Part shown: piece by piece, positions 1 through 64,000 of the stretch | How the letters are laid out: every line of letters starts with the position of its first letter | Numbering within the stretch: the stretch's first letter is position 1 | From: a virus | IMG/VR virus record: IMGVR_UViG_3300008516_000204 | Location: 42,112-106,111 of that record | Length of the DNA stretch: 64,000 nt | Strand: one strand, 5' to 3' | Notes under the pieces: generated by a model | Told to the model about the DNA's origin: nothing | Databases searched by the model: none | What the model saw: the letters and a program-made list of their open reading frames with translations, nothing else | Made by a program: the position numbers and the translations under genes

Positions 1-2
1 TG

Positions 3-920
3 AGGGAAGCAGGTGTAGTATTTTTAGGAAGCCTTCCAACATTAGAAGATGTAATCAGGGAAATTGCAAGTTCGGTAGGAATGTTTTATGTCAATGATTT
101 TCCAGAGACATTTGGGGTATCTCCTTATTTGGCAGAAGTATTAGGTTGCCGAACTCATATTTTATGTGTAAAAGGATTTGGTGCTTTGAGAGAAGTGTTG
201 AATAGCGATTTACTGACAGATGATAGGGATAAGTTTATGGCAGATGTTTTGGAGGCACATCAAAATGGTGGGCATATATTTGAGCCAGATGTACTTACAA
301 AAGAGGAACAATATAGAAAATGGAAGGCAATGATAGATAAAAAGGAAATCACCGAAATCCTACAGGAAAGCGATATTCCAAAAGGGATGTATTTGAGGAA
401 TTTTGAGGGTGGTAAAGAGGGATTACAGGAACTGATTAGCAACTTACCGAAGAATTGTGTTATGGCTGAAATTGGAAGTTATATTGGAGAGTCTACTGAA
501 TTATTTGCTAAAAATTGTTTTAGAGTTTATGCTATCGATGCTTGGGAAAATTATTACGATAAAAATGATAAATCATCTTATCAGTATCCTATGAAGTTAG
601 TAGAGCAGGCTTTTGATGTTAAAACAAAAAAATTCTTTCTTAAGATAGTAAAAATAAAAAAATATAGTAAAGAAGCAAGTGAGACTTTTGGAAACAAGAT
701 TTTTGATTTTGTCTACATAGATAGCAATCATCAGTATGAGAATATCCTTGAGGATATTAAGATTTGGTTGCCGAAGATAAAGCCGAATGGGATGATAGGC
801 GGGCACGATTATGGCTATTTACCCAATGTTACAAAAGCGGTTGATAAAGTATTCGGGGAGCAGAAAGTAGAAACTTTTGAGGACACAAGTTGGTTGGTTA
901 GATTGGAAAATGTAAAATGA
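3..920 (+). CDS. 5'-partial fusion: GT-B (GT4-like) glycosyltransferase C-terminal domain + class I SAM methyltransferase (Methyltransf_24-like)
   Basis: The frame is open to the window edge (REAGVVFLGSLP...). The FPETFG...AE.LG...GALREV segment is typical of the GT-B C-domain. The C-terminal half has AEIGSYIGES, FDFVYIDSNH.Y and GGHDY. Confidence 0.75.
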   Translation, partial: REAGVVFLGSLPTLEDVIREIASSVGMFYVNDFPETFGVSPYLAEVLGCRTHILCVKGFGALREVLNSDLLTDDRDKFMADVLEAHQNGGHIFEPDVLTKEEQYRKWKAMIDKKEITEILQESDIPKGMYLRNFEGGKEGLQELISNLPKNCVMAEIGSYIGESTELFAKNCFRVYAIDAWENYYDKNDKSSYQYPMKLVEQAFDVKTKKFFLKIVKIKKYSKEASETFGNKIFDFVYIDSNHQYENILEDIKIWLPKIKPNGMIGGHDYGYLPNVTKAVDKVFGEQKVETFEDTSWLVRLENVK

Positions 921-1159
921 AAACTATAAAAGAAGTTTATTATAGCCCCAAATATAATCGATTTGTTCAAATTAGAGGACTCCGAGATGATGGATATATA
1001 ATTGGAGGTTTTACTATTTTTTATAATGATGCTTTTACCACTACCAGAAATAGCAAGATGAGTAGAAATTTCTGTAAAGATTTTATTGAAATTGATAATA
1101 TAGATGAGCTCAAATTTGCTAAATTGGATGAAAATACTAATACTTGGAGAATAAAATGA
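917..1159 (+). CDS. hypothetical protein
   Basis: 80-aa ORF with ATGA overlaps on both sides. Confidence 0.6.
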   Translation: MKTIKEVYYSPKYNRFVQIRGLRDDGYIIGGFTIFYNDAFTTTRNSKMSRNFCKDFIEIDNIDELKFAKLDENTNTWRIK

Positions 1160-1959
1160 ACATAGGTATCTGGGGAACTGGCATAGTAGGCTCGGCAACA
1201 GGCAGGGTGCTTGAGCAGGCACACAAGGTCTATTACTATGATAAGTATAAAAAAGACCCCAAACTTACTACTGATAAAGAGTTGGTGGATAATTGCCAGA
1301 TTATATTCATTACTGTTCCTACACCTATGTTGCGAAGCGGTAGGATTGGTATAAGAGATATAAAAGACTCTCTATTTCAAATACAAAGATTGACGAAATT
1401 GAGGAAGATAATTGTTATCAAAAGCACAGTAGTCCCAGGTACTACCAAGCGATTTGTCTACAAGTTTCCACAGTTTGACTTTGCCCATAATCCAGAATTT
1501 TTGCGGGCTAAATATGCTTATGAAGATATGTTAAACTCCAAAAGAGTAGTGCTTGGTGTGGATAAAGATGAAATTTTCCAGATACTTGAGAAAATGTATC
1601 GTGAGATATTTAAGGAAATTCCTATTATAAAGGCGACATTCACCGAAGCCGAGATAGTAAAATATGCCTCCAATATAATGTTAGCTGGGCAGATAGCACT
1701 GGCTAATGAATTGTATCAGGTTTGTAAGCAGTTAAGAATAGACTATAAAATAATTGAACAAGTTTTAAGTTATGATAAAAGAATAGGAACAAATATTAAA
1801 ATGCCAGGTTTGGATGGTAAATTAGGTTTCGGTGGTGGATGTTTTCCTAAAGACCTCAATGCACTGATTTATAGGTCAAGGGAAGCGGGTTATCGCCCAT
1901 ATTTGTTGGAAGAAATTTGGCGATTAAATGTGAGAGTTAGGAAAGGTGCTAAAAAATGA
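1156..1959 (+). CDS. ugd: UDP-glucose/GDP-mannose dehydrogenase family (short form)
   Basis: GIWGTGIVG Rossmann motif, VPTP, KSTVVPGTT, NPEFL, GFGGGCFPKD catalytic Cys; likely start ATG 1156. Confidence 0.9.
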   Translation: MNIGIWGTGIVGSATGRVLEQAHKVYYYDKYKKDPKLTTDKELVDNCQIIFITVPTPMLRSGRIGIRDIKDSLFQIQRLTKLRKIIVIKSTVVPGTTKRFVYKFPQFDFAHNPEFLRAKYAYEDMLNSKRVVLGVDKDEIFQILEKMYREIFKEIPIIKATFTEAEIVKYASNIMLAGQIALANELYQVCKQLRIDYKIIEQVLSYDKRIGTNIKMPGLDGKLGFGGGCFPKDLNALIYRSREAGYRPYLLEEIWRLNVRVRKGAKK

Positions 1960-2609
1960 CAAACGAGCATATCCTAAAAGTCTATTTGGCAGGTCCGATG
2001 GAAGACATTCCAGATGGTGGTATTCAGTGGCGAAACAGGATTACACCCAAATTAATTGAATATTTTGGCGATAGAATTGTCATTCAAGACCCTTGCCGAA
2101 TGGAAAACGATAAACTAAAGGGCTTCGTAGACCCAAATACTCCATTGGAAAAAGTCAAAGAGGTATTGCAGGGTTGGAGACAGGGTGGGCATTGGGATAA
2201 GTTTGACCCAGCAATGGAAAAGATAATTGATATGGATTTTGATTGTGTCGAGAAAAGTGATTTTATTATTCTCTTCCTAAAATTTAAAGATAGGGATGGT
2301 AAAAAAGTTCAAATGGGTGGAACTATCAGTGAACTCACTTACGCTTACAGACATCGTATTCCAATTTATGCGGTTACATACAATACTATTTCAGAAGAGA
2401 ATAGTTGGATAGTTCGTATGGCACGGGGAAAAACAAAAGCTATTGGAGATAGAAAGATTTATCCCAATTTTGCCCAAGCATTGGAAGCCATCAAAGAGGA
2501 TTATAGGGAATTTAAGGTACCCAAGAAAGAAGCCGAAAAAGCATTAAAGGAATTCAAATCCGAACAAAAACCTGATGAACCCCTTAAGGAAGCTAAAGGT
2601 GAAAAATGA
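1956..2609 (+). CDS. nucleoside 2-deoxyribosyltransferase-like / nucleotide N-glycosidase
   Basis: VYLAGPM N-terminal motif, D..CVEKSDFII, GTISEL (catalytic Glu position). Confidence 0.7.
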   Translation: MTNEHILKVYLAGPMEDIPDGGIQWRNRITPKLIEYFGDRIVIQDPCRMENDKLKGFVDPNTPLEKVKEVLQGWRQGGHWDKFDPAMEKIIDMDFDCVEKSDFIILFLKFKDRDGKKVQMGGTISELTYAYRHRIPIYAVTYNTISEENSWIVRMARGKTKAIGDRKIYPNFAQALEAIKEDYREFKVPKKEAEKALKEFKSEQKPDEPLKEAKGEK

Positions 2610-3040
2610 TTAATTACTTAATAGGTATAGGACTAAGTTTGGTTCTTAGTGGTTTGATTGGGTGGGAACGAGAATCCCAAAAGAAACCAGCAGGACTGAG
2701 AGATGCTATGCTAATTTGTCTTGGTGCTACTATGTTTACTATTATCTCGCTTATTTTAAGGGATGTTCCTGCTTCTGAAGGAGTTAAGTATGATTTAGGA
2801 AGAATTATTGCTTACACTGTGGCTGGTGTCGGCTTTCTTGGTGGTGGGGTTATGCTAACCAATAAAAAGAAAATTGAGGGAATTACCACAGCAAGTATGC
2901 TTTGGGCGATTGTAGGTATCGGAATTTTATGTGGGTTAGGGGAATATTTATTGGCTAGCATTTGTACGGGAGCAATTTATTTAACCTTAAAATTAAAATA
3001 TGTTCAAATTAAAATAATTAAACAAAAAAATAAGAAATGA
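2606..3040 (+). CDS. mgtC: MgtC/SapB family membrane protein
   Basis: GLIGWERE...KPAGLR, GVGFLGGG, GITTAS.LW motifs; four hydrophobic helices. Confidence 0.9.
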   Translation: MINYLIGIGLSLVLSGLIGWERESQKKPAGLRDAMLICLGATMFTIISLILRDVPASEGVKYDLGRIIAYTVAGVGFLGGGVMLTNKKKIEGITTASMLWAIVGIGILCGLGEYLLASICTGAIYLTLKLKYVQIKIIKQKNKK

Positions 3041-3627
3041 GAAAATTAATATTATTAGCAATATTCATAAGTTTATCTATATATTTGATTAAGACGAATT
3101 TTGTAGAGCTTAAATATCATTTGCCCCTGCCTATAAAAATAGAAACCAGAGCAAATCTGACAGAGACTAAAAAAATGTTGCAGGGCAATCCGATGAAAAT
3201 AGCAAGATGGTTGGATAACAATATAACTGGAAAGTCAGATGGAAGAATTCAGTATGCCCAAACACCAGAAGAGACATTTGAGAGGCGCACTGGTGATTGC
3301 GAAGATTATAGTATTTTGGCAAAATATTTTTTAGATTCTCGATATGATGAAATTTATTTAATAATCTGGCAAGGAAAGTCTAAGTCCTCATCTGAACATT
3401 ATGCAAAGCGTAAACAACAATCAATATGTCACTGTATTTGTGTATTCAAGATAGGCGAAAAAATGTGGGGTATAATGGATAATAGCAATTTTATAATGGC
3501 TTATGGTTCAATAGAAGATATAGTTAAAGCAGATTGTGAATTTAGAGATACTAGGATTGGGCGTGCCTATATTGTGCGATTTACTCACTATATTTATCGA
3601 AGAATTAAGAAACTGGATATAAAATGA
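3037..3627 (+). CDS. membrane-anchored transglutaminase-like cysteine protease, copy 1
   Basis: N-terminal hydrophobic anchor; Q.PEETF...GDCEDY (Cys), ICHCIC (His), IMDN (Asp). Confidence 0.75.
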   Translation: MRKLILLAIFISLSIYLIKTNFVELKYHLPLPIKIETRANLTETKKMLQGNPMKIARWLDNNITGKSDGRIQYAQTPEETFERRTGDCEDYSILAKYFLDSRYDEIYLIIWQGKSKSSSEHYAKRKQQSICHCICVFKIGEKMWGIMDNSNFIMAYGSIEDIVKADCEFRDTRIGRAYIVRFTHYIYRRIKKLDIK

Positions 3628-4160
3628 CCAAGAGAAAGAAAAATAAGAAATCACGACGAGACAAATCCCGTGTCCTACATCTATTCAAGGAAATCAATAG
3701 CGATAGTGTTGAAAATATTATCACAAAACTCCTCGAATTAGATAGGGACAGGAAGCGGAGGCTCATTACCATTTATATAAATTCTCCTGGTGGGGATTGT
3801 GGTTCAGGATTTGCTCTCATCGATATTATGGAAAAATGTAAGTGCCCTATTAAAACAATCGCTGTGGGCGAGGTGGCGAGTATGGCTGTTCCAATTTTTT
3901 TGGCTGGAACGCAGGGAAGGCGCTATATCTCCAAGCATACATTTCTTATGATACATCCGCTTCATTTGGGAGCGAGGGATTATTTATCTTTCGCTAAATC
4001 GAGAGTGTTAAATGCCGAAGAACTTGAGAAATTGTATGACAACTATGTTATTGATAGAAGCAATTTACCTAAAAAGATTATAGATAAGGCAAAGACTAAA
4101 GAAGTATGGCTTAATGCTAAAGAGTGTTTAAAATATGGGTTGGCTGACAAGGAACTATAA
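3624..4160 (+). CDS. clpP: ClpP-like serine protease (S14)
   Basis: IYINSPGG, VASMA (Ser), MIHP (His), WL.A.ECLKYGLAD. Confidence 0.85.
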   Translation: MTKRKKNKKSRRDKSRVLHLFKEINSDSVENIITKLLELDRDRKRRLITIYINSPGGDCGSGFALIDIMEKCKCPIKTIAVGEVASMAVPIFLAGTQGRRYISKHTFLMIHPLHLGARDYLSFAKSRVLNAEELEKLYDNYVIDRSNLPKKIIDKAKTKEVWLNAKECLKYGLADKEL

Positions 4161-4412
4161 ATGAAAAGGCTTAAGAAAATCAAGCAGATACAGAAATTTC
4201 AGAGGGCTTATACAGCCCTCACGAGTAAGCTATTCGAGGCTGTAAAAAATGATGAGCCAGACGATTTCAAGAAGCTGGTTATGGGTTATCTGATGGAACA
4301 GCAGAGATTGAATACGGAATTCTCTATGGACTTATTAAGGGCGATTCCAAAGGAAGTTGATAAGGACAGATTTGATAATATTATAAAACCATTAGAAAAG
4401 GAGATTGGATAA
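4161..4412 (+). CDS. hypothetical protein
   Basis: 83-aa ORF translationally coupled to its neighbours. Confidence 0.6.
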   Translation: MKRLKKIKQIQKFQRAYTALTSKLFEAVKNDEPDDFKKLVMGYLMEQQRLNTEFSMDLLRAIPKEVDKDRFDNIIKPLEKEIG

Positions 4413-4744
4413 TGCTAAAAAAAGACAGAGATAAGAGCAGAAAGATTCAAGCCAAAGAGAAGGATATCCCAAGAAAACTATCCTATTTCAATGAGTTTAT
4501 AGGACATATGAAAAGCATTATACTCCAAGGGACAGACAAATATACTGGGGCAGAAAAGGACAAAGCCGAAACTATAGATATTATGCCCCAAGTTGTCGGG
4601 GAAGATGGGTATGTGAGTTTCATTATCTGTGATATATTAAAGAGGTTGATTAGGTTCAAGAATGATAGGAGAGAGAGAGATATAATCAAAATAGCTGTCT
4701 GGTGTTATTTACTGTTAAAATTTTATAAGGATAAACACAAATGA
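4412..4744 (+). CDS. hypothetical protein, possibly DUF3310-like
   Basis: ETIDI...DILKRLIRF...DIIKIAVW resembles the DUF3310 pattern; weak. Confidence 0.4.
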   Translation: MLKKDRDKSRKIQAKEKDIPRKLSYFNEFIGHMKSIILQGTDKYTGAEKDKAETIDIMPQVVGEDGYVSFIICDILKRLIRFKNDRRERDIIKIAVWCYLLLKFYKDKHK

Positions 4745-5295
4745 AAAAATATCAAATTATATATGTAGATCCTCCTTGGTCTTACAACGATCAAGGTTGT
4801 CAAGGAACAATGGCAAATCATTATAAAGGTATGAAACTGGAGGATATTAAGAATCTTCCTGTGAACCAAATAGCCGATAAGAATAGTATATTATTTTTAT
4901 GGACAACTTATCCAATGTTGCAAGAGGCATCGGAAGTGATAAAGGCATGAGGCTTTCAATACAAGAGTATTGCCTTTCAATGGGTCAAACTAAATCCCAA
5001 AGCCCTAACCCCTTTCTATGGATTAGGGAGACGGACACGGGGTAATACAGAACCATGTTTATTGGCAACAAAAGGTAAGCCTAAAAGAGTAAGTGCCTCT
5101 GTTTTTCAACTAATATTTGCTCCTCGCAGAAAGCATAGTCAAAAACCAGATATAGCAAGAGATAAAATCATTCAACTAGTAGGAGATTTACCTCGTATAG
5201 AATTGTTTGCTACAGAGAAAATAAAAGGATGGGATTCAATAGGTTATGAGATCGATGGCAAGGATATACGAGATGTTTTACAGGAGATGATATGA
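4741..5295 (+). pseudogene. MT-A70 family adenine methyltransferase interrupted by an in-frame TGA at 4948-4950
   Basis: YVDPPW, LFLWTT, then EVIKA*GFQYKSIAFQWVK...TRGNTE.CLLA...HSQKP...RIELFA in one frame; joins ORFs 4741..4950 and 5062..5295. Confidence 0.85.
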
Positions 5296-6206
5296 AAACA
5301 AATAAAAATCTTAATTATTATATCAAGGTCTGTAAGAAATTGATAGATAGGCCATACAATAAATTCAATCTGGGCAACTATCGAGGCATTATGGCATCTG
5401 AATATGATACCCCTGTTTACTCCTACCCAACAAAATCAGATAGCCCGATTAAGTTGATGGCAGGACAGCATAGAGAAGCCCAGATTATTTCCACCGATTA
5501 TCAATTTAAGCATAATAAAAGGCGAATTATCTTGGTGGGAAAAGGGATTTTATTTGATTCAGGTGGATATAATCTAAAGCCCAAAATGGTGAATATGAAA
5601 AGTGATATGGCTGGGATGGCTGTCTCATTTGCTGTAGCTTCTTATTTTAAAAAGCAAAATGATGTAATTGCCTTCTGCCCTGTTGCAACGAATTTTCTTG
5701 ATGGAAATCAGATAATCCCTGGCGATGAAATAAAAATAGGTAATAAAATTGTTAAAATAACCAATACAGATGCGGAGGGAAGATTGATTTTAGCCGAGGC
5801 ACTTTCTGAATTAAAAGTCAAACCCACAGATATAGTAATCACAGTTGCGACTTTAACTGGGGTTGTGGGCTATGCGATAGGTGATAAGGCTACTGGCGTT
5901 TTTAGTCCTAATAAAAGATTGGCAAATAAGTATTTGGAAGCATCTAAAAAGGCAAAAGAACTGGCATGGGAATTGCCCTTATGGGATTATTTGCAGAAGC
6001 ATTTTGATAAGAAGAAAATTAAAAATGTCCAGAAGATAAATCCAGGTGCCTCAATGGGAGCAATGTTTCTCAAGCAATTTGTTAGATATCCCCAAAACTG
6101 GTTACATCTCGATATCGCTTATTCTGCTTGGGATAAGAAAAAGGAAAAGGCAACTGGTGAGCCAATTAAATCGTTAGTTCAATTTATAGAAAGGATAGGG
6201 CAGTAG
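5292..6206 (+). CDS. pepA: M17 leucyl aminopeptidase (mostly catalytic domain)
   Basis: VGKGILFDSGGYNLK, MKSDMAG, NTDAEGRL, ATLTG, WLHLDIA. Confidence 0.92.
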   Translation: MKTNKNLNYYIKVCKKLIDRPYNKFNLGNYRGIMASEYDTPVYSYPTKSDSPIKLMAGQHREAQIISTDYQFKHNKRRIILVGKGILFDSGGYNLKPKMVNMKSDMAGMAVSFAVASYFKKQNDVIAFCPVATNFLDGNQIIPGDEIKIGNKIVKITNTDAEGRLILAEALSELKVKPTDIVITVATLTGVVGYAIGDKATGVFSPNKRLANKYLEASKKAKELAWELPLWDYLQKHFDKKKIKNVQKINPGASMGAMFLKQFVRYPQNWLHLDIAYSAWDKKKEKATGEPIKSLVQFIERIGQ

Positions 6207-6208
6207 AT

Positions 6209-6409
6209 ATGTCGCTGAAACGGTCTATTGTTATCGATGATAGGCACTGTATATGCAAAAATTGCAAGCGTAGTAATGTCTGCCCAATCTATACTAAATA
6301 CCAGAAAATGCTTGACTTGATGGAGAATATCGAACCCGATAAATATTTGATTAAGATAACAGCACATATTAGGAAATGCAATAACTTTTTATCAGACGAG
6401 GAGGTGTAA
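6209..6409 (+). CDS. small Cys-rich protein
   Basis: CICKNC...C motif, 66 aa. Confidence 0.55.
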   Translation: MSLKRSIVIDDRHCICKNCKRSNVCPIYTKYQKMLDLMENIEPDKYLIKITAHIRKCNNFLSDEEV

Positions 6410-6410
6410 A

Positions 6411-6758
6411 ATGACGAAGATGATTCCATGTTTTGTGTGTTCCAAATTAGTTGAGGCGATTGAGGACAAGGCGATAGCGAAACTGTGTCCCGAACACGAT
6501 ACAGCCCAGAATCGAGAGGAAATGCGTAACACTCCAGTTCATCAGCTCTTGAGAAGGCTCAATGATTCCATTCAGAAGCAGGTTGACCAAGTTACGAATG
6601 ATGTAGGAACGACCAATGCCAAGTATGAGGAAATCAGGCAGGAACTGGTTATTTTGCAGGGCAAGATAGACAGCTTGGAGACGACCCCAGCATCAGCACC
6701 TGTGGTTGAAGAACCGAAAGATACCACAAAATTAAATGAATATGGTGAGTTGATCTAA
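6411..6758 (+). CDS. hypothetical protein (CxxC + coiled coil)
   Basis: GAGGAGG RBS; CFVC...CPEH. Confidence 0.6.
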   Translation: MTKMIPCFVCSKLVEAIEDKAIAKLCPEHDTAQNREEMRNTPVHQLLRRLNDSIQKQVDQVTNDVGTTNAKYEEIRQELVILQGKIDSLETTPASAPVVEEPKDTTKLNEYGELI

Positions 6759-6776
6759 TTTTTGAAAGGGAATAAA

Positions 6777-6941
6777 ATGACAGATGTTCAATTTCGAATA
6801 ATGCAAGAAGCTGTAGCTAATCTGCTTAAAGTAAAAGACGAGATGGCTAAAGGTCTATTTGAAATGTATAAGGCATATCAGAAAGCAGGCTTTAAGAAGA
6901 AAGAGGCTATGGAGTTGTTGAAAACTATTCTGAAACCATAG
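6777..6941 (+). CDS. 54-aa hypothetical protein not in the ORF track
   Basis: RBS AAGGG; MTDVQFRIMQ...YKAYQKAGFKKKEAMELL; fills the intergenic gap. Confidence 0.6.
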   Translation: MTDVQFRIMQEAVANLLKVKDEMAKGLFEMYKAYQKAGFKKKEAMELLKTILKP

Positions 6942-7503
6942 GGGATAGAATGAAGAAAAGTTTGGTAGGGTGGGCTAAAAGTGAACAATGGTTTTTAGGT
7001 CTTATTAAAACAGTAATGGAAGTTAAAAAAGTTCCTTTCTGGTTATTTGAAGATAAAGATTTTATGGCATCTATTACTTTTGGGGCTTCTTGTTTTTATT
7101 GTGAAGAAGATTTTTTATATTGGTTGGATAAATTCTTAAATGGGCTTTCAAGACATTCTCAAGAATTAGTTAATAGAGTATCTTGTATAAGAATAGTAGA
7201 AGAACTAAAAAGAAGATATGATTTGACAGATGAAAAAGGCAAGAAAGAAATTAGAGAGGAATTGTCAAAGATCACATATTAAGGAGAATAAATGGAGAAA
7301 AATACCATCACAATAGGCAATGTCATCAGGCTTACGCAGGAGAATGGGCGATATACTGTTGAAGAAAAAACCGATGGCAAATGGATAGAGATAGCGAGAT
7401 TTGCTCTGGGAATTGATATGATTACCTATGTCAAGGGCTATCTGGATGAGTATGTTGAGCAGATGAAACGATATGGCAACAATATAGAAGAACAGAAGGA
7501 AAA

Positions 7504-8217
7504 ATGATTAGACTTAAGACAGATAAAGATATTCAGTTAATTGAGAAGGCAATCGAAATAGGAAAAAATGCTTTATCGGTTGCCAAGCAAATTACTGTTG
7601 TCGGGATTACTACACAGGAGATAGATAGGCAAGTGGAAGCATACATTCTTAAAAAGGGTGCCGCTCCCTCGTTCAAAGGCTACAAGGGCTTTCCTACTGC
7701 TTGTTGTATAAGTTTGAATAATGAGATAGTACATGGATATCCCAGAGATAACAAGATAAAAAGCGGTGATATAGTCAAGATAGATATTGGTATATGCTTT
7801 AAGAGCAGATATTCCGACCAAGCAATTACATTTGTAGTTGGAGAAGGCAAGTCTAAAAAGCATCTTGATTTAGTATATACAACCAAACTGGCATTAGAGA
7901 GAGCAAAAAAGGTTGCTATTCCAAATAATACTTTGAATCAGATTTCGTGGGAAATACAGCGAACAGCACAGGAAAATGGATTGGGTATAGTTACTGCTTA
8001 TACAGGACATGGCGTGGGTTTTGAAATTCACGAAGAACCAATTATCAGAAATATTGTTACTCCAAATGAAAATATGCGATTAGTAAAAGGAATGGTGTTG
8101 GCTATTGAGCCGATGTTTGCATTAGGAAAGGGCGATGTTGAAGATAAAGGATATGCTGTTGTAACTAAAGATAATAGTATGTCCTCCCATTTTGAGGAAA
8201 CAATTATCGTAAGATGA
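7504..8217 (+). CDS. map: methionine aminopeptidase type I
   Basis: GYKGFP..CCIS.N.EIVHG, KIDIG, YSDQA, GHGVG, IHEEP, AIEPM, HFEET: all five metal ligands present. Confidence 0.95.
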   Translation: MIRLKTDKDIQLIEKAIEIGKNALSVAKQITVVGITTQEIDRQVEAYILKKGAAPSFKGYKGFPTACCISLNNEIVHGYPRDNKIKSGDIVKIDIGICFKSRYSDQAITFVVGEGKSKKHLDLVYTTKLALERAKKVAIPNNTLNQISWEIQRTAQENGLGIVTAYTGHGVGFEIHEEPIIRNIVTPNENMRLVKGMVLAIEPMFALGKGDVEDKGYAVVTKDNSMSSHFEETIIVR

Positions 8218-8819
8218 AAAAGAGTAAGACAAAAAAACTACTGTGTGAATATTGGAATCAGGGCAAAATCTGCGGTCTTGATAGAACTAAGCATTGCCCC
8301 TATACCAAAGCCACCAGTTACAAATGCGAGAGCTGGCTCAAGCGGATAAAACGACGCAAGAAAGGGATACATATTCCTGTGATAATTACCGATACAAGAG
8401 AAAATTGTGGCTACTTATTCAAGGGCAAAGAGGCAGAGGCAAAAATAGTTATGAAGAAACTGGCAACAGGAGATTACAGTTTGGAAGGCTTCGAGAACGA
8501 TATAGTCATAGAAAGAAAGCGGATAAACGAACTCTTTGGGAATTTTGCTGGGGACAGGGAACGATTTATGCGGGAAGTTGAACGAATGGAAAAAATCCCA
8601 TATAAGTTTCTCTTGATAGAGGGTTCATTCAAAGATTTAGCCCAAATGAAAAAAGTCCCAGGCAAAGTCAGTATTAAATTAGTGGTGGCTACCCTCATCA
8701 GTTTGATGATAAAGCACAATGTAAAAGTTGTATTCGCTGGAAATCCGAAACTGGCGGAACAGTTGGCATATAGGATTCTTATCAAGTTTTTTAACTATAA
8801 GATAAAAGGGGATGTATAA
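8214..8819 (+). CDS. ERCC4/XPF-domain nuclease
   Basis: DTRE, L.TGDYS, VIERK motifs. Confidence 0.85.
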   Translation: MKKSKTKKLLCEYWNQGKICGLDRTKHCPYTKATSYKCESWLKRIKRRKKGIHIPVIITDTRENCGYLFKGKEAEAKIVMKKLATGDYSLEGFENDIVIERKRINELFGNFAGDRERFMREVERMEKIPYKFLLIEGSFKDLAQMKKVPGKVSIKLVVATLISLMIKHNVKVVFAGNPKLAEQLAYRILIKFFNYKIKGDV

Positions 8820-9193
8820 TGGGAACTAATTACTATTTAAGAACAGATATTTGTAAAAGTTGTAAGAGATATGAAGAGATTCATTTAGGTAAGCATAGTT
8901 TTGGTTGGGTATTCCATCTACAATTTAACGATGGCAAATTTTATGAGCACTGGAGAGGAATGAGAAAATGGCTGAGAGACAAGACAAAAAGTGGTGCAAA
9001 GATATTCGATGAATATGAAAAAGAAGTTAATTTATGCAGTTTTATAAGATTAGTTCAAAAATTCCAGAGAGATAAGAAGAATAGAAGGCACAATGATTAT
9101 GTGAAAAAGAATTTTCCCTATAACCCTGAGTATTTAAAGGATATGATTGTAGATGCAGATAATTTTGAATTTGCTAATTACGAATTTAGTTAA
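8819..9193 (+). CDS. conserved phage hypothetical protein
   Basis: MGTNYY...CxxC...HLGK.S.GW.F pattern recalled from phage proteins. Confidence 0.6.
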   Translation: MGTNYYLRTDICKSCKRYEEIHLGKHSFGWVFHLQFNDGKFYEHWRGMRKWLRDKTKSGAKIFDEYEKEVNLCSFIRLVQKFQRDKKNRRHNDYVKKNFPYNPEYLKDMIVDADNFEFANYEFS

Positions 9194-10311
9194 AAAAAGA
9201 GAAATAGAAAGGAAATATAATGGAGTTTATTAGATTCTTACGATTTTGGTGGCGATACAAAGCATTGGGATTTAAAAGATGTTGGAGAGAAAGAGAGAAT
9301 TTTAAAAGATTAGTTCGTTTAATAGACGAGTTTTAGGAGGAGAATTAGATGGATTGGTTAGATAAAGAACTTGCTTTTATAACTTGGCTTTATAAATATA
9401 GTAACTTTTTTGGACAGTTAAAGCGGAAAGAGTTTAAGGAATTTCTCACCAGAAAAGAGGCTTGGGAACAATTTTGTAAGGAAATAGGAGAAGATAGGTG
9501 TCCAAACTGTGGTGGTGAATATCAACAGATTGGAAAATATTTCACCGCAGAAGGATATAAGATTTTAATTGATGGCTGTAAAAATTGTGGGCACACGAGG
9601 GAAAGATAAAATGGCAAATGATGTATGGCTTATGACTCCCGAAATCTATATGGAGATATACAGATTGGCTGTGAAGCATGGCAAGAAGGTTGGGGATTCG
9701 ATGGCGGAGGAGTTTAAGGAAATTTTGCAAAAGAGAAAAGGTGAAATCGAGCATCTGGGGACTTCTGATAAGGATGCAGATTTATTGACAGGGAATCTTC
9801 GTGAAGAAGGTTTGAAAATAATAAACCTCAGAGAACTGGAAAAAGAATGATACTGCGAAAGGTAAACAAATGAAACATCCTAAATTAAGAGCAAGGAAAA
9901 GACCAAAAAGAACGAATATCCGTAAAACTAAGCAAGATATTACAGAAATTATTGAAAATAGTCAAAGAGATATTCGTTGGTATTTGGCTAAAGATATTAT
10001 GGATTATTTGAAGAAAAGAGGTATGTTAGATGTCAGGAAGAAAGACAAGAAGAAAAATAAAAAGAAGAAAAAGAAATAAACATAGATTAAGAACAAGAGG
10101 ATTTGTTGAAAATCTTACACATTTCTTTTTAAAAGGAAGAGTTACTGACAAGTATACCAAAATAACTACTTTAATGATTATAGTATTAGAACTATATTGG
10201 ACAACATTAGATTCTGTTTGGTTTGCTGTTGAAATGTGGTCTCCAATTCCAGTATTAGTAAACATATTGGTTATGTTATTCTTACTTCGATTAATAAATG
10301 GGAAGTAGAAA

Positions 10312-10512
10312 ATGAAAGACCCAAAAAGAATAAATAGAATATCAAAATTGATTGGGAAGATTTGGAGAAAAAATCCTAGTTTGAGATTATGCCAATTAAT
10401 AGGAAATTGCTTTAATTTTAGCACAAACGATACTTCAATAATAAACGATTTATATTATATAGAAGATGACGAATTGGAACGAAGATTAAGAGAGATATAT
10501 AAGGAGGAATAA
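10312..10512 (+). CDS. conserved phage hypothetical protein
   Basis: MKDPKRI...W..NP.LRL.QL pattern. Confidence 0.6.
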   Translation: MKDPKRINRISKLIGKIWRKNPSLRLCQLIGNCFNFSTNDTSIINDLYYIEDDELERRLREIYKEE

Positions 10513-10514
10513 AG

Positions 10515-10808
10515 TTGAGTCTGCATAAGACATTGAAGCCGAGAAGAAAAAAGGTTCGTTCCGTTCTAAAGAGACATGAAAGATTGGCAAAGGCTATTAG
10601 GGAACGGAATTGGCTCAAAAAGATGGGTGCATATGGTTTACCCAAGTTTAACCCACTAAAATTTAAAGTGAAAAAGAAAGAGGAAGAAGAGCAAACAACT
10701 ACATTAGGTAAAGTTGATATTGTAGCACAGCATAAATTAGAGAAAGAAAAATTAAGAGAAGAAAAAAAACAGAGAAAGAAAGGGAAAGATACAACTGGAA
10801 TAAGATGA
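10515..10808 (+). CDS. PVC-superphylum small basic (signature) protein homologue
   Basis: MSLHKTLK...RSVLKRHERL......W.....GLPK...KFKVKK; strong AAGGAGG RBS, TTG start. Confidence 0.75.
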   Translation: MSLHKTLKPRRKKVRSVLKRHERLAKAIRERNWLKKMGAYGLPKFNPLKFKVKKKEEEEQTTTLGKVDIVAQHKLEKEKLREEKKQRKKGKDTTGIR

Positions 10809-11407
10809 TTAAATATTGCCTATGTGGTAATAAAATAGATAAAAGGTCTAAAAATTGTAGAATATGTGCTAACTTGGGAATAAATAATCCAAGATATGAA
10901 TTTAGTAAATATAATATAACTAAAGAATTTTTGATAGAAGAATATCTTAATAATAGAAATTCCATTTCTCAAATTGCAAGAAAGAAAAAATGTTCCGAAT
11001 CTTGTATTTATAGTAAATTGAAGAAATTTCAAATTCGGATTAGGACAAGAAGCGAAGCTAATAAAGGAATAAGTAGAGGTTTGGGTAAGAAACGACTTCC
11101 TTTTACAAAGGTGTGGAAAAGAAGAATTAGTGAAAACCATGCAGATTTTTCTGGTAAAAATAATCCCAGATTTGGTAAAAGATTATCCAAATAAACGAGA
11201 AGAAAAATCAGAACTACAAAAGTCAAACATCATGTTTATTTAAAAGAAAATAAAGACGATACGGTACTTATTAAGCAATCAATTCATCGTAAATTACACG
11301 CATATGCTTATAATTATTTAGTAGAACTTGGTTTAATTAAAAAATATATTAAATGGTTTGAAAAAAAATTGAAAATAAAATTAATGAAAACTATGGGGAG
11401 GAAATAA
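10805..11407 (+). pseudogene. free-standing HNH-like homing endonuclease interrupted by an in-frame TAA at 11192-11194
   Basis: The frame continues *TRRKIRTTKVKHHVYLKEN...IHRKLHAYAYNYL...YIKWFEKK, homologous to the C-terminus of 25966..26628. Confidence 0.75.
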
Positions 11408-11624
11408 TAAGTAATGAAAATTGTATTGTACATATTATTAGGTTATGCGGTGATGGCAATAATTTGCTTTTGTTTAGTGGTGAGAACATTGAGTAGTATA
11501 TAAATGAAGGAGGAAAAATGACATTGACTCCATTACAGCAGTTAATAATTATGGGAACTATCTATGTTTCTGTCTATGTTGGGATAGTTCTGTTTCTAAG
11601 ACATTGTTACAGGAAAGATAAAAA

Positions 11625-13121
11625 ATGAAGCTCAAGAACCACCTATATTATTCAGAAAAAGGAATCAGGTTATACAATGCAGATTGTCTGGATGTTATGC
11701 GGAAACTGCCAGATGATTATGTGGATTTGATTGTAACCGATCCTCCTTATGGAATTTCCTTCATGGCAAAGGAGTGGGATACTTTTAATGAGGTTAAGGA
11801 TATTCAAAAAGAATTTAGTAATACTGTTTATGCTAAAAAAGGATTCAAGAAATTACCAAGAAATAAACCCTTTGGAATGATTAAATTTTTCGTGCCTATT
11901 TGGAAAGAAGCATTAAGAGTATTAAAGCCAGGAGCCTTTGCTTTTGTAATGTGTGCTCCTCGTCAGGATGTATTAAGTAAACAGATAGTAGCATTACAAG
12001 AGGCTGGATTTGAAACTGGGTTTAGTAGTGTTTATTGGAGTTATGCAACAGGATTCCCAAAAGCAAGTAATATAGGAAAGAAAATAGATAAGAGATTAGG
12101 CAAAGAAAGAAAAATTATAGGAAAAAAACCAGGAAATTATGCTGATATTCGTAGAGACAAAAAAACAGGGCAGGATAGTCTTCATGGAGGGATTGCGACA
12201 CAAAGAGAAAGAATAGAAAGTTTTATTACCGAACCAGCATCACCACAAGCCAAATCTCTTGATGGTTCTTATGGTGGCTTCCAACCCAAGCCAGCAGTTG
12301 AAATAATAATAGTAGCAATGAAACCTTTATCTGAAAAATCATATATAGACCAAGCATTAAAGAATAAACATGGTATTACATATTTAGATAACTGTAGAAT
12401 TCCTTATGAAAGTGATAATGACAAGAAGAAAGCCAAATTTGGGACTCAAACAGATATCAGGGGGAATGCTTATAATAAGAATAGACCAAGCGAGGGAAAA
12501 ATTTATGCTAAAAATGTTTTATCATCCCAAAAAGGTCGTTTTCCCGCAAATTTGCTCGTGAGTAATGATGTATTAAATGATGGTGGGAATTACAAAACAG
12601 GTAATCTGAATAGACGAGGTAATAGCAAATATTGGGGTTTAAATGGACAGGCTTTAAATCACAAGGGTAGTTCTGGTTCATATTCTCGTTATTTTTCACT
12701 TGATAAATGGTGGATAGAAAGAGTTAAAAAATTACCCCCAGAAGTTCAGAAAGTATTTCCTTATTTAATAGTGCCTAAAGCTAGTAAAAGAGAGAAAAAT
12801 AGAGGATGCGAAAATTTACCTAAAAAACAAAAAGTATTTAATGGTCAAAGTAATCAATCATCTAAAGATATAAAAGATGTAGAAGAAAGATTTACCACAC
12901 AACCTACAAGTAATAATCACCCTACTGTAAAACCTATAAAACTCATGAGTTATCTCATTACTTTGGGAAGTAGGGAAAATGACATCGTATTAGACCCGTT
13001 TGCTGGCTCTGGAACTACCTTGATTGCTTCCAAATTGCTCAATAGAAAAGGAATAGGAATTGAACTAAGCAAAGAATACTGCGAGATAGCGAAGCACAGG
13101 ATAAAAGGTCGGTCAAAATGA
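11625..13121 (+). CDS. DNA methyltransferase, N6-A/N4-C, beta class
   Basis: VTDPPY, GFPK, HPTVKP, VLDPFAGSGTT. Confidence 0.93.
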   Translation: MKLKNHLYYSEKGIRLYNADCLDVMRKLPDDYVDLIVTDPPYGISFMAKEWDTFNEVKDIQKEFSNTVYAKKGFKKLPRNKPFGMIKFFVPIWKEALRVLKPGAFAFVMCAPRQDVLSKQIVALQEAGFETGFSSVYWSYATGFPKASNIGKKIDKRLGKERKIIGKKPGNYADIRRDKKTGQDSLHGGIATQRERIESFITEPASPQAKSLDGSYGGFQPKPAVEIIIVAMKPLSEKSYIDQALKNKHGITYLDNCRIPYESDNDKKKAKFGTQTDIRGNAYNKNRPSEGKIYAKNVLSSQKGRFPANLLVSNDVLNDGGNYKTGNLNRRGNSKYWGLNGQALNHKGSSGSYSRYFSLDKWWIERVKKLPPEVQKVFPYLIVPKASKREKNRGCENLPKKQKVFNGQSNQSSKDIKDVEERFTTQPTSNNHPTVKPIKLMSYLITLGSRENDIVLDPFAGSGTTLIASKLLNRKGIGIELSKEYCEIAKHRIKGRSK

Positions 13122-13193
13122 CATTGTTGATTGCAGTGCTTTTAATTTTACTAGTAAGTTATGGAGTAGTTAAATTATTAAACTGGTGATGAT

Positions 13194-14012
13194 ATGAAGC
13201 AATATACTTTAGAACAATTTAAAACCAAATTGAATAAGATCTATTGCTGCGAGTGTTTGAAAGGAATGCAGGCTATACCAGATAAATCTGTAGATTTAGT
13301 AGTTACTTCTCCTCCCTACGATGCTATTAGAGATTATAAAGGATTTGGTTTGGATTTGAATAAAGTTGGAATTGAGTTAGGAAGAATATTAAAAGAAGGA
13401 GGTATTTGTGTAATAGTTATTCAGGATCAAACTAAAAATTTTAGAAAGTCATTAACTTCTTTTAAAACTATAGTCAATTGGTGTGAAAATACAGAGATGG
13501 ATTTATTTGAGTGTGTAATTTATTCTCGTCAAGGGAGACCTGGAGCTTGGTGGAAAACAAGATTTAGAGTAGACCACGAATATATACCGATTTTTTTAAA
13601 AGGGAAAAGACCTCAATATTTTGATAAATCTCATTTAACAGTTAAATTAGACCATAATTGGAGCGCAAAAGGAACAACTAGAATGACAGATGGGAGAACT
13701 TTACATAATACAAGTGGAAATATTGGAAATACTAAAACACAAGGAACTATTTTTCATTATTCCAATTCTGCTTCTGAATCTTGCATTGATAAAAAAATTA
13801 AACTCAAACATCCAGCAACTTTTCCAGATAAATTAGCGGAAGATTTTATTAAATGTTTTTGTCCAGAGAATGGAATTGTTCTTGACCCATTTATGGGAAG
13901 TGGAACTACTTTAAAAATGGCTAAATTAAATGGTAGAAAGTTTATCGGTTTTGAAATATCGCAAGAATATGTAGATATCGCTAATAAACGATTAGCAGAA
14001 ATTAAGGATTAA
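13194..14012 (+). CDS. DNA methyltransferase, N4-C/N6-A, beta class
   Basis: VTSPPY, HPATFP, VLDPFMGSGTT. Confidence 0.93.
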   Translation: MKQYTLEQFKTKLNKIYCCECLKGMQAIPDKSVDLVVTSPPYDAIRDYKGFGLDLNKVGIELGRILKEGGICVIVIQDQTKNFRKSLTSFKTIVNWCENTEMDLFECVIYSRQGRPGAWWKTRFRVDHEYIPIFLKGKRPQYFDKSHLTVKLDHNWSAKGTTRMTDGRTLHNTSGNIGNTKTQGTIFHYSNSASESCIDKKIKLKHPATFPDKLAEDFIKCFCPENGIVLDPFMGSGTTLKMAKLNGRKFIGFEISQEYVDIANKRLAEIKD

Positions 14013-14014
14013 AT

Positions 14015-16555
14015 ATGTCTATATACTGCACAAAATGTCCTTTACACTTAACAAGCTTTACAAACGACAAGAAACATAAGGTAATCTGTCTTTCTGGTTG
14101 TGGCTCTAAATCTGCCAAGATTATGCTCATCGGCGAAGCACCAGGGAATGATGAGCTATTTAAGAAAGAGCCATTTGTGGGCAAGGCAGGCAAAGAACTG
14201 GACAAATGTTTGAAAGAGGCAGGGATAAATCGAGCCGAGATATTTTTGAGCAATAGTTGTCGTTGCCGACCACCAGATAATCGTGACCCAAATGCCAAAG
14301 AACTAAAAGCCTGCCGAGAATTTTTGGTGAATGAGATAAACGCTATCAAACCCAATGTCATCGGGCTTCTCGGTAATATAGCGATGAAGCAGGTTCTGGG
14401 CAAAACTGGTTCACTAAAGTATCAGGGGCAACCATTTTGGAGCGATGAGTTTCAGGTTACTTGTATACCACTTATTCATCCCAGTTATATTATTAGAAAT
14501 CAGGATAATATGGAGATTAGGGAGAAATTTATCAATGCCCTCAAATTTGTTAAGGAAGCCAGCAAAACTAAAAATCCAATTAAGCGGAAAGTTTCACCAG
14601 TTAAATATGTAGTTTGCGATAATATGAAGAAAGTTAAGGCACTATTTTCAAGATTAAGGCAGATTAAAGAGAATTCTATTGACACAGAATCGACTTCCTT
14701 GCGACCTTATAATGGCAAATTGCTTTGTGCGTCTTTTAGCTGGAAGGAAAATACTGGAATAGTCCTGCCTATTTTGGGCAGAAACCTCAAGCGGATTTGG
14801 AACAATCAGCAATATAATTGGATCTTGGGCGAGCTTCGCAAATATTTTAGTAGAAAAAATGTCAAGAAAATATATCAAAATGGTAAGCATGATATTCAAT
14901 GGTTCAAATATCACCTCGGCATAGAAAGCACGATAGAGTTTGATACTCAGTTGGCTCATTATTCTTTGAATATGGAATCGCCTCGACACAGTCACGGACT
15001 AAAGGAAATGGCTTGGACTTTTACAGATATGGGGAACTATGCTGAAAAAGTTGACCCAAAACAATTTGGCGACCCAAAATATATTAAAGAACATTACGAT
15101 GATATAATGCAATATGCCTGTGCGGATGCCGATTGCACTTTCAGGATTTACCGCAAATTATCGCCACAAATTACAAAAGAAAAAATGGACTATGTTCTTT
15201 ATAACATAATGCTTCCAGAATCCATAGTCTTGGCAGATATTGAACTAAATGGTGTCCAAATTGACAGGAAAAAATTGGAACGACTAAAATTTCAGTATGC
15301 TCGCAACTTGAATGCAACCGAAACCAAACTTTATTCTCTGCCAGCGATTAAAACAGTTGGGAACAAGCAATATAAGAAACTTGTTGATAAGCAGAAAGCC
15401 AAGTATAAAAATTCCAAAATAATTAAGAAGCGACACACATTAAAAGAATATCTGGACAAGGTTGAGCGACCCAAGTTCAATTTCAAATCGCACCAGCAAT
15501 TAGCCATATTGTTTTATGATATTTTGAAAATGCCCAAACCAGAGAAAACGAAGAAGGGAACAGCATTATCCACAGATAAAAAGACATTGGAAAAATTGGA
15601 AGGGAAACATCCCGTTATAAAACTGATTCTCAAATATAAGAAGCTGACGAAGATGTATAATACTTATATCTGCCCGACACTTGAATCTTTGGATGAGAAC
15701 GACAGGATACACACGGAATATAATCAGCACATCACTCGGACTGGTAGAATTTCGTCAAGCAGACCGAATCTCCAGAATGTTCCGAAGGAGTATGGCAAGG
15801 ATTTTAGGGACTGTTTTATAGCAAAAAAGGGACATAGACTATTGGAAGCAGATTCGAAACAAATCGAGTTTAGAGTATTGGCACATTTATCCCAAGACCA
15901 GAGAATGATTGCTGATATAAAAAGTGGAAAAGATATTCATACCATTACAGCATCAAGATTGTATAGGACAAAAGAAGAAGATGTTACCAAGGAACAGCGT
16001 GATAAAAGCAAGCCATTCGTTTTCGGCGTACCTTATGGTCGTGGTGCGAAAGCCATCGCTGAACAATATAAGCTGACGCTGAAAGAGGCGGAGGAACAGT
16101 TGAGATACTTCAATCAGATTTATCCGAGGGCTTCCAGATGGAACAAGGCAGCAGTGAGTGGTGCTAAAAGACACGAATATGTTAAGAGTTGGTTCGGGAG
16201 AAAAAGACCACTATTCCATATTAATGATAAGGATAAAATGTTGTCCGAGAAAGACGAGAGAAAAGTCGTGGCATCGGCTGTCCAATCAACCGCTTCAGAC
16301 ATTGTTGCCTTGCAAATGGTTGAGGTATATAAGAGATTAAGGGCGAATACCAAATCCAGAATTGTGCTAACCATTCACGATAGCATTGTAAGCGAAGTTC
16401 CCGACAATGAGATTGAAAAGGTTACAGGAATAGTAAAAGAGGAGATGACCAAAGCTCCTAAAGGATTCAGAGTTCCTCTGGATACCGATGTCAAGGTCGG
16501 GGAACAATGGGGTTCTATGCACGATTCAGATAAGGTTGAAAGCGAGGAAGAATAA
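14015..16555 (+). CDS. polA: family A DNA polymerase with N-terminal family-4 uracil-DNA glycosylase domain and 3'-5' exonuclease
   Basis: UDG: CxxCPL, IGEAPG, PFVGKAG, CRPPDNRDP, HPS. Exo: IDTES, NGKHD, YACAD. Pol: TRTGRISS..PNLQN, AD..QIEFR, K...FG..YG, IHDS. Confidence 0.95.
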   Translation: MSIYCTKCPLHLTSFTNDKKHKVICLSGCGSKSAKIMLIGEAPGNDELFKKEPFVGKAGKELDKCLKEAGINRAEIFLSNSCRCRPPDNRDPNAKELKACREFLVNEINAIKPNVIGLLGNIAMKQVLGKTGSLKYQGQPFWSDEFQVTCIPLIHPSYIIRNQDNMEIREKFINALKFVKEASKTKNPIKRKVSPVKYVVCDNMKKVKALFSRLRQIKENSIDTESTSLRPYNGKLLCASFSWKENTGIVLPILGRNLKRIWNNQQYNWILGELRKYFSRKNVKKIYQNGKHDIQWFKYHLGIESTIEFDTQLAHYSLNMESPRHSHGLKEMAWTFTDMGNYAEKVDPKQFGDPKYIKEHYDDIMQYACADADCTFRIYRKLSPQITKEKMDYVLYNIMLPESIVLADIELNGVQIDRKKLERLKFQYARNLNATETKLYSLPAIKTVGNKQYKKLVDKQKAKYKNSKIIKKRHTLKEYLDKVERPKFNFKSHQQLAILFYDILKMPKPEKTKKGTALSTDKKTLEKLEGKHPVIKLILKYKKLTKMYNTYICPTLESLDENDRIHTEYNQHITRTGRISSSRPNLQNVPKEYGKDFRDCFIAKKGHRLLEADSKQIEFRVLAHLSQDQRMIADIKSGKDIHTITASRLYRTKEEDVTKEQRDKSKPFVFGVPYGRGAKAIAEQYKLTLKEAEEQLRYFNQIYPRASRWNKAAVSGAKRHEYVKSWFGRKRPLFHINDKDKMLSEKDERKVVASAVQSTASDIVALQMVEVYKRLRANTKSRIVLTIHDSIVSEVPDNEIEKVTGIVKEEMTKAPKGFRVPLDTDVKVGEQWGSMHDSDKVESEEE

Positions 16556-16894
16556 ATGAAACACAAAAATCATGAATGGCAATTAACCAATTTGGAATTA
16601 TCTAAACGCTTAAAGGAATTAGGAGTAAAGCAAGAGAGTTTGTGGTGGTGGGTTAATTTTGAAGGTATTTCAAAAGATGACCCTGCTTATGGCGGTTATC
16701 CTGATTGGCAATTAGTGCAAGAAGATAATGATTTTAGCGATAGAGATGCTTACTCCGCCTTTACTGTTGCTGAATTGTATCAAATTCATTGGAAAGCATT
16801 TGGCAGATTTCCAAGCGTAATAGGACTTAAGCCTACTCAAATAGCAAATTATTTAGCAGAAGAACTTATAGAGAGAAAAAAGAAATATAAATGA
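16556..16894 (+). CDS. conserved phage hypothetical protein
   Basis: LELSKRLKELGVKQES...SAFTVAEL pattern. Confidence 0.6.
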   Translation: MKHKNHEWQLTNLELSKRLKELGVKQESLWWWVNFEGISKDDPAYGGYPDWQLVQEDNDFSDRDAYSAFTVAELYQIHWKAFGRFPSVIGLKPTQIANYLAEELIERKKKYK

Positions 16895-17325
16895 AACTAT
16901 TTGACATCAAATTCAACACCATACCTGTCAGAAAATGGCTAAACGAGCATCGATGCCATAGAAAAAGGCAGTTCTCGGCATATGACGAGGAAAATCATGG
17001 GATAGTTTGTGTAAAATGTCTGGATTGCAATCAACTTTTTATATTGGATGAGATAGGAGGTTTGAGATGAAGATAGCAACTAAATTAAATATGCTCCCAA
17101 CTAATATTATAGGGAAACCTGTAAAATATGATAGAATTAAAGTTGGAAAGATAATTGAGGTTAATAGTCCTACCCAAGGTTTTGTAACTATAAAAATAGA
17201 TACTAAATATTGTAAGTTATTAAGAGAGCTTATAAGAAGCAAATTAGTAAAAACACAAATAAAAGCAGATAATTTATTGCTCTATTCAGAAAAAAGATTC
17301 CCTCAAAAGATAAAGGAGGAATAAA

Positions 17326-17514
17326 ATGAAGATAACCAAAGTTGTTCGTGGGTTCGGGAAAAATATCAATCTGGGCAACTATGAATCGGCTCGGTTCTTC
17401 GCCTCACTGGAAGCCGAAGTCAACGATGGCGATGATGTCAAGAAAGTTTCCAAGCAGCTTCAAAAGGGCGTGGAACATCTCGTTAATCAGGATATTAAGA
17501 AATACAAAGGATAG
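17326..17514 (+). CDS. small conserved phage protein
   Basis: INLGNYESAR motif; good RBS. Confidence 0.6.
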   Translation: MKITKVVRGFGKNINLGNYESARFFASLEAEVNDGDDVKKVSKQLQKGVEHLVNQDIKKYKG

Positions 17515-17930
17515 AAGGAATTAATGTTTTATAAAATATATAGATATTTAGCAGAATTTTTCTTGGAAAGATGTGGTTTTCTGCCAACAGAAATAAAAAG
17601 AGTATTTGCTACGCATTTAGTAAAAAATATTCCAACTGGTGAGAAATTTTGCATAGCTCCAGAGAATATAGAGAATAGCCAAGTTTCGCTTCAAGAAATA
17701 AAAGAAATATGCTCTTCAGTTGAATATAGTGCTGAAGAAGATTTGTATAACTGCATAAGATAGGAGCTCCAAATATGGAAAAAAAAGATGATATCATACT
17801 ATCTCGAAGTGAGCAAGGCTTATGTCCTTTTTGCAAAGAACTTATCGGAACAGATTTTAAAGTAGTAGAATACAGAGGTAAAAAAATTTGGGTTTGTAAA
17901 AAACACCCAATAAGCGAATAGGAGGCTAAT

Positions 17931-18371
17931 ATGAAAACCTTGGACAGAATCATCAGGGAACTCAAGCTGACCGACGACATCAAGCGGATTTCGAAGGTCG
18001 AGCAGCGAATCCCCAGAAATGGCATTATCCCAGAAAACGATGCCATGATATTGCATGTGCTATTCCTGCAAGCAAAAATGAAGCTGACAGACTTGGTAAC
18101 GAAAGCCAAGAGGTATGAGCAGCACATAAAGATAACGAGGAATAATAAGTTAAATCTGCTTACATCCAAATCTGGCGAAAAAAGCGAGGCTGCGAAGTTG
18201 AGGATAGCACATGGTAATAAGGAGTGGCAGGTTTTGCAAGAGGAGAGGGTAAATGCAGAAATTCTGGTGGACTGGCTTATAAACAAGCGTCGGGATTTTG
18301 GGGATGCTTCTATTATGTGCCGAGAAACATTGAAGTTTGTGCGTGAGGATAAAAATCAAGAACAAAAATAA
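17931..18371 (+). CDS. helical protein, possible UvsY-like recombination mediator
   Basis: Coiled-coil character, size and position upstream of SSB/RecA; inference. Confidence 0.4.
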   Translation: MKTLDRIIRELKLTDDIKRISKVEQRIPRNGIIPENDAMILHVLFLQAKMKLTDLVTKAKRYEQHIKITRNNKLNLLTSKSGEKSEAAKLRIAHGNKEWQVLQEERVNAEILVDWLINKRRDFGDASIMCRETLKFVREDKNQEQK

Positions 18372-18390
18372 ATGATAAGGAGGTGTGAAA

Positions 18391-18939
18391 ATGGCTGACA
18401 GAAAAGACAATAACGACCTTGCCAACTTCGAGGTTAAAGTCAGTGATGGTCAGGGTGGCGATTATTATCTTCTGCCCGAACGGACTTGGTTAGCAGCAAA
18501 ATTAATCGCTGTAAAATCCAAGAATACCCAAAAGGGGCAGAGAGCCAACTTTGTCTATGAAACAGTCAAGGAATATGATGGCGAAACTCGTAGAGCATAT
18601 CGTTCAGTTCCGCTTCATAAGACTGTTACAGAGAAGGCTGATTTATATGTAACCATAGCTGAACATCTTGGCAGACCTTTGGAAGTTGATGAGAGCGTTA
18701 AACTTGGTGATTTGACTGGGAAAGTTTATCTCATTTCTTTGGATAATAAAGAAGTCGGGGAAAATACTTACCAGAATGTTACCAAGGTCAAGCCTTACAA
18801 GGGAAAGGGCAAAACTACCACTCGTCGCAGACCTGTGGAGATAGCAGAAGAAGAACCCTTACTTGTAGATGATGATTTGAAGGAAACACAGGCAGAACCA
18901 CAAGAGGAAGAAATTAGCGAGGAAGAGCTTCCTTTCTAA
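18391..18939 (+). CDS. single-stranded DNA-binding protein
   Basis: Beta-rich core, acidic tail ending EEEISEEELPF, replication context. Confidence 0.7.
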   Translation: MADRKDNNDLANFEVKVSDGQGGDYYLLPERTWLAAKLIAVKSKNTQKGQRANFVYETVKEYDGETRRAYRSVPLHKTVTEKADLYVTIAEHLGRPLEVDESVKLGDLTGKVYLISLDNKEVGENTYQNVTKVKPYKGKGKTTTRRRPVEIAEEEPLLVDDDLKETQAEPQEEEISEEELPF

Positions 18940-18954
18940 TTAAAATGCTTAATC

Positions 18955-18981
18955 GGTGGGGTGTCCAAGCGATACCCCACC
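18955..18981 (+). terminator. GC-rich stem-loop after ssb (terminator or mRNA-stabilising hairpin)
   Basis: GGTGGGGTGTC-caagc-GATACCCCACC, an 11-bp stem with one G-U pair; no clear U-tract. Confidence 0.55.
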
Positions 18982-19007
18982 TAAAGCAAATTTAAAAAGG
19001 TATAATA

Positions 19008-19634
19008 ATGAAAGTAATTGATTTATTTTGCGGTGCTGGTGGAGCCAGTATAGGTTTGAAGCAAGCAGGCTTTAATTATATTCTTGGTATTGATATAAAT
19101 AATCAACCAGAATATCCTTTTGAGTTTATTAAATCTAATGTATTTGATATGGATGCTAATTTTTTAAGGCGATTTGATTTTATTTGGGCTTCACCGCCTT
19201 GTCAAAAATATACTTGGGCTTCAAAGAAGTGGCAAAATAGGGGCAAAAAATATCCTGATTATATTAAAAGAACTAGAGAAATGCTTTTAAAAGTTAGCAA
19301 ACCCTTTGTTTTAGAGAATGTTATTAATGCACCATTAAGAAAAGACTTAATTCTTTGTGGTGAGATGTTTAACCTAAAAGTTATAAGGCATAGGATTTTT
19401 GAAATCGAAGGTTTTCAAGCAGAACAACCAAAACATAAGAAGCACAAAGGAACAGTAAGACAAGGATATTATGTTACTGTTGCGGGTCATGGTGGAGATG
19501 GTAAAGCAAGTTTAAAAAGTTGGCAAGAAGCGATGAAAATTAATTGGATAGCAGATAAAAAAATGTTAGCAGAGGCAGTTCCTCCAGCTTATGCAAAATA
19601 TATCGGAGAACAATTTATAAAATGCAAATCCTAG
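19008..19634 (+). CDS. C5 cytosine methyltransferase (short phage type)
   Basis: DLFCGAGG, ASPPCQ, LENV, RHRIFE. Confidence 0.88.
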   Translation: MKVIDLFCGAGGASIGLKQAGFNYILGIDINNQPEYPFEFIKSNVFDMDANFLRRFDFIWASPPCQKYTWASKKWQNRGKKYPDYIKRTREMLLKVSKPFVLENVINAPLRKDLILCGEMFNLKVIRHRIFEIEGFQAEQPKHKKHKGTVRQGYYVTVAGHGGDGKASLKSWQEAMKINWIADKKMLAEAVPPAYAKYIGEQFIKCKS

Positions 19635-20218
19635 GAATTGATTTAGACACGAATTACTGTGGTGTCGCAATATTAGACCATAACCTACGCTTAATTAAGC
19701 GAAAGCTCCTTACTCTATCTGGCAAGACGGAAATTCAGAAAATGATTGAATTGGCTTTTTACATCTATTCTATTAAGCACAGTATTGATGAGATAGTTAT
19801 TGAGGATACTTTTATGGCGAAAAATGCCAAAACATTTAAACATTTATCAAGATTGGCGGGAGCAATTGAGTATCTCTGTTATCGCAAGTTTAATAAAGAG
19901 GCACATTTTATTATGGCACGACAAGCACGAGGGTATTCACAGCTTAAGGGCAACTGCAAAAAAATAGAAACCCAGTTAAAAATTGCCAAGGAATATGGAT
20001 TGGTGGATGACAAGATTTTTTATAAGTATCATGGCAAAATCGGAAACCTGTATCAGCAATACAAGGACAAGAAAATAACCAAGGGGCAGTTCGACTACCG
20101 AGCCGACAAAAAGTTTAGCGAGGAGTTTTTCGAGGAAACCAAATTATCAAATCACGAGGCTGATGCTGTGATTATCGGCAAGGCACTAATTCTGCGATTA
20201 AAGGAGAAAAAGATATGA
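19622..20218 (+). CDS. RuvC-like resolvase
   Basis: ILGIDL, VIEDTF, EADA: RNase H-fold acidic residues. Confidence 0.7.
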   Translation: MQILGIDLDTNYCGVAILDHNLRLIKRKLLTLSGKTEIQKMIELAFYIYSIKHSIDEIVIEDTFMAKNAKTFKHLSRLAGAIEYLCYRKFNKEAHFIMARQARGYSQLKGNCKKIETQLKIAKEYGLVDDKIFYKYHGKIGNLYQQYKDKKITKGQFDYRADKKFSEEFFEETKLSNHEADAVIIGKALILRLKEKKI

Positions 20219-20553
20219 GTTTTTATTGCAAATCCTGCGGACTTGCTCCAAAAGGAGTGAAGCAACAGAAGGTAGTAACCAAGGCGAGAAATGTAAAATA
20301 CCTTTTTCGCAATATCTATCTCAGTAGGCAGATCGATAACATTACTGGTATCCCCAAACTTATCCCCTCAGCTCCTAAAGTCGTGAAAGAAACCTCTGGA
20401 TTTGAGATAATTGAACAGACTATCTACTGTCCTAAATGTGCACCAGAGGATGACAAACCCGAAGTTGTGGGAACAGTTAATAGGTATATCGACAGAACCG
20501 TTTATGTGAGGGACAGGGAAAAGAGAGGGATGTTTAGCAGGAGGAGAAGGTAA
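20215..20553 (+). CDS. zinc-binding phage protein
   Basis: N-terminal CKSC and C-terminal CPKC, G.EII motif. Confidence 0.6.
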   Translation: MSFYCKSCGLAPKGVKQQKVVTKARNVKYLFRNIYLSRQIDNITGIPKLIPSAPKVVKETSGFEIIEQTIYCPKCAPEDDKPEVVGTVNRYIDRTVYVRDREKRGMFSRRRR

Positions 20554-20708
20554 GATGTATGGACATATCCAATGCAATAAGCATACAAGGCAGTTTCCCG
20601 AACTGGGAATTCGAATTGAATATTTTCGTCGAACTAAAGGTAGAAAGATTCATATGACTGTATCTCTATGGACTATCAGAATATATCTTTTTATATAAGG
20701 AGAAATAA

Positions 20709-21728
20709 ATGGGAGAACTTGAAAAAATTATCAATGAAATAAATAAACAGTATCCAGGCTCGGTTATGCGACTCGGAAAATGTGCCTATACCAAGAAGAA
20801 ACGGGTTTCCACTGGCTCTTTTGCGCTTGATATGGCGACTGGTGGAGGCATACCAGAAGGGAGCATAATCGAGATGTTTGGCCCATTATCTTCGGGAAAA
20901 ACATTTTCGGCACTCAAACTGGTCGCCGAAGTCCAGAAAATCGGAAGAAAGGCAGCATATATCGATTTGGAAAACGCCATCGATTTGGAGTGGTGCGAAA
21001 AATTGGGGGTAAACAACAAAGAGCTGATTATATCCCAACCTTCTTCGGCAGAACAGGCGATAGATACCGTTGACAAGTTGGTTAGAAGCAGAGAATTGGG
21101 GATTATTGTGATTGACAGCTTGGCGAGTATGACCCCGCTAGTAGAGATAGAAAGCTCGGCTGAAGACCAGCAAATGGGAGTCGCTGCCCGTCTCGCCAAC
21201 AAAATGGTTCGGAAGGTTCAATCGGCACTGCAACCAGTTGATTTGGGAAAGGGAGAATCTTATAATAGGTGTATCGTTGTCTTCATTAACCAGATTAGGA
21301 TGAAAATCGGAGTGCTATATGGTAATCCTGAAACCACGCCTTGTGGAAAAGGTGTTGGATTTTGTGCTGCTATTCGGATTAGATTAAGCAGAAAAGAATG
21401 GCTTCAGGAAGGAACTGGCGTGAATAAAAAGACTGTTGGGCAGGTTGTCGCCTTCAAGACGGTTAAGAACAAGACCTATGAGCCATTCAGAGTGGGAACT
21501 TTCAACATTTATTTCAAGGATGGTTCAATAGACAATTATGCAAGCATCATTCAGTATGGAATATTCTATGAGTATATTAAGAGGGCAGGGGCGATTTATA
21601 CTTTTGAGAAGAAAAAATTTAAAGGCAAGGTTGCCTTAATCAATCATTTAAAGGCTCATCCTAAATTGGTTGGAAAACTCAAGACCGATATAAAGAAAGC
21701 ACTGTTTAGAGGAAATGAAGAAGAATAA
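20709..21728 (+). CDS. recA: RecA recombinase
   Basis: STGS..LD, GPLSSGKT Walker A, IVIDSLA, FINQIR.KIG..YGNPETT, VKNK. Confidence 0.97.
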   Translation: MGELEKIINEINKQYPGSVMRLGKCAYTKKKRVSTGSFALDMATGGGIPEGSIIEMFGPLSSGKTFSALKLVAEVQKIGRKAAYIDLENAIDLEWCEKLGVNNKELIISQPSSAEQAIDTVDKLVRSRELGIIVIDSLASMTPLVEIESSAEDQQMGVAARLANKMVRKVQSALQPVDLGKGESYNRCIVVFINQIRMKIGVLYGNPETTPCGKGVGFCAAIRIRLSRKEWLQEGTGVNKKTVGQVVAFKTVKNKTYEPFRVGTFNIYFKDGSIDNYASIIQYGIFYEYIKRAGAIYTFEKKKFKGKVALINHLKAHPKLVGKLKTDIKKALFRGNEEE

Positions 21729-21862
21729 ATTAGTTATATACGGCTGTCCCCATTGCAGAGAATATTTGTGCAAATGTGATTATTATAGATACTGTATGTA
21801 TTGTGGCAAATCCTATGATAAGAATAAATTGATAATTTTGAAGACTATAACTTGGGAGGATT

Positions 21863-22330
21863 TTGGTTGTGAATAAATCCTGTTCTAACTGTGGATTTGA
21901 AATTAATGGCTATTGTCCAGAACATAGAATAAAAACAAAAGTAGTTCCAAAGGCTTGTCCTTCTTGGAAACGAAAGTCTACTACCAAGCAATTTTACGAT
22001 AAGAAAAGAAGACAAAAAATCAGAAAGAAATCTATCAAGCAGGAAAACCAAGTCGCACGGGAAGTCGGAGGCAGAAGGCAACCGATGAGTGGTGCAGGCT
22101 ATCACAAGGGCGATGTCAAATCCAAACTGCGGTTAATCGAGATAAAGTTTACTGATAAGAATAGTTATGCTCTTAAGCGAGAGGTATTGGAAAAGATTTT
22201 TTACGAGGCGGTATATGAGGATAGGGAATTGCCATATCTTCAAATTAGAATGGGAATGAAAAATTATTGTGTAGTATTAAAAGACGATTTGGAAGCGATA
22301 ATTCGAGAACTTAAGGAAAGCAGAAAATGA
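21863..22330 (+). CDS. PD-(D/E)xK Holliday junction resolvase-like nuclease
   Basis: QE..VA...GG..QP.SGA...KGDV...IEIK. Confidence 0.75.
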   Translation: MVVNKSCSNCGFEINGYCPEHRIKTKVVPKACPSWKRKSTTKQFYDKKRRQKIRKKSIKQENQVAREVGGRRQPMSGAGYHKGDVKSKLRLIEIKFTDKNSYALKREVLEKIFYEAVYEDRELPYLQIRMGMKNYCVVLKDDLEAIIRELKESRK

Positions 22331-22379
22331 AAAAATGTCCAGAATGTGGTATTTTCGATTCTGAAATTGGCAAATTTCT

Positions 22380-23147
22380 ATGAAAAGGTATAAAAGAAAC
22401 AGAGAAGTTAAACATTATAATGTGAAAAAGAATAATCCTATGTTTGGATATGATAAATATAATATAACCAAAGAATTTTTTGTTCAAGAATATAGCAAAA
22501 ATAAGAAATTGCAAAATGAGATAGCAAGAAAAATAGGATGTAGTTCTACTTATATAAGAGATAAATTGATTAAATATAATATCCCCATTAGAACTAAAAG
22601 TGAGACAATGAAAGGAAAAAATAAAGGTAAAGAGGCTAATAGGTATAACCCAGAAAGACATAAGACACATTATTGTAAAGAATTAAACTGTAATAACGAA
22701 ATAACTTATAGTGGTTGGAAATATTATGGTGGTAGATGCAAATCTTGTGCAAGTAAAAGAGAGACAAAAAAACTCTGGCAAAATGAAAAATTTAGAGAAA
22801 AAGTTACCAGAGCTATTTTTAAGGCTTCTAAAATAAAACCAAATAAACCAGAGAAAAAATTAAATAGATTGCTTCAAAAATTATTACCAGAAAAGTATAG
22901 ATATGTTGGTGCTGGTCAAATAATTTTAGGGGGTTTTAATCCAGATTTCATTAACTGCAATGGACAAAAGAAAATTATAGAACTTTATGGTAATTATTGG
23001 CATAATCTTCCAGCATATAAGAAAAGAGATAAAAGAAGATTGGTTACCTATAAAAAATATGGCTATAAAACTTTAGTCATATGGCAATATGAACTAAAAG
23101 ACATGAATAGATTAATAGAAAAAATACTACAATTTAATGGAGAATAA
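22380..23147 (+). mobile_element. free-standing homing endonuclease (HTH + Cys module + Vsr/DUF559-like nuclease)
   Basis: KPNKPE, NPDFIN, IIELYGNYWH, RDK.R, VIW..E; paralog of 58034..58798. Confidence 0.8.
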
Positions 23148-23398
23148 AATGAAATATAAAATATGTCCAAAATGTAAAACAGAGTTGAGTCTATTGGGAA
23201 TATTATATAAAAGGAAATACCCTCATTATCTATGCCCCAAGTGCCATATAGATTATTTAGAAGTCCCTACATTTGGAGGAAAGACATTAATCGTTAGTCG
23301 AGAATTTCACGAAGCAGTTAAATACATAATTGAACAAAATAGAGAGCTATTACAAATGTTATCAGATCACGATGGACATCCAAGGGAGGAAAAATAGT

Positions 23399-23581
23399 AT
23401 GGCAAGATTAGGAGGGCATTCAAAGCAACCAGCAGCTCAAAGGTATAAGGCTGGAAATCGAAGATATAATAATAAGATAAGAAAGGCAAAAAGGAGATAT
23501 AAGAACTGCCCTAAATTGCTTCAGTATATCCTTGAAAATATCAAGGAGCTACCTCGTCGGTTCAAAGGAGGAAATCAATGA
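23399..23581 (+). CDS. small basic protein
   Basis: GGAGG RBS upstream of ATG 23399; Arg/Lys-rich, 60 aa. Confidence 0.55.
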   Translation: MARLGGHSKQPAAQRYKAGNRRYNNKIRKAKRRYKNCPKLLQYILENIKELPRRFKGGNQ

Positions 23582-23922
23582 GTTTAAGAAAACCAATACT
23601 TAAAGTAACAAAAGAATGTCCTAAATGTAAAGGATCTGGTCAAAAAACGATTAAAACAAAAAGAACTGATTCATATTTTGAAGCAGATGGAATATTAGGA
23701 AAATATGTGTATATTATTATTGATTGTCCAAGATGTAAAGGAATTGGTAGAGTAGACATTAAACAAACTAATCCAAGATTTAAAAAGTATTATAAAAAGG
23801 ATTTAGAAGAACGAATAGACGATTTGACAACAGAATATAGAAATGCTAAAGAAGAAGCATATAAAATAGGAGAAGAACTTGCTAAACATTGTAAAGAATT
23901 AGATAAGGTGGTGAATAAGTAA
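23578..23922 (+). CDS. DnaJ-type zinc finger protein
   Basis: CPKCKGSG and CPRCKGIG (CxxCxGxG twice). Confidence 0.7.
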   Translation: MSLRKPILKVTKECPKCKGSGQKTIKTKRTDSYFEADGILGKYVYIIIDCPRCKGIGRVDIKQTNPRFKKYYKKDLEERIDDLTTEYRNAKEEAYKIGEELAKHCKELDKVVNK

Positions 23923-24151
23923 TGGCCTACGGGATTTTCACGAAGATAAACATATTTGTTCGCAATATATTGCTCGGCCTGATCGCTTTTCTTCTGGGGA
24001 GATTGGTTTATGTCCTCTTTTTATTAGGGATTCAGTTAGCAGACACCCAAAAAATAATTAATGGAATGTTTGAGATTATGGAGGCTATAGCTAAAAGGCT
24101 TCGTGTGTAGATATAGAAAAAGAGAAAGAATTTTTAATTAGGAAGGAAATA

Positions 24152-24724
24152 TTGGTGAAAAAGTTTACAAAAAAACTTTCGTTGATTACAAGTATCGCAG
24201 TAGGATTATTACTATCTTTATTTGTGCTAATTAATTTATCTGCTTCTGAACCGACTATAGATGAAGTTAAAAAGGAATTGAATGGAGATCCTTATAAAAT
24301 TGCACAATGGATGGGTAGGAATATTAGAACATCAAAGGATAGTATAGGTTATTCTCAACCAGCTAAATACACTTACAAATATAAAAAAGGTGATTGTGAG
24401 GATTTTGCCATTCTTGCTCGTCATTTTATTGGGGATAAATACGAAACCCATTTAGTAGTATGGACTGGAAAATTTAGAGAAGATTCTAAATTCTATAAAA
24501 AATACAAGGCTAAAAAGATATGCCACGCAGTAGTAGCCATTAAGTTACATGTAAACAATTGGGGAATTATAGACCAAGATAAATATATTCCCAATGGCAG
24601 AACTCTAGCAGCTATAATTAAGATTAATTGCGATTTAAGAAGAATTAAAGTGACAGGAGCTTATATAGCAGATTTATATAGATTTAGGAATAAAATAATT
24701 AAAGAGATAGATTTAGATGAATAA
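24152..24724 (+). CDS. membrane-anchored transglutaminase-like cysteine protease, copy 2
   Basis: TM anchor; GDCEDF, ICHAVV, IIDQ; collinear with 3037..3627. Confidence 0.75.
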   Translation: MVKKFTKKLSLITSIAVGLLLSLFVLINLSASEPTIDEVKKELNGDPYKIAQWMGRNIRTSKDSIGYSQPAKYTYKYKKGDCEDFAILARHFIGDKYETHLVVWTGKFREDSKFYKKYKAKKICHAVVAIKLHVNNWGIIDQDKYIPNGRTLAAIIKINCDLRRIKVTGAYIADLYRFRNKIIKEIDLDE

Positions 24725-25158
24725 ATTACATGTATTGGAAACTATATTAGTAATAAGCACTTTTGCCTTATCACTGATAGTGCTATTTAATTACTTAGCT
24801 CCCCCTAAAATACAGACTGATCCAACTTCCGAAGAGATGAGAGATGAAATTATTAGGCAATTGAAAGAGAAAGGAGAAATAGTATGATAAATATATTTAA
24901 GTGTGCTTGTGGAACTCATTTGGTAGAAATAAGTTATGAAAATGTAACTGAATGGACTCATATGAAAACTAAGAAGAAATCTAAAAAGAATATTCCCGAT
25001 TTATGGATTGGAATTTATGATATCTATAATCCTAAGACTGGAAGAAAATATAGAAAGCCCAAATTAATCGCTGACACTATATTTTACGGCAAAACTTTAG
25101 GTTTTGTTATGAAATTCTTAGAAGATATAGTCATGCAATATATAATAAGGAAGAAATA

Positions 25159-25425
25159 ATGAAAACATTAGCGGACATTCTCATATATGTTGCAGGGCTC
25201 CTGTGGGCTATTGAATGTCTGCCTCAGATTTTCAAACTGTTGCGAACCAGAGAAACTCGTGGCTTGAGCTTGGTGTTCTTTATAATATGTTTGACCGCCT
25301 ATATTTTGTTCATTGCAGGAAATATGATGCTTAAAAATTACTCCATAGTGATAGCCAATTCGCTCCCCTTCACATTGATGGGGGTTATAGTATTTTTGAT
25401 AATGAAATATCGGAGAAAGAAATGA
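25159..25425 (+). CDS. PQ-loop / SemiSWEET-like membrane protein
   Basis: LPQIFK...T.GLS, IAN motif; three TM helices, 88 aa. Confidence 0.85.
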   Translation: MKTLADILIYVAGLLWAIECLPQIFKLLRTRETRGLSLVFFIICLTAYILFIAGNMMLKNYSIVIANSLPFTLMGVIVFLIMKYRRKK

Positions 25426-25994
25426 ACATATGGTTCGTAAGCGATACGCACTTTTCGCATGCCAACATTATAAAATACTGCAATCGCCCATTTAAGTCTT
25501 TGGAGCAGATGGACAAAATCATAATCCGAAACTGGAACGAGCGAGTAAAGCCCGATGATTTGGTTTTCGAACTCGGCGATTTCAACTTCAAAAATTCTGC
25601 TGGAGGGAAAAAGGGCGAGGGAACGACTATGAAAGCCAGCGATTATGAAAAGCGGTTGAATGGCAAGATTGTCCATATTCGAGGCAACCACAGTTGCAAC
25701 AATGGATGCAAGACGCCGATAGAGAAAATAGCCATTAAGTTCGGAGGGCATAGAATTAACTTGGTACACAATCCCGAACATGCAGATTTGAGCTTCCCCA
25801 TAAACTTCGTCGGCCATGTCCATAATACTTGGAAGTTCAAAAGAATACATAAGGGATTGGGACACACCGATTTAGTCAATACAGGTGTAGATTGTTGGTC
25901 ATTTCGCCCTGTATCATTTGAAGAAATTATGAAAGAATATAATTTATGGCTAAAAAAGAAAATCAATGATAAAGGAAAAAAATATAATGTTTAA
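25422..25994 (+). CDS. calcineurin-like metallophosphoesterase
   Basis: SDTHF.H, LGDF, GNH(S), GHVH, GVD. Confidence 0.88.
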   Translation: MNIWFVSDTHFSHANIIKYCNRPFKSLEQMDKIIIRNWNERVKPDDLVFELGDFNFKNSAGGKKGEGTTMKASDYEKRLNGKIVHIRGNHSCNNGCKTPIEKIAIKFGGHRINLVHNPEHADLSFPINFVGHVHNTWKFKRIHKGLGHTDLVNTGVDCWSFRPVSFEEIMKEYNLWLKKKINDKGKKYNV

Positions 25995-26628
25995 AAAAGG
26001 ATATGTTCCTTGGAATAAAGGAAAGAAAAGATCTAAAAAAACTAAGGAAAAAATAAGTGATTCTCACAAAGGTAAGCATCATACAATAAAAACTCGCAGA
26101 AAAATGAGCAAAACTCATAAAGGAAAACAACAGAGCAAAGAAACTAAAAAGAAAATTAAAAAAGCAAATATTAAATTTTTTAAAAATCATCCAGAAAGTA
26201 GGAGAAAAGAAAACAACGGTTTTTATAATAAACAGCACACAGAAAAGTCCAAACAAAAAATGAGAAGAAATCTTCCTAATAGATCAGGCAAAAACAACGC
26301 TAACTTTGGTAATCATAAATTAAAAGGACATAAACTAACTCCTGAACAATGTGAAAAAATTAGAAGAAATAAATTAGGGAATAAATATAATTTAGGCCAT
26401 AAACACTCAAACAAATCTAAACAAAAAATGAGAAAAACTTTACGAAAACATCATATATATCTAATAGAAAATTCTGATAAAGTTATGTTGTTACCCGTTG
26501 GAAAACATATACAATTACATAATAGAGCTTATCATTATCTCTATTATAAATACGGTAAAAAGGGGATTAATAATTATATTAAATGGTTTGATAAAAAGTA
26601 TGGGTTAAAAGAGAGGAGCCAAGAATGA
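25966..26628 (+). mobile_element. NUMOD3-repeat, HNH-like free-standing homing endonuclease
   Basis: PWNKG, repeated H/S.ET..K(I/M)S NUMOD3 units; C-terminal KHHIYL.EN...H.QLH. Confidence 0.75.
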
Positions 26629-26803
26629 AAATAACATTCGAGTTTGACGAGAATAATCGGGTAGTAAAAGAAACAACTGCCGAAACCATTGATGAAGTCA
26701 TAGACGAGATTGTTGATTTATTGGTGGCTTTCGGTTTTACCAGCGAAACCGTCAAGAATGGAGTATTGGCAAAAGCAGAAGAGATTCAAGAGGGGAATGA
26801 AAA

Positions 26804-27001
26804 ATGCCGACTAAATTCTTCAAAATCAAATGGGATTCTGGAGTCAATCTTACAGAATATAATGTAAAGCGGGCTTTGAAACAGTATTTTTACTACGAGT
26901 TTAAGGTAAGAGAACTTTTAAAATTCCCGAAAGCTGTCTTGAATTTGGTCAAGGATAAGATAAAAGATGCGAAGTATAATATCAAGAGGAAAAGGAGATG
27001 A
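26804..27001 (+). CDS. hypothetical protein, paralog A
   Basis: MPTKFFKIKWDSG..LT..NV.RALK..F..EF. Confidence 0.65.
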   Translation: MPTKFFKIKWDSGVNLTEYNVKRALKQYFYYEFKVRELLKFPKAVLNLVKDKIKDAKYNIKRKRR

Positions 27002-27339
27002 AAATGAATTTAAACTGGCAGATATGTAAGACCAACGTACCAGAATTTGGTATCTCTTTTTATACGCTTGTTGATAGGATATTTGTGATGCAGATAGGAT
27101 TGTACAATAGATTTTTAGAAATTAGGCTTGGATAAAAACCATTAAGAAGGAGAAATAATGCCTAAAATATATTATAGATGTTCAGCATGCCATAGAAAAT
27201 ATACTGAAAAAGAATTATTTCCTGATACTATATGTGGTAATTGTTGTGGTAGACTTTATAAGTGTCAACATAATTATTGGTGGGAATTACTTTATTTAAC
27301 AATAAGAGATTTAGTTAGAAACTTGAAAAGGAGGTAGAA

Positions 27340-27537
27340 ATGCCCAGTAAAACTTTTAAGGTTACATGGAATTCTGGCTCGGCTCTAACAAAAGACAATG
27401 TTAGACGAGCCTTGAAGCATCATTTTGCAACTGAGTTTGAGATAGAGGAAGTAAAGGAAGCACCAACAGTAAGCTTGGACTTATTAAAAACTGATAAGCC
27501 AAAAAAGAAAAGACGTAAGAAATATACTGTATTATAA
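27340..27537 (+). CDS. hypothetical protein, paralog B
   Basis: MPSKTFKVTWNSG..LT..NV.RALK..F..EF. Confidence 0.65.
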   Translation: MPSKTFKVTWNSGSALTKDNVRRALKHHFATEFEIEEVKEAPTVSLDLLKTDKPKKKRRKKYTVL

Positions 27538-27796
27538 CAGGAGGTGGAAATGAATATTCTTGAAATAAAAAACCATCCGAAGTATAATAGCAAATCTTTG
27601 AGAATTCACTTGAGTCAAGAAGAAATAAAGAGTTTGTCTTTAAAAATAATTTCTGAAAATGAATTAAGGAATTTAGAATGTGAAGCCGACTTTAATCCCA
27701 CTTACTTTTATAAAGAACGAATGGAAATAAATATTGGAGAAGTTGGTCATGATTTAGAATATAGATATATCATTAAGTAAAGTAAAGGATAAAACT

Positions 27797-28807
27797 GTGG
27801 CACGAATTGTCGCTATAGCAGATTTGCACATAGATTACTCCAGACGCTTCAAGGACACTTTAAATGTTATGAAGCAGATATTGGATTTTGCCATTCTCAA
27901 AAAGGCGAATTATCTTATGATAGCGGGCGACATCTACCAATATAAGCGACCCAGAAATGTTGAAAGGCACGCTTTTGAAACTTGGGTTCTTCGGTTCGTG
28001 GAGAACAAGATAAAGGTTGTGATGATACCTGGACTCAAGGGAAAGCACGATTTTGACAAGAACATATCGGTTGTTGACGAATTTAACAACTTAAATATAC
28101 GGGGTGTACAGGTACTCAATAATGGCGATGTCTTTATAACTCGTGATAATATTCGTGTTAAATTATGGCATATTTTGGTCAGAGAGGCAAAATTAGGGGC
28201 TTTGGGGTACAGCCTCGCTTCTGCCCAAAATCTTTCAATACAGGCAATCCTCACCACAAATCGGGGTATTTCAGGGGATGATGCTGACATTTTCCTGCTT
28301 GGGCACATACACAAAGCCCAAATACTAAATAGAGACCCATTTATGTGTTATCTTGGGAGCATAGACCACATTGATTTTGCCGAAAGAAACGAGCATAAGT
28401 ATCTGCTATATATGGACATAACCAAGGACAAGGACAATATAGTCCACAATAATTACAAGTTTTATCACCTGAAAACCCGCCCAATGATACAGTTTGATAT
28501 TCACACTATCGAGGAATTGGAAAATGTGGATATAGATAAGGTCAACGAGGCGATTGTCAAGGTTGTTTTCCATTGCAAGAGAGAGGACAAGGACAAATTT
28601 GACTGGGAGCTGATACAGCAGAAATTTAACGGGGCTTACACTTATACTGTGCATTATGATTATATTAAACTTAAGAGAACAAGGAATAGGAACATAAATG
28701 AGAGGATTAGCCCAGCACAGGCTTTTTTGCAATATGGCAGAGAGAAAAAATTGGAACGAGACGTAATCAAAAGGGGATTAGAGATAATAGAGGGCAAAAA
28801 TGCTTAG
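27797..28807 (+). CDS. sbcD: SbcD/Mre11-like nuclease
   Basis: ADLH, AGD, (K)HD, LGHIH, Y.GS...DF.E. Confidence 0.88.
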   Translation: MARIVAIADLHIDYSRRFKDTLNVMKQILDFAILKKANYLMIAGDIYQYKRPRNVERHAFETWVLRFVENKIKVVMIPGLKGKHDFDKNISVVDEFNNLNIRGVQVLNNGDVFITRDNIRVKLWHILVREAKLGALGYSLASAQNLSIQAILTTNRGISGDDADIFLLGHIHKAQILNRDPFMCYLGSIDHIDFAERNEHKYLLYMDITKDKDNIVHNNYKFYHLKTRPMIQFDIHTIEELENVDIDKVNEAIVKVVFHCKREDKDKFDWELIQQKFNGAYTYTVHYDYIKLKRTRNRNINERISPAQAFLQYGREKKLERDVIKRGLEIIEGKNA

Positions 28808-29289
28808 TTACACATATCATTTCTATAATCAGACAGATGTATATTTCTTTTCAAAGGGACTTAGCATACCTTCAATCTGGATTGCTTGGCTACCATCGTT
28901 TTATAGATTATCATTAGTAAATATTGGAAGTTGGAGTTTGGCAGCAAAATTAAATTTAGTAGAGGCGATAAAATGAAAAAGAAAATAGGCTCGTTTACTA
29001 TAAAAATAACAGCAAAATACCTTATCCTTCGAACAGACAATCATATTGTGTTCGGTATGCGATGGATAAACTCTTGGCGTTTGATTGCTTTGGCTATTTG
29101 CAAAGGTGGAGGTTATGCAATGGGTCCCGCTTTATTAAATTTCGGATTATCATTTGGTCCATTATTTTGGATGGATGCTGTTGGTGTAGATTTAAGGTTA
29201 GAAATATTGGGTAAGGGATTTACTTACAGAAAATTCAGATATTGTGAAAGACCAGAGATGATTCCACAAGAACAGTTTGAGATAATAAA

Positions 29290-30945
29290 ATGAACATAAC
29301 CAAAATAAAACTACATAACTTCCTCTCGCATAAGAATACCGAACTAAATCTCGACAGGGATGGTTTATATCTTATTCTTGGCAAGAACAAATTAACTGGG
29401 TTATCAAACGGAAGCGGAAAAACCAGTTTGATAGTAGACTCAATAGAATACTGCTTGTTTGGCAGTTCAAACCGATGTATCACCGCTGGCGATAATCTCA
29501 TTACCGATAATTTTGATAAGATGTCAGTTGAAATTACCTTTATAAAAAACAATAAGCGTAGTATTGTATTGCGAAAAAGAACACGAGGCAAATCTACTAA
29601 GCTCACCATAAACGGAAAATCTGGCAATAGTATAAAGGAAACGCAACGAGCTTTAGAAAAGATTATAGGAATGAATTATGAGACCTTTCGACATTCGGTA
29701 GGATTTGAGCAAGGTAAAATGAATTCTTTTTCTGAACTTGATCCAGCAGATGCTAAAAAAGTCTTAATGCACATATTGCAGTTGGACAAATATGATGGCT
29801 ACTATAAGAAGGCGAAAGAGCTTGGCGATGCTTTAAAATCCAAGCACAGCGAAATAGAAATGGAACTTTCCCTATTAGAAGATACCACTGCTTCGCCAAA
29901 TACTGAAAGTCGCAAAGATACTGAAGATCGCATTAAAGTAGTTCAGAAACAACTCTCCAAGATAGAGAGGGGCTATAAAAGATATTTAGAAATAGAAAGC
30001 CAGCGAGAAAAAATCAAGAAACAAGTAAACGAATTAGAAAGTAAACAATATCACGCTACTCAAGAGATTTCCCGATTAAAAAGAAAAGCAGGCGACTTCA
30101 AACAATTAGGAAAATGTCCAACCTGCCTTCAAGAAGTTGGAACAGATTATAAGAAGGATATTTTAAAGGGTATTCGTGCCGAAGAACTAAAGCAACAGCA
30201 AATTGCAGATAAATTGGATATTCAGACGAGGAAAAAACGAGCTACATTGCCTAAATCCATATCCGATGAGGTAGAACAGTTAAGAGGAGAAGACAACGAA
30301 CTACGAGAGGAATTGGGCAACCTAAAGACCAAGATGGTATCCATTGAGGAAACTGCCAAAGAACTTGTCAGAGTCAAAAAGAAGAAAGCAACCCTTACTC
30401 AAAACAAAAAACTCATTTTCAATAAAATGAACGATTATTCGCTTTTAATGGACGCTTTCGGCAAGAATGGGATACAGGTATATATCATAGACAACATAAT
30501 CCCCGAAATCCAGAACATCGCTAATGACATAATTGGCAGGATTACCGATTTGCAGCTCAATATGCAAACGCAGAAGGTGCTGAAAAATAAGAAGGAAGCC
30601 GAAACCCTTGATATAATCATATCGGATTCAAGCGGGGACAAGTCTTATTATAATTACTCTGGTGGCGAGAAAACTTTGATTGATTTTGCATTGAGGATTG
30701 CCCTATCGGTCATCTTGTCGAGACGAAGCGGGACACAGATTGAAACACTGATATTGGACGAGCCATTCGGTAGTTTGGACGCACAGAACAAGGCGAAGGT
30801 GATGTCGGCGATAAGCTATGTTAAAAATAAGTTTCAGTTTAAGAAAATATTTCTGATTACCCACGATTATGAGTTGCAAGAGAACTGCGAAAATGTGATT
30901 GAGGTTGTTAAGGATAGAACAGGTAGTTTTATCAGGGAGGATTAA
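29290..30945 (+). CDS. sbcC: SbcC/Rad50-like SMC ATPase
   Basis: NFLSH, NGSGKT, zinc hook CPTC, YSGGE signature, LDEPFGSLD, ITH. Confidence 0.93.
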   Translation: MNITKIKLHNFLSHKNTELNLDRDGLYLILGKNKLTGLSNGSGKTSLIVDSIEYCLFGSSNRCITAGDNLITDNFDKMSVEITFIKNNKRSIVLRKRTRGKSTKLTINGKSGNSIKETQRALEKIIGMNYETFRHSVGFEQGKMNSFSELDPADAKKVLMHILQLDKYDGYYKKAKELGDALKSKHSEIEMELSLLEDTTASPNTESRKDTEDRIKVVQKQLSKIERGYKRYLEIESQREKIKKQVNELESKQYHATQEISRLKRKAGDFKQLGKCPTCLQEVGTDYKKDILKGIRAEELKQQQIADKLDIQTRKKRATLPKSISDEVEQLRGEDNELREELGNLKTKMVSIEETAKELVRVKKKKATLTQNKKLIFNKMNDYSLLMDAFGKNGIQVYIIDNIIPEIQNIANDIIGRITDLQLNMQTQKVLKNKKEAETLDIIISDSSGDKSYYNYSGGEKTLIDFALRIALSVILSRRSGTQIETLILDEPFGSLDAQNKAKVMSAISYVKNKFQFKKIFLITHDYELQENCENVIEVVKDRTGSFIRED

Positions 30946-31063
30946 ATGAAAATCTATTTCCACAAATATGTCGTAGAATGGCTACTAAGATACCTACCAG
31001 ATATGTTTAGGAGGTATTATCTTGATTATATTAATGCAACAACTTACGAAATGAGGAGGAAAG

Positions 31064-31330
31064 ATGATAATGAAAAGAAACGATAAAAAGGCTTTGGACT
31101 TTTGGAAAAATATTATTTATAAGAATGGAAAATTGGATGAGGAACAAGTATTGAAAGAATTATCTGACTACTATTTTGTTATACAACAAGTTCCGAAAGT
31201 GTATTGCCATATTACAAATGGATTATTATCTAAACTAATGTATAAGGCAGAAACAATTATCTCAATAGCGGATGATTGTATTAGTAAAGACTATGTTCAT
31301 AAAGACGATTTAAGGGAATTAATGAAATGA
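31064..31330 (+). CDS. conserved phage hypothetical protein
   Basis: G.LD..QV.KELSDY...VPKVY.HIT.G.LSK pattern. Confidence 0.6.
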   Translation: MIMKRNDKKALDFWKNIIYKNGKLDEEQVLKELSDYYFVIQQVPKVYCHITNGLLSKLMYKAETIISIADDCISKDYVHKDDLRELMK

Positions 31331-32967
31331 GGCAGAAAGCACTCAATTTATCGTGGAACGAGATTAGGGAATATGCGAAAAATCTGTATTTACAGGCAAA
31401 AAGGATTATCAAAATGATTTTGGAAAGGATAAGATAGTGAGAAACCGCAAGCACATTGAAGGCGAAAGAATCCCAGTTTCAGATGTCTGCCTCAAGGGAG
31501 TGGACAGATACGAGTTGGATATAAAAGGCATAAAAAAACTGTTACAACTGAACTTGGAAGTTTTATTGGATCTTAGGGATTTATTGGAACGGAGAAAAAA
31601 ATGATAGACGAGAATAAGATAGGCATACTATTTACTACAAATGGAAAAGATGTATGGAGATTGATAAGTTATTGTGAATATCCCACTGCTACTTTCGAAA
31701 ATATTGAAACAAAAGAGCAAACTGGTGGAGCTGTAGGAAACCCTATAGTAAATCAATTTAAGGAATTAGAAATAAAGAAGGAGATAAGGTAATGAAGAAA
31801 GAAACTTATGTCTATTATTACCTAAATGGTAAATATGTTTGCAAAGCTGAACTAAAAGATGTGGATATGAGAAAGGAATAAAATGAGAGAAATATTGTTT
31901 AAATTAGTAGCTAAAAAGATGGATAAGAAAAGGCTTGGTAGTTATGAGCCAGTTAGGTTTAACATAACTTTAGAAGTTCCTCTTTGGTTTGGGGAATCAA
32001 TTATTCAGTTAATTAAAGAAAAAGCAAAGGAGGTGAAATAAAATGTTAGGATTTCCAAGAAAAACGAAGCAACCCCAGAAGCCCAGAGAAGCGAAGGACA
32101 TTGTGAAAGCGTGCGACAAAGCCCTAATGATAACCGAGAAAGCTGGCGATGTTCAGATTCATGTGCTGAAGAATATCAAATACCGCAACGAGGTCAAGGG
32201 CATATTACAGGAGGCGTTGGATTCTTACTTAACGAATCCCGTGCTTAATACGCTTCTTAATGTGTTCAAGGGCTTAAGGGGCGAAGTAATAGAGTTGAAA
32301 AAACTAATTGAAAAGCTAACTGGAGACAAAAATGAAGGAAAAGAAAAAGAGAACAAAAAAGAAACTCCCAAATAAGAGGAAAAGAAAACGGTCTAAGAAA
32401 GTCGTTAAGCGAATCGGCGTTTTTATTCCTATTCAAGCTGACATCATAACCCAACAAGTCAAATTAGATAAATACATCATTGAACAGGGATGTCAAAGAC
32501 TCGGCATCTTCCACAAAAACATTGACAAGGAAAAAGGGGTTATAGAACTCTACGCCAGAACCCGTCACATAGGCAAATCCAGAGCCAGAAAAGTGAAACC
32601 GATAACAGGAGATTCTTTACAGGCAGAATTAGCTCAAATGGCTGAACGAACCAAAACCAAGCTGATTTTTCCTCTAGCTTAAATAAAAGAACTTTAAGAA
32701 AGGAATGGACTATGGGAATATTAGATGAACTTAGGAATAAGAATCCTAAGAAATTTGCTATCAAGCCTCAATTTTCCTTGGGTGCAACATTTTTGGCTGT
32801 TGTAATCGGAAAGGTGGTACAGTACACCTTACTGGCAACTATCGGCTACCTTTGTTGGAATTATGTCGTTCCAGCTTTGGGCGGGGTTAGTTTAACTTTT
32901 TGGCAGATTCTCGCCCTCTTAATACTTGCCGAGATATTTATCTATCGAATCTCTGGGACTGGCAGCA

Positions 32968-33450
32968 ATGCGGGATATTGATAAAAAAATTAAGAAATTT
33001 GAACCACTGATGTTTAAGCTTTTACGAAAGTTTAGAATACCAAAACGAGATTACGACGACTACTTACAGGAATTGAGAATAGCAGCTTGGAAAGTTATCG
33101 AAAAATATGATAAAAAAAGAGGGTTATTAAGTACGATTATGCAAATAAGCCTGGAAAATCGTATCAAAGACCTGCTAAGAAAATCGGATAATGAAACCAT
33201 CTTTCTGGAGGATTTATCACATCATCAAAAAACCAAAGCTTTAAAAGTTAAAACCAATTTTATGGCAAATATTGATATGGACTTTATCAAAAATAAATTA
33301 ACCAAATTGGAGAAGAAAATTATCAATCTGCGATTAAAAGGCTTAACGCAATCCAAAATCGGTAAATTACTTAATATATCACAATCGGCTATACAGCAGA
33401 AATGGCAATTAATACTAAAAAAGTTGAAGAAACTAATAAAAAGGAGGTAA
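32968..33450 (+). CDS. sigma-70 family RNA polymerase sigma factor
   Basis: Region 2 DDYLQE..I..W...EKYD; region 4 LT..E...L...G.TQ..IG..L.ISQS; likely start ATG 32968. Confidence 0.85.
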   Translation: MRDIDKKIKKFEPLMFKLLRKFRIPKRDYDDYLQELRIAAWKVIEKYDKKRGLLSTIMQISLENRIKDLLRKSDNETIFLEDLSHHQKTKALKVKTNFMANIDMDFIKNKLTKLEKKIINLRLKGLTQSKIGKLLNISQSAIQQKWQLILKKLKKLIKRR

Positions 33451-33885
33451 CAAATGAGAACATTATCTAATTTAATTGATAAAAAACTAGAGAAAGATAA
33501 ACTTGCTAAAGAAACAGCAGAAGCCAAGTTTCAAGTAAAAATGCAAGAGATAGAAAAAAGAATAACTAATCAATTTGAAAAAGCAAAATATGTTACTGGA
33601 AAAAGATTGACAATGAGGAAACAACATGAAAGTATGTATTATTTCTCCTTTGATATAGGTAATAAAGAGTGTAGAACACTATATATTTGTAGTAATGATA
33701 ACTGGGATACATTAAACATAGATAGTGAATTTAATATTAATTTGTTCAATGCAGCATATGGATATACAGCAGAAGAAATTAAAGTATTAGGAACGACATT
33801 TCAGCTTAAGGACCTAAATAGAATGCTAATTGATTGGTGTAGAATATTAACAGACAAAATAATAAAAAGAAAAAGGAGGTAAACA

Positions 33886-34440
33886 ATGGGGCGTGGAGGA
33901 TTTAGACCTGGGGCAGGCAGAAAAAAGGGGAAAAAGGATTCGGTTCTCAGAGAAAAAGTAACCAAATTTCCCAAACCAACTGGCAAGGACATAGAAAAAT
34001 ATGCGAACTTTGACAAGCCTATGTATTTGAAAATCTCCAAATATCTCAATAAAGACCAGAAGACTCTGTATAAAAATCTGCTGGTCAAATATGAAAGCCC
34101 TTTGAAGGCTCTCAAATCGCTTAGAGACGATATGGCGGTTAGGTATAAGGAAGCAAGGATAGCAGAAATTAGTGTTGGGGCAGGGAAGCTTTCAAGGGCA
34201 GTTACAGAATTGGGGGCAGAACTTAGGTCTTTGAACGAGCTTATCGACAGGATTGAATCTGGTCGGCAGGATTTACGGATTAATATTCTCAATCTGCTTA
34301 CTTCTACCGATAAAAAAGATATAGGTAAACTTAAGCGACTGAGGGATAGAGTGTTCTCTCTTCCTGAAGAAAAATCAGCAGTAGAGGAAGCAGAAATTGT
34401 GGATGAGGAACAAGATGGAACTGGGGAAAATAATGGATAA
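33886..34440 (+). CDS. terS: probable terminase small subunit
   Basis: N-terminal GRGG.RPGAGRKKG motif, helical body, upstream of TerL. Confidence 0.6.
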   Translation: MGRGGFRPGAGRKKGKKDSVLREKVTKFPKPTGKDIEKYANFDKPMYLKISKYLNKDQKTLYKNLLVKYESPLKALKSLRDDMAVRYKEARIAEISVGAGKLSRAVTELGAELRSLNELIDRIESGRQDLRINILNLLTSTDKKDIGKLKRLRDRVFSLPEEKSAVEEAEIVDEEQDGTGENNG

Positions 34441-34931
34441 ATTCATACCGATTTGGGAGAATAAGAGATACTCGAAAAAATATTTTATCGCTGGTCTTAG
34501 AGATATAAGAATGTATTGGCAATTTTCTCTATACCCTGGATTTTTCTGGGCAGGAATTCATGGGGTTTGGACTACTTTGAGAGTAATGATCGAAGGTAAA
34601 CCACTAAGATATAAACTGGAGGAATACGATGAAAATCCTACAATCTAAGAAACGAAATAGGATAACCTTACTCAAGGAAGAAATCAAGATACTCCAAAAT
34701 AAGATAAAAAATTACGAGTTCATTATTCAGGAACACGAAAATGAAGCTAATAGATATCGTAAAGCTATTGTTAGTATGCGAAAGAGACTTCGAAAATTGA
34801 AAGGGCAATTAAAGTCTTTAATAAAAAGGAGTAAATAGTATGGTAAAATATTGCCCTAATTGTGGCTTTGTAGTCGTGGAATCGGCTGAGGCATTATGCC
34901 CAAATTGTGGCAAACAATTAGAAGGAATAAA

Positions 34932-36071
34932 ATGATTACAGTTTTGAGTTTATTTGATGGTTTGGGTGGGGCAAGAATAGCTTTGGATAGATTAGGTATC
35001 CCTTGTAAATACTATGCTTCTGAAATAGATAAATATGCTATCAAAATAGCTCTGAAGAATTATCCCGATATTATTCAACTGGGAGATATAGCGAATATTA
35101 AGACGAAGGATTTGCCACAAATTGATTTATTAATTGGGGGTTCTCCTTGCCAAGATTTGAGTGTAGCTAAAAAGGATAGAAAAGGGTTACAAGGTAAAAG
35201 AAGCGGTTTATTTTGGGAATATGTCAGACTATTAAAAAAATTGAAACCCAAATATTTTGTTTTAGAAAATGTAAATTCAATGAAAAAGACAGATAAACAA
35301 ATTATTACAAATACTCTGTGTATTGAACCTATTATGATAAATTCAGCCCTATTAACCGCACAAAATAGAAAGAGATTATATTGGACTAACATCAAAAATA
35401 TTCAGCAACCAGAAGATAGGCATATTTATTTAAAGGATATTATAGAAGAAAATGTTGATAGAAAATACTATATTGAAAATATTTCTATTATACCATCAAT
35501 AAAATCAAAGAAAACAAATCTTTTAAACTTTTTAGGAGGCATACGAAATAAAGACTGGGCAAAAGACGGGAAAAAATTTAGTAGAAATTTTGGGCAGGGG
35601 GATAGGGTTTATTCAATAGAGGGAAAATCTGCGACTCTATCTGCTAATGGTGATGGAAGAGGAGCTAAAACAGGTTTATATGTAATTCCTCATGGATTTG
35701 TAAAAAGGCGGTATAAAAAAGTTAATAAATACCCCACTTTATGTGGACAATCCCCTTCATCAAAACATTTAATAGCATGTGTTGCACAGAGAGGTCGATA
35801 CAATAAAGATGGTTCTACTTCCCAAAAACTTGAACCAAGATTTGATGGTAAAACAAATACTCTAACCTCTATTCAAAAAGATAATGCAGTATTAAAAATA
35901 GATACAAATAAAAGTTATATTAGAAAATTGACACCCATAGAATGTGAAAGATTACAGGGACTACCAGATAATTATACTGAAGGTGTTTCTAATACTCAAC
36001 GATATAAGATGGTAGATAATGGCTTTACAATCGATGTCGTAGCACATATCCTAAAGGAAATGAAAGAATGA
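34932..36071 (+). CDS. C5 cytosine methyltransferase
   Basis: SLFDG.GG, GGSPCQ, LENV, Q.RKRLYW, LTP.ECERLQ; motif X reads MVDNG rather than xGNG. Confidence 0.9.
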   Translation: MITVLSLFDGLGGARIALDRLGIPCKYYASEIDKYAIKIALKNYPDIIQLGDIANIKTKDLPQIDLLIGGSPCQDLSVAKKDRKGLQGKRSGLFWEYVRLLKKLKPKYFVLENVNSMKKTDKQIITNTLCIEPIMINSALLTAQNRKRLYWTNIKNIQQPEDRHIYLKDIIEENVDRKYYIENISIIPSIKSKKTNLLNFLGGIRNKDWAKDGKKFSRNFGQGDRVYSIEGKSATLSANGDGRGAKTGLYVIPHGFVKRRYKKVNKYPTLCGQSPSSKHLIACVAQRGRYNKDGSTSQKLEPRFDGKTNTLTSIQKDNAVLKIDTNKSYIRKLTPIECERLQGLPDNYTEGVSNTQRYKMVDNGFTIDVVAHILKEMKE

Positions 36072-38374
36072 AACTCACAATAGTTACACCAACCCACAAT
36101 ACCAAATATATCAAAGAGGCATATGATAGTCTACTTGCTCAAACTGACAAAGATTGGCAATGGCTTATTGTGCTAAATGGCGATGCCAAATTTTTTGATA
36201 TCAAGGATAAAAGGGTAAAACAAATTCCCTATCCAAATGCTCCAGTTAGCGTCGGAGCTGTAAAGAATTTCGCCTTCAGCCAAGTAAAGGAGGGTATTTG
36301 CGTTGAACTCGACCACGATGATTTACTCACACCGATCGCAGTCTAGCACATCAAAGAAGCATTTAGAAACACAGAGATAGGATTTGCTTACAGCGACTTT
36401 GCGGAATTTTTAGATGTGTCTTGGAAGCCTTATACATATGGTTCTCAATATGGGTGGAAAGCCGAGGAAAGACACTGGTATGGGCATAAATTTATATCTA
36501 TGAGAGCATTTGAGCCATCTCCCCATTCTATTGGCAATATACATTTCGGACCAAATCACGTGAGGGCTTGGACAGTCGAGGCATACAAAAAAGCAGGGAA
36601 ACACAATCCTGATTATCGAGTCTTGGATGACCAAGATTTAGTTTCAAGGACTTATCTAACGACAAAAATGAAACACATACCAGAGTGCCTATATTTATAT
36701 CGCAATTATCCAGAACAATCATTTAGGAGATTTAATCAAGAAATTCAAAGTGGAACTCTTAAATTATATGACAAATACATATTCGACATGGCAAAGAGAT
36801 GGTGTCAATTAAATAATTATCCAATGGTTGATTTAGGTGCAAAGCATGGCAAGCCATTGGGATTTTTCGGGGTTGACTTATATGGAACTGATATTACTGT
36901 GGATTTGAACCAGGAATGGCCATTCAAGGACAGTTCGGTGGGGTTAATACGAGCCAACGACATAATTGAACACCTAAAAGACCCAGTGAACACTATGAAT
37001 GAGGCATACAGGATTTTGGTGGATGGTGGGTGGTTTTTAATCGAAGTTCCCTCGACAGATGGGCGTGGAACATACCAAGACCCTTCCCATCGTTGTTATT
37101 CTCAAGATACTGAAATACTAACTACAAGTGGATTCAAACTCCTTTCGGAAGTTAAAAAGGGTGAAACTGTTTATACATTTAATAAAACAAATAATAAAGC
37201 TGAAATTCAACCTGTTATTAAAACTCATAAATATAAATATAACAGTCCGATGATTCATTTTAAACAACGAAGCATAGACTGTTTAGTAACACCTAATCAC
37301 AATATGTTTATAGGATCGTCAGATGATATTACTCCTTTCAGATTTAAAAAAGCCGAAAAACTGCTAACTATGAAATCATGTAAAAGAATTCCAAGTAATG
37401 TTATTTTTGATGGGGATTATCCTGAGTATTTCGAAATTCCAAATTCCCAAAATAAAATATCAACTTATCCAGAAAAAATGAGATTTATTAATGATAGTGT
37501 AAGATTACCTATTAAACCATTTATGGATTTTATGGGATGGTATGTATCAGAGGGCTGGACACATATTGTTACTACTACAGATTCAAGATATAATTGTTAC
37601 AATATCGGAATTAGCCAAAGTCAAAATGCTAATCCCATAAAATATCAGCAAATAGGACAATGTATTAAAGATTTAGGATATAAGCCACATAAAACCAGTA
37701 ATGGCTGGGGATTTTGTAGCAAATCTCTTGCTTTATGGTTATCTAAACTTGGAAAATCTCACGATAAATATATTCCTATTGCACTTAAACAAATGCACCC
37801 AGAACTGCTTCAAATATTATTAGAATCCGCTTTATTAGGAGATGGCCATAAAAATGGTAAAACAGGTTACACTTATGGCACCATTTCAGAGCAACTATCC
37901 AAAGATATTCAAGAAATTGCTATAAAATGTGGTTATAAAACAACAGTTAGCAAAGATGCGACTAGAGTAGGAAAACCAGTTTCTATAAATCCAGATTATA
38001 GAGCAAAGTATCCTATATATCTTGTATATCTTTCTTCACCAAAACAGCGATATTTAACACCAGATAATATTAAGCAAATTGATTATAGAGGTATGGTATA
38101 TTGCGTAACTGTCCCAAAAAATAATGTTATATTAACTCGTAGAAATGGTAGAGTAATTTGGGCTGGAAACAGTTTCTGGAATAGCAATTCATTCTGGTAT
38201 TATACAGACAGAAAATATGCTAAGTATGTTCCAGCAATTAAATGCAGATTTCAAGTGCAAAGAATATTAAATTACAATCCAACCGAGTTTCACAAGCAGA
38301 ATTACATCTGCTATACGAGAGCACATTTAACTGCGATAAAGAATAAGCGATACCCAGGGACGATAAAAATATAA
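36068..38374 (+). pseudogene. GT2 glycosyltransferase + methyltransferase fusion carrying an intein; in-frame TAG at 36344-36346
   Basis: TIVTPTHN, ELDHDD, then AV*HIKEAF...GFAYSD in frame with 36416..38374; DDQDL, DIIEHL, EVP...QDPSH..FWN.NSF. Confidence 0.8.
37094..38170 (+). mobile_element. intein with LAGLIDADG endonuclease (359 aa)
   Basis: Starts CYSQDTEILT, block B VTPNH, FMGWYVSEG and LLGDG, ends VYCVTVP...WAGN|S. Confidence 0.92.
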
Positions 38375-38835
38375 TGAAGAAAGCCGATATAGACAAAATA
38401 TGTAATACCAGAGGTTTTAAAGACTGTCTTAAATGTTCTGAATACGATACTTGTGATAATTGTGGCCGTAGAGTTTGTAAATATGTATCAATAATTATAG
38501 CTGATAATTATAATGAGAGAAATGATGAAGAATTATGGTGTAGCTACTGTTGTAAAGAATATGGTTTTTCAAAGCGAGAAATAGAAACTGGAAGAGTATA
38601 TTTATAAATAGACTATTAGAAAAATTTAGGGTAGAAAAATGAATGAATATTGGATAGTACATACAAATTGTGATTGTTGTAGTTCTAGAACACTTAAAGC
38701 AGCAACGAAATGGAAATTTGGTCCAAGGTGTCCTAGTTGTAAAAAAATATTAGGCATAATGCAATATTCAATTCAAAAAATTATAAAAGCACAAAACTTA
38801 GATCATGCTTTTGAAATATGGAGAAATAGTGAAAA

Positions 38836-41313
38836 ATGAAATTAACTAATAAAGAACGAAAACTGTGGTTCCAGAAAATTTTGAGTCGGCGAGATAACTG
38901 CAAAAATCTGAGGGCTTTTGTCTATAATATCTTTGGGGTAAAATTATATTCTAACCAAGTAAAATCGTTGAGAGATTTTTTAGACCCATCTATTAAGAAA
39001 GTTTTATTTTCATGTGCTCGCCAGGGTGGAAAAACAATGGATATTGCGATTGCTTGTGCAATCATTCCAATATTTTATGATAACATTCATATGTATATTT
39101 TTGCCCCAAAACAGGAGCAGGCACAAATCAGCTTTGAACGGTTTTCCAGCCTTGTCCATACCAATCCCTATAATATCTATGCTGGCTCATTAGCTGTAGA
39201 TAAGTCAGATAGAATTAAATTCTCAAATGGGACAGAGATTAGGGCTGTAACCGCCTCACGAAATGCGGAAATCGAGGGATTAACTTGCCATATCATAGTG
39301 CTTGATGAAGCCCAAGCAATATCACCATTTAAGGTGCGAGAATGTGTTTCTGGTAATATGAGGATTCCTTTACCAACTGGTGATTATGCAACTATGCCTG
39401 AAATTATTAAGAAACAACTTAAAGTTATTACTCCTGATGGTCCAGAAAGGCCAATTAGATATTTCAATGCTGGTATAGATATTCTACATGCTATTTATTT
39501 AGATAATGGGAAAATTTTAAAAGTAAATAAAAATCATAAGCATCTTGTTTACAGCAAAAATTGGAGAGATATAAAATCAGGGGCGGTAAAGAAATTGAGA
39601 ACAGATGAGTTAAAAGTTGGTCATCGTTTAGCTGTAGCAGATAAATTACCTTATTTTGGTAACGAGGGTACCTATGACGATGGTCTTATAGTAGGTAGTT
39701 TTTTAGGCGATGGATCTATTTGTAATGATAAACCAGAATTTTGTGGGTGTCCTAAATTTGTATCTATAATATCATCTGTTATATGGAAAAAGTATAATTT
39801 GAAATTTAAACTTAAGCCAATAAAATCTAAAATTTTGGAAGGCGTATTTACAAATAATAAAGGGGGGAAATGGAATAGTAATCCTTTAACAAAATATTTT
39901 CGTGATATGGGAATGTGGGGAATGAAAGGCGAATTTAAACAGATTCCTAATAAGCAATGGTCTAAGAAATTTCTTCGGGGTCTAATAGTTGGTCTTATTG
40001 AGACTGATGGTTGTATTAGTCATGTTAAAGAAAAAAAGGGAATTATATCATTTGGTAATATATCCAAAGAATTAGTAATCCAATTGCAAGATTATTTAGT
40101 TAAATTTGGAATACACGGCACCATTTTTCACAAAAAGAATAATAAAGGATTTGGTAAAAATCCTAAACCTTTTTATATTCTATCCATTAAGGGTATTGAA
40201 GATATTCGCAGATTCCATAAAAACTTCCAATTGATTACCAAGCAAAAAGTTTTAAACGAAATTGTTGATAATATGAAAAATAAGTCTCCAAGAATTTCCA
40301 GTAGGCACTATCCTAAAGGAATACGATTTATGCAGATTAAAAAAATTGAACAATCGGAGACAGAAAATGTTTATTGTGTTGAGGTCAAAAAGCATTTATG
40401 GATAGTTGATGGAATTATTACAGGAAATAGCATTTACCCAATGGGTGGAGCGGTTCCTGGCGGGGCTAAAATTATTCAGTGCGGTGTCCCAGGTGTTCGG
40501 GGGACACATTTTCACAAGGCGTTCAAAAATAAGTACGACCAAAAGATTAATCCTTTAGGTTATGTACAACATATCTATCCTTGGGATAAATGCCCTATTT
40601 TAGACAGAGACTATGTATTGGCAAGAAAGGCAGAAGACCCAATCAGTTTCGCAACCCAGTATGAACTAAGCTGGGAAAAGTCCAATATCGGAATGTTCTT
40701 ATCCGAGGAAGATTGGGCACGCTGTATCGTTCATTATGAGCTCAGGGATAAGAAAGGCAAGCCCCTGCGTGGCGAGTTTATGGGCATAGACTTTGCAAAA
40801 TTAAGGGATTCCACTGTCATTACAGAACTGAGGCAAGATCCAGACCATCTTGAGCAGTTTTATGTAGTAGGCTGGTGGGAACTCTCTGGGGTGGACTACG
40901 CCTCACAGATAGGTTTTATTAAGAACTTATGGCACAATGAGTTAAAGCAGATATATGCTGATAAATCATCTGTAGGAGAAGGGCCTTTGGATGTATTAAG
41001 GCAGACAGGCATGCCCATTGAGGGCTTTAATTTCGATATTCAGCATAAGGATAAATTATACAAGAACTTGGCAAACTTCATCCAAAAAGGGCAGATACAC
41101 TGGCCAGCCTCGACTCCAAGAGGCTTTGAAAAGGAATATGCACATTTTAAGCAACAGATGATGGAATTGGAAAAGGAGTTCAAGCTATCGGGACTTATCT
41201 CTGTCCACCACAATTTGGATGATTCTCTGGGGAGAGATGATTTTCCCGATTCGATAGCTCTGGCTGTATGGGCAGCTACTCACTTTATTGAGCCTTCGGC
41301 ATATACTGCATGA
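38836..41313 (+). CDS. terL: terminase large subunit, intein-containing
   Basis: ARQGGKT Walker A, IVLDEAQ Walker B, GIDFA..RDSTV and DD.PDS.ALA nuclease motifs. Confidence 0.93.
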   Translation: MKLTNKERKLWFQKILSRRDNCKNLRAFVYNIFGVKLYSNQVKSLRDFLDPSIKKVLFSCARQGGKTMDIAIACAIIPIFYDNIHMYIFAPKQEQAQISFERFSSLVHTNPYNIYAGSLAVDKSDRIKFSNGTEIRAVTASRNAEIEGLTCHIIVLDEAQAISPFKVRECVSGNMRIPLPTGDYATMPEIIKKQLKVITPDGPERPIRYFNAGIDILHAIYLDNGKILKVNKNHKHLVYSKNWRDIKSGAVKKLRTDELKVGHRLAVADKLPYFGNEGTYDDGLIVGSFLGDGSICNDKPEFCGCPKFVSIISSVIWKKYNLKFKLKPIKSKILEGVFTNNKGGKWNSNPLTKYFRDMGMWGMKGEFKQIPNKQWSKKFLRGLIVGLIETDGCISHVKEKKGIISFGNISKELVIQLQDYLVKFGIHGTIFHKKNNKGFGKNPKPFYILSIKGIEDIRRFHKNFQLITKQKVLNEIVDNMKNKSPRISSRHYPKGIRFMQIKKIEQSETENVYCVEVKKHLWIVDGIITGNSIYPMGGAVPGGAKIIQCGVPGVRGTHFHKAFKNKYDQKINPLGYVQHIYPWDKCPILDRDYVLARKAEDPISFATQYELSWEKSNIGMFLSEEDWARCIVHYELRDKKGKPLRGEFMGIDFAKLRDSTVITELRQDPDHLEQFYVVGWWELSGVDYASQIGFIKNLWHNELKQIYADKSSVGEGPLDVLRQTGMPIEGFNFDIQHKDKLYKNLANFIQKGQIHWPASTPRGFEKEYAHFKQQMMELEKEFKLSGLISVHHNLDDSLGRDDFPDSIALAVWAATHFIEPSAYTA
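39343..40428 (+). mobile_element. intein with LAGLIDADG endonuclease (362 aa) in TerL
   Basis: Starts CVSGN just after Walker B; GSFLGDG, GLIETDG; ends VYCVEV...ITGN|S. Confidence 0.92.
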
Positions 41314-42250
41314 AAGGAGTTTCAATGAAACTTAAGAAAATTACACTTATCTCCAAAGAATCCGATATACTCTACAAAGTTGCCTGCTATTCTTATAATT
41401 TACTTAATATAAGAGTTAAGCGAATCGATATTATAAACAGCAATAAAGCAATAATCCATTATAAAAAATTGAGAACCCATATGAAGAGGTAGGAGGCAAA
41501 CTATGAGCATAAAATTTAACCAGCTTCAAATTGCTATGGATACATCTAAAATAGAAAAAGCCCACAAACTAATCGACAGCCTCTATGCCAAAATAAAAAA
41601 ATACAATGAGGAAGTAAAGAGGGCAAATAGACTGTTACGAGAGTTTGACGAACTCAAAAAGAAAACCAATATCAGATTCGATAAGGGAGAAGTCAAGGGC
41701 TTGCCTAAAAAGGAAAACTTAAAATGATACACTTTTGCCCAACCCACCAAAAATATGTTGAAACCTACGAAATGTGGGATACTTATGCCAAAACCGATGG
41801 CATGACTATGTTAATAGTTGAACACCATTGTCCTTATTGCTTTAACCTAATTTGCACAGAGGAGAGACCATATCAAAATGGCACAGATAACCCCAGAAGA
41901 AGCTAAAATATTGGCAAAATTTCTTAAGGAACTCAAAGATTATAAAGAGGCTAAAACCAAAAAGAAATTTATCCCTAGACAAATTTCAGTTATCTATCAA
42001 CATCCCGACAAGCCCAAAGAGTTTCGCTGGTTTTCCTGCCATAGATGGTTTGACAAGGTTTTCAAAAACGAGGGAGCATCTAAAAATATCCTATTAATTG
42101 CCTTACAAATATCAGCAAACATAATTGTGGGCTTGGAAATTCTGCTTAAAAAGAAACATCTATTGGGCAGAGTCAATGAAAGAAGGCTTGAGAAAGCAAT
42201 CGAATTACTCAAAAAGATTAAATTTGAGTTCAAATAGAAAGGATAGAACA

Positions 42251-43042
42251 ATGAAACAAAGTCACATAATCGGACTTCTAAAATCCGATGATATCGATAC
42301 ACCACCTCACAGAAAGAAGTGGCTATTTTATCCATCCGAAGCGTCCTGCCTCATCGATGGCGAGATAGTGGGAAACTGTCTCAGGAGGTCTTACTATGCC
42401 TGGAAAAAGGTATCGATTACCAACCAGCCCAGCGTGTTTGCTCGTGTCTCAAGAAAGATGGGCAAATTCATCGAATCCGACACGAAAGATTGCCTACTAC
42501 ATAATAAGGAACTTGTGGATAAGTCAAAGAAGGATAGGCACTTTAGGACAGAAATTATCGAGGGAATTACAGTATCAGGCGAGATTGATGCTATTACTAA
42601 AAGAGGAAGCAAGGAAATAGGATTGGAAATCAAGTCATTTTCGAGCAATCCAAAGTATGTTGCAGATAGACCCAAAGAAACCCACATAATGCAGGCTTTG
42701 CTTTACATCGTTTGCTATAAGCCAAGATTGCCTTATTGGATTATCTTTTACAGGAAATCCCCAGTAACCTATAGATCCAAAATGGATGATTGGCTAAATT
42801 TCGAGGGATTTGAACACAGGATTGACTGGATTAAAATGGACAATAATATATTTCCAATTATCAATGGCAAGCTAGAAAAAAGTATTAGCATAAGGGGAAT
42901 TTTAGAGAGGTGGAAAGTTCTAAAATACTACATAATAAAAAACGAACTCCCCCCATGCGACTATAAATTAAGTAGCAAAGAGTGTGGTTATTGTCCCTAC
43001 AAAAAACATTGCAAAGAAAACAGGTTTGGTAAAGGGAGGTAA
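42251..43042 (+). CDS. Cas4-like PD-(D/E)xK exonuclease (solo)
   Basis: PS...C.R..YY, SGEID, EIKS, Q...Y, C..CPY...C Fe-S ligands; likely start ATG 42251. Confidence 0.8.
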   Translation: MKQSHIIGLLKSDDIDTPPHRKKWLFYPSEASCLIDGEIVGNCLRRSYYAWKKVSITNQPSVFARVSRKMGKFIESDTKDCLLHNKELVDKSKKDRHFRTEIIEGITVSGEIDAITKRGSKEIGLEIKSFSSNPKYVADRPKETHIMQALLYIVCYKPRLPYWIIFYRKSPVTYRSKMDDWLNFEGFEHRIDWIKMDNNIFPIINGKLEKSISIRGILERWKVLKYYIIKNELPPCDYKLSSKECGYCPYKKHCKENRFGKGR

Positions 43043-43645
43043 TGATGATTCCTCAAATTTTAATGGAAACAATTACTGGGACGGCTACCAAAATGGCAGA
43101 TTTAAGCGAAAGTGTGTTTAAAACAGGTAATCCAGAAATCTTTCGTTCCCTAATACTTGGCATTAGGGATAAGCAACCCTATCTGGTCGAGTGGTTTGCA
43201 CTTTATTGCCAGTCGTGCTTGGCTCAGGGGATGGGAAAGGTAGAAATAGCTGCTATGACTATGGCTTTCGTGGTAACAATGAAAGCACTATATGACCAAG
43301 ATGAGATTAGTAACTTGGAGGATTTATTTAAAAAGTGAAGGACATCCCTAAAAAACTTTCTCGGTATCCGTGTCCTATTTGTGGTAAACTGCTAACTGTG
43401 ACTTATTGGGGAATTGTCAACTTAGCGAATCCAAAATCTGACAATCTATGGAGATTCTGTTGCAAGAGCATTTTGATAACCTCGTTCGGCGAATATCATT
43501 GCTATTTTAATTCTCCGATTGTTCAACTGCCTCGAAATTATAGGGACAAGATAGACTGGGGCAAAATAAAAAGCCTCACAGATAGCATTCATCCTGTTAT
43601 TAAAAATGCTATAGATGAGGCAATTAAGCACAATAAATTTGCTAA

Positions 43646-43807
43646 TTAAAGCCTGTCTTTGATATACCTGCCTACAAAATATAATCCCGCCGATAAGCAA
43701 AGTCCAGTTACCACCACTGGATTCTGCTTTACAATAGCAATTATAGAAATCAGACCTATAATACAACTTGTTGCCTGACAAATTAAGCCTATCATTCTAT
43801 TGTCCAT
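43646..43807 (-). CDS. 53-aa two-TM protein, holin candidate (not in the ORF track)
   Basis: AGGAGG RBS; MDNRMIGLICQATSCIIGLISIIAIVKQNPVVVTGLCLSAGLYFVGRYIKDRL; last gene of the - strand block. Confidence 0.55.
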   Translation of the reverse strand: MDNRMIGLICQATSCIIGLISIIAIVKQNPVVVTGLCLSAGLYFVGRYIKDRL

Positions 43808-43820
43808 AACTATCCCTCCT

Positions 43821-44543
43821 TTACAATATTCCTAATTTAACTAAATCTGGCTTCATTAATACTCTTATTTTGACTCTAGGATATTTTATCTTAAATAATT
43901 CAAATTTTTTCTTAGCGTCATCCCGCCAATAACCTTTTATTTCGATATAAGTATTTGTTTTTGGTAAATAAAAATCTGGTATATAACTTGTTTTACCTAA
44001 ATCAAAAGTTTTGGGTTCATAGAACCATCTAATTCTATCACTATCTAAATATTTTGCATAACCTATTTCCCATCCAGAACGCATATTAATTTTTTTATAA
44101 ATTCCCCATTTACCATGAACTACTTTACCATACATTGGGTTGTTTTTACCCTCATAAGAACGCCTAGTTTTTACATTTAATTTAGTGGCACAAAATCGAC
44201 ACCTCCCTTTTCCATACTTCCAAGTTTGGTAGGTTATTTCTTTGTTACATTCTAGTTCTTTGCAATAATACTTTTTTATCCATCTGCCATCAATATAACT
44301 GGCATTATTTTTTCCTTTAGTTGCACAAGATTGACATGTTTTATTTCCATAATAAAAAGTTGTATAAGAAATTTCATTTATTTTACAACTAATACAGTAA
44401 TACTTTCTTCTAGTTATTCCATTTTTCCAATTAGGATTATGCTCTCCCAAATTAGAACAAACTCTACAAAAATTAGCTCTTTTATCTTTTAATTTGCCAC
44501 AGACACATAAATCTTTAGAATGTCTTGGCATTAGAATTTCCAT
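43821..44543 (-). mobile_element. free-standing endonuclease (Cys modules + PD-(D/E)xK domain)
   Basis: MRSGWE..YA.YLD...W.YEPKTF...Y.PDFYL....IEIKG; paralog of 59860..60540. Confidence 0.8.
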
Positions 44544-45169
44544 CTATAATATAATATCATCCTGTTATCGCCCTTATATCCTTTTCCTACACCCAAACCT
44601 ATATTTGAATTATCTGTAATTTTATATGACGAACCTAAATAGATACCTCGATTAGTCAAGAATGTTTCTAATTCCAGTTTCCAGTATCTAAGGAATGAGA
44701 TGCCAACTCCTCCTTCAAAAACACCGCCTTCCAATCCAAAGCCCGCTCCCATAACACCAATCGGCTTCAACTGAAATCCCACTGGGGCAAGTTTCTTCTT
44801 AAGTCCTGGAATATCTGCCACAGATAACTGTTTTAAAATATTCTCATCTTTATCTCTAAAATAAACAAATCCTTTCTTATCAATATAAACATGGTCTCCT
44901 TGTTCATTAACTTCTAAAATAGCCTCTCGCCCATATCCAATATCTATCTTTACTGGTTTGCTCCCTCTTCCCTGTACATAAAAGTAACTCGCTACAAAAC
45001 CAAATATAAAAGCATAAATAATTAATTTTCGCACATTAAAAAGCGAAAAAATATCCTTCAGCCACAGAACTGGGTTAAACAAATTTAACATACTATTAGT
45101 AAATTTCTTGCCAGAAACTTTCTCTCTATATTTCCATTTTTTGCCTACGCTACAATTATTTCTGTTCAT
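44531..45169 (-). CDS. membrane protein: N-terminal TM helix + C-terminal amphipathic beta-strands ending in Phe
   Basis: LIIYAFIFGFVASYFYV TM segment; C-terminus ...NIGLGVGKG...RMILYYRWKF. Confidence 0.6.
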   Translation of the reverse strand: MNRNNCSVGKKWKYREKVSGKKFTNSMLNLFNPVLWLKDIFSLFNVRKLIIYAFIFGFVASYFYVQGRGSKPVKIDIGYGREAILEVNEQGDHVYIDKKGFVYFRDKDENILKQLSVADIPGLKKKLAPVGFQLKPIGVMGAGFGLEGGVFEGGVGISFLRYWKLELETFLTNRGIYLGSSYKITDNSNIGLGVGKGYKGDNRMILYYRWKF

Positions 45170-45234
45170 ACTATCATCTCCTTGTTTAGCTCCTCTTTCT
45201 ATAGATTAAAAATATCACAATAAGGGAAATAAAT

Positions 45235-46353
45235 TTATATTACTTTAATACTTCCGAAGCTAGCTTCATTGGTTTCCCAATTTATATCAAAAGCACCTGT
45301 CAAATTAAATGAAATCTCATTTATAATACATCCTTTATTATCAACTACTCCATTGTAATAATTTTCAAATTCAGATCCGTATTTTTCAACCATATTATTA
45401 TAAATATCTAAAACTTGTATAGGTTCTGTTAAAGCTATAGTATAGTGGTAGTATTTTAAATCATAATGAACAGTTCTCAGAACTACATTTATAATAAATT
45501 TATTAAAAGTTGGGGGTGGTATATAATATTCTAAAGGTGGGATTTTTATATTTAATGAATCTATATAAAGCCTCCCATTTTTAGGTAATCTATAATTCTT
45601 AGTTTGGTATCCACCCAAAGACGAATATCTATAAAAAGACAATATGGTAGCAAGGGCTATATTAGGTATTCGTAATGTTTTCATAATTATTTTACCACTT
45701 TGGATTTCAATAGACTGAGATGGACTTAGATTGGATACAGCCCATTTTTTAAAATATCTACCATAAAATAAAATATTAGCACTATCTGTATAAATTTCTA
45801 AAGGGGAATGTTTCCAATCTTCTAAAAAATATGGTTCAGGAATAGGATGTCGTAAATCTTCTATGTGAATTGCTTTAATTTTAATTAAATTTTGCTTATC
45901 CTCTGTCTTTTTAGGCATTTTTGGTCTATTAAGACAATCTATATCTACCCATTCTCTTTTATCTTCTACTTTGTTTCCATATTTATAAGTTCCTATATAA
46001 TTTGCTTTACTATCATAATTAAAATATTGGTATAATAAAGGTGTGGCTGATACATTATGCGGATCTGATAAAAGTTTTTCTGTAGATGTTCTCAATTCAT
46101 TTATATGTTTTTTATTTACAGGAGTTTTTGGGGGTATCGTGCTAAAATCTGTTTTTTCCATTTCTGGAGCAAATTTTGTAGCTTCAATTTCTTGCTGCTT
46201 TCTTGTATCCTGTAATTCTTTGATATGCTTAACTTTTATTGGTACCACCCCTTTGTAATCATCGCCACTCAACCCTCTGGGTGTCAAAATAGGATCATCT
46301 GTCCATTTGCCTATTTCGGTATGGCAAGTTGGGCATAGTTTTTTATCGGGCAT
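45235..46353 (-). CDS. putative virion/tail-associated protein
   Basis: Downstream of the large tail protein; three HI.(E/D)L(R/Q) motifs. Confidence 0.5.
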   Translation of the reverse strand: MPDKKLCPTCHTEIGKWTDDPILTPRGLSGDDYKGVVPIKVKHIKELQDTRKQQEIEATKFAPEMEKTDFSTIPPKTPVNKKHINELRTSTEKLLSDPHNVSATPLLYQYFNYDSKANYIGTYKYGNKVEDKREWVDIDCLNRPKMPKKTEDKQNLIKIKAIHIEDLRHPIPEPYFLEDWKHSPLEIYTDSANILFYGRYFKKWAVSNLSPSQSIEIQSGKIIMKTLRIPNIALATILSFYRYSSLGGYQTKNYRLPKNGRLYIDSLNIKIPPLEYYIPPPTFNKFIINVVLRTVHYDLKYYHYTIALTEPIQVLDIYNNMVEKYGSEFENYYNGVVDNKGCIINEISFNLTGAFDINWETNEASFGSIKVI

Positions 46354-46655
46354 TATTCTTCCTCCTCATCAACATAATAAGCCCCTAGTTTGGCAAAACA
46401 AGGACCACCCTGACCAGCACTTCTGTGATCATGATAATCTTCCTTGCTCGCCTCATTTATTTCATATTTCGTTTTGCTATTTAATAGGTGCTTAAACTCA
46501 TCGGAATTTACAATATCCTCAATGTTTTCAAGTCTGTCTTTCAAATTTTTGAGAATATTAATATCCTTATTGGCTGTATCAAGTTTGTTTTTCAACTCTT
46601 TTATTTCTTTTATTAGAGTAGATATTACTTCAAATTCTTTAGCCGATAGAGGCAT
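46353..46655 (-). CDS. coiled-coil hypothetical protein
   Basis: Heptad pattern, coupled to 45235..46353. Confidence 0.55.
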   Translation of the reverse strand: MPLSAKEFEVISTLIKEIKELKNKLDTANKDINILKNLKDRLENIEDIVNSDEFKHLLNSKTKYEINEASKEDYHDHRSAGQGGPCFAKLGAYYVDEEEE

Positions 46656-46668
46656 TTTTATCTCCTTA

Positions 46669-49600
46669 TTATGCTGAGTATTGTGTAGTTAGTTGTAATG
46701 TTGTTGTATTATCTATAAAATTATATGCTATAGATGTTACTCTCGCATCAAGTGACTCCCAATCTCCCTGTTCAGTATTCTGCAAATTAACAGTTTTTTT
46801 GAGATTCCAAGTATTATCAATTGTATCTAAAGTAACTGACCCAGATATCACTATATCTTTCTTAGATTCCAGCTCTTTATTAGCCCGATTCAGAATTTTA
46901 TCTGTATCATCAATAAATAGCGAAGGTAGATCATCGGGATAATTTCTCCAATCGTACTCTACATCAACTTTTTCTCCACTGATGTAAGCATAAAAACGAC
47001 TCTTATCATATCGATAGCTTGAATCGTAAATTCTGAGAATTTTTGGGCTCACAGCGGTACCAGAAAGAGAGGCACTTACTATCAGTGGTTCGGTTTCAAC
47101 AGCCACCAGAGCAATCACGGTTCCTGGTGTCGGTGTGCTAGCTGGTGTCGGCTTATTGTATATCCATTTATTAAACTTGACCAAAAAACCATCTATTTCT
47201 GTCGCTGAATCTGCTTTATATTTTGGTTCAAGTGATCCTTTTTCAAAATCAGTAACTGTACTATATTTAGCTTCCTGCTTCCATTCTTCAGTTTCTATCG
47301 GTGGGATATCATCAGTTGCACTTTTTATTCTTTTAGTCTTCATCCACTGTCTCTGGGTTATTTTCTGATACTTACTATTATTACAGAATTCGGACACAGC
47401 GAGATAAGTCATATCATGATAACCTTCCCAAACCCAATCTGTATTCTGTTCTTCTGGAGTAGCTTCTGGATTCAAGACTACCTTATTAAACTGCCCAAGG
47501 AAGGATTTTTTCCTGTATGCTCCTTCTCTCATTGCCTTAATGAAAGACACTTTTGTATTAAGAAGCTTTACTACTTTCCAATGGTCTGGAAGACACCACT
47601 TGGTATAATCATAGCCCCAATCTTTAGTTTCGTCTTCTAATGGATAACACTCAACTTCTCTTATTTCTATTTTTCTTGAACCCTGAACTATACATTGGTT
47701 ATATCTATTCGTATTATCAAAAATTAAATTTGAATCAATAACATTAAATTGTGGACTGGATGTCGATATTTTCTGTCCATATATTCCAAAATAAACATCT
47801 TTACCACTTGCGACAGTCAAATCTATAAAATTTAATGTTCCATCTGGATCGATGTAATATTTATAATTTTTGGCCTCTTTAAGAATCTCTGTAATAGCTT
47901 GAGCGGTAGGTATTGTAGTGAGTTCCAGTTCTTTTATATTATCAGCGGAGACAGTTCCCGAAACCCCACTGACTATTTCAGTCACTGGAGCTAAAATCTG
48001 ATTAAGTGCATTTGTCGGAGAGACATCTCTGAAAGTTAAAATATGGGTTTCCCCATAGGTAGCTGTAGCGTAGCTATATACCTGTTCTAACTCAGCCCTT
48101 GGACCAGCTGCTTGATAATGTATCGTCTCATTATTTATAGACATTGACCGTCTAATAACTCGAATCCTGCCTGTAAATAAAGTGTTCTCATTATGGATTA
48201 CAGAGACTATCTGATCATAGTTAAACGAACCAGCACTATCAAAATCTACAGGCTCTTCAAATTCGCAAACTCTCGCACTATCCAATGAAAACCTTATGCT
48301 ATTAACGACAACTTCCTTTAAACTTTGACTTAATATTGTCCCATTGCTAATAACAATAGTATCACCAGTATAAGTGGCAGCTGAATATACAAATGTAAAT
48401 TGTCTAGTTCTACCCAAAGTTCCATACTGATCTTTAGCCCTTACTTTAAATATATGAGAACCAGTTCCCATTGTTTTTACAACATGAGTATCTGTAGTAT
48501 TATCACTAGTAGAAGTAGGTTCAGAACCATCAATAGTATAATAATAAGTCATATCCCCTGGGGCATCTGGTGCAACCCATTCAAAATAGCCACTATCAGA
48601 TAAATCCTGAAGCTGTCCATTAATTATCTCGGTTCCACCTTCACTGACATAGCATTTTAAATTAGTCAGGTCTGGGGACAGTGACGAGATCCACAAATTA
48701 AATGTCGCAAGATTACTCCATAACCCATTTAGTGCTTGTGCCTTTATTTTTAATGTGTGTTGCCCTGCTTCCAAGAATACGTCAGCATAATCCAGAGCTA
48801 CCTTTATGATACGGGAATCTGTAATATCCGAGCTTAATATCTCGGTAGTTGCTGCCCTAACTCTTATCTCAGCCAATTTATTTGAATTGGTAGGAGTGCT
48901 TGCTGGATCTGGATCAACTCCTTTTATTCCCTTGCTAACTCTGATAACATTATCATTCAGAGTAATATAGATAACATCAATTCTATCTAAATCTTCTGAA
49001 TCCTCTATAGTAAAGTTCTGTGAAGTATAAATTATTCTCTCCAAATTATTATAAAAAATTCCATCATTAACCTTGACTATCATATTAGAAACTTCTTCAA
49101 CATCCATACCAGATATAACAATACTTGGCTGCGGAATATTAATTATATCATCGGGAGTTCCATCAACAGCATAACTGTAACCTTTAATCGGAACTATATG
49201 TAATGGTGTATCCCAGTCAAAATAAACAGTATTATCTGGCTGATATGTGCTATCAGATATTTCTGCTCCATTTTTTTCCTCATAAGCTTTTAAATTTAAA
49301 ATTGAGAAGGCATCAGTATTCAAATAGCATTCTAAATAGAAGTCAACTTCCGATAAGATTAAGCCACCAGCGGTTTTGAACTCATAGTATATCCTCTTAA
49401 CCCCATTTCCTGCTATAACATCCCACTCTCTTTCACCATCATCAATTTTTTCCCAAGAAGACCAAGTTCCACCTACTTCATTTTTAAATCTCCACTGATA
49501 ATAGGACAATGTAGTAATAATATGAATTGTTTGAGTAGGGATGTAATATCCTTCTTGAATATAGATATCACTTTTTACAAATTTACTTATGTCAGTTGAG

Positions 49601-50994
49601 TACCTAATGTCTGTGTTTATATTTTTATATTCGGGCACTAAAAATCTAATATCTGCATTGATATGTGTAAAGGCATCGCCCCTAACATAAGCATCGGACA
49701 AAATAGTTTTATCTCTTTTTGCAGCAATGTGAGCATCTGAAATTATTGGTATAGCTAAGATGTCCGCTATTACAGCATCCGATTTTATAGACTTTACACC
49801 AGTCCCTGGTAAAATAATTTTAGCGTCTGACAAAATCGTTGCCTGCGTACCTACTGCCTTAATGTTAGCATCAGAAAATATATTTTTATCCTCTATAGAC
49901 AAAATACTTGCATCTGATGAAACAGTTATATCATATTGATCCGATACTATGGCATCCGATGAAATAGTCTTTTGTTCTGTTCCAGTTATACTTGCATCTG
50001 CCAAAATTGTTTTCTGGTCTGTTATCGCCTGTTGCATATAGGTTTTAAAGTACATATCATAGGGATTGATATGCCAAGATGTCTCCCCATCAGTACTATA
50101 AACATAATTCCCATCGGCATAGACATCGGTATCCTGGTAAAAAATAGCACAGCCACCATCAACAGAAGTTCTTCTGACCACTAGGCTGTAATAATTATTG
50201 GCAACAATATTTTCCGCTGGCGTAGATAAGGCAATAACAAATTCTGTTCCAGCAATATCAACAGTTAAATCTGAATTACTAAAAGTCCCAGAACCCAATA
50301 CTATAGAATCTGGCTTAGTATGAGATTCGATAGTATTTCTTATTTCAACGATAAAATCCCCAGAGGAATAACCAGCCTTGTATCCCCATAAATTGACTTT
50401 TTTTAGAGTGCCACTGATTCCAGCTTGGAAGGTTTGAGCTACTCTGAAGTTGGCTGTATTAATTATTTGAAAGGAATTTTGCTGTGCTTGTTCTTGGTCC
50501 AATGAAGGAATGAGTTCGACATATGTTTTAAAATAAAGGTCATAAGTAGAATTAATAGTCCAACTAGAACCGCTATTTACAGAATAACAATAATCACCAT
50601 TTGTATAAGGGTCTGTACCTGCTCCATAAAAGCCATAATAATGAACATTATAAGTTCCTCCATCGGCTTTCTGATGAACAACTATTGAATAACTTGTTCC
50701 AGAAACTATAGATGTCGGGGTGGAGAAATTTATTGTAAATTCTGCTCCAACTCCTCCAATACTTCCAGCAGAGATTTCTTCAGAAGCAAGGATATTTCCA
50801 TCTGGTTTACCTCCACTTACCCCTTGAATTTCTACTATCAAATTGGATGGTGAGCCTATTTTAACAGGATATAATTTAACTGTAGGTAATTCCCCAGACA
50901 ACCCTGCTTGGAAAGTCTGAGCACTATAATTTGATCCATAAACTTGATGTTGAATCCCACTAGCTAATGTTTGTTGCTGATCTAATACTGCCAT
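46669..50994 (-). CDS. large multidomain tail protein (tandem beta-sandwich domains, I.SDA.I repeats, FN3-like domain, hub-like C-terminus)
   Basis: Two LDQ.Q...AQTFQAG...DLYFKTY repeats, about eight TI.SDA.I repeats, YYTIDGSEPT; position after the tape measure gene. Confidence 0.7.
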   Translation of the reverse strand: MAVLDQQQTLASGIQHQVYGSNYSAQTFQAGLSGELPTVKLYPVKIGSPSNLIVEIQGVSGGKPDGNILASEEISAGSIGGVGAEFTINFSTPTSIVSGTSYSIVVHQKADGGTYNVHYYGFYGAGTDPYTNGDYCYSVNSGSSWTINSTYDLYFKTYVELIPSLDQEQAQQNSFQIINTANFRVAQTFQAGISGTLKKVNLWGYKAGYSSGDFIVEIRNTIESHTKPDSIVLGSGTFSNSDLTVDIAGTEFVIALSTPAENIVANNYYSLVVRRTSVDGGCAIFYQDTDVYADGNYVYSTDGETSWHINPYDMYFKTYMQQAITDQKTILADASITGTEQKTISSDAIVSDQYDITVSSDASILSIEDKNIFSDANIKAVGTQATILSDAKIILPGTGVKSIKSDAVIADILAIPIISDAHIAAKRDKTILSDAYVRGDAFTHINADIRFLVPEYKNINTDIRYSTDISKFVKSDIYIQEGYYIPTQTIHIITTLSYYQWRFKNEVGGTWSSWEKIDDGEREWDVIAGNGVKRIYYEFKTAGGLILSEVDFYLECYLNTDAFSILNLKAYEEKNGAEISDSTYQPDNTVYFDWDTPLHIVPIKGYSYAVDGTPDDIINIPQPSIVISGMDVEEVSNMIVKVNDGIFYNNLERIIYTSQNFTIEDSEDLDRIDVIYITLNDNVIRVSKGIKGVDPDPASTPTNSNKLAEIRVRAATTEILSSDITDSRIIKVALDYADVFLEAGQHTLKIKAQALNGLWSNLATFNLWISSLSPDLTNLKCYVSEGGTEIINGQLQDLSDSGYFEWVAPDAPGDMTYYYTIDGSEPTSTSDNTTDTHVVKTMGTGSHIFKVRAKDQYGTLGRTRQFTFVYSAATYTGDTIVISNGTILSQSLKEVVVNSIRFSLDSARVCEFEEPVDFDSAGSFNYDQIVSVIHNENTLFTGRIRVIRRSMSINNETIHYQAAGPRAELEQVYSYATATYGETHILTFRDVSPTNALNQILAPVTEIVSGVSGTVSADNIKELELTTIPTAQAITEILKEAKNYKYYIDPDGTLNFIDLTVASGKDVYFGIYGQKISTSSPQFNVIDSNLIFDNTNRYNQCIVQGSRKIEIREVECYPLEDETKDWGYDYTKWCLPDHWKVVKLLNTKVSFIKAMREGAYRKKSFLGQFNKVVLNPEATPEEQNTDWVWEGYHDMTYLAVSEFCNNSKYQKITQRQWMKTKRIKSATDDIPPIETEEWKQEAKYSTVTDFEKGSLEPKYKADSATEIDGFLVKFNKWIYNKPTPASTPTPGTVIALVAVETEPLIVSASLSGTAVSPKILRIYDSSYRYDKSRFYAYISGEKVDVEYDWRNYPDDLPSLFIDDTDKILNRANKELESKKDIVISGSVTLDTIDNTWNLKKTVNLQNTEQGDWESLDARVTSIAYNFIDNTTTLQLTTQYSA

Positions 50995-51004
50995 TATATT
51001 TCCT

Positions 51005-51424
51005 TTAGATAATTATATTCCCCAGTTCATCTATCTGTATAATCTTCTTATAGTTTTTGCCACTTCTATCATTATACTGGTAGCCTAGGAAGTAAATTAC
51101 ATCTTGTCTTATTTCCTTTCCAGATTGGCTAATTTCCATTTTCCTACGCCTATAATAAATGAGCCTCTTCCTATTCTTATCATCAACATTAGACAATAGT
51201 TCAGGTTGAGGCATTTGAATGCTATTTATATAAATTACGCCTAATTTCAAATCTAAAATAAGGCGTAAAGATTTCTCGGTATGAAAAAGTATAAATTTAA
51301 CTAAGTCGTTCTGCCTATCTAAAACCCCACGAAATAGATTCTCCTTACCATTTGTTTCAAATTGTTTCAACTGACTGCCATCGGAGAATTGAGCCAGCCA
51401 GTGAATTTTTAAATTTTGAGACAT
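51005..51424 (-). CDS. tail-module hypothetical protein
   Basis: W.A.FSDGS motif; loosely similar to 51937..52323. Confidence 0.55.
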   Translation of the reverse strand: MSQNLKIHWLAQFSDGSQLKQFETNGKENLFRGVLDRQNDLVKFILFHTEKSLRLILDLKLGVIYINSIQMPQPELLSNVDDKNRKRLIYYRRRKMEISQSGKEIRQDVIYFLGYQYNDRSGKNYKKIIQIDELGNIII

Positions 51425-51444
51425 TGTATTATCTCCTTATTAAA

Positions 51445-51933
51445 TTAAACTTCATCCCATTGGAATAATAAAGTCTTTTGATTTACTGCTCCTGCTGGCG
51501 TAGCTGCTGTAGTCTGCAATTGCTGAACTACATACTCAGTATAATTATCCCCAGGTCCAGTGATAGTCAAGGCTACACCATCACTTGCATGAATAACTGT
51601 AGAACCTGGCTCATCTGTTCCTATCAAAGCACCACCAGTATCTGTAGCAACTGGAACAACCCAAGTATTAGTTACTCTAATCTTTATGGTTTCACCAGTC
51701 TTGTAATTGCCAGCGGACTTCCAATATTTCATATTGCTAATGGTTGTATATGTCCCACTAAATTTTACTCGCAGATATTTCTCATATGAGTTCTCATTAG
51801 CAGTAATCGGGTAACTCGAAACAGGTGATAACTCATGATCATCCACATTACCAAAATTCAGATTAGCAATATCATCAGTAACAGATTCACCAGCAACATC
51901 ATTGGATTCCGAAAAAACAACTGTAGCTCCCAT
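51445..51933 (-). CDS. putative tail structural protein
   Basis: Beta-rich, Thr/Gly-rich; SYEK.LR motif; tail context. Confidence 0.55.
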   Translation of the reverse strand: MGATVVFSESNDVAGESVTDDIANLNFGNVDDHELSPVSSYPITANENSYEKYLRVKFSGTYTTISNMKYWKSAGNYKTGETIKIRVTNTWVVPVATDTGGALIGTDEPGSTVIHASDGVALTITGPGDNYTEYVVQQLQTTAATPAGAVNQKTLLFQWDEV

Positions 51934-51936
51934 CTT

Positions 51937-52323
51937 TTACTCGCCTCCTCTCCATCCATTCAAAATAGGTCTTCCATAGAATTCCTTCCCTCTTGGACAC
52001 TTGTATTTTTTTACATCTCCATACTTATATTTTCCATTAACTATCTCAATGCTTATTTCATAGGCTGTTACTATATTTCCTTTGGAGCCTACTACAAAGA
52101 CTTTCTCTATCTTATTTGTTACTTTAAAATTGCCATAAATATCTATTGAATATTCAGTAATAATAATGTACTCAGAAAAATCTTCTAAAATAATGGTTTT
52201 ATTTGGTAGCAGATACTCTACTTTTGTAATTGCTTTCTTAGGTACAAATCGCCAATCCAAATTCTCGATGGGATTGTTATTCTCATAAACTGAATTATCT
52301 GAAAAATATACCTTATAAGTCAT
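51937..52323 (-). CDS. tail-module hypothetical protein
   Basis: ORF coupled within the tail operon. Confidence 0.55.
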   Translation of the reverse strand: MTYKVYFSDNSVYENNNPIENLDWRFVPKKAITKVEYLLPNKTIILEDFSEYIIITEYSIDIYGNFKVTNKIEKVFVVGSKGNIVTAYEISIEIVNGKYKYGDVKKYKCPRGKEFYGRPILNGWRGGE

Positions 52324-52952
52324 TAGATCACCGCAAACCTTATTGTAATTACTGGTGTTTCAACAAAAGGAGTCGGATATGCTGCTGAAATATTCCAGTG
52401 TAAATTAAAATAAAGATTACCTCCACCACCTGGTACAGCTCCTCCATTATTTAGACCTATAACATTTAGACCAGCAATTGGACTCCCAACCCAATTAGAT
52501 CCTGGAGAACTAAAAGTGGTAGCTATCCCATTCAACATACTATTATCTGGATTACCACTTCCTAAACAATTAAGATCTGCTAGTACATGGCTATTAGTAT
52601 TCCAAGCTTCGAGAGTCGGTTCGGTAGCTGTCTCACCATCAAAATAAGCGTTAAAAACATATCTATAATTGCCACTATTAGCCATAAAGATTTCTTTCAG
52701 TTCTGCCCCTACTTCAGAAACATCTAATAAGAAAGTATGGGGAATTTCTTGCTCGCTTGAAGAAAACTGCATAGAAGCATTAGTTAGTTCCAAATCAGTT
52801 GGGGTACCTTCTCCATCCGCTACCTCGCTACTTCCCTTAGAGAAAATGAGCTTATCGGCAGCTAAATTCACCAAAACATAATCAGATTCGTTCCCAGGAT
52901 ATTCATTATCATTATTTGTAACATTAACTCTGATAATACAAGTAGTTGCCAT
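52323..52952 (-). CDS. putative tail structural protein
   Basis: Acidic, beta-rich; tail context. Confidence 0.55.
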   Translation of the reverse strand: MATTCIIRVNVTNNDNEYPGNESDYVLVNLAADKLIFSKGSSEVADGEGTPTDLELTNASMQFSSSEQEIPHTFLLDVSEVGAELKEIFMANSGNYRYVFNAYFDGETATEPTLEAWNTNSHVLADLNCLGSGNPDNSMLNGIATTFSSPGSNWVGSPIAGLNVIGLNNGGAVPGGGGNLYFNLHWNISAAYPTPFVETPVITIRFAVI

Positions 52953-53305
52953 TACTCTCCACTCCTTCTAAATATCGCTGTAAAAGATGTAAAATTTTTA
53001 TAGTCTCCACCAGATGAAATACTAACAAAAAGGGTGTTAGGATAATCAAGTCCATTAACTGTCAAAGTAGCTAAACCAGAGCCAAAAGACAGAGGCAGCG
53101 TCTTGAAGTACTGTTCAAAGTTTGCCCTCGTAGTTTTTGTAACATAAGCATGAACAGTAAGAATTTGCTCTCCTCCACCTCTTCTGCGAATTATACATCC
53201 ATCTGCTCTAGGTATTTTCTTTACTTCCAGCTCATTTGAAAAACTATTTTCTAACCAAGCAAAGTCTCCAATATTGATACTGTTAAAAGTAGCATTAGGA
53301 GTCAT
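52952..53305 (-). CDS. putative distal tail protein
   Basis: Immediately after the tape measure gene; IPRADG motif. Confidence 0.5.
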   Translation of the reverse strand: MTPNATFNSINIGDFAWLENSFSNELEVKKIPRADGCIIRRRGGGEQILTVHAYVTKTTRANFEQYFKTLPLSFGSGLATLTVNGLDYPNTLFVSISSGGDYKNFTSFTAIFRRSGE

Positions 53306-55650
53306 TATTCAACCTCTCCAGGTAGTTGATTTCCAATAAAATGTCCTGTTTCCCTTTCCTCACCTATTATTTTCTTCCTAGCCCTTTCAAGCTCTTCTTT
53401 CAAAATTCTATTTCTCTCGTTACTTCGATTAGTTGCCACTACAACCCCATCTATAAATTTAATGAAAGTTTCATTAAGTAATCTATCTAAAACAGCTTCT
53501 TCTTTTATAACCTCGGTTGCTTCCTCTACGCTTTTTTTGACATCTTCACGAACTTCTTCAGGTGGGGTAGGCTCAATAGGAGCACCAGCCACTGGAGGCA
53601 ATCCTGCCTGTCTTACTTCTCTTTGCCTCTCAAGTTCTCGACCAGTTTCATACCAAGCAGCCCTTGCAGATTCAAGTTCCATAGCTGCATTTCTAATAAC
53701 TTCTGTAAGTCCTTCAAATGGCTTAATCTCTGGGGCTAATCCCAAAGTCATTATCTTCTGAAGAGTATTAAGGGGTCCTATTAAATACTCATCAAAAATT
53801 TGCCTTATTTTCAAAGCACCTAACTTAAAGTTTGCTATAAATACCCGCCAACCAGTTATCATATTTGTAAACCAGTCGGTAACTATATCATTTACTGTAG
53901 TAACTTTATCGCCAAATAATTTTAGATTCCCGATCCATTCGCCTATTTTCCAACCAGCTATCGCTGCACCAACTATCCCTAATGCCCATCCTACTCCTAT
54001 TGCTGCTCCCTTTAATACCGTAAGAGCTTTAGCATAGACTAAACTTTTTGTAATCGCTGCTGCTATATGAACATGAACTAATGCACTAATAATTGAACTC
54101 AAAGTAATAAATAATAAAATTAAAGGTGTCAATCCACCAGTCAACCATAATATTGCTGCTATCATACCCACAGTCTTGGCTATAAAGTCTTTTTGTTTTC
54201 CAGATAACTCATCCCACCAACGACCAAGAGTATTGATTACTTTAACAACCCTTTTAATAGCATCTGGTATTTCCTCACCAATCCCCTTTATGGCAATAGC
54301 TACAAATTCACCAATTGTTTCCCTAAATCTATCTATTCTCTCTTTTAATATATTGAAAAATTCCTCTATTTTTTCTGGGGTTAGTGATTCTATAAAACTG
54401 ATAACTTTATTTTTTACATCTTCAAAACTAACGCCATACTGTTCCAAAAGTCCTAATATTCCCTTTACAATATTTTCAAAAGTCTTGTTCTCATCCACTG
54501 CTTCAGTTACTGCTACAACCAAATTTCTCAGAGAAAAAGTAGCATCTGTCAGAGGTTGCCTATATGAATCATAAATAGTTGTTCCTAATAATTTTATAGA
54601 AGCTACCAAATCTTTCACTCGACCAATAAAGGTCTTTCTCATTTCCTCGGCCATTCTCTCTGTGGCACCCTCTGATTTGACCAAATCGTCAGTAAATTTC
54701 TTAAATGTCTCTGGTCCCATTCGTCTCAAGACACTTATCGCAGTCGCTGCTCTTCTTCCAAATAATTTGAAAATATCTGCTGTCTTGACAGAGCTTCTAC
54801 CTAGTTCCTTTAAAATCTTATCAAAATCCCTTAGTTCTCCTCCCGAAGTGAGGAATGATATTCCGAGCTTGTCTAACAATTTCTGCTCTGCCTTGGTGGG
54901 ACTCAGCATCTTTGCTATCGCTGCCCGAAGCCCTGTGGCTGCTTTGCTACCTCTTACACCAGCATTTGCCAACATCATAATGAGTGAGCCAGTTTCCTCT
55001 AAGCTTAGTCCGACTGATGTGGCGATTGGTGCGATATAGGATAGCGTATTGGAGAGATCTTCCATAGTTTCATTACTACCAGTTACAATGGTTGCCATAA
55101 CATCTGCCATATGCCCTGCTTCATTAGCAGCCTTTCCAAAGCCATATAAGGAAGCCACAACCATGTCTGAGGCTATAGCCATCTCCATATTGGTTGCAAT
55201 AGCCAATTCCAAGATAGGCTGTATTGCATCGAAAGTTTGACCTACATCGAAGCCAGCTCTACCGAGAATAACCATACCCTCGGCTGCTTCAGTTGCACTG
55301 AATAAAGTTTCTCTCCCTAACTCTTTAGCTCTGTCTGTCAACATTATTATATCTTCGGCTGCTACTTCAGCTCCCTTGCCAATCATAATAAAGACTCTCT
55401 TCATAGCATCTTCAAAATGAGCACCTTCTATGGTAGCTCCGACTAATACTCCTGTTATTCCAACAAGCCCAATTTGAAATGCCCTGATTCCTATTGTAGA
55501 TATCTTTGTAAAGGCACTACTTATTCCAGAAGTCAAACCAATCGATAACAGAGAAAAGTCACGAATTAGGGAAGAGGCACTCGCCAATCCTGCCCTTATA
55601 TGACTCACATCCGCAGTTATATCAACTTCTATAAAACCAATTTTTGCCAT
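53305..55650 (-). CDS. tail tape measure protein (TP901-type core)
   Basis: AKELG.ET.FSATEAAEGM..LGRAG, ADVMA, LANAG..GS.A.T.LR, FG.RA; hydrophobic mid-region. Confidence 0.93.
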   Translation of the reverse strand: MAKIGFIEVDITADVSHIRAGLASASSLIRDFSLLSIGLTSGISSAFTKISTIGIRAFQIGLVGITGVLVGATIEGAHFEDAMKRVFIMIGKGAEVAAEDIIMLTDRAKELGRETLFSATEAAEGMVILGRAGFDVGQTFDAIQPILELAIATNMEMAIASDMVVASLYGFGKAANEAGHMADVMATIVTGSNETMEDLSNTLSYIAPIATSVGLSLEETGSLIMMLANAGVRGSKAATGLRAAIAKMLSPTKAEQKLLDKLGISFLTSGGELRDFDKILKELGRSSVKTADIFKLFGRRAATAISVLRRMGPETFKKFTDDLVKSEGATERMAEEMRKTFIGRVKDLVASIKLLGTTIYDSYRQPLTDATFSLRNLVVAVTEAVDENKTFENIVKGILGLLEQYGVSFEDVKNKVISFIESLTPEKIEEFFNILKERIDRFRETIGEFVAIAIKGIGEEIPDAIKRVVKVINTLGRWWDELSGKQKDFIAKTVGMIAAILWLTGGLTPLILLFITLSSIISALVHVHIAAAITKSLVYAKALTVLKGAAIGVGWALGIVGAAIAGWKIGEWIGNLKLFGDKVTTVNDIVTDWFTNMITGWRVFIANFKLGALKIRQIFDEYLIGPLNTLQKIMTLGLAPEIKPFEGLTEVIRNAAMELESARAAWYETGRELERQREVRQAGLPPVAGAPIEPTPPEEVREDVKKSVEEATEVIKEEAVLDRLLNETFIKFIDGVVVATNRSNERNRILKEELERARKKIIGEERETGHFIGNQLPGEVE

Positions 55651-55659
55651 ACTAATTCC

Positions 55660-55959
55660 TTAAATTGTAACCTTTTTTACTTTTCCGTCTTTATCTCTTT
55701 CTATTTTGCCACCCATTTGGGTAGCCATCTGAACAATATCCGATGTAGGCAGTTTCTTTTTAATGCCCTTAATGGGTCTTTGTGGGTGAAACCCACCTGT
55801 TCCCTCGATTGCCTCGTTCTCCTTTTTGTGCCGTTCCCCGATTGCTTTTAATAATAACGAGATTTGATTGAGGTTAAGCCGTTTAATATCTTCCAGCGTC
55901 CACCCATATTCAAAAGCTATAATATCACAGATGACCGCCCAATCTGTCTTATTGGGCAT
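55660..55959 (-). CDS. tail assembly chaperone, second ORF (gpT-like)
   Basis: A.EYGWT.EDI..L pattern; directly upstream of the tape measure gene. Confidence 0.65.
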   Translation of the reverse strand: MPNKTDWAVICDIIAFEYGWTLEDIKRLNLNQISLLLKAIGERHKKENEAIEGTGGFHPQRPIKGIKKKLPTSDIVQMATQMGGKIERDKDGKVKKVTI

Positions 55960-55977
55960 AGTATATTCCTTTTCCTC

Positions 55978-56298
55978 TTATTTGCCTATTAACTTGCTTA
56001 TATTTTTCTGACCAACCATAGCACCGATTATTTTCTGAAGGTCAACTAAATCTACCATATCGCCAACTTGCTTTTTAGTCAGCTTATCTGCACCACTGGT
56101 TTTTAATCCGACATAAGCAAGCTCAACCATATCCTTAAGATTTTCTATGGTAACAGTTTTTTCCTTCAAACCCTCTAATCGTTCTATAAAAGGCCATACC
56201 TCTATTAGCTGATTAATAGGTAGAGGTCTGATTTTATACTCTGCTCCACCTAATTTTACCACAACTTCTTTTTCCGATAGAATATTTTCGTTTGCCAT
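55978..56298 (-). CDS. tail assembly chaperone (gpG-like)
   Basis: Position between tail tube and tape measure; V.LGG.EY.IRPL. Confidence 0.65.
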   Translation of the reverse strand: MANENILSEKEVVVKLGGAEYKIRPLPINQLIEVWPFIERLEGLKEKTVTIENLKDMVELAYVGLKTSGADKLTKKQVGDMVDLVDLQKIIGAMVGQKNISKLIGK

Positions 56299-56323
56299 AT
56301 TCCTATCCTCCTTTTTATTTTAA

Positions 56324-56686
56324 TTATGCAGCTTCAGATTTGTGCCATTCCAATGAAGTAGCCACAAAACCATCCTGCGTGGCTGCGATTTCTGCCGAAA
56401 CCAATACCATATTGGTAAGAGTTACAACGATACCTCCCCCATGTTCGCCTGCTTCCAATTCCAGAGTTTCTCTAACTCCAAAAGTGGGTTCGGCTGCATC
56501 ATAATCTGCACTTTCAGCTGTTACTGTTAGAGACTGATCCCCATTATGAATCTCGATAGGATATCTAAAATCTCCTCCACGATATTCTACAGGAGCTCCA
56601 TCATAACTAACAGTAATACTCCTGCAAACTCCTACATAAGTTGTGTCACCTCTTTTGATACGTCCCACACTAAACTTTAATGCCAT
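56324..56686 (-). CDS. probable tail tube protein
   Basis: Synteny, acidic beta-rich sequence, strong GGAGG RBS. Confidence 0.6.
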   Translation of the reverse strand: MALKFSVGRIKRGDTTYVGVCRSITVSYDGAPVEYRGGDFRYPIEIHNGDQSLTVTAESADYDAAEPTFGVRETLELEAGEHGGGIVVTLTNMVLVSAEIAATQDGFVATSLEWHKSEAA

Positions 56687-56715
56687 TTGAAAACACCTCC
56701 TCTTTGCTTAATTTT

Positions 56716-57141
56716 TTAACCTTGCGGTTCTGTTACATCATCCATCACTATATCAAATGTAATCGTTCGATGCCATAGCATACTCTCATCCTCATATATA
56801 ATTGTACTAGCATTCTTCTGTATCCTATACACTTCCAATTCACCACTTGTTAAATGCTGTCCATTTAATAATTTTACAACCAGCTCACCTATTTGACTTG
56901 CACTAGTATAACCACAATATCTACTAACCCAAATATCAATATAAAAAGTTGGATAGCACACACCAAATTGAGCATCCGATGAGCCATCGTCCATTCTCAT
57001 TGTAATCTGTGGAAGCCAAGGAATACTGACATCTCTCGGCTTTATCGGCTTAGATGCTAAATATATTCTGTCTCCGACATAGGAAGCCAAAGTTGCATCG
57101 GCTACTAATAAAATCCTCACTTCCTTAATAAAGTCTAACAT
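56716..57141 (-). CDS. tail terminator (DUF3168-like)
   Basis: L.AD..L...VGDRIY, P.IT, IDIW. Confidence 0.75.
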   Translation of the reverse strand: MLDFIKEVRILLVADATLASYVGDRIYLASKPIKPRDVSIPWLPQITMRMDDGSSDAQFGVCYPTFYIDIWVSRYCGYTSASQIGELVVKLLNGQHLTSGELEVYRIQKNASTIIYEDESMLWHRTITFDIVMDDVTEPQG

Positions 57142-57145
57142 TTTT

Positions 57146-57541
57146 CTATATCAGCCTTTTCCTTAACATTCTGTGCTCATAGTCATTTTTCTCGATTGCA
57201 CTATCTATGTGCCTTCCGAGCTTAGCCAAAATAAATTCCCTATTCTGCGTAACCGCTGGCCACAGATACGGTCTGGCACTCATAAACCTTGTACCCATTT
57301 CGACATAGTAGGCGTATCTCGTATATGCTCCAACTGTTCCAGTAAACCAAACTCTCTTTCTTGTAAGCCGTCTTCTCATACTTTCTTTTAACTTGCCTGT
57401 ATCTACTGGAACTATGCGTTTACCATCAGCTAAAACTTTGCTGGTTACGACATCCATACCATCGATAACTTCTTTTTGGACATCATTGGCAAAATCTTTC
57501 ATATGTCTAATTGTTTCTTCTACACCTTTAAGCTGTACCAT
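57146..57541 (-). CDS. HK97 gp10-like neck protein
   Basis: PVDTG.L..S, YA.YVE.GT..M.ARPYL.PA. Confidence 0.9.
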   Translation of the reverse strand: MVQLKGVEETIRHMKDFANDVQKEVIDGMDVVTSKVLADGKRIVPVDTGKLKESMRRRLTRKRVWFTGTVGAYTRYAYYVEMGTRFMSARPYLWPAVTQNREFILAKLGRHIDSAIEKNDYEHRMLRKRLI

Positions 57542-57685
57542 CTTATTCTACTTCCCAGTTTAATAATCTAAGTTCATCATTGACTTCAAGTAAAGCATAA
57601 CAAATATAACTTGAACCTAATCTATAATTATCCACGAACCAATGATCTAATATTTTAACTTTTATTTTAAAATTTACATAAGCCA

Positions 57686-58033
57686 TTACAATAAATCCGT
57701 TCTTCTCGCCATTATTTGAAAATGATGTAGCGAAGTCTTCCCATATAATTTCTCGATAAGTAAAATTTCGTATTGTTCGGAAGTCCCATCTATCTTGATA
57801 ATATCGCCCTCTACGATATCGATGTTACTCAAAGCAAAAATCTCATTAGTAATATCCACTGTTTGTCCTTGATAAGCAGTTGTTAAGCCTTTGCCTTTCA
57901 TTGGATCTATTCTAACTTTTGTAACTGCCTGCTGAGTTGGGTCAGTGGGGCAAACTTCACCATAATCATTGATGCTGTAACCTATTGCCCTATATATCCT
58001 TGCATCTAGATTGAGATAATCCTGAAATGCCAT
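57686..58033 (-). CDS. head closure / head-tail adaptor
   Basis: DYGE, DI.EGD.I, YEI, HH motifs; synteny. Confidence 0.7.
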   Translation of the reverse strand: MAFQDYLNLDARIYRAIGYSINDYGEVCPTDPTQQAVTKVRIDPMKGKGLTTAYQGQTVDITNEIFALSNIDIVEGDIIKIDGTSEQYEILLIEKLYGKTSLHHFQIMARRTDLL

Positions 58034-58798
58034 TTACTTTGCTCCTATATTGTTAAATACTAAAATTCTATTTTTTACTCTGCCTAAATCTTTCAGTTCG
58101 TGCTCCCAAATAATAAGAGTTTTGTAACCATATTTCTTATAAGTTATTAATCTTTGTTTATCTCGTTTCTTATAATCTGCTAAATTGTGCCAATAATCTC
58201 CATAGAGTTCTATTATCTTTTTCTGACCATTCACATTTATAAAATCTGGATTATATCTATTAATAATAAATTCCCAATTACCAACATACTTATATTCCTT
58301 GGGTAATAGTTTCTTGAGAAGTTTATTCAACATTTTTTCTGGTTTATTGGGTTTAGTATTTAATGCTTTTAATCTTGCTTTCATTACTTTTGTTACATAT
58401 TTTTTATCTTGCCAATGTTTCGTTGTTGCTATTCTACTTGCGCAAGATAAACACCTTCTGCTACCTCCATAAAACCAATTAGCATAACTTATTTCATTAT
58501 TACAACCTTTTTCTATACAAAAGTGTTTCTTATGCCTTTCTGGATTACGAATCTTTCCTAAATTTTTTTCTCTCAATTTTTCTTTAGTTTCTTCAGTACG
58601 ATGCCTACCAATTAATGCCTCGCTAACTGTTCTGATAGGAATATTATATTTAATCAAATTTCGTCTTACTGTCTCTGATTTACACCCTATCATATTAGCA
58701 ACTTGTTGCATAGATTTTTCATTTTTACTATACTCTTCTACCAAATATTCTTTAGTTATATAGTATTTTATTTTTGTCATCTTTATTCCAATACTCAA
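58034..58798 (-). mobile_element. free-standing homing endonuclease (HTH + Cys module + Vsr/DUF559-like nuclease)
   Basis: KPNKPE, NPDFIN.NGQKKIIELYGDYWH; paralog of 22380..23147. Confidence 0.8.
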
Positions 58799-58886
58799 TT
58801 CCTAATAAAAAATTCTGAGTCTACTAAATATAATTTGCCAGCAAACTCTTTACGCTGATACAATTAGGTATTTATAATTGTTATTA

Positions 58887-59513
58887 TTAAACAGTCCTAG
58901 CGTATGGACCGCGCCTTTTGTAATTGTCTAAAATACTAATTTTAGCTTCTTTTACTTGTGCATCAATCTTTTTTTCTATCGTGTAGTAATCTTTCTGGTA
59001 TGAAACAGAATATTCCCCGATTTTTTCGCTTTCTACTTCCTGTTCTCTTATAGTGTCCTTTAATTTAGCGAGAGCCAACTGTGCTACCAATAAACTACAG
59101 ACATACTGAATATCTTCTGGCACATCGGTATATCCCCATTTATATGAAACCGAAACTTTCTGCCTGCCCTTTGTAAAATAGGGTGTGTCATACAAGGCTC
59201 CGAATGTCGTATCGGTCTTGAGGGCTACTACCGCTTCCTCAACATAAAGGAGATAGTCATCTTCGTCAACAACTTCGCCATCATCTTTCAACTCGGTTAT
59301 CTCGATTACAGGGCCATTATCCAGCAAAATGTTATCCTGATTGGTCGTTTCTATATCGTGCTTTTCGCCTGTAACTTCGATTTCTTGCCCGAAAACAGTG
59401 CAGGTATAATTGTCTATCTGCCCACTAGCCCACTCTATCCAGCTATCGTTTATCTGGCACTCCTCAATATTCGGAAGAATACTTATCACCTGACTTTTAG
59501 TACAGTAACCCAT
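58887..59513 (-). CDS. head-tail connector protein
   Basis: YCT...V, AS..ID.Y, V.Y..GY..VPEDI, SEKIGEYSVSY. Confidence 0.8.
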   Translation of the reverse strand: MGYCTKSQVISILPNIEECQINDSWIEWASGQIDNYTCTVFGQEIEVTGEKHDIETTNQDNILLDNGPVIEITELKDDGEVVDEDDYLLYVEEAVVALKTDTTFGALYDTPYFTKGRQKVSVSYKWGYTDVPEDIQYVCSLLVAQLALAKLKDTIREQEVESEKIGEYSVSYQKDYYTIEKKIDAQVKEAKISILDNYKRRGPYARTV

Positions 59514-59528
59514 TTTTTATCCTTTTAT

Positions 59529-59795
59529 TTAAACGCCCACAACCAAAATTATCACGTGGTCTTCGCTCGCAACAGCATCAATAGTTACCTTGTTACTTTC
59601 ACTCACTGTGCAGGCATAAAGAGCTCCATCTGCCAAATCAATTGCTGTCGCCTGATCAACAGTAGTTAATTGGACGACCTGTATGTAATCGTCGGTATGC
59701 GAAATCGATTCCACTTCGATGGCTAGGTATTTCTTCAAGTTCGTTATCGTGCGTGCTCTGCCCTGTTCCTTAATGTTATAATATTTCTGTGCCAT
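59529..59795 (-). CDS. small virion-module protein (possible decoration protein)
   Basis: Good RBS, beta-rich, upstream of the connector. Confidence 0.45.
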   Translation of the reverse strand: MAQKYYNIKEQGRARTITNLKKYLAIEVESISHTDDYIQVVQLTTVDQATAIDLADGALYACTVSESNKVTIDAVASEDHVIILVVGV

Positions 59796-59859
59796 TTCAC
59801 ACCACCTTTCTCACTCGTTTTATATTGCTTTCCTATACTGGAATTTAATTTTTCTTTCA

Positions 59860-60540
59860 TCATAGCACCTTCAGATTTTTCAAATCTTTTTGCATTAATA
59901 TTTGTAATTTAATATCTGGATACTGTTTTAAGAATTTCTTGATTTTAAAATAAGCTATTTCACTCATATAACCTTTTATTTCTACATAAACACTATCAGA
60001 TAATTTAAAATCAGGTGTGTAAGTTGTACTGCCTAAATCGAAGGTTTTAGGTTCATATTGCCATTTAATTCCTAATTTATCCAAATATTTCGCAAATTTT
60101 ATTTCCCAAGAACTTCTCATATTTATTCCTTTATATTTTCCCCATTTTGGTAGTTTTGTTTGTCTTCCATAAAAAGGAGAATTTTTTCCTGCCATTCTCT
60201 TACTATGTTTTGGTCTTTTCTTTCCTGTCCAATATCCTACTTTTCCAAACATGGGATTATTTGAACCTTGATGATTATGTTTACCTATATTACCTAATCT
60301 AATTTTATTTTTATGCTCTTCTGTTTTGAAAATTCCTTTAAGTGCTTCGCTTAAAGTTCTAATAGGAATATTGCATTCTATTAATCTTCGTCTTATAGTT
60401 AATCGTTCACAATTTATTATATTAGCCACTTTTTGCATAGATTTTTTATTTTTGATATACTCCTTTATTAAAAATCCTTTAGTTATATCATGCCTATAAT
60501 TTGAATTATTTTTATCTAACATCTTAAAAATTACTCCCAA
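59860..60540 (-). mobile_element. free-standing endonuclease (HTH + NUMOD-like + PD-(D/E)xK domain)
   Basis: ITK.FL..EY HTH module; MRSSWE...W.YEPKTFDLG...YTPDF...VEIKG. Confidence 0.8.
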
Positions 60541-61957
60541 AGAATATAGAGTTGTCTACTGCTACATCCCTCGCAAAAAAATTGTCTACATAAAAAGTGT
60601 TATCGGCATCTGCGTTTATTATTTTTATTATTATCTGGTCTATATCATCTTTATCACCATCAGCAATTCCAGATATATCCCAAGTTTTAGTTTCCCAAAC
60701 TCCCGCTGAAGAAATTGCAATATCCTTAGTATGTGTTGTATAATCTGCTTCCATCATCTCTATTTCCTTGACTGCCCAGACAATTTGACTCTCAGATGGG
60801 TTAGCGTTTGCCAACAATCGCCAATATCTATGAGAAGAAGTTGTCTCAGTTACATCCTTGGTTTGAAAACTACCATCCTTCACAAGAGAAAACGTTTGAA
60901 GCGATGTCCAGGCAGAACCATTATCGCTATATTGCAATATGACAGAATCTATATTATTATCACCAATATATTGCTGAATGGTAAATCTTGCTACTGCTAT
61001 ATCATTCCCAGCTCCTCTATCATAGCCGATGTATGCAACACCACTTACGCCTCCATTTCTTTGTGCTGAAGCCCAAAAAGTTCCAGTATCATCATCAAAT
61101 GCTCGCTCTTTTACACGTTCCGCGTCGTCGCCTCCACTAATAGCTGAACCACCAATGCATAAATCAGCAGTATAACCAAGTTGTTTCAATTGTAATTGAA
61201 TATTAGTCCCTGTTCTGGAAGCATAAACATCTACTTTAATTTCATCTTTGTCTGTTAAGTCTATAGATAATCCAGATTTAGTTAATGTATCGTTTAAAGA
61301 ATCTGTTTGAAACGCTATTGCTTTAAGAGAATATGCACCTTGTGTTTTAATAGTATCTTCGGAATAGCATTGAAGATTAGGGTTTCCATAAAGGTAGAAG
61401 CAAGTATCAACAGTTGACCAAGAATACCAGCTCCCCTGAAACTTGTAATTTCCATTCCCTTCATGTGTTGGAGTTGAAGAATCACGACCAACATAAATAG
61501 GCTGATTTAAAACATTATCACCATTAATGACTATACAATAATCTCCAGCCGAAGCAAGATATGGTGTTGAGAAAGTAAAAGTTACTAAAGCATAGACTAC
61601 TCCAATACCAGAGCTATCCACCGCATCTGAAGTAGCAAGTGCAGAACCAGTAGGTATTGCATTTGTTCCAACAGTTCCTGTAGCTGCATATATCATTGCA
61701 TATAAGTTTCCAGTTGGTGCAGTTACCCTTTTTAAATAGAATTTTACACTAGTTATAATAGTTTGAGTAGTTAAAGTTATTGCTTGTCCAGTTTCGGTGA
61801 ATCGGTTTTCATCGTCTCCTTGAATCCTTGAATCACTATCTTGATTTGCTTCTGAGTAGAAGTCAATAGTAGATATTGTAGTATCACTACTCACATAATT
61901 GGCTTGAACACTTGCATCGCTAGCGTATTCCATATAATCAAGTTCCAATTTTGCCAT
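60524..61957 (-). CDS. virion adhesin with discoidin (F5/8 type C)-like and beta-sandwich domains
   Basis: AFDDD..T.W.S, LQYSDNGS.WT, RYWRL, EIEM. Confidence 0.75.
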   Translation of the reverse strand: MAKLELDYMEYASDASVQANYVSSDTTISTIDFYSEANQDSDSRIQGDDENRFTETGQAITLTTQTIITSVKFYLKRVTAPTGNLYAMIYAATGTVGTNAIPTGSALATSDAVDSSGIGVVYALVTFTFSTPYLASAGDYCIVINGDNVLNQPIYVGRDSSTPTHEGNGNYKFQGSWYSWSTVDTCFYLYGNPNLQCYSEDTIKTQGAYSLKAIAFQTDSLNDTLTKSGLSIDLTDKDEIKVDVYASRTGTNIQLQLKQLGYTADLCIGGSAISGGDDAERVKERAFDDDTGTFWASAQRNGGVSGVAYIGYDRGAGNDIAVARFTIQQYIGDNNIDSVILQYSDNGSAWTSLQTFSLVKDGSFQTKDVTETTSSHRYWRLLANANPSESQIVWAVKEIEMMEADYTTHTKDIAISSAGVWETKTWDISGIADGDKDDIDQIIIKIINADADNTFYVDNFFARDVAVDNSIFFGSNF

Positions 61958-61992
61958 AGTAATTTCCTTTATTTATGCTTTATTTTTCATAA

Positions 61993-62988
61993 TTAACTAA
62001 AATCCAGACTTATCATCCCATAATAATTCGTTCCATCGAAATAGAAACTTACAATATCCACATCATTTTCACCTGTTGAAAGGGTTGGCACTGTACCGCC
62101 TACCCATTTAATATCTGTATCCCAATTTGTGATTACCCTACTACCTGTTCCATCCTGTATTATTTTCAATACCAAATTACATGGATTTGATGGATTTGTA
62201 AATGCTAATGTTGTAATATTTCCCGCCCCAAAAGTTAATGATGCCTTATTGCTTAATTTCCAATCAATAGTAGTGGTTCCTGAATCATATGAAACTGTTT
62301 GCTGTGTAAATCCTATACTATGTGCTCCAGCATCTAACTCTCCTCCTAATTCAGGAGTAGTGTCTTCCACTATATTTGCCAATGGGCCAGTCGGACCTGT
62401 TTTACCTTGTGTTCCCTGTGGGCCAGTCGGTCCTGTAGTTCCTACTCCAGTAACTCCTTGGGTACCTTGTGGACCAGTTGGTCCTTGCAGTCCAGTAGGA
62501 CCTTGAACACCCTGTAGACCAGTCGAACCAGTCTTACCCTGCAAACCTGTTGGACCCTGTAACCCAGTAGGACCTGTTTTACCTTGCAATCCTGTCGGAC
62601 CAGTTATCCCTTGTACTCCCTGTGGTCCAGTAGAGCCAGTTGCTCCTTGTGAACCTATTTCGCCTTGAGGTCCCTGTAATCCAGTGGGACCAGTAGGTCC
62701 TATATACTCCGACCAAGAGGTAATATACTTATAATATTTATTTTCGTCTTCTATCCATGCTATCCAACCCTCTGCTGGGGTTATATTTTGCCAAACAGCA
62801 CTTCCCGCATCACCCGCTACCGTACAGTAAACTATATCATTGATACTAAATGCTGACCACTGTCCACCCACACCAGCTATTATGTATCTGTCTCCTTTAC
62901 TTGCAGCTGGGGAGGTTGTGAGGTCTTTATCAATTACTGGCTGCTGCCATGCGTTTTTATTTCGTGCTTCTACTAGGTAATTTGCCAT
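61993..62988 (-). CDS. collagen-like fibre protein with DUF2793-like N-terminal domain
   Basis: GDRYII...W...P.EGW.AW..DE; about 35 Gly-X-Y triplets; C-terminal QDGTGSR...W..G..P.LST...D. Confidence 0.85.
62385..62700 (-). repeat. collagen Gly-X-Y coding repeat (GPT/GLQ/GPQ)
   Basis: 9-bp periodic, degenerate repeats. Confidence 0.9.
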
Positions 62989-62999
62989 TATTTATTTCC

Positions 63000-63998
63000 T
63001 TACTTCCATGCCTCTGGTATGTCACCATAATCTGTCAGTGATGTAGCTCCTAAAAAACAATCATCAGTATAAGTAGGAGGAGTTTCCTGTGCTTCTGCAT
63101 TTGCGATAATAGTCTGCCAACCCAATCCAGTTAATTTACTACAATCTTGAAACGCATAACGAAAATCATCTACCTTATCATTATATAAAAATATATTTCC
63201 ATCGAGGGCTTGATTTATACTGGGACAATCCCGAAATACACTATAAAAATTATTTACCTCTATATTATTATCAAATAGGCCAGATGGAATAGAAAGTAAT
63301 GAAGTACAGCCCATAAATGTTCCATTAAAAGTAGTTACCGCTGTGTTGTTATCAAATAGACCAGTTGGTATAGCTGTTAGTGAAGAGCAATCCCGAAATA
63401 CACCATAAAGACGAGTTACCGCTGTGTTGTTATCAAATAGACCAGTTGGTATAGCTATTAAACTGGTACATTCAAGAAATACATTTTCAAAAGTAGTAAC
63501 TAATGTATTGTTAGCAAACAAATCAGTTGGTATAGAGGTTAACCCTATACATCCATAGAAAGTCGCATCAAATGAAGTTACTACTGTATTATATCTAAAT
63601 AAATCTATTGGTATAGAAGTTAATTCTCCACAGGCAACAAATGCAGATTTAAAAGTAGTTACCGCTATGTTGTTATCAAATAGACCAGTTGGTATAGCTA
63701 TTAAACTCCCACAATTTCGAAATGACTCCTCAAAACTAGTAATATTAGTAGCTCCATCAAATATTCCCGCTGGAATCGATACTAAGGAAGTACAAAACCT
63801 AAACATGCTCAAAGCAGTTGTCAAAGAACGGAGAACTCTCATACTTGAATGAACCCTTGTAAGATTAGAACAACCACGAAAATTCAGTATAGTAAATCCC
63901 ATATCTATAAATCCCAGCAATTTCTTTAACTTTAACTTATCACCTGCATTATTAAAGGCAAAATGAGTACATATCCCTCTCATAGAAATAATATAAGT
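63000..63998 (-). CDS. 5'-partial BspA-like leucine-rich repeat surface protein
   Basis: 27-aa repeats C.SL..IP.GLFDNN..VT.F...F; the frame stays open to the window end. Confidence 0.85.
   Translation of the reverse strand, partial: TYIISMRGICTHFAFNNAGDKLKLKKLLGFIDMGFTILNFRGCSNLTRVHSSMRVLRSLTTALSMFRFCTSLVSIPAGIFDGATNITSFEESFRNCGSLIAIPTGLFDNNIAVTTFKSAFVACGELTSIPIDLFRYNTVVTSFDATFYGCIGLTSIPTDLFANNTLVTTFENVFLECTSLIAIPTGLFDNNTAVTRLYGVFRDCSSLTAIPTGLFDNNTAVTTFNGTFMGCTSLLSIPSGLFDNNIEVNNFYSVFRDCPSINQALDGNIFLYNDKVDDFRYAFQDCSKLTGLGWQTIIANAEAQETPPTYTDDCFLGATSLTDYGDIPEAWK
63220..63810 (-). repeat. 81-bp tandem repeat units within the LRR gene
   Basis: AGTTACCGCT(G/A)TGTTGTTATCAAATAGACCAGTTGGTATAGCT at 63333, 63414 and 63657 (spacing 81 and 243 bp). 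Confidence 0.9.
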
Positions 63999-64000
63999 CC

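Follow-up and report, generated by a model that had tools for sequence, protein, structure and literature searches.

A complete tailed phage from marine sediment encodes a diverged relative of the small basic protein (SBP), which since 2008-2014 has been recognized as the only protein peculiar to the PVC superphylum of Planctomycetes, Verrucomicrobia, Chlamydiae and relatives such as Omnitrophota. As judged from alignments and profiles, the first ~47 residues of the phage protein are homologous, by common descent, to the cellular family designated TIGR04137 or CT421.2, and the protein appears best filed as a viral subfamily of that superfamily. The preliminary description of this DNA had presented the gene as apparently that of the PVC small basic protein, carried on a phage. 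A true, divergent homologue is indeed what was found, but it belongs to a separate viral subfamily and is not simply the host's version of the protein.

The window, i.e. the whole stretch of 64,000 nucleotides that was analysed, comprises bases 42112-106111 of a 106,111-bp IMG/VR virus record that has 99-bp direct terminal repeats (DTR) and is rated 100% complete. Since this record encodes a tape measure protein (TMP), a terminase, a tail fibre, PolA and SbcC, it is that of a tailed phage, and the source of the gene is a bona fide complete tailed phage of 106 kb, the DNA of which is present in marine sediment metagenomes (two samples, one study). No tRNA genes were found in the phage record and no Rfam RNA families in the window. 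The terminase large subunit (window 38836-41313) is unusually long at 825 aa; its PHROG matches span only residues about 28-174 and 644-760, and the roughly 470 residues left unaccounted for may be an insertion or an intein. The SBP gene and the elements around it are the following:

10312-10512, + strand: 66-aa ORF, which adjoins the small basic protein gene in relatives too
10501-10507, + strand: Shine-Dalgarno sequence AAGGAGG, 7 nt 5' of the TTG start, read from the sequence
10515-10808, + strand: gene of the phage small basic protein (97 aa and a stop codon; pI 10.65), recognized by its ORF, homology, orthologues and dN/dS
10515-10655, + strand: N-terminal TIGR04137-like domain (residues 1-47), net charge +14, dN/dS 0.04-0.08
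10656-10805, + strand: phage-specific C-terminal extension (residues 48-97), common to the phage orthologues and missing from cellular members

The start codon of the gene is the TTG at 10515, and this assignment is supported by 25 orthologues that begin with MS(I/L)H at the equivalent position. The Shine-Dalgarno sequence falls within the last codons of the upstream 66-aa ORF, the stop of which occupies 10510-10512, and the ATGA at 10805-10808 combines the TGA stop of the small basic protein gene with the ATG of the ORF that follows. Because its ribosome binding site is located within the end of one ORF and its stop overlaps the start of another, the gene is translationally coupled, and it lies within a long same-strand gene block. 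Within 4 kb of the gene there are no terminator-like sites, and promoter-like sites around it occur only at chance level. In the encoded protein, residues 1-55 have a net charge of +19 and residues 56-97, a mixture of K and E, a net charge of +2. The ORF, the strong ribosome binding site, the quoted motif and the extended charged tail that had initially been reported are all real, as is evident from the sequence itself, the 25 orthologue starts and the charge distribution. The ORF directly downstream (129 aa, window 10805-11194) combines an N-terminal CxxC...CxxC with repeated basic motifs and lacks both a Pfam match and a counterpart in the related phages L002-L004; it resembles a mobile insertion and is perhaps the remnant of a homing-endonuclease DNA-binding module.

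Relationship to the cellular small basic proteins

The NCBIfam profile TIGR04137 ("small basic protein", short name Chlam_Ver_rRNA) is a hypothetical equivalog of 50 positions with a curated cut-off of 50 bits. It matches residues 1-46 of the window protein over profile positions 1-48 of 50, and the profile check that had been proposed at the outset gave a significant match (E 5.6e-8), with a score of 32.5 bits, which lies under the cut-off. The same profile matches all 26 phage-type proteins (best E 1.7e-14), and the phage-type copy on contig L005, which is discussed below, exceeds the cut-off at 51 bits. In the reverse direction, 1.84 billion representative proteins were searched with a phage-family profile, which at E<=0.001 picked out 409 of them and reached cellular members down to E 3e-11. 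Nearly all of these 409 are 50-160 aa long and are matched at the N-terminus, several of the cellular ones carry the source name "small basic protein", and every one of the 59 cellular proteins tested is a TIGR04137 match; the lengths of cellular members lie between 49 and about 160 aa. When the 26 phage-type and the 59 cellular proteins were compared as profiles (hhalign), the probability was 99.7% and the E-value 5e-26, with 58 columns aligned at 45% identity. The joint alignment, of 64 sequences, contains the invariant positions M1, V17, R23, P43 and K44 as well as the near-invariant columns S6, L7, R20, E22, W33 and L42, all of which are present in the window protein. The CT421.2 alignment by Gupta (Hou et al. 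2008, Suppl. Fig. 8) has the pattern MS.H.S..RNVLKRFERI..W..GLPKT (PMC2474590), which the window protein matches as well; the TIGR04137 consensus that the preliminary description had given from recall is accurate when held against this published alignment.

With 97 aa, a pI of 10.65 and a domain that begins at Met1, the window protein is a small basic protein in the ordinary sense of the words. It does not qualify as an equivalog of the cellular one, because it is viral, branches in a clade apart, differs in its tail and occurs in another context, namely a DTR phage genome in which no SPOR-domain gene is adjacent. Neither Pfam nor PHROGs contains a match to the window protein. A PDB sequence search returned no chain at E<=0.1, the sole match (L35, E 0.86) being a chance one, Foldseek found no fold relative of the AF2 model in the PDB, and the ESM Atlas search gave no usable matches. 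A word-indexed search for shorter proteins was likewise empty, which reflects its low sensitivity, as the full HMM search retrieved hundreds.

It is also apparent that the viral copies have a character of their own. A collection of 5.8 billion proteins contains 26 clusters of orthologues of about 97 aa, with a mean column identity of 68% and with conservation that covers both the N-domain and the tail. In a tree of 216 sequences and 60 columns, the 27 phage-type rows make up one side of a branch with an SH-aLRT of 96, which indicates that the viral copies are one clade; they also share a private, conserved and presumably helical C-terminal tail. Compared with cellular members, phage copies have a 2-residue deletion in the loop preceding RSVLKR, and they read GLPK(F/Y)NPP where the cellular proteins continue from GLPK(V/I)K into a basic stretch, KxKKEK. 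The phage extension runs from FNP(P/L)xFK through a linker rich in K and E to TTLGK, after which come a long predicted helix, a K-rich stretch and a terminal, TTGRK-like motif, (K/D)(E/T)TTG(R/I)(K/R). The AF2 model (64-sequence alignment; pLDDT 76, pTM 0.37) is extended and non-globular, with an N-module predicted as an extended chain plus one short helix (residues 20-29) and with a long predicted helix at residues 69-93 (window 10719-10793). A complex prediction for two copies of the tail (residues 56-97) scored 0.01, a value that counts neither for nor against self-association.

Nei-Gojobori estimates of dN/dS between the window gene and its counterpart in L002 are 0.25 overall, 0.04 for the N-domain and 0.33 for the tail; against L003, the values are 0.11 overall and 0.08 for the N-domain, the tail being saturated. 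These estimates point to purifying selection on the phage protein that is much stronger on the N-module. Two metagenomic proteins have other arrangements: in P0029, a phage-type N-module is followed by an unrelated acidic C-terminus, and P0028 (220 aa) joins a signal-peptide-like N-terminal part to what corresponds to the phage SBP's C-terminal half. Frameshifting, chimeric gene calling or genuine domain swapping may account for both, the contigs of which are short or unread.

Gene neighbourhoods and predicted function

A search of IMG/VR for other viral copies, which had been suggested as a check, was productive. Three further contigs carry the SBP gene, with a PolA that is 84-93% identical to the window PolA, and all three keep the gene order ERCC4-family nuclease, small ORFs, SBP, DNA methyltransferase, PolA. 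The 66-aa ORF adjoins the SBP gene upstream in L002 and downstream in L004, and conceivably the two may be functional partners. In L004 (2740-6546), PolA matches the window PolA in two pieces ~1.3 kb apart, a gap that may hold an intein, an intron or an endonuclease gene inserted there. Another SBP copy, 54% identical, is located between an SbcC-like gene and an exonuclease on contig L005 (G004:C3, JBHLKP010000003.1, 80,943 bp), which belongs to a MAG labelled Candidatus Hodarchaeota. Because SBP and the PHROG matches to SbcC and exonuclease are accompanied on this contig by a tape measure homologue (36% identical to the TMP of the window phage), it is almost certainly a tailed-phage contig that was binned into an Asgard archaeal MAG, and the presence of a phage contig in this Hodarchaeota MAG should be flagged as a matter of data quality. 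Phage SBP genes sit among replication/recombination genes in at least two diverged tailed phage groups, and in all phages examined the gene is found amid replication, recombination and DNA-modification genes.

The window phage additionally encodes a set of enzymes of N-terminal protein maturation and proteolysis within 16 kb: peptide deformylase (Def; G000:36671-37096, 5 kb before the window), ClpP (window 3624-4160), an M17 aminopeptidase without the N-terminal domain (also called PepA; window 5292-6206) and Map (window 7504-8217). In L003 and L004, both of which keep the SBP gene, neither Map nor the aminopeptidase is found at the syntenic position, so these two enzymes are not linked to it.

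Based upon these features, the best explanation, which we hold with modest confidence at somewhat better than an even chance, is that the gene is a virus-borne, diverged SBP xenologue, captured by the phage, the product of which binds nucleic acid and substitutes for, or competes with, the host SBP. Firstly, an ancestor of these phages would have captured the SBP gene from an Omnitrophota-like host. Secondly, the strongly basic, largely extended N-module would still bind nucleic acid, like the cellular protein, for which Lagkouvardos et al. reportedly observed gel retardation in 2014. During infection, the phage SBP would occupy the sites of the host SBP, either substituting or competing, and the phage-specific helix would add a new contact, changing what is recruited. 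The phage SBP probably docks on the target of the host SBP, because all of the invariant residues are kept, and by analogy it would most likely act as a nucleic-acid binding protein in place of, or against, the host protein. As for the level of action, we lean toward DNA or the nucleoid over the ribosome because of the position of the gene in every phage examined. A role at the level of DNA or the nucleoid, connected with replication and recombination of the phage, is a tentative proposal that falls short of an even chance, and a ribosome/rRNA role for the phage SBP is a serious if less likely rival. The replication-block position is in itself weak evidence for a DNA-level role, because early and middle phage operons mix functions.

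The cellular gene has a recognizable setting of its own. Among the 151 Omnitrophota genomes sampled, 144 contain a TIGR04137 match over the cut-off, in a single copy in nearly all; SBP is a housekeeping gene of nearly universal occurrence in Omnitrophota and other PVC bacteria. A low-scoring match in one Omnitrophota genome (G035) was considered as a prophage copy and rejected, as it is of a divergent cellular type. A SPOR-domain gene lies immediately upstream of SBP on the same strand in 16 of 20 sampled Omnitrophota loci and is also upstream of SBP in 5 of the 6 loci from the GTDB scan described below. A stand-alone tRNA-binding-domain gene (PF01588) comes after SBP in 7 of 26 Omnitrophota loci, and aroB is often found after it too; across the Omnitrophota loci L006-L054, the gene order is SPOR-domain protein, SBP, SH3 or tRNA_bind (PF01588), aroB. 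In E. coli, the SPOR-domain gene damX adjoins aroB as well. For this reason the neighbourhood was set aside as a functional clue, and it is possibly just inherited synteny.

In the strongest alternative, PVC bacteria possess in the cellular SBP a ribosomal or rRNA-bound protein of their own, and the phage copy would enter host ribosomes and bias translation there. We consider this possible, if unlikely. It would agree well with a ~50-aa core that is very basic, single-copy and near-universal in the phylum, with conservation that is highest in a short N-terminal peptide, and with an extended, non-globular AF2 chain of the kind found in many small ribosomal proteins. The proximity of the ribosome-associated Def and Map, together with PepA and ClpP, could be viewed in the same light, and phage-encoded small ribosomal proteins are reportedly a known precedent. 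The NCBIfam short name Chlam_Ver_rRNA and the tRNA-binding-domain gene that follows SBP in some Omnitrophota loci also fit, as does the CT421.2 mRNA of C. trachomatis, which is among the most abundant (PMC5541142). However, the protein has no ribosomal-protein Pfam match or other homology to a ribosomal protein family, no resembling chain is present in solved structures, those of ribosomes included, and no rRNA or other Rfam family is located within 5 kb of the SBP gene in six cellular loci. Furthermore, Map and PepA are missing at the corresponding position in two phages that retain the SBP gene (L003, L004), and the phage SBP genes are always among DNA-metabolism genes. More doubtful again is the fuller proposal that the PVC signature protein is an as yet undescribed lineage-specific ribosomal or rRNA-maturation protein, a tailed variant of which, encoded by Omnitrophota phages and placed in host ribosomes, favours phage translation. 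Were the ribosomal reading true, the phage gene would be the first of its kind, a lineage-specific ribosomal protein encoded by a virus, and a protein whose sole use since 2008 has been in marking phylogenetic groups would gain a function.

Origin of the gene and the probable host

Our preferred reading, capture of the gene from a host SBP, bears directly upon the identity of the host, which is very probably a PVC bacterium and probably a member of the Omnitrophota. Among the best cellular matches to the phage profile, every named one is from Omnitrophota (P0031, P0040, P0044). The GTDB was scanned with motifs from the phage family, using one genome per GTDB species, and besides the misbinned phage contig this retrieved two Omnitrophica MAGs and four "uncultured Planctomycetia" MAGs, two of which are in the Omnitrophica GTDB phylum sample, the other two sharing their synteny. 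The TPA MAGs at L007-L010 are titled 'uncultured Planctomycetia bacterium'; at least two of them, L008 (G113) and L009 (G002), belong to the GTDB phylum sample that also contains Omnitrophica bacterium RBG_13_46_9, so that their NCBI label conflicts with their GTDB placement. The tree with cellular homologues, one of the checks proposed earlier, puts the phage clade next to a sequence from Omnitrophota, in the portion of the tree where all 49 Omnitrophota rows fall and away from RNVLTR-type sequences, with weak supports (73-75) in a 60-column data set without labelled Verrucomicrobiota, Chlamydiota or true Planctomycetota sequences.

The preliminary description had named a PVC bacterium, plausibly of the Omnitrophota, as the host, and it had looked to map and recA for concordance. 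The first part is supported indirectly by the best named matches, the GTDB scan and the weakly supported tree position; as to the second, the two genes gave no host signal. The phage RecA shares 40-44% identity with cellular RecAs from a wide range of phyla, CPR/Patescibacteria names being the most frequent, and the phage Map has at most 45% identity to Omnitrophota. Both proteins appear to be non-discriminating between hosts, and the host call therefore depends upon the SBP gene by itself. The use of TGA as a stop codon by the phage excludes a code-25 host.

An improbable alternative is that the host lies outside of the PVC superphylum, for example in the Patescibacteria/CPR or another sediment lineage, and that the SBP gene was obtained through an older or indirect transfer and carries little host information. 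The named RecA matches would agree with this, being mostly Spechtbacterales, Gracilibacteria, Kazan, Berkelbacteria and Peregrinibacteria with one Omnitrophota, yet a RecA at 40-44% to everything is uninformative, and some of the territory is closed by the TGA stop. Map, for its part, is no nearer to Omnitrophota than is usual between phyla. A phage-type copy is found in none of the 151 Omnitrophota genomes sampled and in one MAG binned as Hodarchaeota, although the latter contig is itself phage. Counter to a non-PVC host are also the purifying selection in two diverged phage groups, which is most easily explained by a cognate system in the host, and the distribution of the family itself: it occurs in 0 of 14 control genomes, and the literature records BLAST matches in PVC species only, for a protein of about 53 to >80 aa (Gupta 2012, PMC3444138). 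Finally, it is hardly credible that the TIGR04137 match merely reflects the composition of an ORF rich in lysine and arginine or that the ORF is no gene, since the score under the curated cut-off and the chance matches obtained in 9 of the 14 control genomes at E<=10 are opposed by the absence of matches in all 14 at E<=0.001, the profile-profile result (99.7%, 45% identity over 58 columns), the retention of the invariant non-basic residues S6, L7, V17, E22, W33, L42 and P43, the 26 orthologues and an N-domain dN/dS of 0.04, which together refute it.

Significance and comparison with known systems

The supposition that no viral copy had been described held true for both INPHARED and the searchable literature. 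None was detected by tblastn in 50,697 deposited phage genomes (INPHARED), and the searchable literature, the coverage of which ends short of subscription journals, contained nothing relevant on a viral copy or on TIGR04137. To our knowledge, cultured or well-characterised Omnitrophota phages are essentially lacking. A virus-borne copy of a lineage-restricted gene would provide a practical marker with which sediment phages (about 26 gene clusters) could be assigned to the Omnitrophota. Capture by a phage, with a near-unchanged N-module and a new conserved helix, argues that the protein is a control point worth hijacking, and the phage SBP presents a natural variant for comparative biochemistry as well as a handle on the function of the cellular protein.

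When compared to the cellular TIGR04137/CT421.2 proteins, the phage SBP is alike in its N-terminal ~47 residues, MS(I/L)H.SLK..R(S/N)VLKR.ER...W...GLPK, with the invariant residues kept, and in being small and strongly basic with the domain at the extreme N-terminus, ahead of a tail. It differs in being phage-encoded, under the cut-off and in a separate clade, in the 2-residue deletion before RSVLKR, and in having (F/Y)NPP after GLPK in place of the basic cellular (V/I)K.(I/F)K(I/V)KKEK. The tails are distinct as well, that of the phage proteins being a conserved helix with a TTGRK-like ending and those of the cellular proteins a variable Ala/Glu/Pro/Lys low-complexity sequence. Unlike most cellular loci, the phage gene is not beside a SPOR-domain gene.

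Two other phage-encoded systems offer obvious parallels. Mizuno et al. in 2019 reportedly described phage-encoded small ribosomal proteins such as bS21, and like these, the phage SBP is a virus copy of a tiny, basic, highly expressed, nucleic-acid-binding housekeeping protein of the host; in contrast to bS21, SBP has no homology to ribosomal protein families and no solved structure, and its ribosomal role is putative. TF1 of phage SPO1 is a phage-encoded HU homologue and a nucleoid-type DNA-binding protein. The likeness to the phage SBP is that of a host-derived, small, basic nucleic-acid-binding protein that diverged in the phage and is encoded with replication genes, whereas the two proteins are unrelated in fold and family, and the phage SBP is a putative DNA binder.

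Follow-up and report, generated by a model that had tools for sequence, protein, structure and literature searches.

The route through the outer membrane taken by phages without an identifiable spanin is largely unexplained. Kongari et al. (2018) found no spanin in 91 of 677 phages, ~13% of the phages of Gram-negative hosts, and said in one sentence that an outer membrane protein (OMP) could serve as an o-spanin (PMC6139136). In the unimolecular spanin T1 gp11, one chain is proposed to hold both membranes, with an N-terminal lipid in the outer membrane and a C-terminal transmembrane (TM) segment in the inner membrane (PMC6139136). The i-spanin Rz of lambda is a type II inner membrane protein that has its TM at the N-terminus and, in the periplasm, a C-terminal coiled coil of alpha helices, and it needs the lipoprotein Rz1. 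Outside of lysis, VirB10/TraF of type IV secretion is a precedent for joining, in one polypeptide, an N-terminal inner membrane TM to a C-terminal beta-barrel domain that extends to the outer membrane; VirB10 itself is a 14-mer and uses helices to cross that membrane.

Here we describe a 212-aa protein, encoded where the late virion operon of an uncultured phage ends, that shares with Rz its orientation, its N-terminal TM and its periplasmic C-terminal part. It differs from Rz in being predicted as all-beta past the TM. VirB10 is much larger and is unrelated to the 212-aa protein in sequence and function. We put forward, tentatively and at somewhat less than an even chance, that it is a one-chain, barrel-anchored, spanin-like envelope protein; the barrel fold comes from a structural model, and we infer the possible outer membrane insertion, the bridging of the two membranes and the role in lysis.

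The cassette that closes the virion operon

The window, which is the whole 64,000-nucleotide stretch of DNA analyzed here, covers bases 42112-106111 of a complete virus record of 106,111 bp with terminal repeats. The DNA holders among the sequencing runs are marine sediment metagenomes, and no RNA holder is listed among these runs. On the minus strand, the late virion operon proceeds from the head genes to the tape measure and a 1441-aa tail protein, and its last protein-coding cassette consists of the 212-aa gene, a 240-aa endonuclease gene and a 53-aa gene. Both the ORF coordinates and this order agree with an earlier note on this DNA that had placed three ORFs at the operon end. The 212-aa gene (44531..45169, minus strand), an ORF that is the founding member here of an unannotated phage membrane protein family, has a Shine-Dalgarno sequence, AAGGAG, 8 nt 5' of its start (45178..45183, minus strand; read from the sequence).

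The endonuclease is free-standing and lies between the two membrane protein genes (43821..44543, minus strand). It matches Pfam PF05367 (Phage_endo_I, E=3e-7) and PHROG 9019/945 and contains Zn ribbons, a NUMOD3-like motif and an endonuclease-I-like PD-(D/E)XK core. Its second ATG, at 44531, overlaps the stop codon of the 212-aa gene (TAATG). In the related contigs L001, L019 and L100-L102, no endonuclease is present between the 212-aa-type and 53-aa genes. Its absence from the same position in relatives marks the endonuclease as mobile, and its earlier description as an inserted gene is borne out.

The 53-aa gene (43646..43807, minus strand), identified by a coding-frame test and hydropathy, encodes a protein whose C-terminus is short and charged and whose two TM segments, at approximately aa 6-26 and 30-47, are weakly hydrophobic. 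Its Shine-Dalgarno sequence, AAGGAGGG (43814..43821, minus strand), is strong and is conserved in L001, and the first two of its bases (43820-43821) also serve as the final two of the stop codon of the endonuclease gene (43821-43823). Relative to L001, the frame carries 17 synonymous and 17 non-synonymous codon differences, versus 3/29 and 2/32 in the other frames, and this higher synonymous share shows that the 53-aa frame is under purifying selection. The gene is found directly 3' of a family member in 6/6 distinct contigs (the window, L001, L019/L103, L100, L101 and L102) and is the conserved downstream partner of the 212-aa family in the window's sub-clade.

In its size, its two TMs and its charged C-terminus the 53-aa protein has the layout of a class II holin or pinholin. 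It has no dual-start motif of these holins and no holin-family match; the dual start at Met1 and Met5 that had been proposed for it fails in relatives, where Met5 is Thr or Gln. Searches of Pfam, PHROG, NCBIfam and PADLOC gave no family match for it, and its Atlas scores are all <=0.82. Scans of the same four collections with a 372-aa protein were also without a usable match.

Homology searches with the 212-aa protein returned 62 and 115 homologues, every one from metagenomes or viromes. The family comprises 115 clusters at 50% identity, with members only in uncultured phages. The protein has no match in Pfam, PHROG, NCBIfam or PADLOC scans, and the family has none by profile against PDB sequences or by tblastn in 50,697 GenBank phage records. 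No members turned up when GTDB genomes were scanned by pattern, and a second homology search with the diverse profile A6 yielded no further relatives, fused forms or names. Atlas matches are to viral hypothetical clusters only, and the top match in BFVD is to a phage protein that is uncharacterised (E 1.8e-4). As one part of the tentative spanin-like reading, we take the 212-aa protein to be a bitopic envelope protein specific to one phage clade.

We assume that the host has an outer membrane. The idea of a PVC host rests on a sub-threshold TIGR04137 match (32.5 bits versus a cut-off of 50), and the same-length relatives of this TIGR04137-like protein are all on phage-like contigs, of which one falls in a Hodarchaeota bin. 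The phage RecA shares only ~40% identity with cellular RecA proteins and the phage DNA polymerase is ~30% identical to those of SPO1-like Bacillus phages, and neither points to a host; matches to the tape measure come from mixed hosts. Because some contigs fall in Pacearchaeota or Hodarchaeota bins, an archaeal host was considered; it was rejected on account of the sigma-70-type factors, peptide deformylase, GGDEF, RecA and ClpP encoded by the phage.

Predicted architecture of the 212-aa protein

The first 45 residues (45035..45169, minus strand) are a basic, putatively cytoplasmic region with conserved E16, K22, W36 and K38 in alignments A1 and A6, and AF2 places two short helices in it, at aa 20-28 and 33-43. 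The N-terminal 48 residues, which contain these conserved positions, have a net charge of ~+9. The TM anchor follows at aa 46-69 (44963..45034, minus strand), with conserved R47 and K48 just before; it appears both as an AF2 helix and in hydropathy. Many homologues have a second, more N-terminal TM, with the orientation unchanged. By positive-inside reasoning the protein would be N-in, C-out. The TM helix of the earlier note is thereby confirmed by AF2, and its proposal of a basic N-terminus with inner membrane (type II) anchoring is supported by the charge, the conserved N-terminal residues and the two-TM homologues. The basic, conserved N-terminal 48 residues and the second TM also argue that the TM segment is not a plain signal peptide.

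Beyond the membrane, residues 70-129 (44783..44962, minus strand) are predicted to form a periplasmic spacer consisting of a four-strand beta meander and a short helix, with conserved D119, L123, L127 and P129, in AF2 models of both the whole protein and the domain alone. The small beta domain is at aa 83-114, and the modelled periplasmic part is all-beta except for one 6-residue helix. Modelled alone, this mini-domain has a pLDDT of 79 and resembles a single propeller-blade-like meander; fold searches with it gave no match (best Z 3.9) and no functional lead. A folded spacer of ~50-65 residues would be short for spanning a normal periplasm, which counts against a bridge between two membranes.

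Residues 130-212 (44534..44782, minus strand) are predicted by AF2, fold matches, face conservation and C-terminal statistics to be a six-stranded barrel rich in Gly and aromatic residues that ends in YYRWKF. The AF2 model of the whole protein has a mean pLDDT of 84, and this region exceeds 90 (92-96), with six strands at 130-211 that close within one monomer, and so differs from the oligomeric barrel proposed in the earlier note. The best fold match is the closed designed six-strand barrel 9XZT (Z 8.4; six of six strands superposed, with 74 residues at an rmsd of 2.3 A), and all six strands also superpose on the designed TM barrel 6X9Z (Z 7.6). Later matches are mostly OMP barrels, with OmpW, OmpA, OprF and NspA at Z 5-6.7, and porins.

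The two faces of the barrel are conserved to very different degrees among 150 family members. Conservation of the hydrophobic face is ~0.3-0.55, while the bulk of the conserved residues are on the opposite face (G154 1.0, G156 0.98, G195 0.98, G141 0.94, G179 0.87, Y177 0.82, E152 0.80 and R203 0.75). By this logic the variable hydrophobic face would point outward and the conserved Gly/Tyr/Glu/Arg face inward. A variable lipid face and a conserved Gly/Tyr lumen fit the pattern of OMPs, in which a lumen-facing Tyr-Gly motif is kept in 13/15 families (PMC5542473). The C-terminus is exactly F or W in 142 of 155 members (92%), a hydrophobic or aromatic residue occupies -3 in 93%, and the residue at -2 is polar. 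The family thus has the beta-signal of OMPs, namely a terminal F/W, hydrophobic -3 and -5 and polar -2. These statistics and the AF2 model support what had been read from the letters of the window as about six amphipathic strands of an OMP-like beta domain whose end resembles a beta-signal, and the terminal Y-x-W-x-F is both present here and conserved across the family. We know of no natural six-stranded outer membrane barrel, which counts against an outer membrane location; if that location is correct, no natural OMP barrel known so far would be as small as this BAM-assembled one.

Lysis context and competing readings

An all-frame scan of the whole genome found no lipobox ORF on the coding strand and no o-spanin lipoprotein partner gene, whether embedded, overlapping or adjacent, and the 212-aa protein itself has no lipobox, as the earlier note had stated for it. 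Lacking a coding-strand lipoprotein ORF, the genome has no canonical o-spanin or u-spanin. This missing spanin is weak evidence, since a canonical endolysin is likewise not recognisable anywhere in the genome and no endolysin adjoins the gene pair.

Set against a lysis cassette of the T1 gp11 type, the 212-aa gene adjoins a holin-like two-TM gene and no recognisable endolysin. The first candidates for the missing endolysin are two exported transglutaminase-like Cys proteases. In the gene context of relatives, which was taken from IMG/VR and JGI loci only, distant relatives lack the 53-aa partner and lie amid replication, recombination and auxiliary genes (RuvB-like, recombinase, ClpP, exonuclease, RNR). 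The lack of a recognisable endolysin and these other contexts go part of the way toward homologues that are unlinked to lysis genes, an outcome that the earlier note had named as speaking against it. The lysis link of the family is circumstantial, and the practical value of the finding is limited. An M14 peptidase near some homologues was considered as an endolysin and rejected, since it adjoins an amidoligase gene and may serve peptide modification.

If the spanin-like reading is correct, the N-terminus would stay in the cytoplasm while one helix anchors the chain in the inner membrane and ~60 periplasmic residues form the small beta domain. The last 83 residues would fold as a six-stranded up-down barrel and be brought, probably through BAM, to the outer membrane of the host, such that a single chain ties both membranes together with no lipid anchor. 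After degradation of the wall, the protein would contribute to disrupting or fusing the outer membrane in the manner of a spanin, and the 53-aa protein would be its inner membrane partner, either holin-like or regulatory. A bolder version appears doubtful to us, in which this union of an inner membrane protein and a BAM-assembled six-stranded outer membrane barrel in one polypeptide either defines a new class of lipid-free, inverted unimolecular spanins or jams BAM with a tethered beta-signal, and breaches the outer membrane for a whole clade of uncultured sediment phages.

A rather unlikely but still credible alternative is that the protein is anchored in the inner membrane and periplasmic, with a barrel that is not embedded in a membrane and a role outside of lysis. 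The barrel could be soluble, or its hydrophobic face could pack within an oligomer or against an envelope protein of the host, and the function, possibly exerted together with the 53-aa protein, could be superinfection exclusion, receptor masking or envelope remodelling. The top single fold match, being a soluble six-strand design, suits such a barrel and counts against an outer membrane location, and the alternating pattern by itself is as compatible with a hydrophobic core as with a lipid face. With the hydrophobic side as core, however, more than 12 conserved glycines as well as E152, R203 and Y177 would be exposed on the surface around a less conserved core, and the strict C-terminal Phe would be left unexplained. 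The short folded spacer speaks against reaching the outer membrane. Exclusion morons, cor and llp among them, typically lie after the tail fibre genes, which favors this alternative, as does the variable gene position among relatives, including in the replication/auxiliary block. Exclusion genes are usually sporadic, whereas the 212-aa gene, with its 115 clusters, looks widely kept in the clade.

It is less probable again that the pair acts on the inner membrane, with the 212-aa protein as a class III holin like T4 T, an antiholin or a beta-hairpin pore former and the 53-aa protein as its partner or regulator. T4 holin T is N-in with a single TM and a large periplasmic domain, is ~210-220 aa long and is encoded after the tail fibre genes, so that size and topology of the 212-aa protein match its layout; its periplasmic domain is described as an alpha/beta fold different from the 212-aa barrel. 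Two neighboring membrane genes close the late operon, the conserved cytoplasmic juxtamembrane region suggests control from inside the cell, and the module of N-terminus plus TM recombines independently of the periplasmic module within the family, all of which would suit action at the inner membrane. Against this, there is no match to Phage_holin_T or another holin family, the holin T structure is absent among the 50 fold matches listed, a Gly-rich barrel with a conserved terminal Phe is seldom seen in holins, and no endolysin is nearby.

A cleaved signal peptide releasing an ordinary free OMP, as in morons of the Lom/Ail/OmpX type, is very improbable and was rejected: OMP-like strands, the beta-signal and weak BFVD matches, among them phage proteins annotated as 'outer membrane protein beta-barrel domain', would agree with it, but the segment that precedes the helix, at 45 residues, is long as well as basic and conserved (E16, K22, W36, K38, R47), the hydrophobic stretch of ~20 residues has no conserved AxA site after it, many homologues have two TMs, the strands number six rather than eight, and Ail_Lom PF06316, OMP_b-brl PF13505 and OmpA_membrane PF01389 were unmatched even at E<=1, where hmmscan gave only DUF5420 (E 0.12). 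A Cap15-like effector with a TM and a beta-barrel was discarded on its fold Z of only 5.1, the lack of a PADLOC match and the phage late operon context; unlike the cytoplasmic barrel of such proteins, the barrel here would lie in the periplasm, judging by the charge distribution. An LptC-like jellyroll was also rejected.

Comparison with described barrels and spanins

The predicted barrel is built like the small OMP barrels (OmpX/Ail/Lom, the OmpA N-domain, NspA and OmpW) and the de novo 6X9Z in its up-down meander, short turns and aromatic girdles, in its Gly/Tyr/charged lumen face and in its C-terminal aromatic-x-Phe, with Z of 5-7.6. Small OMP barrels have eight strands and a cleaved signal peptide, while the 212-aa protein has six strands and an inner membrane anchor that looks uncleaved. 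Its closest structural match, BBn6 (PDB 9XZT; PMC12478100), is likewise a meander barrel with n=6; it differs in that it was designed as a soluble protein around a hydrophobic core, and it is not homologous to the 212-aa protein. The authors of BBn6 describe the six-strand barrel fold as rarely or never seen in nature (PMC12478100). The 212-aa barrel would be a natural example of this meander, which according to its designers is almost absent from nature.

Among the closest described arrangements is that of T1 gp11 (PMC6139136). Both proteins have a beta-rich periplasmic part of <100 residues and a late or lysis gene context, and the present phage has no separate o-spanin. The two have no sequence or family similarity, and no endolysin adjoins the 212-aa gene. 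The literature searched held no described example of a barrel-anchored single-chain bridge. The order of the anchors is inverted relative to gp11: the TM of the 212-aa protein is N-terminal, its C-terminus is a beta strand, and its putative outer anchor is a beta-barrel without a lipobox in place of a lipid. Such a bridge, if true, would be a distinct solution to the opening of the outer membrane.

A membrane gene pair at the end of the late operon

The virus record is complete, at 106,111 bp with direct terminal repeats, and the window covers its bases 42112-106111. The head block (genome positions 16015 to 286, minus strand) runs on past the ends of the record, and the tail block that follows, also on the minus strand, encodes a head-tail adaptor, a tail completion protein, a 781-aa tape measure, a 1441-aa tail protein, and proteins of 100 and 372 aa. 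The tail block is closed by three minus-strand ORFs of 212 aa (44531-45169), 240 aa (43821-44543), and 53 aa (43646-43807), all found where the earlier note had placed them, which converge on a plus-strand block ending at 43649. The 372-aa protein upstream of the 212-aa gene (45235-46353, minus strand) carries an N-terminal CxxC and 3 copies of an H-I-x-E/D-L-R/Q motif, and a family search with it returned no match. Homologues of 420-436 aa occupy the same site, behind the large tail protein, in two related metagenomic contigs, L001 and L019, so this protein probably forms part of the tail fibre.

By its codon changes the 53-aa frame is a real gene: synonymous and non-synonymous changes relative to L001 number 17 each, versus 3/29 and 2/32 in the other frames. 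Its ribosome-binding site, AAGGAGGG, is conserved, while the Met1/Met5 dual start proposed earlier is not conserved in relatives. A 111-aa ORF (43446-43781, minus strand) overlaps both this gene and the convergent 104-aa gene, and it is probably spurious because its differences from L001 are almost all non-synonymous. In every distinct contig holding the 53-aa gene (the window, L001, L019/L103, L100, L101, and L102), a relative of the 212-aa gene lies immediately upstream, with a gap of 0-50 nt or one filled by the inserted endonuclease, and the neighbors further upstream vary between tail-like proteins and endonucleases. Thus, the 53-aa gene never occurs in these contigs without its upstream partner.

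The 240-aa protein matches Phage_endo_I (E=3e-7) and PHROG 9019/945, and is a free-standing, mobile endonuclease. In L001, the closest relative, the endonuclease lies upstream of the 212-aa homolog rather than between the membrane genes (L001 2969-3658 and 4302-4348), and the few bases that precede the 53-aa gene keep the last endonuclease codons (…AAATTAGGAATACTGTAA). This 3'-end remnant between the membrane genes looks like the footprint of an insertion or loss. The endonuclease is missing between the two membrane genes in L019 and L100-L102. BLAST-cluster relatives (cluster c0) occur at 59860-60540, 58034-58798, 22380-23147, and 10805-11194. In the large terminase (825 aa, 38836-41313, plus strand), terminase profiles match only aa 46-174 and 593-816, and the middle of about 420 aa resembles an intein that carries a homing endonuclease.

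The 212-aa protein has no match in Pfam, PHROGs, NCBIfam, or PADLOC, nor among PDB sequences or GenBank phages, and no member of its family turned up when GTDB genomes were scanned with a pattern. Relatives in metagenomes and viromes form 62 clusters at 90% identity; at 50% identity there are 115 representatives, 100 of them below 1e-10. Searching with a profile added no relatives, and the nearest Atlas clusters are viral hypothetical proteins. All members share one layout, many with an extra TM helix at the extreme N-terminus. The N-terminal and TM module is 74% identical between L001 and L019, with 40% for the periplasmic module, versus 63% and 86%, respectively, between L001 and the window. 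This discordance indicates different histories for the modules and recombination close to where the TM helix ends.

Host and lysis genes

The phage DNA was found in marine sediment metagenomes. The idea of a PVC host rests on a 97-aa protein (10515-10808, plus strand) matching TIGR04137, a small basic protein of Chlamydiae and Verrucomicrobia. The match scores 32.5 bits, below the cut-off of 50, and all 26 same-length relatives are on metagenomic, phage-like contigs, several of them long; one of these contigs, binned as a Hodarchaeota MAG, is probably mis-binned. The phage RecA (20709-21728, plus strand) is only 37-42% identical to any cellular RecA across 185,579 species genomes and many phyla, and is a deep-branching viral RecA. 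None of the comparisons of RecA, DNA polymerase, and tape measure points to a host. Genes for sigma-70-type factors, deformylase, GGDEF, RecA, and ClpP indicate a bacterial host, whose putative outer membrane is suggested by the 212-aa protein itself.

A scan of ORFs of at least 75 aa, which covered most of the 106-kb genome and left out a few large ORFs, found no canonical Pfam domain of a peptidoglycan hydrolase at E<=1e-4, and the coding strands of the whole genome contain no lipobox ORF; thus, neither an endolysin nor a classical spanin was identified. A cluster at 23922-25425 (plus strand), which may be another set of envelope or lysis genes, encodes two TM proteins of 62 and 56 aa, a 190-aa exported BTLCP/transglutaminase-like Cys protease between them, and an 88-aa protein with 3 TM segments, probably the one with a PQ-loop match. 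The protease has an anchored paralog at 3037-3627, beside MgtC.

In the distant phages L004-L015, the homolog of the 212-aa protein is usually a two-TM form without the 53-aa partner. Its neighbors are genes for a RuvB-like ATPase, tyrosine recombinase, metallophosphatase, DUF6899, ClpP, trypsin-like peptidase, M14 peptidase, 5'-3' exonuclease, UvsX-like recombinase, and ribonucleotide reductase, along with ParB-like genes. Linkage of the homologs to recognizable lysis genes was therefore not found.

Predicted architecture of the 212-aa protein

An AF2 model built with 40 homologs (mean pLDDT 84) places helices at aa 20-28 and 33-43, a TM helix at aa 46-69, four short strands at aa 83-114, a short helix at aa 121-126, and six long strands at aa 130-211 (pLDDT 92-96). 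When modelled on its own, the small periplasmic domain (pLDDT 79) gave no informative fold match. For aa 129-212, the best matches are the designed closed six-strand barrel 9XZT (Z 8.4, rmsd 2.3 A over 74 residues), the designed transmembrane barrel 6X9Z (Z 7.6), OmpW (Z 6.7), OmpA, OprF, NspA, and porins (Z 5-6), and Cap15 (Z 5.1); Foldseek returned no match at E <= 0.001. The authors of 9XZT describe its fold, a meander barrel with n=6 and S=8, as one that nature has left almost unsampled. Since all six strands superpose on 9XZT at 2.3 A, AF2 closes the domain into a monomeric six-strand barrel, and the model gives no support to the oligomeric barrel of the earlier note.

Barrel faces were assigned from conservation in 150 family sequences, independently of the model coordinates. 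On one side the strands present a hydrophobic, only moderately conserved face (0.3-0.55), with an aliphatic middle (e.g., V155, I157, L167, L178, I190, L192, V194, and L206) and aromatic ends (e.g., F132, W163, Y182, Y208, W210, and F212 at one end and F144 and F151 at the other). Most conserved residues sit on the opposite face: G154 (1.0), G156 (0.98), G195 (0.98), G141 (0.94), G179 (0.87), Y177 (0.82), E152 (0.80), T172 (0.79), and R203 (0.75). Of 15 OMP families, 13 conserve a Tyr-Gly "mortise-tenon" motif that faces the lumen (PMC5542473). The chain ends exactly in F or W in 142 of 155 family members, 93% have a hydrophobic or aromatic residue at position -3, and position -2 is polar, an ending typical of OMPs. 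The first 48 residues contain eleven K/R and two D/E while the 50 residues past the helix are approximately neutral, which by the positive-inside rule suggests that the protein is oriented N-in, C-out. The predicted structure is well supported as a description: an anchor in the inner membrane, then a periplasmic mini-domain, then a six-strand barrel that is OMP-like and carries a beta-signal.

Candidate roles and likeness to known systems

The reading that we tentatively favor is a barrel-anchored, single-chain spanin-like protein that would act with the 53-aa membrane protein. It is favored because the architecture naturally connects two membranes, because the cassette closes the late operon of a genome without a lipoprotein spanin, and because Kongari et al. 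(PMC6139136) explicitly allowed that an OMP could serve as the outer component of a spanin. Against it, the predicted periplasmic spacer is short and folded, the candidate outer membrane is assumed and no search named the host, the gene position varies in distant relatives, and there is no endolysin nearby. A periplasmic barrel that stays outside the membrane and acts in exclusion or remodelling is a doubtful alternative. A holin or antiholin pair acting at the inner membrane, which would have the layout of T4 holin T, seems unlikely. An ordinary OMP released by cleavage is very improbable, since E16, K22, W36, K38, and R47 before the TM helix are conserved family-wide, hydrophobic residues extend over about 20 positions, and the extra upstream TM of many homologs preserves the C-out orientation, all of which argue against a simple cleaved signal peptide.

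The 212-aa and 53-aa genes are a real and conserved pair of phage envelope genes that lack annotation and have an unusual predicted architecture; a role in lysis or as a spanin is plausible for them. A conserved Gly/Tyr/charged face set against a variable hydrophobic one is the pattern of outer-membrane barrels, and it would be the reverse of a soluble barrel, in which the conserved part is the core.
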